A program made the position numbers and the translations under genes. From assembly GCF_044704955.1 (NCBI RefSeq), contig NC_091995.1, positions 37,758,001-37,822,000 on the forward strand: a stretch of DNA of 64,000 bases, written 5' to 3'. How positions within the stretch are numbered: position 1 is the first letter of the stretch; every line of letters starts with the position of its first letter. The DNA is from Pristiophorus japonicus. Lineage: Eukaryota. Below, piece after piece: positions 1-64,000 of the stretch. The notes under the pieces are model-generated. The model was given only the letters and a program-made list of their open reading frames with translations, had not been told where the DNA came from and searched no databases.

Positions 1-172
1 TGTCTGGATCTGAATTATCAGAAGGACGCAATCTATGGGATTGATTGATCAGAATGCTTCAGTTCCTATGTCTAAATTATCAGAAACACACATGGTCTGG
101 TTGTGAATTGTAAGAAACACCCACTGTCTGCGAGCAAATTATTAGTTGGCCACACAATCTGTGTCAAGACGA
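1..172 (-). repeat. Satellite A (~31-bp degenerate monomer), left-arm orientation
   Basis: Tandem variants of ggtctgaattatcagaaacacccactgtctg; reverse complement of the monomer in 4095-14530. Confidence 0.85.
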
Positions 173-174
173 CA

Positions 175-1010
175 ATAATAAACTTGAAGAATAGGCATAT
201 AATTGAAAAATTAATTTCAACTGAGATAAATGTGAGGAACGACATTTTGGTAAGAAAATTGGGAGATCAAATATTACTTGGTAAGTACGAATATAACTGA
301 GGTAGAAGAGCAAAAGAATCTCGGATTACCAATACACGAGTCACTGAAAGTAGCGACACACATTCACAAGACTGTAAAAAAGCAAACCATCAACTATGGT
401 TTATTTCCAGAGGGATTGAGTTGAAAAGTAAATAAGTTATGTTAAACTTGTACTGGACCTTGGTTAGATCACATGAAGCGTAATGCATACAATGCTTGTC
501 GCTAAATTATTAAAAGGAGATAGAGCCACTAGAGAGGATACAAAAAAAAACACACAAGGATGATACCAGAAATGCCTATCAGGAAAGGATGAAAATGTCA
601 AATATAATATCTCTTCAAAATAGAAGGCTGAAGGATGATCTAATAGATTTCTTTAAAATTCGGAAAAATTTTGCCAGATTATTGCAGAGAGAATGTTTGC
701 ACTTGTGGGGAAGAGCAAACCTAGAGGCCATCACTATAAGATAGTCAGCAAGAAATAAAATAGTGAATTCCGAAGGAACGTCCTTACCCAGAGAGTGGTG
801 AGAATGTGGAACTCGCTTCTGCAGAGAATGGTTGAAGCAAATATTAAAGATGCATTTAAGGGGAGGAAGGATAATCATAAATGGGAGAAGGGAATAGAGG
901 ATTACGCTGACAGAGTTAGATGAGGAAAGACGGGAGGATGTTCATTTGGAGCATAAATGGCGGCATGGTCTGTTTATTTGCCGTATATCCTATGTGATCC
1001 CATGTGTTAT
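175..1010 (+). mobile_element. Degenerate 5'-truncated CR1 LINE (ORF2 3' end) inserted in the satellite
   Basis: CR1-like segments such as ccagagagtggtgagaatgtggaactcgct (QRVVRMWNSL) and a tail-like tcctatgtgatcccatgtg; many stops. Confidence 0.75.
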
Positions 1011-1840
1011 CAAAAAAGACACTGTCTGCATCCGAATTGTTATAAGCACCCACTGTCTGGGTCTGAATTATCAGAAATACGGACTTGCCGGTTTGAGTTA
1101 TCATAAATACTCGTTTTCTGGGACTGATGTATCAGAAGGACCCATCTTTGGGTCTGAATTATCATAAATATCTCCTGTCTGGGTTTTAATTATCAGAAAT
1201 GCCCACTGTCTTGATCTGTATTATCAGAAGGAAAGACTCTCTTGATCTGAATTATTAGGAATGCCCAATATTGGTCTGAATGATCAGAAAAGCCCACTGT
1301 CTTGGCCTGTATTATGAGAAGGGAACACTGTGTGGGTCTGATATATTAGAAACATCCACTATCTTTGAATGATCAGGAAGACCTATTGTTTTGGTCCGAA
1401 CTATCCGATACACCCACTGTATGGTTCTGAATTATAAGAAACACAAAATGCCTGGGTCTGAATTAAAAAGAAGCACTCACTGTCGGGTGTGAATTATCAG
1501 AAATACCCAATGTCTGTGTTTGAATTATCAGAAGGACCCACTATCTGGCACGGAATTATTAGAAACACGCACTTTCTGGGTCTGTTTCATCAGAAGGAAA
1601 CACAGTCTGGGGCTGAACTACTTGAAGGACGCACTACCTGTGTTTGAATTATCAATAACACCCGCGGTCTGGGTCTGAACTTTCAGAATCATCCGCTGTG
1701 TGGATCTGAATAATCAGAAGGTAACACAGTTTGGGTCCCAATTATCGGAAAGTTCCATGTTTGGCTCTGAATTTCAGAAACACATACTGTCTTGTCTGAC
1801 TTTGAATTATCAGCAGCACCCACGGTCTGTGTCTATATTA
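1010..1840 (-). repeat. Satellite A (~31-bp monomer), left-arm orientation
   Basis: Continuous tandem variants of cccactgtctgggtctgaattatcagaa. Confidence 0.9.
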
Positions 1841-1844
1841 ACAG

Positions 1845-4090
1845 ATAGGGATCCAGGTATCGATTAAATGCACAGGTTAGGTTCTTTAAGTTTGCAGATT
1901 AACTTCCTTGGTCCTTTAAATAGACAGATCAGGTTCGATGGGGACTTTGAGATACAGTGATTGAATTCTGGAGGAATCTTTAAATACACAGATTGTGATC
2001 CGGGTTCCTTTCAATACACAGCTCGAGCTTGGGGGTCCTTTAAATAAAGAGAGCGAGTCTGTAGGTCCTTTAAATATACAGATCGGGTTTTCTGGTTCAT
2101 TTAAATGAACAGCTGAGACAGTGGGAATCATTTCAATCCACAGATCTGGATTTGTGGGTGTCCTTATATAAACAGATCAAGTTTGGCGTCCCTTAAATGA
2201 ACAGATTGGGTTTCAGTGGTTCCTTAAAATGCACAAATCGAGCTATGTGGGGTCATTTAAGTACACAGATGGTGTTCTGGCAGTTGCTGTGAAGATAAAG
2301 ATCCCAATCCTGGGCTCCTTTAAATTGGCAGATTCCGTCCAGTATGTGCTTTATATACTTGGATGAGGTTCCGGATTCACCTTTAAATACAGAGCTCGGG
2401 TCTGGATTCGTGATTAAATACACCATTCCGGTTTCAGATTCAGCTTTAAATACACAGCTCGGGTTCAGGATTCAAGTAAAAATGCACAGCTCAGGTTCCG
2501 GATTCATGTCTAAATATATAGCTCAGGTTCCCGATTAATGTGCAAATACACAGCTCGAGTTCTGGATTCATGTCTCAATACACAGCTCGAATTCTGGATT
2601 CATGTCTCAATACACAGCTCGGGTTCTGGATTAAAGTCCAAATACATAACTTGGTTTCCAGATTAATTTCTAAATACAAAGCTCAGTTTCTGGATTAATG
2701 TATAAATACATAGCTCCGGTTCCGGATTCAAGTCTAAATATACATCTCGAATCCTGGATTAATGTCTAAATACACAGCTGGTGTTCCGAATTCATGTCTA
2801 AATGCACAGCTCGGATGTCGTTGGTGGTTGGTCCTTTAAACACGCTGAGCAGATTCCTGGCTGCCTTAAAATGCACTGATGTGTCCTTTAAATATACAGA
2901 ACGGGTTTTGGTTAGGTGTTGAGGTGGCGGTCCTATAAACGCAAAGATTGGAATACCAGGGTCCTTTACATGTGCAGATTGCCATCTGGCGTGCCCTTTT
3001 ATGCACATATCATTTTCCGGGGGTCCTTTATACTGGGTTCCACAGGGTTTTTTAAATACACTGATCGGATTCAGGATTCTTCTTTGAATATATACATCTT
3101 GTTCCTGCAGTCCTTTAAAAAGACAGATCATGTGCTTGGGCTCCTGTGTATACCACAGCTCGGGTCCTTTCAGCAAGTGATCATGTTCCGGGTCCCATTT
3201 AAATACACAGATCAAGGCCTGAAAATGTCCTTTAAATAAACAGATCAACAATTTGATTCAGTTAAATAAACAGATTGCTTTCCGCTGGGACCTTTAAATG
3301 AATTTATGTGTTCTGTGGACAAAATTAACACACAAATCATTTTCTGGGGCTTCTTCAAATACAGATCGGCTTCCTGGATTCCTTTAAATACTCAGCTTGA
3401 ATTCCAGGGGTGCCTTAAATATACAGATAGTGTTCAGGCGCTGCTTTAATTACAGAGCGGGTTCCGCGGGTCCTTCAAATACACAGAGCGAATCCGCGAT
3501 ATTCTTGAAATACATAGATCAGATTCGGGAGGCGGGGCGGGGTTCTATAAATGCAAAGGTCGGAATCCCCGTGTCCTTTAAAATTGCAGAATGCATTCCA
3601 GCGGCTCACTTAAATCTAAAGATTTGATTCCATCTGGTCCTTTAAATACACTAATTGGATGCCGGCTGCTTCTTTAAATATACAGATCATATTCCGGGGG
3701 TCCTTCAAAAGCACATATCGCCTACCAGGTTATTTTAATGCACAGATCTGGTTCCGGGTGTTCAGGTCAATACACAGATTGAGATCCTGATGATCCTAAG
3801 TATAGCTATCAATGTTTGTGGGGCTTCCTTAAATCTGCACATAATGGTCTGTTGGACCATTAAATACGGAGCCCAGATTCCGGGGTGCCCTTTTAATATA
3901 CATATCAGGTTCTGGGGGTCCTTTAAATAATCAGATCCATTTGCGGGGGTGTCCTTCAAAAGCACAGATTCGGTTCCAGTGTCACTTTGTATACCTAGAT
4001 CATCTTACAGGAGTCCTTTAAGTGCACGGACCAATGTCTGGGGGGGGGGGGGGGCGGTTTAAATGCACAGATCAGGTTCCAGGCTCCTAA
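1845..4090 (+). repeat. Satellite B (~30-32-bp monomer, gggtcctttaaatacacagatcaggttcc-like)
   Basis: Recurrent cctttaaatacacagatc core; includes a more homogeneous 32-bp sub-array ttc(c/t)ggattcatgtctaaatacacagctc(a/g)gg at ~2375-2812. Confidence 0.85.
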
Positions 4091-4686
4091 AATATTGGTT
4101 TTTCTGGTAATTCAGACACAGCGGTTGTTCCTTCTGATTAGTCAGACCCAGACAGTGTGAGTTACTGATAACTCACACCGAAACAATTCTGTCCCAGACA
4201 CTGCATAGTTTTGATAATTCAGACAGTGGGTCCTTGTGATAATTAAAACACAGTGAGTCGTTCTGAGAAAACAGACTCAGTCAATTGATTGTTCTGATAA
4301 ATCAGGCGCAGAGACTGTGGCATTCTGATAAATCTGAACCAGATAGTTTGTATTTCTTATAATTCAGCACCAGACATGATGTCCTTCTGAAATGTCAGAT
4401 ACAGAAATTGGCTTTTCTGATAATTCACACTTAGACAGACTGACCATCTAATAATTCATAAACAGACATTGTGCATTTCTGAAAATTCATTCCAGAGAGT
4501 GTGTCTGACTGATAGTTCAGACCAAGACAGTGTGTTTTTTGATCATTCATACACAGACAGTGGCTTCGTCCGGTAACTTAGACCCGGGCAGTGGGTACTT
4601 CTGATAATTAAAACACAGACTTTGATCCTTTTGAAAATTGAGATCCAGACAGTGTGCATTTCGGATAATTCAGACCCAGACAATGC

Positions 4687-4900
4687 CATCATCATCATAG
4701 GCAGTCCCTCGGAATCGGGGAAGACTTGCTTCCATTCAAAAAATGAGTCCTTAGGTAGCTGAACAGTCCAATACGAGAACCACGGTCCCTATCACAGGTG
4801 GGACAGATAGTCGTTGAGGGAAAGGGCGGGTGGGACTGGTTTCCGAAAGCTCTTTCTGATGCCTGCACTTGAATTCTGCATGCTCTCAGCGATGAGGCCC
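4687..4900 (-). mobile_element. RTE-clade LINE 3' fragment
   Basis: Minus strand reads TTICPTCDRDRGSRIGLFSYLRTHF (RTE-type C-terminal zinc-finger-like motif), then a short 3' UTR and a (gat)n tail. Confidence 0.8.
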
Positions 4901-7900
4901 ATTGACACCTGGGAGACAGTGTGAGTTACTGATAACTCACAACCAGACAATGAGTGCTTATGATAAGTCTGACCCAGGCTGAGTACAGTTAGGATAATTC
5001 AGACCAAGACAGTTGGTCCTTCTCCTAATTCAGAGACAGATATTGATTCCGTCTGATAATTCATTTCCAGACGGTGTGTGTTTCTGACATTTTAGAGCCA
5101 GTCAGTGGTCCTGCTGACATATCAGCGCCAGACAAATGATTCATCAGGTAACATACACCCAACAGTGTGTCTGTCTCATAATTCATACCAAGATAAAGAG
5201 TACTTAATACATTTCTGACACAGGCAGTGAGTATGCATGGAAATTCTGACCCCTACATTTTGCGTTTCGAATAATTATGTTCAGATACTGTGTCCGTCTG
5301 ATAATCATGACTCAGACAACTGCTCCTTCAGATGAAATATACTCGACCAGTGTGGCCTTCTGATAATTGGCTCCCAAACAGTGGGTGTTTCTTATAATTC
5401 AGAACCAGACAGTGCTTCTAGCAGATAATTCATACCAAGTCAGAGGGTGTTTCTTATCATTCAGAGTCAGAGAGTTGCTTCTTCTGATCATTCAGACTCA
5501 GACATTGGGTCCTTATAATAATTCAAAGCAAGATAATGTGTGTTTCTTAAATTTCAGGCATAGCCATGGCTCCTTCTTATCATTAAAACTCAGTCAGTTG
5601 GTCCTTGTGTTAATTTAGTCCCAGACAGTGGGTGTTTGTTCAATTTCAGGCGCTGACAGTGGCACCTTCTGATAAATCAGGCCCACAGAGTAAGTAGAAA
5701 CTTCTGATAATTCAGACCTAGCCAATGGATGCTTCTCATATTTCAGCTGCAGACAGTGAGATTTCTGATCATTTGGATCCAGACAGTGGGTGTTTCTGAT
5801 AAATCAGACCCAGGCAGTGTGCGTTTCTGACAATTCACATGAAGACAGTGAATGTTTGTTACTATTCGATCCCAGACAGTGTATGATTTGGATAATTCAG
5901 ACCCAGGCAGTGGGTCATTCTGATAATTTAGACACAGACATTGAGTCATTATGATAATCCAGACACAGACAATTGATCGTTCTGATACATCAGACCCATT
6001 CAGTGCGGTTTTCTGATAATTCAGACCCAGATAGTTGCTGTTTCTTATAATTCAGCATCATACAGTATGTCCTTCTTATACTTCAGATGCAGAAAATGGC
6101 TTTTCTGATAAGTCAGACTTTGCCAGTGTGGCGTTTCTAATAATTCAGTCCAGACAGTCTGCCCTACTGATAATTCAGGCTCAGACAAAGTTTTTTAATG
6201 ATAATTCAGACGCAGACAATGGCTTCTTCTCGTGATTTAGACACAGACGTTGGATCCTTCTTATAAATTCAGTCACGGGGTCGATCCTTCTGATAAATCA
6301 GATCAAGAAATAAGTTTCTGATAATTCAGACCCAGTCAATCTATGTTACTGATAACTCACACCAAGACAGTGAGTGTTTAAGATTATTCTGACACAGATA
6401 ATGTATAGTTTTGATAACTCAGGCCAAGGCAGATGGCCCTTCAGTTAATTCAAACCAATACATTGGTTCCAGCTGATAATTGAGTCCCAATCAATGTGTA
6501 TTCCTGAAATTTCAGAGCCCATCAGTGGTCCTGTTTATTATATCAGGCCCAAGCAATGGGCTTTGAAGTAACTTACACCCAGACAGTGTGCCTGTCTTAT
6601 TATTCAGACCAAGAGAAAGAGTGCTTTTGATATTTCCAACCCAGACCGTGAGTATGTATAACAATCCTGACCCATACATTGTGCGACTTTAATAATTAAG
6701 ATCCAGAGACTGGGCCCTTATGATAATCGAAACTCAAACTAATGGTCCTTCAGATGAATCAATCCAGAGCATTGTGGCCTTCTGATAATTGAGGACCAGA
6801 AAGAGGGTATTTTGATAATTCACATGAATACAGTGAGTATTTATGACATTTAGAAACCAGACAGTGTGTGTTTCTGACATTTCAAGTGCAGACAGTGAGT
6901 AATTGTGACAATTTGGAACCAGACAGTGCATGCTTCTGATAATTCACAGGCAAACAATGAGTGCTTATGACAATTCTGGCACAGACAGCGTTAGTTTCTA
7001 CAAATCAGACCCACACAGTGGGACCTTCTGATGATTCAGACACAGAGAGTGGGTCCTTTCAGCAAGTCAGAATCAGACAATTGTTCGGTAAGAGACCCAG
7101 ACAGTCGATTTTCCTTAACATTCTGTAACATACTGTATTTTCTTCTGACAGGCAGACAATGGCTTTTGTGATAATTCAAACTTAGCCAGTGGTGCCGTCT
7201 GTTAATTCCGAAAAAGACATGGTGTGTTTCTGATAATTCAGTCCAGAGAGTGTGTCTTACTAATAATTCAGACCCAGAAAGTATATAATTTTTATAATTC
7301 AGTTGAAGGAGTGTGTCGAATTGATAAATCAGACCCAGACAGTGGTGGTTTACCATAATTCAGACATTAACAGTGGATTCATCCGATAATTTAGATCCAG
7401 GCAGTTGGTCCTTCCGATAATTCAGACACAGAGTTTGGTTCTTCCGATAAGTCAGATCCAGAGAGTGGGTGTTTCTGATAATTCACACCCAGACTGTGTG
7501 ATTTACAGATAAATAACACCCAGACAGTGAGTGTTTACGAAAAATCTGACACAGACAGTGTATGGTTTTGATAATTCAGAACAAGACAGATGGTCCGTCT
7601 GATAATTCAGACCCAGACATAGATTCCGTCTGGTAATTCAGACCCAGGCACTGGGTGATTCTTATAATTCAGGCATGGACAATGGCTCCATCTGATAATG
7701 CAGACACAGAATGTGGGGCCGTCTGATCCTTCAGATGCAGACCATGGGAGGTTCTTAATTTCATGCAAATAAAGTGGCTACTTCTGATAAATCAGACGCA
7801 GAAAATATATCCATCTGTTAATTTAGAGCTGGCCAGTAGGTTTTTCCTTGTGTTTCAGATGCAGGCAGTGTATTTTCTGGTAAATCAGTTCCAGACAGTG

Positions 7901-10900
7901 GGTGTTTCTGATCATTCACAAGCAGACAGTGAGTATTTATACCATTTCTGAACAAGATAATGGGTATTTCTGATAATTCACATGCAGACAGTGAATGTTT
8001 ATGAAAAATCTGGACCAGGGCCATGTTGGTTTTGATAATTCAGACACAGAGGGTGGGACCTTCTGATACTTCTGACACAGACATTGGGTCCTTCCTATAA
8101 TGCAGATTTAGAGTCTTGATTGTTCTGATAAATCAGACCGAGACAGTGCGGTATTCTAATAATTCATAGCCAGCGAGTTGCTGTTTGTTATATTTCTGCA
8201 CGACAGAATATCCTTCTGACACTTCACATGTAGACAATGGCTTTTCAGTTAATTCAGACTCAGACAGGGGTTCATTTGATAAAATTGACCCAGACAGCAT
8301 ATGGATTTGCTAATGCAGTCCAGATAGTTTGTCCTACTGATAATTCAGATGGAGAAGGTGGTGTTAATGGTAATTCAGACACAGCTATTGGCTTCGTCTG
8401 GTAATTTAGCCTCAGACAATGAATCCTTCTGATAATTCAGACACAGAATTTGGTTCTTCTGATAATTCAGATCCAGATTGTAGGTGTTTACCATCATTCA
8501 AATCCAGACAGTTTGAGTTCCTGATAAATCATAACCAGACTTTGAGTGTTTATAATAATTCTGACCCAGACAGTTGATAGATTTCCTAATTCCGGTCATG
8601 ACATTTGGTCCTTCTGAAATTTCAGACACAGACACTGGGTATTTCTTATAATTTAGTCACACACAGTGGCTCGATCTGATAACGCAGTCTTCGACACTGG
8701 GCCCATCTGATCATTCGTGGGAGGTTCTTAACTTTCATGCAGATAAAATGACTACTTCTGACAAATCAGATGCAGGGAGTAGGTCGTTCAGATAATTCAG
8801 TCCTTGCAAGTCTGTTTTTCTCATATTTCAGATGCAGACGGTGGTATTTCTGATAAGTCAGTTCCAGACAATGGGTGTTTCTGATAATCCACATGCAGAC
8901 AGTGAGTATTTATGCCAATTCAGAGCCAGTCAGGGAATATTTATTATAATTTCCATGCAGAAGTGACTGTTTATGACAATTCTGACCCAGTCATTGAGGG
9001 CTTTTATAATTCAGACACAGATTGACGGACCTTCTGATAAGTCAGACACAGACATAGGGTCCTTCATATAATCCAGATTCAGACAATTGATCGTTCTGAC
9101 AAATCAGAGAGTGAGGCTTTTTGATAATTCAGACCCAAAGGGTTGGTGTTCCTTTTTATTCAGCTCCAGACAGTATGTACTTCTGAGACTTCAGATGCAG
9201 ACAATGGCTTTTTTTATCATTTGAACTTAGACCGAGGGGCCGTCTGATATTTCCGTCTGATAATTCTCACCCAGTCATGGTGTGTTTCTAATAATCTAGT
9301 CCAGACAATGTGTCGTACTGAAAATTCAGACCCAGACTTCTCATAATTCTGATACAGACATTGCTCCTTCTGAACATCCAGATCCAGATAGTGGGTGTTT
9401 CTGATTAATTCGACACAGACAGTGTGAGTTCTCACATCCAGACAGTGAGTGTTTATGATAATTCTGAACCAGACAGTGTATGGTTTTGATAATTGAAACC
9501 AAGACAGATGTTCCTTATTATAATTGAGACCCAGACATTGGTTCCATCTAATAATTCAAGGCCAGAAAGCATGTGTTTATGACAATTTAGAGCCAGTCAG
9601 TGATCCTGCTGAAAAATCAGGCCCAGACAGATAGTCCTTCAGGTAAGTTACACACAGACAGTTTTTCGTTCTGATAATTCAGACCAAGACACAGTGTGCT
9701 TCCGATATTTCAGTCCCAGATGGTGAATATTTATGACAATTCTGACCCCTACATTGTGCAATTCTGATAATTCAGTTTTATACACTGGGTCCTTCTGATA
9801 ATCCAGACTCAAACTGAAGTTTCTTGAGATCAATCAGACCCGGACAGTGTGGTCTGCTGATAATAGAAACACTGACAGTGGGTGTTTCTTATCATCCCGA
9901 CACAGATACATGTCCATCTGGAAATTCAGTCCCAGACAGTGGGCAGTAATTCTAATTCAGGCACAGACAGCGGGTCCACCTGATGATGCAGGCGGAGAGT
10001 GGGCCTTTCGAAAATTCAGACATAGACAGTGGGAGTTTGCAAAATTTCAAGCAGATTATATTGGCTAGTTCTGATAAATCAGACTCAGAGAGTATGTCCA
10101 TGTGATAATTCACACCAAGCCACTAGATCCTTCCCATATTTGAGATGCAGGCAGTGGGATTTCGGAAAAGTCAGTTAGAGACAGTGGTGTTTCTGATCAT
10201 TAATCACAAGACAGTGGGGGGTTAATACAAATATGGGCCAGACATTGTTTATTTGGTTAACTCACATGCAGACAGTGAGTGTTTATGATAATTCTGACCC
10301 AGGATTTGCATGGTTTTGCTCAATCAGGCACAGACAGTGGGACCATCCAATAATTCAGAAACAGGCATTGGGTCCTTTCGGTAAACCAGACTCAGAAAAT
10401 TCATCATTCTGATAAATCACACAGAGCCAGTGAGGCTTTCTGATAATTCAGACCCAGATCGTCGGTGGTTCTTAACTTCAGACCCAGACAGTGGATCCGG
10501 AAGATCATTCATACCATGATAGTGGGTGTTTCTCATCATTCCGACGCAGACAGTGGCTCATTTTGATCATTGACACTCTGGCAGTGGAAAGTTTTTAAAA
10601 TCAGGCAGATAACGTGGTTCTTCTGATAAATCAGACCCAGAGTGAAGTTCACATTGATAAATCTGACCTAGCAAATAGGTCATTCTCATAGTTCCTCTGC
10701 AGACAATGGGATTTATTGTCATTCAGATCCAGACAGTGGGTATTTTTGATAAATCAGACCAAGACAGAGGCGTTTTTGATCATTCACATGTAAACAGTGA
10801 GTATTTATGACAATTCTGAACCAGACAATAGGTGTTTCTGATAATTCACATGCGGACAGTAAATGTTTACGAGAATTCTGACCCAGACAGTGTATGGGTT

Positions 10901-11966
10901 TGATGATTGAGACCTGGACAGTGGGTCCTTCTGATAATCCAGACTCATAAAATTGATTGTTCTGACATATCAGACACAGAACGATTGGCTTTCTGATCAT
11001 CAGGCCCAGACAGTAGTTGTTTATTATCATTCAGACGCAGATAGTGGCTCATTCTGATCATTGACACCCAGGAAATTGAATGTTCTTAAAATCCAGGCAG
11101 ATAATGTGATACTTCTCATAAATCAGACCCAGACATTAGGTCATTCTGATAATTCTGACCCAACTAATAGGTCATCATCTTACTTCAGCAGCAGACAATG
11201 GGATTTCTGGTCGTTCAGATCCAGGCAGTGGGTGTTTCTGTTAATTCATACCCATACACAGTGCATATCTTGAAATTTCTGTAGACAGTGAGTATTTATG
11301 ACATTTCTGAACCAGCAATCAAACATTTCTGATAACTCACATGCAAACAGTGAATCTTTACGACAATTGTGACCCAGACAGTGCATGGTTTGATAATTCA
11401 GACCCAGACAGTGGGTCCTTCCAATAATGCAGACTCGGAAAATTGATCATTGTGACAAGTCAGACCAAGGCAGAGTGGCTTTCTGATGACTCAGACCAAG
11501 ATAGTTGGTGTTTCTTATAATTCAGACTCAGACATGATGTGCTGATGATACTTCAGATGCAGGCAATGTCTTTTCTGATAATTCTTATTTAGACAGTGTG
11601 GCCATCTGATAATTCATACCGAGACTTGTTGCTTTTCTGATAATTGAATTCAGACAATATGTACCACTGATAATTCAGGTCCAGATAGTGGGTTTTTATG
11701 ATAATTGAGTTCAGACAGTATGTACTACTGATAATTCATACCCAGACAGTGTTTTTTATGATAATTGAATTCAGACAGTATGTACTACTGATAATTCATA
11801 CCCAGACAGTGGGTTTTTATGATAATTGAATTCAGACAGTATGTACTACTGATAATTCATACCCAGACAGTGTGTTTTTATGATAACTGAATTCAGACAG
11901 TATGTACTGCTGATAATTCAGGTCCAGACAGTGGGGTTTTATGATAATTGAATTCAGACAATATGT

Positions 11967-12883
11967 GGCAGTGTGAGCTGCGAGGAGGATGCTGTGAGGC
12001 TGCAGAGCGACTTGGATAGGTTAGGTGAGTGGGCAAATGCATGGCAGATGAAGTATAATGTGGATAAATGTGAGGTTATCCACTTTGGTGGTAAAAACAG
12101 AGAGACAGACTATTATCTTCATGGTGACAGATTAGGAAAAGGGGAGGTGCAAAGAGACCTGGGTGTCATGGTACATCAGTCATTGAAGGTTGGCATGCAG
12201 GTGCAGCAGGCGGTTAAGAAAGCAAATGGCATGTTGGCCTTCATAGCAAGGGGATTTGAGTACAGGGGCAGGGAGGTGTTGCTACAGTTGTACAGGGCAT
12301 TGGTGAGGCCACACCTGGAGTATTGTGTACAGTTTTGGTCTCCTAACCTGAGGAAGGACATTCTTGCGATTGAGGGAGTGCAGCGAAGGTTCACCAGACT
12401 GATTCCCGGGATGGCGGGACTGACCTATCAAGAAAGACTGGATCAACTGGGCTTGTATTCACTGGAGTTCAGAAGAATGAGAGGGGACCTCATAGAAACA
12501 TATAAAATTCTGACGGGGTTAGACAGGTTAGATGCAGTAAGAATGTTCCCAATGTTGGGGAAGTCCAGAACCAGGGGTCACAGTCTAAGGATAAGGGGTA
12601 AGCCATTTAGGACCGAGATGCGGAGGAACTTATTCACCCAGAGAGTGGTGAACCTGTGGAATTCTCTACCACAGAAAGTTGTTGAGGCCAATTCACTAAA
12701 TATATTCAAAAAGGAGTTAGATGAGGTCCTTACTGCTAGGGGGATCAAGGGGTATGGCGAGAAAGCAGGAATGGGGTACTGAAGTTGAATGTTCAGCCAT
12801 GAACTCATTGAATGGCGGTGCAGGCTAGAAGGGCCGAATGGCCTACTCCTGCACCTATTTTCTATGTTTCTATGTTTCTATGT
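11967..12883 (+). mobile_element. Young 5'-truncated CR1 LINE (open ORF2 C-terminus plus 3' UTR)
   Basis: Uninterrupted 269-aa ORF 11973-12782 (LQSDLDRLGEWANAWQMKYNVDKC...RPHLEYCVQFWSP...FTQRVVNLWNSLP) and a (ttctatgt)n tail. Confidence 0.95.
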
Positions 12884-14544
12884 ATTACTGATAATTCAGG
12901 TCCAGACAGTGGGGTTTTATGATAATTGAATTCAGACAATATGTACTGCTGATAATTCAGGTCCAGACAGTGGGGTTTTATGATAATTGAATTCAGACAG
13001 TATGTACTACTGATAATTCAGGTCCAGACAGTGGGTTTTTATGATAATTCAGACACAGACAATGGCTTTATCTGGTAAGTTACACCCAGACAGTGCATCC
13101 TTCCGATTATTCAGACACAGACGTTGCACCATCTGATCACTCAGATCTAGACAAATAGTCTTTCTGATAATTCAAGCCCAGACAGTTTGCGTTACTGATA
13201 TCTCAGACCAGACAGTGAGTGTTTATAACAATCCTGACCCAGACAGTATATGGTTTTGATAATTCAACCCCAGACAGTGTGTGTTTCGGAAAATGCAGAG
13301 CCAGTCATGGGCCCTGCTGATAAATCAGGCCCAGACCGAGTGTGCTTCAGGTAACTTACACCCAGACAGTGTGTTCGTTTGATAATTCAGACCAAGACAA
13401 AGGATGCTTCGAACATTTCAGACGCAAACAGTGGGTATTTAAGACAATTTTGCCTCCTACATTGTGCATTTCTGATCATTGATTTCGAGACATTGTATCT
13501 CCCTGATAATCCAGTCTCAGACAGTGGGTCATATCATTCAGACACAGAAGGTTGATGCTTTGGATAATGTAGATGTGGACAGTGTGTCTTTCTTATCATT
13601 CAGATGCAGAGTGTGGCTCCGTCTGAACATTCAGACACAGACAGTGACTACTTCTGATCATTCAGATGCAGTGAGTCGCTCCTTCTGATGATTCGGACCC
13701 AGACCATGGCTCCCTCTGAATAGTTAGACACAGACAGTGGCTCCGTCTGAACATTCAGACCCAGACAGTGGCTCCTTCTGGTCATGCAGAACCAGACAGT
13801 GACTCCATCTGGTCATTCAGTTCCAGACAGTGGATCCTTCTGATCATTGAGACCCAGACAGAAAGTGGGAGTTTCATAAAATTCAGGCAAATAAAGTGAC
13901 GACTTCTGATGAAGCTGAACCAGCGAGTAGGTCCTTCTGATAATTAAGGCCGAGCCAGCAGTTCTTTCTCATATTTCAGAGGCAGACAGTGGGTGTCTCT
14001 GATCATTCAGATCCAGACTGTGGTTGTTTCTGATAATTCAGACCCAGACAATCTGTCCGTCTGATTCAGAGCCAGTCAGTTATTTCTGTGATAAATCAGC
14101 CCCAGAAAATGTGTGTTTATGATAATTCTGACACAGACAGTGGGTGTTTTGGAGACAGTATGTGGTCTCGCTGATGAATCAGATCCAGACTGTGGGAGTT
14201 TCGGACAATTCAGAGCCAGACATAGGTCCTGCTGATAAATCAGTTCAAGACCGAGTGTCCTTCAGGTAACTTACACTCAGACTGTGTGAATGACTAATAA
14301 TTCAGACCCAGACATTTGGTCCTTCCAAAAAATCAGACAAATACATTGATTCCGTCTGATGATTCAGGCCTAGCTAATGTGAGTTTCCGATGAATCAGAG
14401 CCAGACTGTGGTCCTGCTGATAAACAAGGCCCAGACATGGTGTCCTTCAGGTAATTTACACCAGAGAGTGTGCATTTCTGATCATTCATAATTAGGCACT
14501 GGGTTAATACAGTAATTCAGACTCACACAATACGTCTTATGTGT

Positions 14545-14940
14545 CCTTTTCTCATTGACTTTTGTTTACTGTGTCCCTCTCTCCCTCAATGTAATGCTCT
14601 GTATAACTGTCTCCCTCACTGTTGTGTACTGTTTCACTCTCTCATAGAAACATAGAAAATAGAAACATAGAAAATAGGTGCAGGAGTAGGCCATTCGGCC
14701 CTTCTAGCCTGCACCGCCATTCAATGAGTTCATGGCTGAACATTCACTTCAGTACCCCATTCCTGCTTTCTCGCCATACCCCTTGATCCCCCTAGCAATA
14801 GATAGTAATTTTTCTCTCACTCCCTCATTATTATGCACTGTGTCACTATCTTGCTCACTGTTGTGTACTGTGTCATTCGCTCCCTCACTTTTGTGCACTG
14901 TCTCTCTCTCTCTCTCTCTCCCTCACTGTTGTGTGCTGTT
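14545..14940. repeat. Short tandem/low-complexity repeat (ctccctcactgttgtgtactgt-like) at the satellite border
   Basis: Several diverged copies on both sides of the CR1 tail at 14643-14797. Confidence 0.6.
14643..14797 (-). mobile_element. CR1 3'-terminal fragment
   Basis: Near-exact reverse complement of ~12735-12883, including the catagaaa tail units. Confidence 0.9.
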
Positions 14941-15269
14941 TCCCTGGGGACTGTGCGCCAATTTCTTTCAATGTGTTATTACATGCAGGCAAGCATCGCA
15001 CAGGAATGTCGCATTTGGCAGCAGATCGCCGATGTAACAGGATGTACAAGCGTTAGAAGGAACCTGTAACATGAGGGATTGGAATCGTAAGATGTAGATT
15101 TTAAGGAATAGATCTGAGGACTGTTAGGAGCAGCAGGCTGCAGAACAACTCTATGTATACAGGGCTGCCGTTCTGATAACCACACTTAATAGAATCATTT
15201 AGGTCAGGACTGAAGGTGATATATCCACTCCTCATTACTATCTGTTGCTCTAAAAGACCTAGGGAATTA

Positions 15270-15720
15270 GTTCCAATGCTTGGCTCATTGGCCATACAGC
15301 TTTTCATGTATATACCAAAATTACTTTTCAATATAACTGTTGATTATTCTCCCACCACACTTGCTGGAAATGCACTTCAGATCATAAAAACTAGATGAAT
15401 AAGAATCATTAATCTTTTCTCTTCCAAAGCAAACTATTTCAGCGTATCCCGTCTCTCCACGTAATTGAATTCCCACGACCATGATGTTCAATTTGATCTG
15501 CACCCTTTCTGAGGTTTTGACATTGTATCTAAAATGTAGTAGCCAGAATTGGGCAAAATTCTCTAGCCGAGATGTAATCTTTGTTTTCTGACATTTTAAC
15601 GTAACTTACTTGCTTGCTTTTGTAATCTTCGACTCAGTTTATAAAGCCAATGATCCAATATGCTTTTGAAACATATTTATTATCTTGTCCTGCCACCTCC
15701 TAGATTTTGCGTATGTGAGA
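15270..15720 (-). mobile_element. Highly degenerate CR1-like fragment
   Basis: Residual similarity to reverse-strand CR1 ORF2 (agccagaattgggcaaaattctctagccgag; ataaagccaatgatccaatatgc). Confidence 0.4.
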
Positions 15721-16039
15721 TTATTAAAAAAACCTTCTGTCCATTAAAACTAACAGTCAGAATTTCACAATCTGTGGGCACACAGTCTCCTTGTAGAGAC
15801 TCCGGTCTCACCTAAAATCCTAAAAGAAAGAAAAGCCCTTCGCACTTTTTTAGATTGGTCAGGTGGGCTATTGATAACTTTTCACTCTCCCTATCACTGT
15901 TGAAAGCAAGCTTCCATTTTTTAAATGTAAAACACATTTTACCTCCTTAAACAATATTTGCACTTGGACAATCTGGTTCAGCGCAAAGATCATTACTCTC
16001 TTTAATGACCTACACTGAGATGTATGGGTTGGGGTGGTG

Positions 16040-16225
16040 CACAGCTGCAGAGGAGATAGAGAGAGAGGTAATTCATCGCAGTAATACAGATACATTTGCA
16101 AAGGAGACAGAGAGGTGTAATGTTCGCAGGAATACAGATAACATGCAGAGGAGACACAGAGGTGTAACTGCGTGCAATAATACAGATACACCTTCTGAAG
16201 GAGAGGGAGAGAGAAGTAATTTATC
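16040..16225. repeat. Minisatellite (gagagaggtgtaat...gtaatacagataca-like, ~4 copies)
   Basis: aatacagata(c/a)a recurs at roughly 50-bp spacing. Confidence 0.6.
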
Positions 16226-17075
16226 ATAAAAGTTTACTTCACGGAAGGAGGCCATTTCAGCCCATGAGGTCTGTAACGGAATACAAGAGACTATCCAGCC
16301 TAATCCCACGTTCCAGCTTGCAGGTTATGGCACTTTAAGTGCACATCCAAGTACTTTTTAAATGTGCTGATGATTTCACCACATCACCCTTTCAGGCAGT
16401 GATCGCCAAACCCCCACAACCCTCTGCATCAGTAAATTTCTCCTCAATCCCCTCTAAACCTTCTACTAATTACTTTAAATTCATCCCCCAGTTTGTTGCC
16501 CCAACTGCCAAGGGAAATATGCCTTTTATATTGATTATATCTAAGTCCAGCTTAATTTTGTACACCTTAATGAGGTCTCCCCAGCTTCCTCTGTTCCAAG
16601 GAAAACAAACCCAGCCTATCCAATCTAGCCTCATGGATAATATTCTCCACTCCCAGCAACATCCTCGTAAATCTCCTCTGTCCCCTCTCCAGTGAAATCA
16701 CATTCCTCCCGTAATGCGGTAACCAGAACTGCACGCAGTACTCAAGCTGTGGACTAACCAGTGTTTTTACATTTCAAGCTTCACCCTCCCAGCTCTATAA
16801 TCTGGCTAATAAATGCAAGCATTCCGTATGCCTTCTTAACTCCCTTATCGACCTGGCCTGCTATCTACAGACATCTGTGGACATGCACTCCAAGTCACAT
16901 TGTTCCTCTATACTTCCCAGTGTGCTAGTATTTAATGTATATTACCTTTCCTTGTTAGACCTCCCGAAATGCATTATCTCACTCTTCTCTGGGCTAAATT
17001 CCATTTGACACTGTTCTTCCCACCTGACCAGTTGATTAATATCTTCCTGCAGTCCGCAGCTTTCTTCTTCATTAT
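16225..17075 (-). mobile_element. Degenerate CR1 LINE 3' fragment
   Basis: Reverse-strand CR1 hallmarks (accagaactgcacgcagtactcaagctgtgg; gcattccgtatgccttcttaac). Confidence 0.8.
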
Positions 17076-17079
17076 TAAC

Positions 17080-18615
17080 CAGGATAAATCTGCATTTGGA
17101 AAGTCAAAGATTAATTAGGGACAGTCAGCACAGATTTGTTCATGGAAGATTGTTTTTGACTGACCTGATTGAATTTTTTGAGGAGGTAACCAAGAGGGCT
17201 GATGAGAGTAGTGCATGCAATGAAGTATATATGGACTTTAGCAAGGCTTTTGATAAGGTCCCACATGATAAAAGTTTAAAGCCCATAAGATACGGGGCAA
17301 AGTGGCAATTTGGATCCAAAATTGGGTTGGAGGAAGGAAGCAAAGGGTAATGATTGATGCATGGTTTTGTGACTGGAAGGATGTTTCCAGTGAGGTTCTA
17401 CAAGGCTCAGTACTGGGTCCCTTGCTTTTTGTGGTACATATCAACGATTTAGATTTGAATATAGGTCGTATGATTAAGAAGATTGCAGACAACACTAAAA
17501 TTGGATGTGTGGTTGATAATGAGGAGGAATGTGATGGGCTGCAGGAGAATATCAATCTTCGGGCCAGGTGGACAGAGCAGTGGCAAATGGAATTTAATTC
17601 AGAGAATTGTGAGGGAGCACATTGGGACGGCTAATCTGGAAAGGATATACACATTAAGTGGTAGGCCACTTAATAGTGTAGATGAAGAAAGGGACCTTGG
17701 AGTGCTTGTCCACAGATCACTGAAAGTAGCAGGCCAGGTGGATAAGGTGGTTAAGAAGGCATATGGAATGTTTGCCTTTATTGGCCGAGGCATAGAACAT
17801 AAGAGCAGGAAGGTTATGTTTAAATTGTATAACACTTTGGTTAGGCCACAACTGGAGTACTGCATGTAGTTCTCATCAAATATTATAAGGAGGACGTAAT
17901 TGCACTGGAGAGGGTGAAGAGGAGATTTACTCGGATGCTGCCTGCAATGGAGAATCTTAGTTATGAGGACAAATTGGATAGACTGGGTTTGTTCTCATTG
18001 CAACAGTGGAGGTTGAGAGGAGACCACATTGAGGTGTACAAAATATTGAGGGGCATGGACATAGTGGATAGTAAGTGTCTATTTCCATTGCTGGAGGGGT
18101 CTATTAAGATGGGGCATTGTTTTAAGGTGGTTGATGGAAGGTTTATAGGTGATTTGGCGGGGGGAGGATTTTTTATGCAGAGGGTTGTGGGGATCTGGAA
18201 CTCACTGTCTGGAAGAGTGGTGGATGCAGCAACTCTCACCACTTTTAAGAGGTGGTTGGATCGGCACTTAAAGTGCAATAACCTGCATGGTTATTGATCT
18301 AGAGCTGGTAATTGGGATTAGACTGGATGATCTTTTGTTGGACGGTGCAGATATAATTGTACTACTGCAGGAAATAGAATACAGTAAGGGTGATCTCCTG
18401 AACTAATTTTGATCGCCTGGATGGGTCGCAGACGAGTTTTCCCAGATTTTATCTCCCTAAATTGTCCTGGATTTTTATCTGGTTTTTGCCTCTCCCAGGA
18501 GATCACATGGCTCTGGTCGGGGTGGCGTGTAGAATGTTTCAGTATAAAGAGTGTCGCAGTTGTGTGAGTTTGTGTGGTTGGGCTGGGTGCTCTCTATCTT
18601 TCCGTCATTGTTCAT
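17080..18615 (+). mobile_element. CR1 LINE fragment (RT domain to 3' UTR), frameshifted
   Basis: ORF pieces [40 protein letters not shown]. Confidence 0.9.
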
Positions 18616-18621
18616 AGGTTT

Positions 18622-19450
18622 ATAGAAACATAGAAACATAGAAGATAGGTGGAGAAATAGGCAATTCTGCCCTTCGAGCCTGTACCACCATTCAATATGA
18701 TGATGGCTGATCATGCAACTTCAGTACCCCATTCCTCTTTTCTCTTCAAACTCCATTGATCACTTTAGCCGGAAGGGTCAGATCTAAGTCACGTTTGAAT
18801 GTATATAACGAACTGGCCTCAACAACTTTCTGTGGTAGTGAATTCCACAGGTTCACAACTCTCTGAATGAAGACGTTTCTGCTCATCTTCGGCTTAAATG
18901 GCTTGCCCCTTGTCCTTGGACTGTGACCGCTGGTTCTGGACTTCCCCAACATTGGGAACATTCTTCCTGCATCTAACCTGTACAATCCCATCGGAATTTT
19001 AGATGTTTCTATGAGATCCCCTCTCATTCTTCTAAATATCAGAGAATAAAAGCCTAGTCAATCCAATCTTTCTTCATATGGCAGTCCTGCCATCCCGGGA
19101 ATCAGCCTGGAGAACCTTCAATGCACTCCCTCAATAGCAAGAAAGTCCTTCCTCAGATTAGGAGAACAAAACTGTACACCATATTCAAGATTTCGCCTCA
19201 CCAAGGCCCTGTACAACTGTCATAAGTCCTCCCTGCTCTTATATTCAAATCCTCTCATTATGAAGGCCAAATTGCCTTCTTCACTGCTTGCTGTACCTGT
19301 ATGCCAACTTTCAATGATTGATGTACCATGACACCCAGGTCTCGTTGCACTTCCCCTTTTTACTAATCTGTCAACATTGAGATAATATTCTGCCTTTCCT
19401 GTTTTTGGCAATGAAGTGGGTAACCTCACATTTATCTACATTATACTGCA
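18622..19450 (-). mobile_element. CR1 LINE 3' fragment
   Basis: ORF 18746-19027 MRGDLIETSK...QRVVNLWNSLP; (catagaaa)n tail at ~18622-18645. Confidence 0.9.
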
Positions 19451-20029
19451 CCAGATGAATTTCTAGGCCTGTGTCTCACTGACCATGCAATGAAGGCATA
19501 TTGTAGGATGATTAGAACGTGTTGTGTCCTGTGAATGTGTGTGCCTCCCTGGTTTACCGTGTGTGTGTGTGTTTGTGTGTGTTTGTTTTTGCGTGAGAGA
19601 GAGAGAGATTAGATCCTGCCTGAATCACTCTCACTCTCCCCGTCCCCCTCCCCCTCCCAGCCCCCGCTCCAGCCCCAGCCCCAGCTCTGAGAATTTCCCG
19701 GCCCACCCCTCACCCTGCTCACATGGACTGTGCCCCGGTTCCAATCGAGCGCTGAAGAGAGGTTTCTGGACGATGGGTCGACAGTCTGTGAGACGGTGGT
19801 GTAGTGGAGTCTGGGAGGGATCGCAGACCTTGTGAGATGGTAGAAGAGATGAGTCTTGGAGGGAGCACAGACCGTGTGGAACGCTGAAGGATCAGCATCC
19901 AGGAGCAGGAGCAGACCGCCTGGGAACGTGGAGGAGCAGAATCCGGGAGCAGGACTGGTCCGTGTGAGAATCTGCAGAATCTGTGTCTGGGAGCAGGAGA
20001 AGACCATGTTGGATGCTAATAATTGCATC

Positions 20030-20400
20030 TTTAATTTTTCCCTCTCCGCATTCAAATTTCTCTCTCTCTGTTACCTTCTATTTCTCTTTTCTCTTGATTT
20101 TTCTCACTTCTCTTATCTTTTTTCTCTCTTTCCTTGCTCATTGTTTCTTTCTCCCCTTTTCTCATTTTTTATATCCTGTCTTACGTATTTACTATTCAAT
20201 CGTGACCTCATCAACCCCTTCCTCAAGTTTGCTGTTTTATTTATCTTTTATTATCTTCCCCTTTTCTTGTTCGTCCTGTCGTTTTCTCCTCCTCCTCTTT
20301 GTCCCTCTTTTCTTTTCCTATTTATTGTCATCCTCTTTTTCGCTTCCCCTTTTCCTCTTTTCTTTCTATCTTTGCCCCCTCTCATGCACCTATTATTCCA
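20030..20400. repeat. Pyrimidine-rich low-complexity tract
   Basis: Almost exclusively C/T; a purine-rich counterpart lies at ~20690-21000. Confidence 0.75.
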
Positions 20401-21991
20401 CATGTGCAAAATCCAGAACTTTCGATCAGTCAAGTTACGCCGCGACAGGTCATCGAACCGTAAAACGTGTATTGCTGAAGAACAGTAGGGCTATTGGCTC
20501 AGCAACTGCCCAACAATTGCCCAAGCAACCCTTATGGCTTTTAAAATCAGCTGTAGGGCTTGCTTTCAGCAACATAAATGTATATATAAGGCTCAAGCAC
20601 AATAGTTAAAAATCAAAAATTACGCACATACACTTCAAATGAGTTTTTCCAAATATTGGACTGCTTTAATATGTTTAGAATTTTATTTTTAAATGAGAGA
20701 AGAAACAATTTTGCAAAGTGCAAGATAGAAAGAAAAATGCAGAGATATAACTAGCGATAGAGGTACAGTTGCAGAAAGATAGAGATGGAGGTTCCACAAG
20801 AGCAGAAGTTGTTGCGTGGGGACTAGAGGAAACAGAAAGACAACAAGAGGGAGTTAGAAAAGTGGAGTGAGTACCAGGGAGAGACACTGAGTGGCAGATG
20901 TAAAGAAACAAGGTAAAACGACCGGAGCCAAGCAGAAAGAGAGATGTGCAGATCAAAAAAGATAGTGTGAGGGAGAGAGGAATGGAAAGAGGAAGATGTG
21001 CCCTCTGTCCTGAGATGTCTTGACCTATCAGATGTGCCAGTGTGAGCTATTACTGCAAGGCATTTATTACAATTAACACACAGCTAAATACAACGTTGGA
21101 GTGAATTTTCTGTTCGAAACAGGGGGCTCTGTGTCTGAGTGAAAAGGGAACATAATCCTCAGCAGGCGTTATCGATCAGACGTCCATTTTACAATCTGTC
21201 TGATTTATTTTTCGAATGCAAGTTAAAATCGGATATTCTGTCTAGTGCATGACTGATCCAAAACACCAGTTTAATACTCTGGTGGCAATTAGGCAATGTA
21301 CCCAACGGTGTCTTTCCCCATCTTAATGTGAGCTCATTAAAAAGTTGGAATCTTGAAGCAGACTGCCTCAACTTATCATCTGTTATTATTATTTCATACG
21401 GTTGATGCAGATGTAGAGCACCAACCATAATTTTGCATCGGATGTTTGACAAGGTGTTTGTGACTTATTGTGAACTCTATGCGGCTGTCTCAGCAACAAC
21501 AGTGGTGTCAATGTTGTGTGTCTCCTAAACGGCTTGCATGTTACTTCAAGCGGCAGTGAGGGATATTGTTCAGATTCTGGTGGATGGGGAGATGGTCATT
21601 TTCCAAGATTCACCTGCTTTACCAGAATGGATGACTAAACATGTAAGAGAAAACATTGGACTATAGGAAAAGCATATCAAATAAAAAAAAATAACACAGA
21701 TCGTGTGGAATGGGAAAGATACATATCACAACAAAATGTGAGACAGCTGATAGTAAGAGCTACAAAAAGGGTGTATGACCCGAAACTTGCTGTGGAAATC
21801 GAAACCAACACAATTTATTTCAACGATTATATTGGGAAAAGAAAACTGGTCAGGAGCAATGTTGGCCTCTTGAATACTGATAATGGTGCTAGTGTCACTG
21901 AAATAAATAAATGGCGAACATTTTGAATAATAATTTAATTCTGTATTTACAGTAGATACTTTAATGTATTTCCTCACTTTATGTTGATAAG

Positions 21992-22149
21992 GACACGGTG
22001 ATTGACCTGGAAGCTCTGTCAGAGTCCTGCATTGCTACCTTTCAGCCGGAGAAAGTAGATATTCATTTTGTGCTCAGCAGTCCTGACAGAAGTTCAAAGC
22101 ATATATTGAGATACAGACCAGTAATGCGCTGATACAGGGTGAGCTAAAG
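21992..22149 (+). pseudogene. C4: C4-like exon (post-thioester-domain), frameshifted
   Basis: ag|DTVIDLEALSESCIATFQPEKVDIHFVLSSPDRSSKHIL[fs]IQTSNALIQGELK|gt; compare human [30 protein letters not shown]...EEELQ. 158 bp, not a multiple of 3. Confidence 0.8.
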
Positions 22150-22789
22150 GTAGCAATGGAATCCAAAGGCAAACTGCAGTTTCAATGTTTACCTTAGCGA
22201 AATTTCGATGGATTCTTTTCTGGCTCTGACCAGTCGGTCCCCTTGAATGACAAGTACTGATTGCTGATTAGCCCCTGTGGAGGGAAAAGCACACGGAACA
22301 GTCTCCCTGAAATGTGTAATTAGATCCTCCAAACCTATGTAATCAGTGACTTTCCAAAGTGTAATTTGTGCCATTACTGCTGACTCCAGATTTCCAGAGC
22401 GCACTTGGTTGACATGGATCACCCTCACGGGTAATGAACTTCAACCAGACTCTAAAAACAAGTTCCACCCTCACAGTCCAAGTTCCTGATCTGCTTCCAC
22501 TCTAAGCCCAAACTCTCAGGTCCTGAACTCCTCATCCCCCACCTAAGTTTCTGACTTACCCCTCTCATGCTCCGGACGTCCTCCCCACAAATGTCTGAGA
22601 TTCTCACCTCTCTCACATCCCTGAACTAAGCCCAGTCACCTACCATCTGCCGGCAGAGATGGGAATTTTGCATTGGTCACGGATTGTTAACTGGTTTATG
22701 AAGTGAATAGTGACAGTGTTGAGACTTCTGCACGTCATCCAATCTGATGACGTTACTTGCCACACACATACCGAGCTTTCCGAGAAATA

Positions 22790-25700
22790 AAGCAGGTGTC
22801 AGGGAGGCAGGGAGAATGGCAGTCGGGAGCGTGATTTCAAGGATTGAGGTATATAAATGGGCAGGAGCAGCGGCAGTCGGCAGCGGCAGTCTGGAGTCAG
22901 AGGTCGAGGATCGAACCTTATAAAAGGGCAGGATCAGCGGCAGTCGGAGTGGGAGGTAGAGGATCAAGGTCTCTAAAAGGCCAGGAGCAGCGGCAGTCAG
23001 GAGCAGCATTCAGGAGCAGGAGGTCGAGGATCAAAGTCTATAAAAGGTCAGAAGCAGTGGCAGTTGGGAGCAGGAATTAGTGCAAAGGTAACCAAAGAAG
23101 TAATAAAAAAAATCGAAGTGTGATGTCACAGACAAGCGGGTAAGTGATTGGCTGGTGGATTGGTGAGTATATAATCTTTTTTGTTTTCTTTTTCTTTTCT
23201 AATCAGTAGGAAACCTATGGCATTGTTGCAAAATTAAGTTAATCTAAGCGTTAAGTCATGGCAGAAGAGCCCAGACCCATGTCATGCTCCTCCTGTGCTA
23301 TGTGAGAAGTCAGAGACGCTGTACTATGTGTGCAGGAAGTGTGTCCAGCTGCAGCTCCTGACAGGCCGCATTGCGGCACTGGAGCTGCGCATGTATTCAC
23401 TCTGAAGCATCCGCGAAGCTGAGGATGTTGTGAAGAGGATGTTTAGTGAGTTGGTCACACCGCAGGTAAAGGTTACACAGGCAGATAGGGAATGGGTGAC
23501 CATCAGGCAGAACAGTGGAAGGAAAGTAGTCAAGTGGTCCCCTGAGGTCATCTCCCTCCAAAACAGATATATGATTTTGGATACTGTTGGGGGGGATGGC
23601 TCATCGGGGAAGGCAGCAGCAGCCAAGTTCATGGCTGTTATGTATGTAAACCTGCAATTATCATGTCTAAGTACCAGAGGGCTTATCCCCTGGAGTCCTA
23701 AGGTATCCCCCAATCCATTAGGAGCACCTTTCTAGAAGGAGGCCTCTCAGGCTGGAAATGCAATCTGAGATCTGCAATAAAGGAATATGGTCTCACTTAC
23801 TTTGAGCATGCCGTATCTAGTCTGACTTCTTATCCAAGACATAACAACTCGTGACGAGATGACGAACCCCAAGGCAACATTGCAGAGAACTGTGGGCTAC
23901 CTGGAGAAATTTTCAGAGGGAGCTGATTGGGAGACCTTTGTGGAACAACTTGACCAATACTTCATAGCCAATGAGCTGGAAGCAGAAGGGAACGCTGCCA
24001 AATGAAGGGCGATCCTCCTCACCATTTGCAGGGTACCAACAAATGGCCTCATGAAAAACCAGCTCGCTCCAGCAAAACCAACAGACAAGTCATATGCTGA
24101 GCTGTGTACACTGGTCCGGGAGCATCTAAACCTGAAGGAAAGCGTTCTGAAGGCAAAGTATTGGTACTTCACCTACAAGAGCTCGCTGAGCTAAGGCGCC
24201 TTGCAGGCCATTTCGAATTTGAAGTGCACTTGCAGCATATGCTCAGGGACTTGTTTGTATTTGGCATTGGCCATGAAGAAATACTTCACAAACTTTTGAA
24301 GGTAGAGATCTCAACCTTGAGTAAAGCCATAGCGTTAGCCTAGGCGTTTATCTCCACCAGTGGTAACCCCAAACAAATTTCCCAGTACTCTAGTGCTGCA
24401 GCAAATACTGTGAACAAAGTAACTTTGTTTTCGAATCGAAATGTATATGGAAGTACTTACACGTCTATAGCTGCACGTCCGCAGGTGACTCAGAGTCCGC
24501 CATCAAGGGTGATGAATACAAAGCAATTCGCACGTTGTTGGCGCTGAAGGGGTGATCATTGATTCCATTCATGCCGCTTCAAAGGATACATTTGCAAGGG
24601 CTGTGAAACAATTGGACAGCTCCAACTTTTGTGCAGGCTTACTGCAAACCGTGCTAATCCTGCAAACCATCATGTTGCAGAGTAGGACAGATCCACCGTG
24701 GATCATGACGAACCAGAGCCTCAGGCCGAGGAGGCAATGGTATATGGCATGCAAACATTTACCAAAAAGTGTCCCCCGATAATGCTGAAGGTTGAATTAA
24801 ATGGACTCCCGGTGTCCATGGAGCTGGACACGGGCGCAAGCCAGTCCATATGATTAAAAAGACTTTCAATAAGTTGTGGTGCATCAAGGCTTCAAGCCAG
24901 TCCTGACTCCCATTCGCACCAAAATCAGAACATACACAAAGGAACTGATTCACATAATTGGCAGTGCTACCGTAAAGGTCTCCTACGATGGAGCGGTACG
25001 TGATTTACCACTCTGTGCTACCGGGCGATGGCCTGATGCTGTTCAGCAGGAGCTGGCTGGGAAAGATACTCTGGAACTGGGATGATGTCCGAGTGCTTTT
25101 GTCCTTCGAAGACTCCTCATGTGCCCAGGTCCCAAGCAAGTTCGAACGAGGCATCGGGAAGTTCCAACGAGCAAAAGTGCAAATCCATTTGATTCCGGGG
25201 GAGCGTTCCATCCATCACAAGGTGAGAGCAGTACCTCACATGATCAGAGAGAGGGTGGAGATCGAGCTAGGCAGGCTGCAATGAGAGGGCATCATTTAGC
25301 CGATCGAATTCAATGAGTGGACCAGTCTGATTTTTCCAGTCCTCAAGGGAGTTGGCACCTTCAGAATCTGTGGTGATTACAAAATAACTATCATTCATTT
25401 CTCACTGCAGGATCAATACCCACTACCAAAGGCAGATGACCTATTTGTGTAGCTGGCGGGAGGGAAAACATTCACAAAACTGGATTTGACCTCGGCCTAC
25501 ATGGTGCAGGAGCTGGAGGAATTTTAGAAAGGCCTCACCTGCATCAACACGCACAAAGATCTTTTCGTTTACAACAGATGCCCGTTTGGGATTCGATCGG
25601 CTGCGGCGATACTCCAGAGGAACATGTAAAGATTGCTGAAGATGGTCCCGTACACCATCGTCTTCCAGGACGATATCTTCCTGCAGGTCGGGACACCGTC

Positions 25701-28700
25701 GAGCAGCTGCGGAACCTGGAGGAAGTATTTAGTCAGCTTAACCATGAGGGGCTCAGGCTAAAATGCTCGAAGTGCTTTTTCCTGGTGCCTGAAGTGGAGT
25801 TCCTCTGGCGAAGAATCATGGCGGATGGCATCAGGCCCACCGATTCAAAGACGCAGGCAATCAAAAACGCACCAAGACCACAGAACGTGACGGAGCTGCG
25901 GTAATTTTGAGGACTGCTGAATTATTTTGGTAACTTCTTACCGGATCTTAGCACATTGTTAGAAACCCTGCACTCTTTACTGCATAAAGGACATGAATGG
26001 GTATGGGGTAAAAGCCAAGAAAATGCCTTTGAGAAAGCTAGGAAATTTTTAGATTCAAATAAATTGCTTGTGTTGTGCGATCCATGTGAACGTTTGATAC
26101 TAGCATTTAATGCATCGTCTTACAGCGTTGGGTTTGTAATTGCCACAAGCTAATGAATTTGGGAAAATGCCAATTGCCAATTGCCAGTTGCTTATGCATC
26201 CAGCAGTCTGTCTAAGGCCGCAAGGGCCTGCAGTGTGATTGAAAAATAATGATTAGCGTGTGTTTACGGGGTAAAGAAAATGCATCAATATCTGTTCGGG
26301 CTCAAATTTGAATTGGAAACTGACCATAAGCCGCTTGTATCCATCTTTTCTGAAAAATATGGGTATCAATACGAATGCATCGGCCCGCATCCAGAGATGG
26401 GCGCTCACGTTGTATGCATACAACTATTTCATGCGCCATGGGCCAGGCACAGAAAACTGTGCCGATGCTCTCATAGGCTACCATTTACAACCACAGGGTT
26501 GGAGGATGGCACAGCCTGCAGAGTTAGTTATGGTAATGGAAGCATTCAAGATTGAGCAATGACTTATTATCGCCCGACAAATTAGAAGATGGATGAGTCA
26601 GGAGCCCTTACTGTCCTTCGTAAAGAACTGTGTGCTCCATAGGAGTTGGTCTCGTGTCCCATTAGAGATGCAGGAAGAAATAAAGCCGTACCAGTGGCGC
26701 AATGATGAAATGTCTTTACAGGCAGACTGCCTCCTATGGGGTAATCGGCTAGTTGTGCCAAAAATGTTGTGCAGGGATACTTTCATTACTGATCGACACA
26801 GTACCCACCCAGGCATTGTAATGATGAAAGCGATAGCCCGGTCCCATATGCGGTGGCCCGATATCGATGCAGAATTAGATTCCGGTGTGCACAAATGTAA
26901 TACATGTTTACAGTTAAGTAATGCACCCAGAGAAGCACCACTAAGTTTGTGGTCTTGGCCCTCCAAACCGTTGCCTAGCGTTCATGTCAACCATGCAGGC
27001 CCATTCTTGCGAAAAATGTTTTTAGTGGTTGTAGATGCGGACTGCAAGTGGATTGAATGTGCGATAATGGCGGCAAGCACGTACGCTGCCACCAGAGAAA
27101 GCCTACGGACCATGTTTGTCACGCACTGTCTGCCAGAAGTCCTTGTAAGTGACAATGGACCGTGCTTTACCAATGCCGAATTCAAGGAATTCATGACCCG
27201 CAATGGGGTCAAACATTTCACATCTGCCCCGTTTAAGGCAGGATCCAATGGTCAGGCAGAACGAGCAGTTCAAACGATCAAGCAGAGCTTGAAAATGGTA
27301 ACTGAAGGTTCACTGCACACTCGCTTATCACAAGTACTGCTTAGTTACCACACAAGACCCCATTGGCTCACTGGGGTCCTTCCCACTAAATTGCTCAAGA
27401 AAAGGGCACTTAAGACAAGCATCTCATTAGTCCACCCTGATCTACACGAACAGGTGGAATGCAGGCAGCTTCAATAAAATACATATTATTATCGCGCAAA
27501 TATGTCACACAAAATTGAAGTAAATGATCCTGTAGTTGGGTTGAAATATGGACAAGGTCCCAAATGGATTCCTGGCACTGTTTTGACCAAAGAGGATGTT
27601 TGTGGTGAAACTCGCAAATGGACTCACCTGCAGCAAACACTTGGACCAAACCAAACTCAGATTTACTGACTTTCCAGAATAACCCACCATAGACTCTAAC
27701 TTTTTCAACTCTCCAACACACACACAAGTGGCAACCGACCCAGCGGTTGACCAAGAAGCAGAACCCTCCACCCGCAACAGCCCAGCAAGACTCACAACCC
27801 CCAGCAGTCCAGCAAGGCCAGCTGCGAACCAGCCCAGCGAAGGCCCAACAAAAGATTCACCAAAACCAGCATTTGCACCGAGATGATCAACCAGGGAAAT
27901 GAAGGCCCCAGATCTACTCACATTGTAAATAGTTACACGATTGACTTTGGAGTGGAGTGCTGTTCTGTATGTAAATCTGTAATTACCATGTCTCACCATC
28001 AGAGGGCTTATCCACTGGAGTCCCTAGGGATCCCATAATGCCTTGGGTGCGTCTATTTATAAGGAGGCTTCACAGGTTGGAGAGGCACTCTGAGGTCTAT
28101 AATAAAAGACTACGGTCACACTTATTTGAGCATGCAGTACCTAGTCTGACTCCTTATCCAAGACATAACAATGGCTTCATGGTGGCTCTGCTGCACAAGA
28201 GGGCAGGAAAAAGAGCGGGAGAGCTATATTGGTCGGGGATTTGATCGTAAGTGGAATAGATAGGCATTTCTGCGGCCGCAGAAGTCCAGGATGGTATGTT
28301 GCCTCCCTGGTGCAAGAATCAAGGATGTCTCGGAGTGGCTGCAGGGCATTCTGGAGGGGGAGGGTAATCAGCCCGTTGTCATCGTACCAACGATATAGGT
28401 AAAAAAACGGGATGAGTTCCTACAAGCTGAATTTAAGGAGCTAGAAATTAAATCAAAAAGTATGACCTCAATGGCAGTAATCTCAGGATTACTAACAATG
28501 CCATGTGCTAAATAGAGTAGATGTAGCAGGATAGTTAAGAGGAATACGTGGCTTGAGCAATGGCGCAAGAGGGAGGGAATTAAATTCCTGGGACATTCAA
28601 ACCGGTTCAGCGTAGGTTGGACCAGTACAAAAAGGACGTTGTGCACCTGGGCAGGACCGGAACTGATGTCCGAGTGGGAATGTTTGCTAGTGCTGTTGGG

Positions 28701-31700
28701 GAGGGGTCAAACTAATATGGCAGGGGGATGGGAATCTATGCAGAGAGACAGAGGGAAGTAAAATGTGGACAGAAGCAAAAGGTAGAAAGGAGATAAGGAA
28801 AATGGAGGGAAATCAAAGGCAAAAATCAAAAAGGGCCACATTACAACATAATTCTAAAAGGACAAAGAGTGTTTAAAAAAAAACAAGCCTGAAGGCTATG
28901 TGCCTCAATGCGAAGAGCATTCATCAAATTTGGCTGAATTAACTGCACAGATAGCTGTTAACGGATATGATGTAATTGGGATTATGGAGACATGCCTCCA
29001 GTTTGACCAAAGATGGGAGTCAACAGCCAGGAGTATTCAATATTCAGGAAGGATAGACAGAAAGAAAAATGAGGTGGGGTATTGTTGCTGGTTAAAGAGG
29101 AGATTTATGCAATAGTAAGGAAGGACATTAGCTTGTATGATGTGGACTCTGTATGGGTACAGCTGTGGAACACCCAAATGGTCGTAAACGTTAGTAGGAG
29201 TTGTGTACATACCACCAAACAGTAGTAGTGAGGTTGGGGACTGTATGAAACAAGAAATTCGGGATGCGGGCAATAAAGGTTAATCTACATATAGATTGGC
29301 TAACCAAGCTGTAGGAGCAATAAGGTGGAGGAGGATTTCCTGGAGTGTATAAGACATGGTTTTCTAGACCAATACCTCAAGGAACCAATGAGAGAGCTAG
29401 CCATTTTAGATTGGGTGTTGTGTAACGAAAGATATTTAATTAGCAATCGTGTTGTGCCAGGCCCCTTGTGGAGGAGTGACAATACTATGGTGGAAATCTT
29501 CATTAAGATGGAGAGTGACACAGTTAATTCAGAGACTACGGTCCTGAAACTAAAGAAAGGTAACTTCGATGGTATGAGACATGAATTGGCTCGGATAGAC
29601 GAGCGAATGATACTTAAAGTTTGATTGTGGATAGGCAATGGCAGACATTTAAAGGTCACAAGGATGAACGTCAACAATTGTACATCCCTGTCTGGAGCAA
29701 AAATAAAACGGGGAAGGCGACTCAACCGTGGCTAACAAATGAAATTAGGGAGAGTGTTAAATCCAAGGAAAAGGTATATACATTTGCCAGAAAAAGCAAC
29801 ACACCTGAGGACTGGGAGAAATTTAAAATTCAGCAGAGGAGGACAAAGCATTTAATTAGGATGGGGAAATAGAATATGAGAGTAAGCTTGCAGTGAATAT
29901 AAAAACTGACTGCATATTCTTCTATAGATAGTGAGGAGAAAAAGTTTAACGATGCCAAATGTAGGTCCCTTGCAGTCAGAATCAGGTGAATTTATAATGG
30001 AGAACAAAGAAATGGCAGACCAATTGAACAAATACTTTTGTTCATTCTTCACTAAGGAAGACACAAATTAACTTCTGGAAATACTAGGGTACAGAGTGTC
30101 TAGCGAGGAGGAGGAACTGAAGGATTTCCTTATTAGTCAGGAAATTGTGTTCGGGAAATTGATGGGACTGAAAGGCCGATAAATACCCAGGCCCTGTTAG
30201 TCTGCATCCGAGACTACTTAAGGCAGTGGCCGTAGAAATAGTGGATGCATTGGTCGTCCTTTTCCAATCTTGTATAGACTCTGTATTAGTACCAATGGAC
30301 TGGAGGGTACATAATGTAACCCCACTTTTTATAAAACGCGGATCACTAAAAACATCGAATTATAGACTGATTAATCTGACATCGGTAGTGGGGAAAAAGT
30401 TGGAATCAATTATTAAAGATATAGTCGCAGCACATTTGGAAAGCAGTGACAGGATCGGTCCAATTCAGCATGGATTTATGAAAGGGAAATCATGCATGAC
30501 AAAGCTTCTAGAATTTTTTGAGGATGTAACTAATAGAGTGGACAAGGGAGAACCAGTGGGTGTGGTGTATTTGGACTTTCAAAAGGCTTTTGACAAGGTC
30601 CCACACAATAGATCATTTTTCAAAATTAAAGCACATGCTATTGGGGGTAATGTGGATAGAGAATTGGTTGGAAGACAGGAAGAAAAGAGTAGGAATAAAT
30701 GGGTCCTTTTCAGAATGGCAGGCAGTGACTAGTGGGATACCGCAAGATTCAGTGCTGGGACCCCGGCTATTTTCAATATATATTAATGATTTAGACGAAT
30801 TTAATGTAATATCTCCACGTTTCCAGATGACACTAAGCTGGGTGGCAGTGTGAGCTGTGAGGAGGATGCTAAGAGGCTGCAGGGTGACTTGGACAGGTTC
30901 GGTAAGTTGGCAAATGCATGGCAGATGCAGTATAATGTAGATAAATGCGAGGTTATCCACCTTGGTGGCAAAAACAGCAGAATATTATCTGAATGGTGAC
31001 AAATTAGGAAAAGGGCAGGTGCAACGAGACCTGGGTGTCATGGTACAAAAGTCATTGAAAGTTGGCATGCAGGTACAGCAGGCGGTGAAGAAGGCAAATG
31101 GCATCTTGGCCTTCATCACGAGAGGATTTGAGTAAAGGAGCAGGGAGGTCTTACTGCAGTTCTGCAGTGCCTTGGTGAAGCCACACCTTGAATACCGTGT
31201 GCAGTTTTGATTTCCTAATCTGAGGAAGGACATTCTTGCATTTGAGGGAGTGCCGCAAAGGTTCACCATACTGATTCCCGGGATGGCAGGACTGACATAT
31301 TAAAAAAGATTCGATCGACTGGGCTTATATTTACTGGAATTTAGAACAATGAGAGGGGATCTCATGGAAACATATAAAATTCTGATGGGATTGGAGAGTT
31401 TAGATGCACGAAGAATATTCCTGATGTTGTGGAAGTCCAGAACCAGGGGTCACAGTCTAAGGGTAAGGGGTAAGCCATTTAGGACCGAGATGAGGAGAAA
31501 CTTCTTCACTCAGAGAATTGTGAACCTTTGGAATTCTGTACCACAGAAATTTGTTGAGGCCAGTTCATTAGATATATTCAAAAGGGAGTTAGATGTGGCC
31601 CTTACGGCTAAAGGGAACAAGGGGTATGGAAAGAAAGCAGGAATGGGGTTCTAAAGTTAAATGATCAGCCATGATGGTATTGAATGCTGGTGCAGGCTCG

Positions 31701-31748
31701 AAGGGGCGAATGGTCTACTCCTGCACCAATTTTCTATGTTTCTATGTA
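22790..31748 (+). mobile_element. Near full-length degenerate CR1 LINE (5' UTR, ORF1 zinc finger/esterase, ORF2 APE-RT, tail), split by a Gypsy insertion
   Basis: ORF1 remnants CSSCAM..VCRKC and PEVISLQNRY at 23258-23635, resuming after 28175 with CLPGARIKDVS; ORF2 remnants [33 protein letters not shown]; ttctatgtttctatg tail. Confidence 0.9.
23636..28170 (+). mobile_element. Gypsy/Ty3 LTR retrotransposon, full length, decayed
   Basis: LTRs 23636-23846 and 27961-28170 (TG...CA); 5-bp TSD atggc; PBS-like actcgtgacgag; gag, protease (ELDTGAS), RT (FQDDI), RNase H (ETDHKPL), integrase (LVSDNGPCF, SNGQAERAVQ). Confidence 0.95.
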
Positions 31749-31849
31749 TCGATGCAGTGGGTGTAAAATGCATGTGGTTGGAATAATGTGAACTGTAAGA
31801 CCACGTGGATCACGTTCTCGCTCCCAATCTCCTCTCTCTTTAGCCGTGG

Positions 31850-32540
31850 ACCACCTTCTTCTGCCATGCACACTGTTTTCTCCATACTTGTTAAAACCTC
31901 TCACTGAGTTCCTGACCTCCTCTCCCCTTCTCGTCCCTATGATTCCACATCCCTCAGATTCCCTGTCTTTCTCTCCCATTCTCTCTCTCTCCCTCTCCGA
32001 ATGCCTCTCTCAGCCTCCCATTCTCTCTCGACCAAGCCCGATTCCCTCATACTCTGATTTCCTCTCTCCCCCTCTCCGTCCAATTCCCTTTCTTACTTCA
32101 CGTCTCCCTCCCATTCCATCTCTCCTCTTCTCCCTGCGATTCCCTCTCACCCTGATTATCTCTCCCTCCAATTCACTTCCTCCACCTCTGTCCTCCGATT
32201 CCCTCTCCCTCGGAGTCCCTCTACCCATTCTGTCACATTTCATTCCTTCTCCCCACTCTTTCCCACTGCGATTAACTCTCCCTCCAATTCCATCCATCTC
32301 GCTCCGAGTCCATCTGCCTCCTCTCTCCTCCTCAGATTCCATCTATACCCCTCTGCGTCCCCATCTCTCACTATCCCATCCACTCCGAACCCTTTCTCCC
32401 CCTCTGAGTCCCTCTGGATCCGTCTCTTCGCCCTTGTCCTCCAATTCCCTTTCCCTCCAATTCACTCTCTCCCCCTCTCTGTCCTCCAATTCCCTCAACC
32501 TCTGAGTCCCTCTATTCACCCTCTCTCCTTTCTGATTCTG
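31850..32540. repeat. Pyrimidine-rich low-complexity tract
   Basis: C/T-rich with recurrent tcctcc(a/g)attccctct motifs. Confidence 0.8.
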
Positions 32541-32566
32541 AAAACATATCACCTTCTGGTGGAAAC

Positions 32567-35500
32567 GATTGTGTTCCTTACACAGATGAGACTGCACACA
32601 GGGAGGTTAAAGTAACAGTGATCTCACTCTTTATTAAGACACTCCAGAGTGAGGAACAGGCCTTCGGAGCCGGCTTATATACATTGCTCCCAAGGGTTGC
32701 TGGGATCCCTTGGGACTTCAGCGGATGTGCCTCCTGGTGGCAGAATATGTGAGTGCATGCTTTACAGATACACAACATCACTCCTCCCCCAAAATCAAAA
32801 TGAAAACTATTTACAATGCGAGGCACTCGGGAGCTTTTCTTTCCCTCGTGGACTTCCTCGGTACAAATGTCTGTTCTGGTGTGTTGGCTGTGCCCTCGCT
32901 GGGCTGGCTGGTTGTTGGCCCTGCAGGGCTGCTGAGTGACCCTGTCCTTGCTTGTCTATTGGGCGTGATGGATTCAATGTCCTGCTCTGGAGTTGTGTCG
33001 TTGATCCTTTAGGTGTGTGTTGTGGGATCGAAAAAGGTGGTGACTGCTGTGGGTTGTTCAGGGCAGTCTGTAAACTGCAGCCACGTTTTGTCCAGGCGCT
33101 TTCTGCAAATTTGTCCATTGTTCAGTTTGACTACAAACAACCTACTCCCTTCTTTAGCTATCACCGTGCCCACGATCCACTTTGGACCATGTCAATAGTT
33201 GAGCACATACACAGGGACTTTCAGGTCAATTTCCCATGACACAGTGGCGCGAACATCATTTACATTTTGTTACTGCCGCCTGCTCTTTACCTGCTCATGC
33301 AGGTTGGGGTGGACCAGCGAGAGTCTGGTTTTAAGTGTACTTTTCATGAGTAGCTCATCCGGGGGCACCCCTGTGAGCGAGTGGGGTCTCGTGCGGTAGC
33401 TGAGCAGTAGTCGGGACAGGCAGGTTTGGAGTGAGCCTTCTGTGACTCGTTTAAGGCTCTGTTTGATTGTTCTACTGCCCGCTCTGCCTGCCCATTGGAG
33501 GCTGGTTTAAACGGGGCGGAGGTGACAAGTTTGATCCCATTGCGGGTCATGAATTCTTTAAATTCGGCACTGCTGAAACATGGCACGTTGTCACTGACCA
33601 GTATGTCAGGCAGGCCGTGGGTGGCAAACATGGTCTTCAGACTTTCAATGGTGGCGGTGGCGGTGCTTAACGACATTATTTCACTTTCAATCCATTTTGA
33701 AAAAGCATCCATCACCACCAGGAATATTTTCCCGAGAAATTGAATAGTCGACATGTATCCTCGACCATGGTCTGGAGGGACAGGACCCCAAATTAGTGGT
33801 GCGTCTCTGGTTGCATTGATCAGCTGAGTACATGCGGCATTGCCGTACACAGGACTCTAAGTCAGAGTCGATACCGCGCCACCACACGTGGGATCTGGCT
33901 ATCGCTTTCATCATTACTATACACAGGTGTGTGCTGTGGAGATCCGAGATGAACGTCTCCCTGCCATTTTTGGGTAGCACTACACGGTTACCTCACAACA
34001 GGCAGTCTGCCTGAATGGACAGCTTGTCCTTTCGCCACTGGAAAGGCTTAATTAGCTCTTGCATTTCAACGGGGATGCTGGCCCAGTTCCCATGCAGTAC
34101 ACCGTTTGTTTACTAGGGACAACAGAGGATCTTGGCTGGTCCAAGTCCTAATCTGGCGGGCCGTGACAGGTGATTTATCTTTTTCAAATGCTTCCATGAC
34201 CATCAACAAGTCTGCGGGCTGTGCCACCATCAACAAGTTTGCAGGCTGCGCCATTTCCACCCCCGTGGTGGGCAATGGTAGCCGACTGAGGGCATCCGCA
34301 CAGTTCTTGGTGCCTGGCCTGTGGTGGATGGTGTAGTTATATGCTGATAGCGCGAGTGCCCACCTTTGTATGCGGGCTGAGGCATTCGTATTTAACACTT
34401 GTTTTCAGCGAACAGGAATATGAGGGGCTAGCGATCAGTTTCCAGTTCAAATTTGAGGCCAAACAGGTACTGATGCATTTTCTTTCCCCCGAACACATAC
34501 GCTAATGCCTCTTTCTCAATCATGCTGTAGGCCCTCTCTGACCTAGACAAGCTCCTGGAGGCATAGGCGACAGGTTGCAATTTCCCTGCAGCGTGAGCTT
34601 GTTGTAATACATAGTCTCTGTACGACGAAGCATCACATGCTAACACAAGTCTTTTACATGGGTTATACAATACAAGCAGCTTGTTGCAGCATATAATGTT
34701 TCTGGCTTTCTCAAAAGCAATTTTTTTTTTTTTTCCCGATACCCAGTTCTCACCTTTATGCAATAGCACATGTAGGAGCTCGGAGATGATGCTTAACCCT
34801 GGGAGAAAGTTACCAAATTATTTGAGGAGTCCTCGGAATGACCGCAGCTCTTTGACGTTCTGTGGCCTGGGCGCGGTCCTGATAGCCTCTGTCTTGGAGT
34901 CTGTGGGCCGAATGCCATCCGCCGCAATCTTTCTCCCCAAAAACTCCACTCCACGCATTTCGATCTCTTCAGACACAGCCCTACGCGATCCAGTCGCTGG
35001 AGGACCTCGTCCAGGTTTTGTAGTTGATGGACGGTGTCCCGACTCGTGACCAACATATCGTCCTAATAAACTACCATGCGTGGTACCAACTTGAGTAGGC
35101 TTTCCATGTATCTCTGGAAGATCGCTGCAGCTGACCGAATTCCAAACGGGCATCTGTTGTAGATGAGCAATTCCATGTGCGTGCTGATGCAGGTGAGGCC
35201 CTTTGAAGAATCCTCCAGCTCCTGCGTCATGTAGGCCGAAGTCAGGTCGAGCTTGGTGAATGTCTTGCCTCCTGCCAGCATCGCAAATAGGTCGTCTGCC
35301 TTAGGTAATGGGTATTGGTCCTGTAGCGAGAAACGATTAATAGTTACTTTATAATCGCCGCAAATTCAGACAGTGCCATCACTTTTGAGTACTGGAACAA
35401 TCGGGCTGGCCCACTCGCTGAATTCCACTGGGGAGATAATGCCCTCGCGTTGCAGCCTGTCCAGCTCGATTTCCACTCTCTCCCTCATCATGTGATGTAC

Positions 35501-37132
35501 CGCTCACGCCTTGTAGTGAATGGGACGTGCCTCTGGGAACAAGTGGATCCGCACCTTCGCCCTGCAAAGGTTTCCAATGCCTGGCTCAAAAAGGGAAGGA
35601 AATTTGAATTTGTTAAGAACCTGGGTACATGAGGACTCATTGAAATGTGATAGCGCTCGGATGTCATCCCAGTTCCAGCAGATTTTGCCCAGCCAGCTCC
35701 TTCCAAGCAAAGTGGGGCATCACCCGGGACAATCCAGAGTGGCAGTTCATGCACCGTGCCCTCGTAGGTGACTTTGGCCATGGCCCTGCCCAGGACAGTG
35801 TTGAGCTCTTTGGTGCACATTCTAAGTTTCATGTGGATGGTGCTCAGGGCTGGTCTGAGTGCCTTGTTGCACCACAGTGTATCAAACATCTTTTTACTCA
35901 TGATGGATTGGCTAGCGCCAGTTTCCAGTTCCATGGCTACGGGTAAGCCATTCAATTTTACATTTAGCATTATAGGTGGACATTTTGTCGAAAATGTGTG
36001 CACCCCGTGTACTTCAGCGTCTGCTTTTTCTCTCTGAGACTCAAAACTGTTTTGATCCACCATGAACCGATCTTCCTCTGCCAAGTTGTGGTTAGCAGGT
36101 TTTACACAGCTTGAAGCTCGTCTGCAAGCTCGTTGGACATGCCCCAATGTTCCACAGATCTTGCAATCATACCCTTTGAAGTGGCATGAATCAACTGAAT
36201 GGAAGCCTCCACATCGCCAACAAGGTGTGAATTGCCTTGCATTCATCCTTTGTTGCAGACTCTGAGACATCTGGGTCACTTGAGGCCTGCTGGCAGTTGC
36301 ATACTCGTGTTTTCTGCCATGTACATTTCTGCTCGCAAACACAGTTCCAATTATTTTATGAACATTGCTCGCACTTGTGTGCTGAAAGAATTGTTTGGTG
36401 TCATCACTGGTGGACACAAACGCTTGTGCTCTCGCAATGGCCTTACTGAGGATTGATGTCTCGACAGTCAAAAGTTTTTGTAGGATGGTCTTGTGGCCAA
36501 TGCCCAGTACAAAAAAGTCTCTGAGCATCTGCTCCACGTAGCCATCAAACTCACATTGCCCTGCAAGTCGCCTTAGCTCGGCGACGTAGCTCGCCATTTC
36601 CTGACCTTCAGGTCGCTGGCACGTGTAGAACCGATACCTCGCCATCTGCACACTCTCCCTCAGGTTAAGTTGCTCCCGAACCTGTGTACACAGCTCCTCA
36701 TATGACTTATCTGTGGCTTTCACCAGAGCCAGAAGATTCTTCATGAGGCTGTAGGCAGACCGTGAGGAGGACCGTTCTCCTTTTTGCAGTGCTTCTTTCT
36801 CTGTCCAGCTCGTTGGCTACAAAGTACTGGTCTAGCCATTCAACACAGGCTTCCCCATCTTCACCCTCCGGCAACTTCTCCAGGATTGCCACAGTTTGCT
36901 GCATCTTTGTATTGGATTCGTATACTCGTCGCCAGTTATTGTGTTCCTAACACAGATGAGACTGCACACAGGGAAGTTAAAGTATCAATGACCTCAATCT
37001 TCAGTGAGGAACAGGCCTTAGGGGCCAGCTTATATACAGTGCTCCCAAGGGAGGCTGGGATCCCTTGGGACTTCAGGGGATGCGCTCCCTGCTGGTGGAG
37101 TATGGGAGTGCATGCTTTGTAGATACACAACA
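32567..37132 (-). mobile_element. Gypsy/Ty3 LTR retrotransposon, full length, decayed, related to 23636-28170
   Basis: LTRs 32567-32777 and 36937-37132; 5-bp TSD gaaac; PBS actggcgacgag; PPT gggggaggag; 418-aa gag-protease ORF with two CCHC knuckles; RT, RNase H and integrase fragments. Confidence 0.95.
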
Positions 37133-37997
37133 GAAACCACGAGCACTTGTGATTATTGCAGACTTGAAATTACATTCAAAGGCATGGTTGGATATGTGGG
37201 TGAGTATCATTTGATACCGCCTTTTCATAGAATAAAAGAAACGTATGACTCTTTAAGGAGAAGTTCTGCTTAGCCCACACTCCCGCCTTTTGTCCGTAAC
37301 CCTGTAAATTACTGATTCTCAAGTAGCTGTCCAACTTCCTATTAAAATTATTGATGGAGTCACCATCCACCACGTTTTCAGGTAGATCCTATCAGATTTC
37401 GACAAATCGTTGAGTGAAAATATCTCTTTATCTTCCCTCTTGATTTTTATGAATGATTTCAAATTTAAGGCATCAGATTATTCACCCACAGGATGCTTTT
37501 TCTCTCTGGAGTCTATCAAAACCTCTCAACATCTTGAATATCTCTATTAAGTAACCTGTTCATAACCTGTTGATAAACTCTATTAAGTTGCAGAAGAGGC
37601 GAAGGCCATTCGCCTCAAATGCATTTTGTAAGATTATCAATTGACTAACAATAGCATGATATAATTTTTATTTAAAATTGGATGTTTAAATGTGCAACAA
37701 TGTTTCACGGAGAGGTGAGTGTTCATGCTTACATGTCGGCCTGTGTGAAAGCACGACTTCATTAGTCGAAATCTACATACACAGTTTTAAACTCACAAAA
37801 TATTCAAATATCCAAACATTTACATGAACTTGTCGCATGCTACAAAAAGTTGCACAGAGAGTGGAAATTCGAAAGCTGATAATATGGGCAGTTTAATTTA
37901 TCTCTGATTGTAAATTCCCCCAGTGAACAAGAAGAGTCTGTTACCTACTGATGCATGTTGAATGAGTAGAATGATAATAAGTGTTTCCATTCTCACG

Positions 37998-38138
37998 GAT
38001 TACTCCAACTTCGAAGATTATGACGAGCCATTAGCAGTGGTCCAACTGCGCAGTGAAATCGGCTGGTTAAATCCGGAGAAGGAGAGAGATTCTGGCTGCT
38101 GTTCATGCTGCAATCAATTATTATGATGTCTGCGTGTG
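37998..38138 (+). pseudogene. C4: C4-like alpha-gamma junction exon, frameshifted
   Basis: DYSNFEDYDEPLAVVQLRSEIGWL[fs]RRRREILAAVHAAINYYDVCV(W)|gtcagt; compare human DYEDYEYDE...RRRREAPK...VHYTVCIW. No canonical AG acceptor. Confidence 0.8.
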
Positions 38139-38534
38139 GTCAGTGTCACAAACCTCTTCCACAGAAAACATTTTGTGAAAAGCGAACAGGGCACACGTTA
38201 ATACTTTGGGCCAGGAAAGAAGGTGCATTTCTGAAACGGCTTTTCATGTTTTTCAAAAGTCACTTTGCAATATTACATTAACAATTGTGTCCCCAGTTTA
38301 AAGGATTCAATAATCTTGTGTTTTGAAACATAAGGTCATCTCCATTCAAATAGCTCATCAAACAATGTCTTGTCAATGCACTAAGAATAGTCGCATTCTG
38401 TGTTGTGTAAACTTAAACTTTGCATTAGCTGTCCCTTTGTACTCAACACCCAACTGCACTCTGATTGCACTAAGCCCCAATTGATAAAGTTTGGTAACGA
38501 ATTGTTTTGGTCTTTGTTGTTCCATTTCACAAAG

Positions 38535-38636
38535 GCACAAACCTAATGGTGACAAGAATCAGAAAGTCTCTAGAATAGCAATTGTGGACATCTCACTTCT
38601 CAGTGGATTTGTGCCGGATATACAGATCTTGATCTG
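38535..38636 (+). pseudogene. C4: C4-like exon (MG8), disrupted
   Basis: ag|HKPNGDKNQKVSRIAIVDISLLSGFVPDI[fs]DLDL; compare SGMAIADVTLLSGF. The donor appears mutated (gaaaga). Confidence 0.85.
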
Positions 38637-40284
38637 GAAAGACTTTCATTCTCCCGAGGACAATGTTCGCAAGCGATTTATTGGGCAATGGTCTGAATTA
38701 TTAACTTGTTGAAACACACACTGTATGTTTCTTGTGATGTTATTGAATCAATTCTATCTTCTTTGAGTATTTAAAATTACGTGTGTTATGTTTTTGTCTG
38801 ATTCAGGAGCAAGTTAGTAATACTAAATATAATAATGCCTCACAAGTGCATTGATGATATTGTTTGATACAGACACTGGGGCTGTTCATATATGAACATG
38901 GTTTTGTTATCGACATGGTGAAATTGACCTGAAGTTAACAAGAATGCTCTCGCTAGCAAAGGAATTTTTCAGATCAAAGTGACATTTATGAGAAGAAACA
39001 TCTTTAACAATGAAAAAATAGCATCGGTGGAAATAGTAGTGTCTGAAGATAAATGTTCTTCAAATACCTTGTGCAAATGTAAGACGGTCCCTCGGCTATT
39101 TTGTTCAAAAATGTGTTCTGTCATCACCAGTTCTGTTAAGCCGTGGTGACGGAAGTTTGCAGAAGTAAGCATAGTGAGATTATAGTCAATGCTTTTGAAT
39201 GTTCTTTAATTTCGAGGTCCCATATATTCAATATCTTTTAAATATTTATATTGTGATTGATACCCCAGTCAATCATATATATAAATAACCATAGGGTTAG
39301 GATTTCATTTAATCTCACACGATTGTTTTTTTTAAACTCTGTTTTAATTTGCAATGTGGCTAACAATAATGAAATGCTTCAAGTTGTCAATTACCATGAT
39401 ACTCTCGGGGTTGATGTGTCAGGGTACAATTTAGCATCTGCTGAAAATGCAGGATGTGTGATTAGTGCCTGTTGACTTCTTTTTGTCGCCACATTGTGAA
39501 ACGACACAGCCAAGATGGTCTTGAGATCGGAAGTGGGACAATCAGTTCATGATGATTCGTGACATGCAGGGATGATAAACCAATTGACCACCTGGATGTT
39601 TGTAAGAACTGTCCCTATCAAGGCATCATTTTCACAATAACACTTACCAGGCCATAATGTGTCAAAAGGACAGATGCATGACTAGAGGCCCATAAATTCC
39701 ACGAGCTAGGTGTCACAGTATTCTACACATTCTGGATCAAAAACATTGATGAAGGTTACTTCTATACATGGGGGAAACAGCATAACTGTGTGCATTTCCA
39801 TGCATGACTACTGCTTAGAGATAATGCAAGTATCAAAGACTTGGTCGAACACAATAAAAGGATTACGTTGCAAAACAGAATTAGTTGTCAGATGCAAATT
39901 ATATTCCAATGAGGATAGACACAGAGAAAATACGATACAGAATGAGGCCTGCTGTCCTTGGCATGCTGATGAACAGGGGAAGATTGTCCACATTCTTCAG
40001 AACGTGCAATTCGAGCATTGGCCCATTTTGGTCTCCACAATGTTTCCACAAAGTCTCGCTGGGTCTTTAGAAGCTTCCAACTCCCAAACTGAGCTGAGTA
40101 GAAAGGGTTACTGCCGTTTCACAGGTAGGGTTGCATGAGCATGACCCACTGGAACAGTGAATTCAAAGGAATATATTTTCTCCAATATTTATTTTTGTAG
40201 CTATAAGGAACGTTGTGATAATGTGGACTGGGAATCCTCAGTACTAAAACAGAGAGCCTTCTATCAGTGCATTACATTACACAG

Positions 40285-40480
40285 CAAGAATCGTGTTTGT
40301 CAGCATCTGTGGAGAGAAAGTAGAGTTAATATTTTGAGTCGACGACCCTTCGATGACATTTCTTCTACCCGAAACATTAACTCTGCTTTTCCATCCAATG
40401 ATGCTGCCTGACCTGATGAGATTTCCAGCATTTTCTGTTTTTATTTCAGATTCCTGTATTTGCAGTAGTTTTCTTTTGTT
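40285..40480. mobile_element. Penelope-like/short interspersed repeat fragment typical of elasmobranch genomes
   Basis: cagcatctgtggagagaaa...gagttaat / cattaactctgctttc...gatgctgcctgacctg...tccagcattttctgtttttatttcag with internal inverted symmetry; family call from memory. Confidence 0.55.
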
Positions 40481-40556
40481 GAAGGAACGTGTTTATATCT
40501 GTAAAAGGTGGATGTGACCATACATTTTAGTAATTGTAAGTATAATTATTTCCCAA

Positions 40557-40631
40557 TTACAAAATCTTGCCGACAGGCACATCGAGTCATATCAGTTCAA
40601 AGACGGGAAAGTGCTACTCTATCTTCTGATG
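40557..40631 (+). pseudogene. C4: C4-like exon
   Basis: LQNLADRHIESYQFKDGKVLLYLLM|gtaat (75 bp); compare [25 protein letters not shown]. Acceptor reads AA instead of AG. Confidence 0.85.
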
Positions 40632-41340
40632 GTAATATTACTATTCCGTTTGTGTTTCATGTTGAAAATCATTTGCAGAACTTTTTACCCCTTCTCTCCT
40701 GGTTCAGTTTCACAAGCCCCGCATAAGGCAATAATCTGGTGGTATGAGCCGAGATAGAGTCCTGTCAAGCTATTGCACTTGAGAAGTTGGGGTAAAGCCA
40801 CAATTGCTTGTAGGGCTCTCACCCTGTACACACGCACACACAGAGGCAGGAAGATTTTCTGGACAGTGAATGAAAAAAAAACTTCCCTCATTTATCTTCG
40901 GTAGCCTGTCAATGGAGAGAATAATTGTAGCTACCTGAAATGAATTGGAAACACCTTCTTTAACCAGAGTTCAAATGAGTGAGATCAGCACAGCATTAAA
41001 GTTTTATTAATTATCAGTTTATGCCGGGCTAGAAATTCGGAAAATAGCTCTATAACCGAATATTGTGCGGTAATCGATGATTTAGATTTTTTGTTACCAC
41101 CAGAATACCGCTGTGACTGAAGGCCACAACATTCACAAAAAGGTAACAGTGCTGGCATTTGTGATAAAATCGGCCTTACACGGTATAATAATCTCCGGTC
41201 AGAATAGAACAATATGTTGACGGAATTACTCCTTATTTTTGCAACAAAACGAATATGTGTATGTTTAGTAGGTTACAGATAGGGTAGGAATGGAGAAAAT
41301 ATTTCCCCTGACGAGGAATTCAAGAACAATGTGACATGTT

Positions 41341-41960
41341 GGACTAGAATTTCCCCAAATCCCACCAATGCCCGATTGCCGCCCAACAAAAGGCTGAGGC
41401 TGGAAAAATTATCACCATTGAAAACGTAACGAAAATGTTTTTTAAATCCAGCCAGCGAAAACCTTGTGCCTTGCACCCCAATCTGAGCGAAAAAGTGCAA
41501 TTTAGGGTAGATTGGGTGGTGCCAAAAGAAAATGGGCAAAAAGTTTAAAAATCTATAAATATTTAGCCCGAGGCTGCGTGTTGGGAAAATAATTTTTCAA
41601 AAAACCTAACTAAAAAATTCAAAAAAAATAATTCCCAAGACACTTTAAAATTAAATCACCCCAACAGATTTTGAAAATAATCATTGTTTTTTTAATGACT
41701 TAACCTTTTCTTGCAGACCTACTTACATATCGGCCAGCTCTGCTAACTATAGGTAACCCATACTTACCTATGGGTCCACACTCAGTCACAAATCGTACCA
41801 TGGCGATCTGTGGACGCTGCCCGCCGGCGGTCCGCTTCCCAGTGTGACTTCGAAACCGCCATCATAACTCAGCTGGGGAATTTTTCGTCGTCGGGGTTCT
41901 GCCCCAACACAACGAATACCGCTGAGAAATCAGGCGGTGAACCACTGGAAATTCTAGCCC
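41341..41960. mobile_element. Non-autonomous DNA transposon (MITE) with 14-bp TIRs
   Basis: ggactagaatttcc (41341) and ggaaattctagccc (41947-41960) match 13/14 as inverted repeats; a related terminus gggctagaaattcgg lies at 41026. Confidence 0.65.
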
Positions 41961-42004
41961 CCGAGCTTTAATTTTGTGCTGGGCCTTTCAGGAATGAAAT
42001 CACT

Positions 42005-42238
42005 GTGCACCTTTTCTCGTAAAAGGTAGTGAGAATCTGGAACACAATCCCCCAAAAGGCAATGGATGGTGAGGGACAATTGGAGCTTTCAATACAGATA
42101 GATACATTGTTGTTAGGGAAGGATATCACAAGATGTGTAGCAAAGGTGGTTAAGTGGCGTTAAGACACAGATCAGCCAATATCTGATTGCATGGCGGAGA
42201 AGTTCCAAGGGACTGAAAGATCTCCTCCTGTTCCTATG
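42005..42238 (+). mobile_element. CR1 3' fragment
   Basis: aaggtagtgagaatctggaac...ctcctcctgttcctatg. Confidence 0.65.
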
Positions 42239-42510
42239 TGTAATGTATACACGTGTGAGTATGCTCACATGTTTATAGAGCTGTTGAGTTGGGAGTGGCT
42301 TCGCTAGTCATGTGATGGTGACAAGACTCAATTAACCCCCAACCAGTTGGATTCAGGGGATCCACGATGAGGCAGGTGGTTGTGAGCCTGGTGGATAAAT
42401 GTAATGTGTAGTGTGATGGTTAAACCATTGCTAATAAACCAACTAATTCTGAATGGCAAGGTCTTGCTATGAATTCTTAAGCAAAGAACCCATGAAGCAA
42501 ATGCATTGCA
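42239..42510 (+). mobile_element. Probable solo LTR
   Basis: Termini tgtaatg...cattgca, internal aataaa; flanks ctatg/ccgtg match only partly. Confidence 0.5.
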
Positions 42511-42601
42511 CCGTGTTGTTGCAGTGATTATATACAATCATGATGTGTGCATTTTACGTGTCACTACTTCTTAAGCTACCTTGTGATTGTTTCCCCTGTA
42601 G

Positions 42602-42704
42602 GTTACTGAACACAGAGAAGGTTTTGTATTTGGTGCAAGGCAAATTATTCCTATTGGATTAATACAACCCGCAAGCACAACACTTTACAACTATTACAAC
42701 CCAA
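42602..42704 (+). pseudogene. C4: C4-like exon
   Basis: ag|VTEHREGFVFGARQIIPIGLIQPASTTLYNYYNP|gtgagt (103 bp); compare [34 protein letters not shown]. Confidence 0.92.
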
Positions 42705-43150
42705 GTGAGTAAAGACGCTGCCTCAAAGTAGTTACTGCTCTGATTCAAATACCCAATGAACCGAGAGTATCCGCCGGTTGATGGTTCAGGAAGAAAATGA
42801 ACCCTTTTACTCACAATGTACCGTAAATGTACAGGAGCTGAAACTGTGTCACACACAGATTATACAGTACTAGGTGGGATGGAATCATTCCCTTTAACCT
42901 GCTGGAAGCTGTACATGTACAGCAACTGAAGTGAGACACACACAGGCTGTACAACAACAATACTCTAGTCAATAATTTCACACCAATGTAATTAGTTTGA
43001 TTAATTGTCTGCCTATTGATCGAGCAACAACTCTATGTGGATATGTTCTGTTGGCAGACATTAACATTCAGAATGACTAATCACTGTATCTAACATTCAT
43101 AGCAGTACTGTATGTGAAGCTATTCTGAGGGTTTGATGCCTGGGTTGCAG

Positions 43151-43240
43151 GTACTAAATGCACCGTATTTTATAACGCACCAGAACAAAGCACTATCATA
43201 TCAAAGCTCTGTCAAAATAATGTTTGCGAATGTGCTGAAG
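43151..43240 (+). pseudogene. C4: C4-like exon (anchor region)
   Basis: ag|STKCTVFYNAPEQSTIISKLCQNNVCECAE|gtaagt (90 bp); compare [28 protein letters not shown]. Confidence 0.92.
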
Positions 43241-43314
43241 GTAAGTTTCGATCAATGTACATTAGAAAATAAAATGATAAATATCACCTGTCTTTTGGCT
43301 TTTTGCACAATTTG

Positions 43315-46063
43315 AACTATGCTGTCACAGTCTTTTGTACCTTCAGCATTATTCGGTGTTGTTTTTGTGAATGAGACCAGAGATGCTCATTGGAGCAGAG
43401 AGTTTTAAGGGAAGATGTAATTGGTTCTCGATCATTCTGCCTTTGATATATTTTTGCTACATTACTAACAAACACACTGTACAAGTTGCCACTTACACAG
43501 AAAACTGTCATCATGTGAATTTGTCATATGACCCTTTGTTATTTACAGAAGTTGTTGCAGTATATCAGTAGTCCATTAGGTGGAACAGTAAGCCACAGGG
43601 TGAGCTCCATATTACACTTCTGGCTCCTTAATGAATATGTAATTATAACAATATAATCATTCTGCATAACTTGCATGGTAATACACAACAACAGATATGG
43701 ACTTATTTTTCTATATTTGCAAATCAAACTTAACCACTGGACTTCTGTTTTGAAGAGAATACCTTCGCTCTCAAAAAGAACTTCCCAAATTTGGTTTCGA
43801 ACTGAGACTCATGTTAAGGTCAGCCTGGGGAGAGTTTTTCTCCAAGTGCAATCCTTAATCTACATGTGAACTCTCTACAACTTCAGACTCCTTGTCTGAC
43901 TGACTCCGACTCAGACTTAAATTCTCACCTTCTCTTTGAGTGATTTCTCATATATCAGCTGTAGAATTTTGCCTGGACTCTTTTTGTAACAAGACACTCT
44001 GACTCATCAGAAGTTATCGAATCATTCCAATTTAACCTCCTTCCACATCTGTAGATAAAATCTGATCAATGTGAACAAACCTAAACTTTCCATATTCAAA
44101 CATCTTGACCAAATATGTGCAGGGGCAACATATCTTTACTATTCTTCCTGGTAACCTCTTTAAACTTTTATGGTGGTGATTCTCCACTTTAACCTTTTGA
44201 TTCAATTTCACAGTTCTCTCCCTTACTCTACCTCTATCATGATTCTCTTTCTGTCCTAATTGTTTCTCTTCTACTGAATATGCTTAGTTTGACTTTAACA
44301 CCAAGGACGTGTTTCATGGCTGTCATTTGAGAAACAACTCTGCTGGTATTCTCCCAGTAATTTTATGAGGACTATTACGATAAATAATCAGAAAATTTGA
44401 TAGATTGTGTTCCAATAATAACTGCCGTTTCCTTGGAGATGGATCCAACATTTGCTTGATGAACGCATGTTTTACAAGTTATACTCTGCACTCTGTTGGA
44501 ACATTTGTAGTAGGGAGGTATCGTGGACATTTGGTATCTTTACACACCGTTTCTGCTGATGAACTGTGCACATTCTTCTGAACTAAATTGAAGCCTATTA
44601 TCAGACACAATTTCTTCTGCGATGCCAGATGAAGAAAACAATCTTCGCAAATTGACGAGTGTTTTATTGTTATTATTTTTCACATTGGAAACACATCTAC
44701 CCACTTCGGATCACTATCAATCACAATGAACAATTGTTGCCCTTCCTGCCTAGCAAAATCTACATGTAACCTTTGCCATACCCTGTGGGGCCATTTATAT
44801 GGATTTAATGGTAATAATGGTGATATCTTCCTCACCGATTGACATGTTGTACACTGATTAACAATGTACTCTATAGCTTTAGTTAAATCTGGCCACCATA
44901 AGTAACTGCGCGCAAAACTCTTGGTCCAGCACATTCCCAAATGCTGGTCATGAAGATCTACTAACAATTTGGACCTGAATTGATTTGGGATAACTTCTCT
45001 TGCTGCCCACGATACATTCTTTATCCACAGACAATTCATTCGTATGAATAAATTATTGATAAATATATTTCTATGATACCTGGTTTGGCCAGCCATTTGC
45101 TATGTAATCATGCAGCTTTGACATAACTGGGTCACCAATCCCTTCAGCTATGACTGGCAACTCATCAATGTAACAAAAATTGAACACTGAATCCCTACTG
45201 GGTCTATCTTGTGATGGGGATGGCAACCTGGACATATCATCAGCATTAACATCTGACTTAGGTTTAACAACTATGGGTGTAGCCCAATTACTTTGATCTA
45301 CTTTAGAGATAATGTTCTCACTTTTGAGTTCTTGCTGAACTTTCTCCTTGAGTGCGTATGTTACAGGACATGGCTTCCAGTAAACCGGTCTAGCGTCCTG
45401 CTACACTCTGACACTCAACTTGAAGTCTTGGATAGGACAGCTTGTTTCAAGAAACATCTTCAGATCATGCTTACTGACATCATCTGTCGATGCAAATCTC
45501 GTTTCCACACCAAAAATGTTTTTCTAATTCAGATTCAGTGCTCCCAACCATTTTCTATGTATCAAGGCAAGCAAGCCTTCTGCTGCTACTATGAGAGGCA
45601 AGCTCTGAAACTGATCCTTGCATTTCACCAGGATGGTGATACATCCTACAACAGCGATTTGATCTCATGAGTAGCCTCGCAGCTCGAAGTTTGATTTCTC
45701 CAGTCGAAAATCGCTGAACCTGTCGAGATATAACGATTCTGGTACTACGCTCATGGGGGTACCAGTGTCAAATCCGATGGGTATCCTGTTTCCTGTAACA
45801 TCTATTTGGATGATGATACGTCGCAAATCTTTGTAAGATACACTCGGCCTCTTGATGACTGGAAACTCCAGATCGTGCTCATCCTGTTGCTTCTTTTCAA
45901 TGCTATGTCTTGTATCATTAACAAACACACTCGACAAGATTGCTCATGCACAGAAAACTGTCATCATGTGACTTTGTCACATGACACTTTATTGGCATAA
46001 TTTGCAGTACATCAGTTGTCCACTTGGTGGAACTATAGTCCACTAGGGGGCGCTCTATATTAC
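43315..46063 (-). mobile_element. Old, internally deleted Gypsy LTR retrotransposon
   Basis: LTR-like direct repeats at ~43460-43615 and ~45917-46063 (acagaaaactgtcatcatgtga...tattaca); protease FDTGTPMSVV; integrase LHDQHLGM..KSFARSYLWWP..WQRLHVDF; gag missing. Left boundary approximate. Confidence 0.8.
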
Positions 46064-46069
46064 ACTGCA

Positions 46070-47560
46070 AATGGGAACAGTTTCTCTCCATCAACTCTGT
46101 ACAGACCACTCAGGATTTTGAACACATTTATCAAATCTCCTCTCCACCTTCACTGCTCTGAGAACAACACCAGCTTCTCCAGTCTATCCACACAACTGAT
46201 GTCTCTCATTCCTGCAATCATCCCCTAAATATTTTCTGCAGCCCGCCGCCCCTACCACCCACCCTCCTCCCAAGGCCATCACATGATGCCTCTAGTTGTG
46301 GACGAACCCGTGTTTTATAAATGTTCATCATAATTTCCACACTTTTCTACTCTATCCCTCTATTTATGAAGCCCAGGATCCCGTATGCCTTTCAACTGCA
46401 TTCACTATCTGCCCTGGCACATTCAACAAATTATCCACGCATACCCCCAGGTCTCTTTATTCCAACACCCGCTTTAGGATTGTACCATGTAGTTTATATG
46501 TCTTCTCCTCATTCTTTTCACCAAAATATTTCACTTCACACTTATCTGTGTTAAATTTCATATGCTGTGTTTCCACTCATTTCACCAGTCTGTCTATGGC
46601 TTCCTGAATTCTATCACTCTTCTTCTCACTTTTTACTATACTTGCAATATTTTTATCTTCAGCAATTTTTGCAATACGCCCTGTACACCCACGTCCAAGT
46701 ATTTAATATATGCCATGAAAAGCAGTGGTCTGAGAACCGATCCCTGGGGAAAAGCACCTTACACCTTCCTCCAGTCCGAAAAACAACTATCCACCACAAC
46801 ACTCTGTTTCCTATCACTTATCCGATTTTGTATTCAGGCTGCCACTATCCCATTTAATCCACAGGCATCAATGTTGCTGTCAAATCTGTTATGTGGCACT
46901 TTGTTGAAAGACTTTTGAAAATCCATGTAGTCTACTTCAACCGTATAACCCACATCAACACTCTCTTTTACCACAGCAAAACACTCGATCAAGTTGGTTA
47001 AACATGCATTTGCCTTTAACAACTCTGTGCTGATTTTCCTGAATTGATCGACCCCTATCAAAGTGGCTGTTAATTTTGACCCTGATTACTTTTTCTAAAA
47101 GCTTCCCCATTATCAAGTTTAAACTGACTCGCCTGCAGTCACCGGATTATCTTTACTCCCTTTTTAGAAGATTTACAATTCACCAGCCCTCTGGCACCAC
47201 CCAAGTGTCGATGGAGGATTGGAATATTATGGCTCGTACCTCCGCAATTTCCGCCATCCATTCCTGGTGATGCATCTACTTGAAGTGCAAACGTCCTTTC
47301 TTATAGCTCGTCTTTATCAATTTTTATCTTATCTCGGGTCTCCACTTCCTGCTCCTTCTCTGTGTTTATGGCAGCAGCATCTTCCTTGCTACAGACAGCT
47401 ACAAAGTACACATTTAGTTCCTAAGCCATTCCCTTTGCCGCAGTGCATAATTCTCCTTTTTGGTCGCTCAACGGCCCCGCACCTCCACTTACAAACCTTT
47501 TACTATTTATATGCATTTAGAAGACTTTTGTATTACCTTTTATGTTGGTTGCCATTCTAT
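46070..47560 (-). mobile_element. Degenerate CR1 LINE fragment
   Basis: Minus-strand CLTNLIECF...YMDFQKSFNKVPH. Confidence 0.8.
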
Positions 47561-47840
47561 TAGAGATTTAAGATAATTGGCAAGGGAACCAGAGGTGAGA
47601 TGAGGAGATTTTTGTTTTAGACAGAGAATAGTTATGATCTGGAATGCACTGGCTCAAAGGGTGGTGAACGCAGATCCAATCGTAACTTGCAAAAGGAAGT
47701 TGGATATGTACTTAAAAAGGAAGAAAACTGCAGTGTTTTGGGAAAAAGCAAGGGACTAGGATTAATTGGATAACTCTTTCAAATAACAAGCACAAGCACA
47801 ATGGCCCTAAATTTCTCCTTTTGTGCTGTGTCCTTCTATG
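47560..47840 (+). mobile_element. CR1 3' fragment
   Basis: gatgaggagatttt...cagagaatagttatgatctggaatgcactg. Confidence 0.65.
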
Positions 47841-48182
47841 ACTATACATGCATCAGCTTTAGATGTAAGTAATCATGTTCTTTTTAAATGTTCCAATAAA
47901 TACCTTGGGGATTTTTTTATAAGATGTATGAATCTCCATACACTGGTACTCAAAGGTAGAATACCGACATCTGTTGAAATAGGAGCACAATTCACCCTGT
48001 CGAATTCTGCCCAGTTACTGTCAGACTGACGGTCTGATCTATTTCACAATATTGACCTATTTATTTCTATTCAAATGTTTTTCCCCACACTAGGTCCATT
48101 TGAAACACTGGAATGACCTTCGCCCAATGGTCTATCCCATTGGCGATATGTTTTATTCATGCATCTCTGTGCTCTCTCTCAG

Positions 48183-48275
48183 ATCGCTGCCCTCGCATAA
48201 AGCGAAAGATTTCCCCAGATGTAGAGAGAGAGGCATGGGTGGATTTCGGCTGCTACACAATGATTGTTGAATATG
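48183..48275 (+). pseudogene. C4: C4-like exon (C345C start)
   Basis: ag|DRCPRIKRKISPDVEREAWVDFGCYTMIVEY|gtaac (93 bp); compare GKCPRQRRAL...RMKFACYYPRVEY. Confidence 0.9.
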
Positions 48276-48561
48276 GTAACTGCTCCAGTTTATTCCGTTT
48301 TGGAATATTAAAACTGGGCACGGATTATCCAACAGTATGCGTTCATTCTCAGCATTCTGCTATTAAGTGCTGCATTTGTCATTAGCTTTGTAAAGAGACA
48401 AATTACTAATTGCTGCACAGCCTTTGGTTGGGGCTGGCGGCGGGGGGATTCATATGTTGGAAAATTTCAATCAACCTGAGTGAGTGAGTAACTGAATGAA
48501 GGCATATTATTGCTGAAACCGATTGTATCCAATACATTTAGGAAAAATATTACAATTATTT

Positions 48562-48845
48562 CATCATCATCACAGCCGGTCCCTCGAACGAGGATGACTT
48601 GATTCCACGAGTTCACAGATGTTTCAATGCAGGACCCAATGTTCCAGTCCTGAACTCCAATTGAGGGGGTGGAAGATGCCTGTGCATGGATTATTTTTAA
48701 CGTGTGTTGATCGTTGCACATCAGCCACCACACGGGCTTGACAGAGATAGGCCTTTATCCAGTGGCAAGGATTAAACCAGGATGACTGGAGAATTGCTCT
48801 GCTACATGGACATAGTGCGCAAACATATCGCAGTGTGGGCTGTTT
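48562..48845 (-). mobile_element. SINE-like element with an RTE-type 3' tail
   Basis: catcatcatcacagccggtccctcgaacgaggatgacttgattcca resembles the tail of the RTE fragment at 4687; the body differs. Confidence 0.55.
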
Positions 48846-49051
48846 CCCCTATCCCACATTTGCAATTATAACACAGTGTAAACGAAACACAACTTGAGAA
48901 ATGAACGGTTCACCTTTTCTTGGTTAGTATCAAATGATTGTTAAACTAATAACAAAGATAAACCAATCAGCAACGAATATAATCCTTCATGAAGAAAATG
49001 AAATGTTTAATACTAGATTTCTAATGATTGATTTGGCCAATTTCGTTCCAG

Positions 49052-49135
49052 CCTATAAAGTCACGGTGTTCAATATAAACACAACTGGACAATTTGCCGT
49101 CTATACAGTCTCCATCACAAAACCCATGAAACATT
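49052..49135 (+). pseudogene. C4: C4-like exon (C345C)
   Basis: ag|AYKVTVFNINTTGQFAVYTVSITKPMKH|gtcagt (84 bp). Confidence 0.85.
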
Positions 49136-49666
49136 GTCAGTAAGCTAAACACAAAAATTCTTCATTGTAGAATTCTCGATTTGGGCCCCAGGTGTGACTG
49201 ACGTTCCCATATCAGCCTTTCGACAAGCCCGAACTGTAAACCTTCTGTGTCATTTTACAATCGACTAATCGGTCTGAACGATCATGACAATAATCGTTTA
49301 GATTTGAATAGGAGTCTGATGGTTTGCACTTTTCTTTCGCCATTCTGATATCTGTCACCCATACCCTTAAAAAGTGGAAAATCGTGGGCTGGAGAAGCGG
49401 AATATTCATCATCAGATAAAGTCTTCTGAACATTTGTGTTTTTTAAAGTGATCTCTCTTTTTAAATTATTTATAATTTCGAGCTTCCCCCATAAGAATCG
49501 GACGTTAATCATGAAGTCACATTGGAGAAAGATTGTTAGGGTCTGCCTGCTCGGATAGATCAATAAACTGTGCTTTGCTGAGACAAGAAATACTAATCTA
49601 TCACTCGGTGTTTCCAGAAAATGAACGTAAAAAACATGTCACATACTCTGCTCATCTTTAAAATAG

Positions 49667-49799
49667 CAAACGATGAGAACATTATGGCGAATGACATGCG
49701 GCATTATCTCAAACGGAAATGCTGCCAGTTTTAACTGCAGCCGAAGAGAACTTACCTCTGAATGGGGAAGGATGGCAAGACCAAGGATGCAAATAGAAA
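49667..49799 (+). pseudogene. C4: C4-like penultimate exon with two nonsense codons
   Basis: ag|SNDENIMANDMRHYLKRKCCQF*LQPKRTYL*MGKDGKTKDANR|gtaagt (133 bp); TAA 49732-49734, TGA 49759-49761. Confidence 0.92.
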
Positions 49800-49934
49800 G
49801 TAAGTAAGATTGTGATGAGCATTCTCAATGGTAACATGCTGGGAGACATTGAAGACACTTTTACATGACAGCAGCTACACTCTCATTTCCTTTGGGCTCT
49901 CAGCAGCTTAGAATCATCACAAAATACTGACGTC

Positions 49935-50290
49935 AGCTGTGCCTCAGTGGGTAGCAGATTGTAGGTTCAAGTCTCCCAGTCCAGAGATATGAGCTCAGAA
50001 TCCAGGCTGGCACTATCTGTGCAGTACCGAGGGCGTGCACACAGTCGGAAGTGCAGTCTTTTGGATAAGACATTAAACGATCACTTTGAACAAGAGCATG
50101 GCAGTTACCTCTGGTATCCTGGTCAAATTATGTCCCTCAACCAACATTGATAAAACAGATTATCTAGTCATATCTTATTGCTGTTTGTGAGAGCTTACTG
50201 AGCTCAATATGATTCCTGAATTTCCTATATTAGAACAGTAACTGCAATTCAAAAGTAATTGTTTGGCTGTAAAGTGCTGTTAGATTGCCT
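49935..50290 (+). mobile_element. tRNA-derived SINE (DeuSINE/SacSINE1-like)
   Basis: A-box-like gtgcctcagtggg, B-box-like ggttcaagtc, central gcagtaccgagggcgtgc...ttggataagacattaaac; family call from memory. Confidence 0.65.
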
Positions 50291-50434
50291 GGAGTTGTGC
50301 AATATGCTCTGTTGATGAAAATGTCTTTATTTTTCTTTGCGTAAATCCTGATGTACATTGAGTGCCAGAAGGGAATACTGATCCAGATTATACTCATTCT
50401 TCTGTCTTTCTCTGTATCCTTCCCACGTCCACAG

Positions 50435-50576
50435 TATGCAATATATTCTTGACTCGCAATCTTGGATTGAAGAGATTCCACCTGCATCAAAATGCAGAGG
50501 CTCGATATGAAAAAGCGGCTGCAAGAAATTGAACCAGTTTATTAGCGAACTTGAAACGGAAGGATGCCAAATACAA
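50435..50576 (+). pseudogene. C4: C4-like terminal exon with a nonsense codon
   Basis: ag|MQYILDSQSWIEEIPPASKCRGSI*KSGCKKLNQFISELETEGCQI; compare PQYLLDSNSWIEEMP...QLNDFLQEYGTQGCQV. TGA 50508-50510; expected stop position reads CAA; AATAAA at 50755-50760. Confidence 0.93.
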
Positions 50577-50969
50577 TGGCAGTGGACATTTCGTTACTCG
50601 TCTTTTATGCTGCTTCACCACTGCAATGTGCATTTTAATCATAATAACCTGCTCAACTGCAAAATAACATTACATTGCAGCTCAAATGTAGAGGAAATGC
50701 TTGATCAATATGGTGATTATTTGCAGCACAGAATTATCTCAATACATCCCCTGCAATAAAGCTTGGACATCAATGTACCTTGGGTGTTGTTTCATTACCT
50801 CTCGTATGTGTTTTGCTCATGCAGGAAGGGAACATCTCTGAGGGGATTGATCTCAAGATGGTGTCGACCTGCCGTGAAGATGTCTTATTTTCGCCTTGAA
50901 TAATGAATAACTTTCTAAAAGGACAAAGGACTATCTGGACTCTGTGCCACATTGAGCTGAGATCATCTG

Positions 50970-53900
50970 CCATTAGTAAAGGCAAAAAAGGTCCCGGACC
51001 TGATGGCCTGCATCCTAGGTTCATATCATTGCGAAAATGCTGGAATCCATTATTAAGCAAGTAGTGGCATGACATTTAGGAACACTTAATTCAATCAATA
51101 AGAGTCAGCATGCATTTTTTGAAAGGGAAATCATGTTTGACACATTTTCTGGAGTTCGGTGACAATGTAACAAGAAGGGTGGATAAAGGGGATCCAGTAG
51201 ATATAAGAACATAAGAATTAGGAACAGGAGTAGGCCATATAGCCCTTCGAGCCTGCTCCACCATTCAATAAGATCATGGCTGATCTGGTCGTGGACTCAG
51301 CTCCACTTACCCGCCCTCTCCCCATAACCCTTAATTCCCTTATTGCTTAAAAATCTATCTATCTGTGACTTGAATACATTCAATGAGCTAGCCTCAACTG
51401 CTTCCTTGGGCAGAGAATTCCACAGATTCACAACCCTCTGGGAGAAGAAATTCTTTCTCAACTCGGTTTTAAATTGGCTCCTCCGTATTTTGAGGCTGTG
51501 CCCCCTAGTTCTAGTCTCCCCCACCAATGGAAACAACCTCTCTGCCTCTATCTTGTCTATCCCTTTCATGATTTTAAATGTTTCTATAAGATCACCCCTC
51601 ATCCTTCTGAACTCCAAGGAGTAAAGACCCAGTCTACTCAATCTATCATCATAAGGTAACCCCCTCATTTCTCGAATCAGCCTAGTGAATTGTCTCTGTA
51701 CCCCTTCCAAAGCTAGTATATCCTTCCTTAAGTAAGGTGACCAAAACTGCACGCAGTATTCCAGGTGCGGCCTTACCAATACCTTATACAGTTGCAGCAA
51801 CACCTCCCTGCTTTTGTACTCCATCCCTTTCGCAATGAAGGCCAACATTCCATTTGCCTTCCTCATTACATGCTGCATCTGCAAACTAACCTTTTGGGAT
51901 TCATGCACAAGGACCCCCAGGTCCCTCTGCACCACAGCATGTTGTAATTTCTCCCCATTCAAATAATATTCTCTTTTACTGTTTTTTTTCCCCAAGGTGG
52001 ATGACCTCACACTTTCCGACATTGTATTCCATCTGCCAAACCTTAGCCCATTCGCTTAACCTATCCAAATCTTCTTGCAGCCTCTCTGAGTCCTCTACAC
52101 AACCCGCTTTCCCACTAATCTTAGTGTCATCTGCAAATTTTGTTGCACTACACTCTGTCCCCTCTTCTAGGTCATCTATGTATATTGTAAACAGTTGTGG
52201 TCCCAGTACTGATCCCTGTGGCACACCACTAACCACTGATTTCCAACCGGAAAAGGACCCATTTATCCCGACTCTCTGCTTTCTGTTCGCCAGCCAATTC
52301 TCTATCCATGCTAATACATTTCCTCTGACTCCGTGTACCTTTATCGACTGCAGTAACCTTTTGTGTGGCACCTTATCGAATGCCTTTTGGAAATCTAAAT
52401 ACACCACACCTATCGGTACACCTCTATCCACCATGCTCGTTATATCCTCAAAGAATTCCAGTAAGTTAGTTGAACATGATTTCCCTTTCATGAATCCATG
52501 CTGCGTCTGCTTGATTGTACTATTCCGATCCAGATGTCCCGCTACTTCTTCCTTAATGATAGTTTCAAGCATTTTCCCCACTACAGATGTTAAACTAACC
52601 GGCCTATAGTTACCTGCCTTTTGTCTGCCCCCTTTTTTAAACAGAGGCATTACACTAGCTGCTCTCCAATCCGCTGGTACCTCCCCAGAGTCCAGAGAAT
52701 TTTGGTAGATTATAACAAATGCATCTGCTATAACTTCCACCATCTCTTTTAATACCCTGGGATGCATTTCATCAGGACCAGGGGACTTGTCTACCTTCAG
52801 TCCCATTAGTCTGTCCAGCACTACATCCCTAGTGATAGTGATCATCTCAAGGTCCTCCCTTCCCACATTCCTATGACCAGCCATTATTGGCATGGTTTTT
52901 GTGTCTTCCACTGTGAAGACGGAAGCAAAAAAAATTTTTAAGGTCGCAGCCATTTCCACATTTCCATTATTAAATCCCCCTTTTCATCTTCTAAGGGACC
53001 AACATTTACTTTAGTCACTCTTTTCCGTTTTATATATCTGTAAAAGCTTTTACGATCTGTTTTTATGTTTTGCACAAGTTTACCTTCGTAATCTATCTTC
53101 CCTTTCTTTATTGCTTTTTTAGACATTCTTTGCTGTTGCTTAAAATTTTCCCAATCCTCTAGTTTTCCACTAACCTTGGCCACCTTATACGCATTGGTCT
53201 ATGATTTGATACTTTCCTTTATTTCCTTGGTTATCCACGGCTGGTTATCTCTTCTCTTGCCGCCCTTCTTTTTCACTGGAATATATTTTTGTTGCGCATT
53301 ATGAAAGAGCTCCTTAAAAGTCCTCCACTGTTCCTCAATTGTGCCACCATTTAGTCCTTGTTTGCAGTCTACTTTAGCCAACTCTGCCCTCATCCCACTG
53401 TAGTCCCCTTTGTTTAAGCATAGTACGCTCGTTTCTGATACAACTTCCTCATCCTCAATCTGTATTACAAATTCAACCATATTGTGATCACTCATTCCGA
53501 AAGGATCTTTTACGAGGAGAACGTTTATTTTTCCTGTCTCGTTACACAGGACCAGATCCAAAATGGCTTGCTCCCTTGTCGGCTCTGTTACATACTGTTC
53601 TAAGAAACAATCCCTTATGGATTCGATGAATTCCTCCTCCAGGCAACCCCCTACGATTTGATTTGACCAATCGATATGTAGGTTAAAATCCCCCATAACT
53701 ACTGCCGTTCATTTTTCACATGCCTCCATTATTGCCTTGATTATTGCCCGCCCCACTATGAAGTTATTATTTGGGGGCCTATAAACTACACCGACTATCT
53801 CTAATCCCCACCCACAATGATTCAACATTTTGTTCATTGAAGCCAAAATCATCCCTCACAACTGCCCTGATATCATCCTTTATTAACAGAGCTACCCCAC

Positions 53901-54950
53901 CTCCTTTCCCTTCTTGCCTATCTTTCTGAATCGTCAGAAACCCCTGTATATTTAATTCCCAGTCTTGGCCACCTTGCAACCATGTTTCTGTAATGGCCAC
54001 CAAATCATACCCATTTGTAATGATTTGTGCCATCAACTCATTTACTTTATTTCTAATGCTGCGTGCATTTAGGTAGAGTGTTTTCATCCTAGTTTTTAAA
54101 CCATGATTTTTAGTTTTTACCCCTCCTGCAGCCCTTTTATATTCAGTGTCGCTTTTTGTTTCTTGCCTTTGGATGTGTTTGGATTTCCTTAAAACATTAG
54201 AAAAGGTGCAACATAAAAGGGAACTGCACAAGATAAAAGCTCATGGGTTTGAGGGGAACATATTAGCATCGATAGAGGATTAGCTAATTAAAAGAAAACA
54301 GAGAGTTGTGATAATTTTCAGGTTGGCAAATTGTAACTAGTGGAATGCCAGAGGGATCGGTGCAGGGACCTCAACTATTTACAATCTATATTAATGACTT
54401 GTGTGAAGGGCCCGAACGTAGACAAATTTCCTGATTATTCAAATGAGAAAGCAAGTTGTGAGGAGTATGCAAAGAATCTGCAAAGGGATATAGATAGGGT
54501 AAGTGAGTGGGCAAAAATTTGACAGATGGATTATAATGTGAGAAAATGTGAGATTATCCACATTGGTCGGAAAAATAAAAAAGCAAATTATTGTTTAAAT
54601 GTGAGTGATTAGAAAATGCTGCTGTACAAAGGGATCTGGGGGTCGTTGTACTTGCAGCTCAAAAATTAAGCATGCAGGTAGAGCAAATAATTAGGAAAGC
54701 AAATGGTGTCTTGCCCTTTATTGCAAAGGCATTGGAGTATAAAGCTAAGTAAGTCTGTCTACAAATGTACATGGTGTTGGTAACACCAAACCTGGAGTAG
54801 TGTGTACAATATTTGTCGCCTAATATAAGGAGGTATATACTTGCATTGGAGGCAGTTCAGTGACAGTTCACGAGGTTTGTTTGTCATATGAGGAAAGATT
54901 GAATGGTTAGACCTACACTATTGGAGTTTCGAAGAATGAAAGGTGAAAAG
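50970..54950 (+). mobile_element. Old CR1 fragment (50970-51204 plus 54170-54950) split by a younger CR1
   Basis: RT sequence ...gggtggataaaggggatccagtagat breaks at 51204 and resumes with ggatgtgtttggatttcc at ~54170. Confidence 0.75.
51205..54165 (-). mobile_element. CR1 LINE, nearly complete ORF2 (APE plus RT), a few frameshifts
   Basis: Successive ORFs [62 protein letters not shown]; (ttcttatg)n tail. Confidence 0.95.
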
Positions 54951-56400
54951 AACATAAAAAACAAATAAATATGAGCAGGAGTAGGCCATTTGACCCCTTG
55001 AGCCTGCTCCGCCATTTAATAAGATCATGGCTGATCTGATCATGGACTCAGGTCCACATAACCCTTTATTCACTGATCGTTCAAAAATCTGTCGATGACA
55101 CAGCCTCCACAGCTCTCTGGGGCAGAGAATTCCATAGATCTACAACCCTCTGAGAGAAGAAATTCCTCCTCATCTCAGTTTAAAATAGGCAACCACTTAT
55201 TATGAGACTATGTCCACTAGTTTTAGTTTCCCCGAGGAGTGGAAATATCCTCTCTGCATCCACCTTATCGAGCCCCCTGATTATCTTACACGTCTCGATA
55301 AGATAACCTCTCATGCTTCTAAAATCCAATGAGTATAGGCACAACGTACTCAACCTATCTTCATAAGTCAACCCCCTCAACTCTGTTATCAACCAAGTAA
55401 CATTCTCTGATCAGCTTCCAATGCAAGTATATTCTTCCTTAAATATAGTGATCAAACCTGTACATAGTACTCCAGGTGTGGTCTCACCAATACCCTGTAG
55501 AGTTTTAGCAGGACTTCTCTGATTTTAAACTCAATCTCCCTTGCAATAAAGGCCAACATTCCATTTGCCTTCCTGATTACTTGGTGTATCTGCATACTAA
55601 CTGTTTTTGCTTCATGCACAAGGACCTCCTGGTCCCTCTGTAACTTGCAATTGTTCACCATTTAAATTATAATTTTCTATTGTTTCTGCGTCATATTTTG
55701 CCACATTATACTCCATCGGTCAATTGTTTGCCCACTATCGTGTCTATATTCCTTTACAAATTTTTTGTGTCCTCTTCACAATTTTGCTTCCCCACCCATC
55801 TTTGTATCTTCAGCAAATTTAGCTACATTACACTTGGTCCCTTCATCCAAGTCAATAATACATGTTGTAAATAGTTGAGGACCCAGCACCGATCCCTGCG
55901 GCACCCCACCACTTACTTTTTGCCAAACAGAAAATGACCCATTTATCCCGACTCTTTGTTTTGTTAGTTAGCCAATCTTCTATCGATGCTAATATATTAC
56001 CCTCAACCGTATGAATTTTTATCTTTTACAGTAAGCTTTTATGTGGCACCTTATCGAATGCCTTCTGGAAATCCAAATGCAACACATCCACTGGTTTCCC
56101 CTTATCCACCCTTCTCATTACATCCTCAAAGAACTTCAGTAAATTTGTCAAATATGATTTCCCTTTCACAAAACCATGCTAACTCTGCTTCATTGAATTA
56201 TGCCATTCCCAATGTCATGCTGCTGCTTTCTTAGTAATGGAGTCCACCATTTTCCCGAGGACAGATGTTTGGCTAAATGGTCTATCATTTGCTACGTTCT
56301 GTCCACCCCCTTTTTTTAAAGAGGCGTGTTACATTTGCGGTTTTCCAATCCGCTGGGATCTCCCCAGAATCCAGGGAATTTTGACAGATCACAACCAATG
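54945..56400 (-). mobile_element. Degenerate CR1 LINE fragment
   Basis: Minus-strand IRKANGMLAFIAR..RPHLEY and MRGYLIETCKII. Confidence 0.85.
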
Positions 56401-56780
56401 CATCCGGAATCACCACAGGTGGCAGACACTCACGTCAGCGTCCAACAACCAGAGCCCCAACTGCGACACTCCTCGGGGGAGCGTAGACCACCTGTAACAC
56501 TAAACCTAAGATCCCAATAAGACGTTGGGGTCTCATGTATGTAAATCACAATGTAACACCACTGTATTCCTGTAATACACTCAACCTAGATGCACACCTT
56601 GACCACAAGGGGTGAACTTGTGGGAGAAACTCTTTATATGATCACAAAGGTATAAAAAGGGAGGTCCCATGCAGGGTCATCGTCTTTGGAGTCCTGTGAA
56701 TAAAGAGTTAAGGTCACAGAGTGACCTTGTCCCCAGAATGTGCCTCGTGTGGGTTCATACTGTAGAATAAGTACATTACA
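56400..56780 (+). mobile_element. Gypsy 3' end plus LTR remnant
   Basis: PQLRHSSGERRPPVTLNL (typical Gypsy pol C-terminus), then an LTR-like segment with tataaaa, aataaa and a cattaca end. Confidence 0.65.
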
Positions 56781-57196
56781 CTGTGGAGGCTGTGTTATTG
56801 AAAATATTTAAGGTGACGGTAGATAGATTTTGAATGCTAAAGGAGTCAAAGCTTATGGGGAGCATGCGGGGAGGTGGATTTGAGGCCAGGATTGGTTCAG
56901 TCATTAACGTATTGAATGGCAGAGCAAGCTCGAGGAAACAAATGGTCTATTCCTGCTGCCTATTTCTCATGTTCTTACACCATTCTATCTTTCGCACTGC
57001 TGGCATCTTTTCCCAATATACATCCTGATGTCCACCTTAAAATACAAGCCTCCCACTAATAGTGGTTCTCCAGGGCCTGACTGTCGGGTTTCTCAGCTCA
57101 CCAACCTGATCCACAAGGAATCACATAAACACCAACCAATGTATTGGGTCTAATTGGATAGCTCTCTGGCAGAGCCGGCACAGGCACGATGGACCA

Positions 57197-57394
57197 TGTT
57201 ATGTATGTAAATATCACCAATGTGTAAGACTTGCAAGGAGTGGGCGCACCTGTGGGTTGCACACCCTGGGCAAGCCGATATAAAAGGCAGTCGACCATGC
57301 TGTTCCTTCACTCTGGAGTTACATTAAAGAGACCAAGTTCACAACAGTTTGAGCTTACAATATACAGACTTGTGGTGTTACTCTGAACATAACA
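57197..57394 (+). mobile_element. Solo LTR (Gypsy-type)
   Basis: Perfect 7-bp terminal inverted repeat tgttatg...cataaca, internal tataaaa and attaaa; same termini as the 23636 LTR. TSD not evident. Confidence 0.7.
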
Positions 57395-57565
57395 ATCTGA
57401 ATGTCCTCTTTCTGTGCTGTAAGATTCAATGATGGATATAAATAGGCAAAAAGGAGGCCTGCAACTGCAGATGGGATCCTCCTGCAAAATGCATTAGTAA
57501 CTATTTTAAGCATGAACAGTGTGAATCCGACTACTTTCTCCAGAGCTGCAGCAGGTCGATGATGG

Positions 57566-58190
57566 TGTTAGCGTAAGTGTTTTATCAGAAGAATCACTCA
57601 ACACTCAGAGTCAGTTCCAACGCCAATGCAGCCTTTATTAACGCCAGCGGGGGGAGGAAGCCTCAGGACTGGATCCAGGCACTTCACTCCGCAGAACTAA
57701 GGGTTTCATGGATCTTTATATGTTTTACAACAGTTTACTACAGTTACATACAACAGTTTACTACAGTTATATTAGACCAATAGATAGAGTTAGTCTCTAA
57801 ACGTAAAGTGGCTCATGTGTTGCCAAGAGATGTGTTGCTAAGAGATGTGTTGCGAGGAACGACTCATGTTCCAGGCCCCCCTTTATCTTACTGTCCTTGG
57901 GTGCTGTCTTTGGTAGCCTCCTTATCTTAATCCTGTTACAGAGTCGTATTGTCCTTACTTCCACCAGAACATTTAGTCCTGAGGCCTGGCTGATTAAAGA
58001 CACCTGCAGAATTTGCTTGTTATTCCTGTGTATGGGAAACAATAATTATCAGTTTCCAGGAATGCGATCTAATTCAGCTAACAGAAATCTGTTGAGGCTT
58101 CACTGGTAGCCATTTTATGATTCAAGTTACATATAGTTCTAACCTTATACTACAGGTGCCATTGCCCGAGGGTACCTAATGCCTGCAACA
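57566..58190 (-). repeat. 3' LTR
   Basis: Direct repeat of 63142-63782; minus-strand TATA-like catataaa (~57715-57722) and AATAAA (~57634-57639). Confidence 0.95.
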
Positions 58191-58203
58191 ATTCCCTCCT
58201 TTC
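58191..58203 (-). promoter_or_regulatory. Polypurine tract
   Basis: Minus strand gaaaggagggaat abutting the TG of the 3' LTR. Confidence 0.85.
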
Positions 58204-58327
58204 GGTAAGGGGACTAGTACTAATCCCCTTTAACCGACCGCCCTACACTTGTTAGTTTTTGTGCACGGCCCGGTACTCCCTGCCTCAACGTGCTGGCCAG
58301 TCACGCTGTTTCAGGAGTCCCGGTTGC

Positions 58328-60450
58328 TTAGATCAAATTGAAAAAGGTCAAATCCTCCTTCCCCTTTATTAGATAGGCTTGTTTAGTATTTGAGGACCGG
58401 TCATGGGTCCCTCTTCATAGTGCATGGTGCCTGCATGCCTGGCAGGCCATTATGCCCCATGTTATTGTATCCCGACCAGTATGTGTGAAATTATTTGAAT
58501 CCAAGAATGGATGTTCACATTTATTCCCCAGTCCCAGACCTTTCTCCACCAACTCTGACTTTGTAAGTCTATATCGATATCTTCTCCCAGTACTTTGATT
58601 TTAGTTTGCAGTTGGTGGTAGAGCTTTACGGATTGACCCACCCTGAGCCTCAATTCTCGTAATACTTCGGTTAGATGTGGGATAGGGACCTGATCTGGCT
58701 CGTCATAATCCTGCAAATGATCATGTAGCTGATGGGTTACCTCAATAACTTCGGGCTTCCGGCGCCTAACCTGGGTGATATGTGCTTGCCCGATCGTGAC
58801 AGGTCATAGTGGCGTAAAGCAAAAGTTCGGCTGTGGTATTGGGCACTGCAGGTCATTATACTGGTATGAACGCTCTGTGGCAGAGATGCAGTATCTTCCC
58901 TTCCCTCCATAGACTGCTCTCGCGAAGTGCCTGTGTGCGGGCACTATTTATAGTACACACCCATCGGTTTGATTTAAACCGCACTCGTCTAGCTCACCTT
59001 GGCCTACCGGGTGAGGGTATACTGTGATCTCCCCCCTTTGCTTGCAATCTGTTAGGGAAATCCCGGTAATATGTTGTTTCGACGAACGGCGGAGGTGGTG
59101 GTCAGATAAAACTCCATAGTTCATGTGATTTTCCCGTATTACTCCGATATTCTCTAGTTGGTACAGGGGGAATGGTCCTGAGTCTGGCGTGGTTATAGGG
59201 ATCATCAGGACTATCCCTATCCCAGTATTTCTTCTATCTGGCAGTCTGGAATTGCTGGGTGTACTCGGGTCAGTCCCTTCAGAGTACAGTTATCCAGAGT
59301 CCCCCTCTGGTTTGCCAACTGAGCCAAATGTGAACGGTCTATCCAATCGGGCACTTCCCCACGTTGGATCTGGTCGAGATTGTGGCGGATCTGTCCCACC
59401 ATCCACAGACCATAAGCGTGACAGAGTTGCCCCTGTCTTTGCTTTCCTGTATCTTCTTTTTCTCTATCAATGAGGTGATTAATGGTATTGACGTGAGCTT
59501 CCAGGACTGAGATGCCATCCAACTGGATTTCCGCACCCTCCTTTCTTAGGTTGGCTTGGTCTTCCTGGTTTTGCTCCACCCTCTCTAATAACCCCTTTAT
59601 CACTCCTCTAAGCTGTTCCACCCTCTCATTTAACACTTGTATATCTGTCGAGTTTACTACGGAATCCCTGTATTGAAAAGGGTAGCAATATCATTAACTA
59701 TTACCCTCTCTATCCTGGGGGCTGACCCCTGTCCTCGGAATCTACTGGCACCCATTGCATCGGCAACCTGCTGCATTACAACTTTACTTAATACATCGTA
59801 CATTTTCCTTGACTGTTCTGTACAGTATTCCGGCATCTGAATGCCTGAAATATTGATCAGGACAGGCACAATTTCATGTTTTACATTATCATATAATAAT
59901 TCCCCTTCGTTGTACATTACAATTCCATGTTCTGGTCCCTCAGTAGTTATGGGACAAGGCAGTTCCTCGGGCAATGTAGTGGTACTTATGGGGCGCGGTA
60001 TCGGAGGGGGTGGAAGTATACATACAATGATATTGCAGCCGCCCCCACCTCCTCGTAGTACCCACACAGCCCCACACCCTTTTTGCGGATGGCTGATTGC
60101 TGGGATTGTCCCGGAGGTGCGCAAATTATGCCGAAAGTACATTCATCGGGCCCTTTGACATCCCTCCGTTTAATGCAGCTGCTCCTTATACCCGTGGAGC
60201 ACTGTACACATACCCGGTTCTTATTAGGATTTACTTGTAACCATGCATTAAAATAATTCCTGTCCTTGCTCCAATCCTTGGCTGCTGGCATGCACATTCC
60301 ATCCGTTAAATTAAACAAGACTCCATAGTTCATGTAGTGGTTTATTTCCTGAGTGCGCTGCAATCCGTTGGTATCGTCCAGTATTTGCGTGGGTCTTGAG
60401 GTTCCCAGTATCATGAGTCCCCAGAGTCGGAGTCACCACTGCGGTCCCAT
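58328..60450 (-). pseudogene. env: Envelope glycoprotein (class I fusogen, F-protein-like), about 8 disablements
   Basis: Reassembled: signal-like LRLWGLMILG; Cys-rich N domain; Pro-rich hinge; degenerate cleavage site RIER; fusion peptide/HR1 VIVNDIATLFNTGI(S)VVNSTDIQVLNERVEQLRGVIKGLL; Cys-rich core; HR2 LYHQLQTKIKVLGEDIDIDL; WWRKVWDWG; TM IQIISHILVGIQ[fs]ITWGIMAC. Confidence 0.85.
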
Positions 60451-60577
60451 CTTGGTGAGTGTTTTATCTGAAAATTTTAAACAGATAGCCTGGTCGTCAC
60501 CAGGTGTTAGGTTCTGGTCTACTTGTGTCGTTGTCACTCTGTAGAATCGGAGGTAAGGATTAGGTTAACCATATTCT

Positions 60578-60730
60578 TTATAGTCGTACCATCTCTATCA
60601 CTTCATGTCCCTGTCTGGACTGCCGTCGGTTTTGCGTTTGGGCCTGCTGTGCTCGAGTCTGCACGATGACCCATCTAAGTATTATCCAAACTCCAATCAA
60701 CACCAATGCCACCATTATTCCTCCAAACAT
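60578..60730 (-). CDS. Putative 50-aa single-pass membrane accessory protein
   Basis: Manually translated open frame MFGGIMVALVLIGVWIILRWVIVQTRAQQAQTQNRRQSRQGHEVIEMVRL*, below the ORF-track cutoff. Confidence 0.45.
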   Translation of the reverse strand: MFGGIMVALVLIGVWIILRWVIVQTRAQQAQTQNRRQSRQGHEVIEMVRL

Positions 60731-63080
60731 CGTTGTCTGCTTTACCGTTAGGTTGGGTTTGTGGACTACACCTACCCATCGTGGAGTATATTGGCTCTAT
60801 TGCCATAAGTGATAGTGCTATGGCTGCGCACTGCACTATCCGTCAAGTCCCGTTTTTTTTAAACATCTCTTCCAGCCTTTTTATCTTAGCTTTTAACTCT
60901 TCAATTTGTTTTGTTTGAGTATCTATTTCTTTATTGTATCAGGCAAGTTTTATTACATAAGCTAGTTCTGTTTTTATTTTTGTTTCCTCTGTTAGGTGAG
61001 TCTATTTTTCTATTAAGAAATCCAAATTAATAATGTTCAGTATAAATAGCTGTCAATGGAAAGGGTTACTCCTTTCCAGGTTTGTAAGAAGACCTGATGT
61101 CATTACGTGACTTCACGTAATCATCTGAAAAAAAAGTCTTTGTGCCTTCAAAACTTGCTTTGAAATTAGGAATCCGTTAAACAGCATAAATCATTAGAGT
61201 AAACTCCAATGTTTTCTTAACTTCTAATTCAAGTACTTGCCAATTAATTTTTTTTTTAAATTGATTTAAAACGAGACCACACATACAATAGCAATTTTGT
61301 TTACTGAAATTCAATTATTTTTTTTTTTTATTTCTCTCTCAGCACAAAATCTAAACATCCTGCCAGTTCCATTTCCTATAAGAATTTAAAAATTCTCTAA
61401 TTCCCAGTTTTTTTTTCTTTCTGTGCTGAGCTCGCATAGCTTAGATTTTCTCCTCGTTATCTTCAAAATCCTCCTGCTTGTTTCGACTGTTCGGGACTTT
61501 TCTTGAAAAACACTGTCCATTTTGGAAATCTTTTCAAACTGCATTGAAACTTTCTCATAATTTAAAATCATTCGTTTACTTTCAAAGTGGCGTCTTTATC
61601 TTTTTCTTTTCTCCATAACTGGAATGGAGTCTAGCTTTGAGGGTTTGAGGGCTGCTTTTCGTTATCTCAAAATGCTCCAGTTTCAAAGTCGTTACTAAAG
61701 CTTGCTGTTTTTAACATTTTTCAAAAGTCCCTTTACACCTTCGCAGATAGCTCGCCACTCGCCCAGGAGTTTGACCTGATCAGATTTAATTTAATAATAA
61801 TTTTTTTTTAATCCACCTCAGTATTTTCTGTGCCTTCTCTGAATATCTCAAAATCCCAATTCAAACTTTGTAATTTCAATCTTTATTTAAAACCTTTTTT
61901 TTTTGTTTTGAGCTAGAAGCTTTCTTAAAAGGCATTCTTTATCTCATTCCGAGACTAAATTTATGTCTTTCCATCCAATGTAATCAATCATTGCATGTTT
62001 TCTTTCGACAAGTAAATTATTTTTTTTTAACCACCGGGACCATGTATTTTTTATCTTTTGCTCAACAAACCTATCCTTTGTATATTTCCTAGCTCCGTAA
62101 CTTATCATCCGAATAAATCCACACCTGTGTTTCTAACTTAAAATGTCTTAAAACTTCCCACATACAGGACAACACTACAAAGGGTTAGCTAAAATAAACA
62201 GACACTTGCATCCCTCTTCCAACCAGGCTTTCAGAAACATGACAACATAAAAATTCATTCCACAGTCACAAAGTCACACAGGGACTCTCACTCAACGACC
62301 AGACATTTACAAAAGTCTCTCTTCTTTCCTATTAATTGTTTTGGCCGGCTCTATTTTTGGATTCACGACCTTTCAGGGAATTCGTAGTTTTATCTAAATA
62401 ATTCCTCACATAACTTTTGTAGTGGACTACCGATATTGGTTTTTCCAGTCCTTCACCCACCATTCCCGTTGGGCTGCTGGCAGGTCCCACCCTGCTCTAA
62501 TCATTTTCTCAATTAGTTTATTTTGCTTTTCCGCCAGATGGCGGGTAAGGGACCCTTCTGATCCCCACTCGAGTTTACTACTTTATTGGCCATTTCTGGG
62601 TAGGACTAGAACCATTTCGAATCTACTCTCAGAGGTTTGCCTTTTACCTCGCACAACTTGTAGTAGACCGTCTCTGGGCTGCTGTCAGGTCACAAGTCTG
62701 CTGTTACACAAACTTATACAATTCTTAAAATGTGTTTTAGCAATTCCCGCAGTGCTCTACATATCCTTAACGGCTACCTACCACCGCTTTGTCTGTTGGT
62801 CCGACCCTGTTCATAGGTTTAGATTCCGCTGGTTGCTGTGCACTGCCTTGTCTCTGGGGTATTTCAAATCACACTACTGGGTCCAGAAGATGTCACTTGG
62901 TATCACAATCCCACGGTCTAAGTGTGTTCCCTACGCCTACTTGGTTCCTGGCCATCACGTGGGACAAAAGTCCTCTTAATTCAGGCTCAGGCTAGACGTT
63001 TGAGATATTAGACCGCCTCCTCATGTCGATCAACCGACTTCCACCTTCCGCACCCTTTATAATTAAAAATCGTTTTTTAT

Positions 63081-63088
63081 ACTCACCC
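63081..63088 (-). promoter_or_regulatory. Putative major splice donor of the LTR element
   Basis: Minus strand gg|gtgagt about 35 nt downstream of the PBS. Confidence 0.6.
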
Positions 63089-63121
63089 GTGTTTTTCCAA
63101 GGGCGTCCAGCGACTCCGGGA

Positions 63122-63140
63122 AATCCTGCCGACTACGCCA
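63122..63140 (-). promoter_or_regulatory. Primer-binding site, tRNA-Ser
   Basis: Minus strand TGGCGTAGTCGGCAGGATT, 1 nt after the LTR; complementary to the vertebrate tRNA-Ser 3' end (...AATCCTGCCGACTACG-CCA). Confidence 0.93.
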
Positions 63141-63141
63141 C

Positions 63142-63782
63142 TGTTAGTGTTCGTGTTTTATCAGAAGAATCACTCAACACTCAGAGTCGGTTCCAATGCC
63201 AATGCGGCCTTTATTAACGCCAGCGGGGGGGAGGAAGCCTCAGGACTGGATCCAGGCACTTCACTCCACAGAACAAAGGGTTTCATGGATCTTTATATGT
63301 TTTACAACAGTTTACTACAGTTACATACAACAGTTTACTACAGTTACATTAGACCAATAGATAGAGTTAGTCTCTAAACGTAAAGTGGCTCTTGTGTTGC
63401 CAAGAGATGTGTTGCTAAGAGATGTGTTGCTAAGAGGTGTGTTGCTAGGAACGACTCATATTCCAGGCCGTCCTTTATCTTACTGTCCTTGGGTGCTGTC
63501 TTTGGTAGCCTCCTTATCTTGATCCTGTTACAGAGTCGTATTGTCCTTACTTCCACCAGAACATTTAGTCCTGAGGCCTGGCTGATTAAAGACACCTGCA
63601 GAATTTGCTTGTTATTCCTGTGTGTGGGAAACACCAATTATTAGTTTCCAGGAATGTGGTCTAATTCAGCTAACAGAAATCCCTTAAGGCTTCACTGGTA
63701 GCCATTTTATGATTCAAGTTACATATAGTTCTAACCTTATACAAAAGGTGCCGTTGCCCTCGGGTGCCTATTGCCTACAACA
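63142..63782 (-). repeat. 5' LTR
   Basis: Direct repeat of 57566-58190 with one extra 15-bp unit; flanked by TSD atgg at 63783-63786. Confidence 0.95.
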
Positions 63783-64000
63783 ATGGGATCCTGCAGGTCA
63801 CTGATGAAGCGATAGCAGAAGTGCAGATCTCCAGGTTGCGCAGAACCACTGCCCCTGCAGTTTCCTCTGCCCACTGCCCAGGACTTCCCAGCAATGCGGC
63901 AGGACTGTAGCAGATCTGCAGCATTAGCTGACTACAGATAACAGTGGTTCGCCTCTATTTATAAACATCAGGAGTGAATTGTTCACTTTTACCCGCTGTG

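Follow-up and report, generated by a model that had tools for sequence, protein, structure and literature searches.

Here, we propose that the element at 57566-63782, on the minus strand of the 64,000-nt stretch of DNA analysed (the window), is a broken env-only provirus of a canonical retrovirus family and not a lokiretrovirus (loki), that the Env of this family is predicted to be of the F type, and that its germ-line copy was likely made by a complete helper, an account that we hold with high confidence. This is based on the anatomy of the provirus, on complete relatives in the same genome (here the shark family), on a predicted Env fold and Env homology searches, and on the placement of Pol and Gag. 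We draw a distinction between the F-like Env, which the shark family has in common with lokiretroviruses, and its replication genes, which lie within the canonical retroviruses.

Anatomy of the provirus

The features of the element are as follows.

57566-63782, minus strand: whole element, a broken env-only provirus
63142-63782, minus strand: 5' LTR, 641 nt, TG...CA ends, with TATAAA at about 63292-63297 and AATAAA at about 63210-63215
63122-63140, minus strand: primer-binding site (PBS), tRNA-Ser(AGA), 19 nt
62583-63121, minus strand: leader, with about 82% likeness to the leader of complete copies; likely the packaging region
62436-62582, minus strand: gag remnant, the first ~50 codons, 71% to the Gag of an unbroken relative
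60975-62435, minus strand: A-rich non-coding segment, 1.4 kb, in place of gag-pol
60729-60974, minus strand: decayed gag N-terminal fragment, like that of a sister family (34% over 94 aa, E 1e-9)
58331-60432, minus strand: broken env, ~700 codons in five pieces, with Cys-rich head, fusion peptide, HR1, F-like core, HR2, WW segment, TM and short tail
near 59700, minus strand: degraded cleavage site, within the broken env
58192-58203, minus strand: polypurine tract (PPT), 12 purines, just before the 3' LTR
57566-58190, minus strand: 3' LTR, 625 nt, TG...CA ends
57562-57565, no strand: left target-site duplication (TSD), ATGG
63783-63786, no strand: right TSD, ATGG

These coordinates confirm the cis-structure read by the initial annotation (paired LTRs, ATGG TSD, 19-nt tRNA-Ser PBS and PPT) as well as its ~700-codon env remnant (60432-58331, broken), in which the fusion peptide, heptad repeats, Cys-rich core, WW segment and TM are present as it claimed; in an unbroken relative, about 460 aa follow the cleavage site. 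It was silent on the missing pol, the ~50 surviving gag codons and the 1.4-kb A-rich segment. Pol is absent from the element, and nothing is left of gag except the ~50 codons and the decayed fragment. Compared with the unbroken relative, the env pieces are 58-89% identical and carry stops plus six frame-breaking indels (near codons 140, 256, 401, 437, 454 and 655 of the relative's frame).

The PBS is complementary to the 3' end of the host tRNA-Ser(AGA), which has 1022 exact matches genome-wide (vs 0 for a control), and all four matches fetched are tRNA-Ser(AGA) genes; Rfam and tRNA-gene scans of the window itself found none. The LTR pair shows 593 matches and 32 mismatches over 625 aligned sites (5.1%; K2P 0.053) and differs also by a 15-nt repeat indel. 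This gives an insertion age of about 120 My at the shark substitution rate of 2.2e-10 assumed in PMC4422223, or 12 My at a mammalian rate of 2.2e-9, figures that are only rough because the mismatches are concentrated towards the LTR ends. The window copy is present at eight places on one contig (C19, 37.56-39.27 Mb) at 96-100% identity. Four were checked, of which one has both flanks in common and three the left flank (the right end of those three lies outside the fetched stretch). These common flanks point to one insertion, multiplied afterwards by host segmental duplication.

The shark family in the genome

A search of the 5.9-Gb genome with env gave 150 scored matches at 87-100%. First-look candidates found with 400-nt probes (1569 and 1211 for env, 1033 for RT and 2374 for the A-rich segment) suggest a family size on the order of a thousand, candidate counts not being copy numbers. 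The 70 copies examined, a non-random set chosen for similarity or for long frames, comprise 12 complete copies, 16 with pol and no gag, 41 that are env-only and 1 of another kind. Complete relatives are 9.3-9.4 kb, 15 of the 16 gag-less copies are of one type of 8.3-8.8 kb, and env-only copies are about 5.9-6.5 kb; the A-rich segment is common to the env-only and gag-less classes and absent from complete copies. Within the env-only class, the window copy falls in an older subfamily.

Complete copies have a gag with two CCHC knuckles, an in-frame TGA, a pol of about 1180 codons (PR, RT, tether, RNase H and IN) and env, in the LTR-PBS-gag-pro-pol-env-PPT-LTR order that is canonical for Retroviridae, and complete copies with an open env exist. 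The gag-pol TGA junction is found in all six copies checked, snakehead retrovirus (SnRV) having TAG at the equivalent place, and Pol would be made by stop-codon read-through. Of 62 relatives tried, 48 were scored for the TSD, with 5 bp in 30 of them and 4 bp in 16, and hence the 4 bp of the window copy is not fixed across the family. LTR pairs without any difference are present in 5/11 complete rows (three distinct insertions by their flanks), 6/15 gag-less and 7/19 young env-only copies. As they are found in all classes, the family has been active very recently.

Among named Env proteins, those nearest to the shark family (84-91%) bear the label Pristiophorus japonicus. Other Env homologues come from Mustelus, Chiloscyllium, Heterodontus, Scyliorhinus, Heptranchias and the skate Rhinoraja, with frog homologues (Pelodytes, Mantella, Xenopus) at about 20%. 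On these matches, rather than on host genes, the host is most likely a shark, in support of the cartilaginous-fish host of the initial annotation. A sister family in the same genome has an Env that matches PF00523 directly, with an E of 2e-6 that is under the curated cut-off.

Fold and homology of Env

The Env of the shark family is predicted to have the paramyxovirus/pneumovirus F fold. The Env of the unbroken relative was modelled as a monomer on 56 homologues (pLDDT 69, pTM 0.40); a single-sequence model was unusable (pLDDT 35). Foldseek against the PDB gave 226 matches at E<=0.001 (best 1e-9), and the 38 listed among them are all paramyxovirus/pneumovirus F; TM-scores are about 0.3. Model residues 166-557 align with the F proteins of RSV, hMPV, parainfluenza and henipavirus, the VIA comparisons giving Z 11.6, rmsd 18.4 and 320 aligned for RSV F, and Z 10.8, rmsd 4.5 and 279 aligned for Nipah F. 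In the model, F domains I-III appear to be formed from both subunits, as in class Ib. Against predicted viral structures, the best named matches are to walleye virus Envs (E 8e-14 and 7e-9), that of walleye epidermal hyperplasia virus ranking first, and there are further matches to walleye dermal sarcoma virus (WDSV), lispivirus, baculovirus F and feline foamy Env. Atlas features gave Baculo_F and Fusion_gly at 0.87-0.88, as a lead only. Thus, the F-like layout that was first read from the sequence gains support from the predicted fold. Such an Env would carry a signal peptide, be cut at a basic site and refold in the manner of RSV/parainfluenza F, with insertion of its fusion peptide and zippering of HR1 onto HR2.

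The same predicted fold and layout are those of paramyxovirus/pneumovirus F (PF00523) and of baculovirus and errantivirus F (PF12259), to which identity is about 10-14%, whereas the shark-family Env itself is without a Pfam match: neither the env pieces of the window nor the unbroken relatives matched a fusogen family, and Foamy_virus_ENV was likewise unmatched. Among 52 homologues, a single chimeric protein matched Baculo_F (E 0.001). A single-sequence PDB search found nothing, plain BLAST against loki Env was marginal, and the best PDB sequence match of our Env profile was the foamy Env 8rm1 (E 0.004).

The Env profile links several lineages, scoring loki Env at 98.1% (E 1e-13), WDSV at 96.9%, SnRV at 90.6% and foamy at 84.9%, against 0.2% for TLV-coat Env. 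HMM scores agree (loki 60/50 bits, WDSV 39, foamy 24/15, SnRV 20), with seven gamma-type Envs at no more than 2.7 bits and reversed and shuffled controls at no more than 4.6 bits. A two-sequence loki profile alone left SnRV and foamy Env undetected. The likeness to lokiretrovirus Env proposed initially is supported by these scores. So is the absence of a gamma-type TM, as neither TLV_coat, nor the immunosuppressive domain, nor CX6CC was found, and no gamma-type match came from the Pfam, profile or HMM comparisons; the initial grouping of epsilon with gamma-type TM is wrong for WDSV, its Env being without CX6CC and matching the shark Env.

Each of these Envs differs from that of the shark family. 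Homology to the compact F-like Env of loki extends over 392 columns at about 20% identity, the shark Env having an extra Cys-rich head. The WDSV Env is homologous over 463 columns but much longer, and the SnRV Env, also homologous, has about 1130 aa vs about 705. Foamy Env, a class Ib fusogen (PMC11468914), has the F-like core in common with the shark Env, which is, however, without its leader peptide or inserted receptor-binding domain. The ~120-residue Cys-rich head likely binds the receptor. This head (residues 28-150) gave no atlas match and no alignment with the heads of Ig-bearing relatives. From sequence it seems to differ from an Ig-like head, although it may have such a fold, and since it does not align with those heads, Env heads appear to be exchangeable on a common F core.

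Origin of the F-type Env

Where, then, did the F-type Env come from? The F-like nature of loki Env (PMC7947760) and of foamy Env (PMC11468914) has been reported. Wang and Han detected no likeness of loki Env to the Env of canonical retroviruses and preferred independent origins (PMC7947760, PMC9040795), and Fernandez et al. place orthoretrovirus Env in class Ia and foamy Env alone in class Ib (PMC11468914). As far as the available portions go, a report on errantivirus F leaves vertebrate ERVs to a later report (PMC13524379), another expects further retroviral cases and names none (PMC12583693), and two leave SnRV Env unclassified (PMC12193657, PMC4977317).

We take the F-type fusion machine to be likely an old trait common to retroviruses. 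In its full form, we would put this reading at slightly better than even: F-type (class Ib) Env is ancestral in vertebrate retroviruses and has come down to the loki, foamy, snakehead-like, walleye epsilon and shark lineages, gamma- and HIV-type Envs are later replacements, and the shark family, with its recent germ-line activity and env-only satellite swarm, is a compact bridge that shows the link in sequence. Alternatively, a canonical retrovirus backbone may have captured its env from a lokiretrovirus in fish, so that the likeness reflects a lateral swap. We regard this as unlikely. In its favour, loki Env resembles the shark Env more than SnRV or foamy Env does, these viruses often exchange domains (PMC7947760), and another lineage found here has loki-like RNase H and IN. 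However, the same profile detects the Envs of WDSV, SnRV and foamy virus, which would call for several captures; the shark and loki Envs are only about 20% identical, with homologues across sharks, a skate and frogs; and the higher loki score may stem from compactness, the other Envs carrying large insertions.

Env-only copies as probable passengers of a helper

Common frameshifts and mosaic structure make it likely that env-only copies are helper-dependent passengers. Frame-breaking indels in env are found in 0/8 complete, 15/15 gag-less and 19/19 young env-only copies. Their sites recur between copies (a site near codon 72 is common to 19 env-only copies from both the old and the young group), and frameshifts that are common to young copies place the spread after env broke. 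In a 60-row env tree, from which duplicates and interrupted copies were omitted, env-only copies are not one clade; they are interleaved with complete copies, with at least 3 forced changes. Four of the six young env-only copies tested switch from old-satellite-like to helper-like: their first 100 codons show 98% likeness to old satellites, and the codons thereafter 96-100% likeness to the young helper. Such mosaics and interleaving argue for repeated recombination with the helper. This would explain the omega of 0.13-0.18 for env variants common to env-only copies and points to a low omega inherited through recombination, although selection on Env in the satellites would also fit.

Could env-only copies instead be kept for a working Env, serving gag-less partners or the host through receptor blocking or fusion? 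The low omega on shared variants would agree with this, as would the older env-only copies, chosen for long frames, of which 4/16 are without frame-breaking indels. We nonetheless consider it improbable, given that every young env-only copy is frameshifted with many sites in common, that the window copy has six indels, and that there are complete copies whose env is open.

Under the passenger reading, env-only RNAs would be packaged, reverse-transcribed and integrated by helper proteins, complementation in trans being established retrovirology (PMC10435555). As the window copy keeps all cis signals and has no enzymes, we infer mobilisation by a helper: it was likely put into the germ line by a complete virus of its own family. 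Co-packaging and template switching would swap helper env and U3 into env-only copies, whose env may be mostly a non-coding passenger.

Placement of Pol and Gag

The shark family belongs to an unnamed fish/shark lineage of snakehead-like grade. Its PR-RT piece matches foamy RT (E 4e-29) and MLV (2e-24) vs Ty3 at 2e-10. Of the 182 RT segments extracted, 37 were placed in a tree with one Gypsy family as its root. Here, loki falls outside a clade of all retroviruses, the shark family included (98/96), as it does in a 24-row tree with WDSV (97/96), and the shark family groups with shark and teleost ERV proteins (95/88). These trees, made with a site-homogeneous model, hold two close loki rows and two to three close Gypsy rows and no ERV-L/ERV-S, Odin or fish foamy-like ERV rows, and the base of the retrovirus RT clade is unsettled in them. 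Loki elements were taken from metagenome contigs by the RT motif in the PMC7947760 supplement (their Envs match PF00523 weakly), and SnRV and WDSV contigs were assigned through Gag.

RT identity is 55-56% to Pimephales and Heterodontus ERV proteins, 44% to SnRV, 36% to loki and 23-25% to Gypsy; RNase H identity is 41-47% to SnRV, gamma and epsilon vs 25-26% to loki. A tether and second RNase H are present, as in all retroviruses. For IN, a wider, weakly supported group has both loki and the shark family (no CGIN1 row was included), but an exclusive clade is rejected. Thus, pol-bearing relatives were recovered, as the initial annotation had hoped, and their RT falls among canonical retroviruses, so its loki-like lineage does not stand. 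That the family is nevertheless a true lokiretrovirus (lokiortervirus) in a cartilaginous fish is extremely improbable: loki Env is the top sequence match of the Env profile and a tether plus RNase H is found in both, but a clade with loki is rejected by RT (AU p 0.001), RNase H (p 0.001) and IN (p 0.006) separately, RT has LPQG where loki rows have VPLSRW and PFG..NSP, Gag has two CCHC knuckles where loki Gag has none by Pfam, and the best match to loki RT in the host genome is 47% among the 150 scored of 128,739 candidates, in a lower-bound search. Loki also differs in having an smc gene, which was not seen in the shark family, and has been reported in none of three chondrichthyan genomes.

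Among named viruses, SnRV (clade Huo/class III grade, with the elephant-shark CmiERV lineage I) has the highest RT identity, and it resembles the shark family in its single-frame gag-stop-pol, its RNase H group and its Gag (54% identity over 41 aa around its last zinc knuckle, the second knuckle of the shark family). It differs in having one knuckle rather than two, another primer than tRNA-Ser, and a large 3' ORF or pol insert that was not seen in the shark family. A sister relation lacks firm RT-tree support (monophyly 43/65), and the AU test does not reject it (p 0.33). WDSV has its RT in the gamma/epsilon part of the tree and carries accessory genes. The RT is not within the foamy clade, from which the shark family also differs in its zinc-knuckle gag, its pol in frame with gag and its RNase H group. 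Nor is it within Metaviridae, as compared with one Gypsy family of the host genome, and a Gypsy query against the viral contigs found nothing. SnRV-like ERVs are known from the elephant shark (PMC4422223), clade Huo is widespread (PMC6001957), and cartilaginous-fish ERV RTs are mostly of clade III (PMC11089739).

Significance

Full-text literature, outside which most subscription papers lie, yielded no description of the shark family and none of an F-type Env in SnRV or walleye viruses. Calcraft et al. (Cell, 2024) may have treated part of these Env links.

Thus, we present a canonical retrovirus family with a predicted class Ib Env, whose profile ties together loki, foamy virus and two formal orthoretroviruses (SnRV and WDSV). 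The origin of retroviral Env can thereby be put to a direct structural and phylogenetic test. The shark family itself is a young, high-copy shark ERV, the env-only and gag-less dependents of which appear to recombine with their helper.

Structure and variation of the main family

Copies of the main family, the shark ERVs to which the broken env-only provirus belongs, differ in their LTRs, primer sites and target duplications. R-U5 is common to its subfamilies and U3 differs between them. Across 48 copies (L013, L018 and others), the primer site falls into three main 19-nt types (n=30, 13 and 2), of which the less common ones presumably match serine tRNAs as well. The target duplication is 5 bp in 30/48 copies and 4 bp in 16/48, with both lengths occurring inside the same copy classes. 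Env-only elements also form head-to-tail arrays with a common LTR and a period of 5.6 kb (loci L030 and L110, and contig G000:C4 at 27.25 Mb).

Matches to the tRNA-Ser 3' end number 1022 genome-wide; at G000:C23:11.7-20.5 Mb they lie in large tandem arrays with a period of ~1.95 kb.

Related elements

Two related families are present in the same genome.

L086-L087 (G000:C2, ~267.20-267.21 Mb): sister ERV family, more distant from the main family; pol 49-60%
L045-L048: second related ERV family; pol ~60%, LTRs ~400 nt

The L086-L087 family has a tRNA-Ser primer site identical to that of the main family, and its env, interrupted by an inserted Gypsy element, encodes a protein matching PF00523 (E 2e-6, under the curated cut-off). 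In the L045-L048 family the primer site differs from the main family's and env is present as fragments only.

Gypsy-type LTR elements, now decayed, together with fragments of CR1/L2-type LINEs account for most other long frames in the window, the family labels being assigned by eye.

25400-28000 and 33300-36800, 11950-12800 and 51300-54200: the two kinds of element taken together

Other Env and pol matches

In shark gene models, Env fragments are spliced into host genes (P0025, P0030 and P0040; fbxo15, Niban-like and cadherin-like), fusions that may be annotation artefacts or exonisation. Separately, a structure search of BFVD with the predicted F-like Env model matched A0A2P1GML9 (E 9e-12), a glycoprotein labelled as that of a fish filovirus (Wenling thamnaconus).

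The RT tree places P0071 (Pyxicephalus) and P0086 (Latimeria) within canonical retroviruses. Their IN groups with lokiretroviruses (support 100/99), as does their RNase H, in a group that also includes foamy viruses (support 100/99). Judged from these sequences, the lineage is possibly an intermediate or a recombinant.

Follow-up and report, generated by a model that had tools for sequence, protein, structure and literature searches.

Organization of the pol-less element

The window, that is, the whole 64,000-nucleotide stretch of Pristiophorus japonicus contig NC_091995.1 analysed here, contains a 6.2-kb LTR element without pol, which lies, with all its parts, on the minus strand. Its 5′ LTR (TG...CA; 63142..63782) and 3′ LTR (57566..58190) differ by a K2P distance of 0.051 over 627 aligned sites, in line with the divergence of about 5% noted in the initial annotation. 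The element is bounded by a 4-bp target-site duplication (63783..63786 on the upstream side, partner at 57562-57565). Four checked paralogues on the same contig have flanks identical to those of the window copy, pointing to segmental duplication. The LTR divergence is a poor clock here, being about double the sub-lineage median (0.023) in a copy that resides in a segmental-duplication array.

The 5′ LTR is followed by a primer-binding site (PBS) for tRNA-Ser(AGA) (63123..63140), identical to that in part of the complete, helper family described below; at both loci checked, the complement of the PBS lies inside genes called tRNA-Ser(aga) by ARAGORN. The adjoining leader (62594..63122) is helper-derived (80-87% identity to helper copies in the first ~700 nt of the interior) and likely serves as the packaging region. 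It includes the major splice donor (63081..63088), inherited from the helper, in which the same motif is present in all seven copies printed. A broken gag 5′ end of about 50 codons (62436..62593) was detected by tblastn (75% identity, E-value = 3e−17 for 62582-62436). It is followed by an AT-rich core (60850..62435) without detectable homology to helper gag-pol, in which a 12-bp hairpin is predicted (61096..61125; z −3.6 in one of 18 windows) and kept in most copies. The part from 60850 to 62200 had been described as AT-rich and holding only broken coiled-coil-like peptides; the AT-rich middle stands (GC 0.32 in 61001-62000). The persisting gag codons have to be added to that description of the interior. 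Downstream of the core, a single-transmembrane ORF of 50 codons (60578..60730), with its start codon at the core/helper junction, corresponds to the C-terminal part of a 66-codon small ORF of the helper; in pol-less copies it shows no sign of selection (nine nonsynonymous to one synonymous shared variants). The env splice acceptor (60539..60546) and a second candidate (60468-60474) precede a broken env (58328..60450) for a putative foamy/F-like class I fusion protein, and a polypurine tract (PPT; 58191..58203) adjoins the 3′ LTR. The donor at 63086 and the acceptors ending at 60539 and 60468 are present as annotated, as is the gap of about 2.7 kb between PBS and env (2.69 kb to the ATG at 60450). 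In the complete parent, the donor and the first acceptor are conserved, as is the AG of the second acceptor. Thus, LTRs, PBS and PPT are intact in the absence of gag-pol, as in non-autonomous endogenous retroviruses (ERVs).

The reported lack of pol in the interior was confirmed by tblastn with the Pol of the complete parent and by Pfam searches. The former, run on 71 pol-less interiors over their initial 2800 nt, produced no sense-strand match at E ≤ 1, and the latter nothing significant for seven window peptides, two of them interior. Divergent pol, named beforehand as the finding that would speak against a pol-less architecture, is thereby absent from the interior by both sequence and profile searches. 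By eye, the coiled-coil peptide in this region suggested an integrase C-terminal relic, a reading supported by neither tblastn nor tblastx. A weak match to the Gag N-terminus (E-value = 7e−5) is found in some sister copies just upstream of this peptide, near the 3′ end of the core. When the longest natural ORF across the peptide was used as a protein query, none of 28 candidates matched, a result of little weight.

The pol-less family and its complete relative

The same pol-less interior recurs at other sites with differing target duplications, as the initial annotation anticipated. Among loci sampled by the pattern of LTR end plus PBS, 37 of 40 are pol-less, one is complete and two are recombinant, and many independent insertions are indicated by the 37 of 44 scored copies that are flanked by exact 4-5-bp target duplications. 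Exact genome matches number 301 and 1118 for the markers of the window's sub-lineage and a larger one, respectively, against 116 for the pol-bearing junction. These observations support a family that spread in its pol-less form.

The anticipated gag-pol family with matching LTR ends and PBS was also found. The same genome harbors a complete gag-pro-pol-env parent that shares LTR ends, tRNA-Ser primer site and splice sites with the pol-less family. Its env is covered by at least 90% in 13 of 20 copies, partially in four and not at all in three; no env deletion is common to the helper copies among the 20, and its env is free of the lesions common to the pol-less sub-lineages. At two loci with identical LTRs, the core is joined to helper pol in mid-protease, so that recombinants between pol-less elements and the parent do exist. 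Dependence of the pol-less family on this helper is well supported.

Among solved structures, those of MLV/XMRV are the best matches for both the RT (403 bits versus 199 for foamy virus) and the RNase H of the helper. An MLV-like Pol combined with an in-frame TGA that separates gag from pol is as in class I (gamma/epsilon-like) ERVs; the match to MLVIN_C (E-value = 2.5e−4) falls below the curated cut-off. The helper Env has a signal peptide, an RxKR site, a fusion peptide, a coiled coil and a transmembrane segment. It matched no Pfam family and lacks the gamma-type signature (TLV_coat, ISD, CX6CC). In language-model features it lies near F-type clusters of the Atlas (0.91-0.92, with a low recognition score), and it weakly matches the foamy TM profile (E-value = 0.0035). 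No smc gene was seen in the helper.

Env lesions across the family

The window env carries ten lesions instead of the approximately eight originally counted. Nor did all of them arise after insertion, as had been deduced from the LTR divergence, because three of the ten are common to copies at other loci and are therefore older than the insertion in the window. The inherited lesions are a stop at codon 6 (60435-60433) and frameshifts near codons 440 and 658, whereas four single-base losses and three stops are not lineage traits. In the window's sub-lineage, the codon-6 stop is present in 99 of the first 100 listed among 301 matches, and a stop at most five codons from the env start was found in 34 of 36 scored loci; the two inherited window frameshifts recur in 11 and five other loci. 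In the larger, younger sub-lineage, env contains an out-of-frame duplication (881 genome matches; this form in 99 of the first 100 listed), and 24 of 27 sampled copies are out of frame at codon ~75. Six of the youngest copies also have a second env stop in common. A putative sub-lineage with an in-frame duplication was rejected, this form (one sampled copy) being 1 of 100 among the matches listed. These lesion counts, as well as the dN/dS values below, exclude 11 loci of tandem or segmental duplicates. Taken together, the near-universal early stop among listed matches, the two inherited frameshifts and the out-of-frame state of the larger sub-lineage speak against the proposal that the element integrated with a working env.

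Distribution of the AT-rich core

A core marker has 2923 matches in the genome. A part of the core of about 0.5 kb (~62360-61840) is also present in unrelated ERV families, which account for seven of 16 sampled core loci that could not be matched to the window family. In a second family, distinguished by a different LTR, primer and env type (its Env matches TLV_coat at 1e−15), the core replaces gag-pro-RT in 14 of 16 copies, whereas the other two have full-length pol and no core. Counting three further backgrounds, the core occurs in five. No free-standing donor of the core with its own LTRs was found among the 16 unmatched loci sampled out of the 2923 matches.

Origin and spread of the pol-less elements

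We consider it likely (probability of about 0.8) that the window element belongs to a non-autonomous ERV family that has an AT-rich non-coding core in place of gag-pol, and that this family spread because the complete gag-pro-pol-env relative packaged and copied it while receiving no working Env in return. Since the env breaks are common to hundreds of separate copies, the element is probably a freeloader rather than an env donor. The recombinants suggest that pol-less RNA was packaged into helper particles, where co-packaging and template switching would have refreshed the helper-derived ends (LTR, leader and env). Template switching may also have brought the core into an unrelated family, along with a remnant of the parental gag. 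Env would then persist as passenger DNA in the stretch from acceptor to PPT, its conserved look being due to repeated replacement by sequence from helper lineages that are under selection. Thus, of the bipartite system originally proposed, the gag-pol helper with matching ends holds, but the env-supplying partner is not supported: env is broken in the master copies, and the helper carries its own.

A one-off deletion in a complete provirus after insertion has practically no chance of being correct and was rejected, because the identical interior recurs at dozens of fetched loci with differing target duplications and helper gag-pol is not the source of the middle. A more serious alternative is that pol-less copies gave Env to gag-pol helpers for part of the family's history, either because ribosomes read through the early stop or because older lineages had yet to acquire it. 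Consistent with the expectation of env dN/dS below 1, values on shared variants are low (0.2-0.4 overall): 0.33 and 0.19-0.23, against 0.93-0.95 and 0.66 on singletons, with two older-type copies counted with the younger sub-lineage. Shared variants private to the window's sub-lineage have a dN/dS of ~0.4 (24 nonsynonymous to 20 synonymous without CpG sites, p = 0.002 versus neutrality). The splice sites are retained, 22 of the 35 copies scored in the window's sub-lineage do not have the codon-440 frameshift, and the older pol-less copies L115, L125, L126 and L129 lack the codon-6 stop. The codon-6 stop is a UGA with C as the next base, which makes for a leaky context, and in the helper, too, gag and pol are separated by an in-frame TGA. 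Nevertheless, we regard such donation as improbable, because the helper carries its own env, the frameshifted sub-lineages represent the largest and latest expansions, three older copies share a gap of ~355 nt in env, and the in-frame duplication is too rare to constitute a lineage. The low env dN/dS probably stems mostly from recombination with helper env, although this does not explain it fully. In the env tree, complete, pol-less and recombinant copies are intermingled, and for 115 of 160 shared env variants of the younger sub-lineage both alleles also occur in helper copies. In the window's sub-lineage this holds for only 46 of 160 in the sampled helper copies, and we assume that its private shared variants were imported from helper lineages outside the sample. 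Some mosaics could come from ectopic DNA recombination. Shared lesions combined with helper recombination can mimic a signal of selection, so that lesions should be dated across copies; splice sites and a low env dN/dS are no proof that an ERV produces Env.

Within the preferred explanation of a helper-dependent family, the role of the core may be viewed in two ways. To us it seems about an even bet that the core is inert filler: a short RNA with the right ends would out-replicate the helper and reach other families through its abundance in shared cells. In keeping with this, the core has no conserved ORF, little predicted structure and many indels among copies, and no Rfam match was obtained in 57000-64000. 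On the other hand, all five backgrounds retain the ~0.5-kb part, which lies in the place of gag and in sense orientation wherever the ERV context is readable, and core-bearing copies predominate in both families sampled. We also suggest, more tentatively, that the core might be a selfish cis-acting cassette without LTRs or genes, which aids RNA expression, export or packaging, template-switches between unrelated retrovirus families that differ in primer tRNA, LTR and class of env, and there displaces gag-pol and makes satellites that outnumber the helper. If so, it would represent a kind of retrovirus parasite for which we found no description in the literature searched. The filler interpretation concerns the role of the core only and is compatible with non-autonomous hitchhiking.

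Comparison with known retroelements

Non-coding LTR elements mobilised by helper proteins include ETn/MusD, which the window element resembles in being a non-coding LTR element presumably moved by the proteins of a helper. Mouse VL30, as outlined in PMC4859993, is likewise non-coding, helper-mobilised and devoid of env; in contrast, the window element keeps a full-length dead env and the remnant of a small transmembrane ORF. A close parallel is recKoRV, recombinants of KoRV and PhER that proliferated in the germ line and for which co-packaging was proposed by the authors in the account of these elements (PMC6112702). As in recKoRV, a foreign, degraded middle is flanked by a 5′ LTR with gag leader and by env sequence with a 3′ LTR, both from the helper, in an element encoding no intact virus. 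Unlike recKoRV as described there, the window family keeps the whole env and exceeds a thousand copies. Its arrangement has lasted through several helper waves (env identity to the present helper from 73-76% to ~90%), and several unrelated families contain the same middle, with no PhER-like free donor among the sampled loci. The recKoRV process may be seen here over a long time scale and with several helper families, one non-coding segment staying constant. True env donors are known from the chicken (helper factor and EAV-HP), where a virus in need of env obtains it from an endogenous copy by complementation or recombination (PMC10820513); the recipients there are env-less or gain a new env, whereas here the helper has env and that of the presumed donor's master copies is broken.

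Within the literature covered, to which Repbase and most subscription papers do not belong, we found no description of such a shark element or of an env-supplying pol-less ERV. Parts of the helper Env resemble those reported for Lokiretroviruses and epsilon-like shark ERVs (PMC7947760, PMC4422223). The RNase H of Lokiretroviruses groups with foamy viruses in the analysis given in PMC7947760, whereas both RT and RNase H of the helper are, among solved structures, closest to MLV/XMRV, which, as a comparison of best matches, argues against membership in that group. With its MLV-like Pol, putative foamy/F-like Env and small membrane ORF, the helper is of separate interest.

The pol-less family and its probable helper

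The element is a pol-less LTR provirus on the minus strand of the window, with the 5′ LTR at 63782-63142 and the 3′ LTR at 58190-57566, between which lie a 4.95-kb interior and the PPT; its target duplication is 4 bp and its primer-binding site (PBS) matches tRNA-Ser(AGA). What the initial annotation gave for coordinates, splice motifs, AT content and LTR divergence (5%) was confirmed throughout on the window sequence, as was the absence of pol, none being found even with Pol of the helper (a complete gag-pro-pol-env relative with compatible LTR ends and PBS), the closest possible query. About 50 codons of gag are left. In this 5.9-Gb genome, the window (G000:C19:37758001-37822000) is one unit of a tandem segmental duplication on contig C19 (~37.55-39.30 Mb, period ~240 kb, at least eight units). 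The eight C19 copies of the element, spaced by ~240 kb and with common flanks in the four checked, represent one multiplied insertion and were counted once.

A pattern combining LTR end and PBS has 462 exact matches in the genome. We sampled the first 20 listed loci for each of its two main variants (n = 40), passing over two loci already in the set. The same pol-less interior recurs in 37 of the 40 (three with later insertions), at independent sites with different target duplications, exact 4- or 5-bp duplications surrounding 37 of 44 scored pol-less copies; the other three loci are two recombinants and one complete provirus, the gag-pol relative with the same LTR ends and PBS that had been sought. 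Over all classes, 28 duplications of 5 bp and 16 of 4 bp were seen among 52 scored. The pol-less family (B) has two main sub-lineages: B1, that of the window, has 301 exact marker matches and a median LTR K2P of 0.023, and the younger B2 has 1118 and 0.009; the pol-bearing junction has 116 matches genome-wide, all three counts being lower bounds obtained with patterns of different length. At a yearly 2.2e-10 substitutions per site, the rate assumed for sharks in PMC4422223, the B1 median would correspond to ~50 million years. Certain LTR pairs in B2 are identical, so this sub-lineage was active recently. Locus L007 has, just upstream of the env start, a 37-nt insertion that duplicates the LTR end together with most of the PBS and probably arose by erroneous strand transfer. 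Among L094-L113, L120, L122 and L130-L133, there are two distinct PBSs, each in helper and pol-less copies; the second we take to be, probably, that of another tRNA-Ser.

The helper was studied in L081 and 19 more gag-bearing copies, after exclusion of one further fetched locus, a nested composite. In its ~8.07-kb interior, an in-frame TGA separates Gag, which has two zinc knuckles, from protease, RT, tether, RNase H and integrase; on sequence comparison the helper's Pol is MLV-like. Pol is followed by a transmembrane ORF of 66 codons, its start overlapping the stop of pol, and by env. Of the 20 copies, 13 have at least 90% of env covered, four have part of it and three have none. The donor and acceptor noted initially appear to be the helper's ordinary env splice sites. 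Pfam assigned no family to helper Env; its resemblance to F-type fusion proteins in Atlas, where the recognition score is low, is no more than a lead, and by profile it weakly resembles the foamy virus TM subunit (E = 0.0035). The nearest Env relatives are shark proteins (top identity 92%), with remoter ones in a skate and frogs, which makes a shark host very likely. The small ORF (L081, L097, L110 and other helpers) begins with a short N-terminal part, which leads into a single transmembrane segment followed by basic residues, a layout that we would liken, as layout only, to Vpu or FAST-type small membrane proteins. Most of the helper copies examined have it open from Met, and the window retains a remnant at 60730-60578 (minus strand).

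Decay and probable import of env

The initial annotation regarded the env lesions as post-insertion damage, in about the number expected from the LTR divergence. This is wrong for three of the ten lesions of the window copy, because other B1 loci also have the codon-6 stop and both frameshifts, the one near codon 440 and the one near codon 658. Of 36 scored B1 loci, 34 carry a stop no more than five codons from the env start, and the remaining two have indels in that stretch; among the first 100 matches across the genome, 99 have the stop at codon 6. The frameshift near codon 440 occurs in 12/35 scored B1 loci and 0/11 helper copies, that near codon 658 in 6/27 and 0/13; four single-base losses are private to the window copy. 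B2 recovered a helper-type signal peptide through recombination, but 24 of the 27 copies sampled have lost the env frame near codon 75. The duplication in B2 env has 881 exact matches, out of frame in 99 of the first 100; one sampled pol-less copy has an uninterrupted env frame, through a change found in one of those 100. Env thus seems to have been dead before most copies inserted.

For env variants found in at least three copies, dN/dS is 0.33 in B1, 0.19-0.23 in B2 and 0.17-0.20 in the helper; for singletons it is 0.93-0.95 in B1 and 0.66 in B2. The ratio on shared variants is indeed below 1 (0.19-0.33), but much of this can be read as import from the helper, because helper, pol-less and recombinant copies are intermixed in the env tree and both alleles of 115 of 160 shared B2 variants occur in helper copies. 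In B1 the corresponding figure is only 46 of 160, and variants private to B1 still show dN/dS of ~0.4 (p 0.001-0.002), which counts against env as a mere passenger. They would fit donation of Env by pol-less copies, whether the early stop is read through at a low level (UGA-C being a leaky context) or Env functioned in older lineages, four older copies being without the codon-6 stop. We consider such donation unlikely, however, since the helper mostly retains env itself and pol-less env is broken by lesions common to many loci. Import offers another source of B1 variation: no sampled helper matches B1 in its signal peptide or small-ORF tail, so that a helper lineage outside the sample presumably existed, and four synonymous variants at codons 376-403, split identically among copies, look like one imported tract. 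Because two defining features of the env-donor kind failed, the element does not belong to it, and the proposed env-supplying partner is not supported.

Recombination and the shared core

In L059 and L064, a third, very young class with identical LTRs, a B-type 5′ half is joined to helper pol in mid-protease. These gag-less recombinants have a long open RT-RNase H-integrase frame and a common 148-nt env deletion. Together with the varying extent of helper gag retained at the 5′ junction of B copies and an older B env merely 73-76% identical to that of the present helper, these junctions fit repeated co-packaging and template switching, which would join B copies with helper sequence if packaging occurs as presumed. 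The same process is proposed for recKoRV (PMC6112702).

The place of gag-pol is taken by an AT-rich non-coding core. Interior positions ~706-2400 gave no match to helper gag-pol except a weak second relic of the Gag N-terminus (E = 7e-5). Searches of the core yielded neither a conserved ORF nor an Rfam match, and little structure is predicted apart from one hairpin outside the shared part. A core 22-mer has 2923 exact matches in the genome; the first 16 on contig C1 absent from both sub-lineage lists comprise four B1/B2 copies, five older B, four of a second ERV family and three other backgrounds. The second family differs in LTR and PBS, its Pol is 31-39% identical to that of the helper, and those copies that have env encode a gamma-type Env. 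In 16 further copies of this family, chosen as best matches to a core-bearing copy and so biased towards the core, the core replaces gag-pro-RT in 14, and the other two lack it and have full-length pol. In this family the core is preceded by a remnant of gag from the first helper, suggesting that the core came from a B-type element. L121 and L124 represent further core-bearing ERV families; compared with the helper, Pol is 43-72% and the F-like Env 27-37% identical.

The shark element resembles VL30/ETn in its non-autonomous mode of working and recKoRV in its build. Two things are new with respect to known systems: the arrangement persisted through helper waves, and several unrelated families contain one and the same core; a literature search, with most subscription papers and Repbase outside its coverage, found no description of such an element.

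By eye, long frames in the window at 35491-36816 (minus), 26562-27474 (plus), 51300-52983 (minus) and 11951-12779 (plus) resemble fragments of gypsy-type gag and integrase and of LINE reverse transcriptase. Contig C23 carries at ~15-21 Mb a big tandem array of tRNA-Ser-like units with a period of ~1.95 kb (1022 matches genome-wide).
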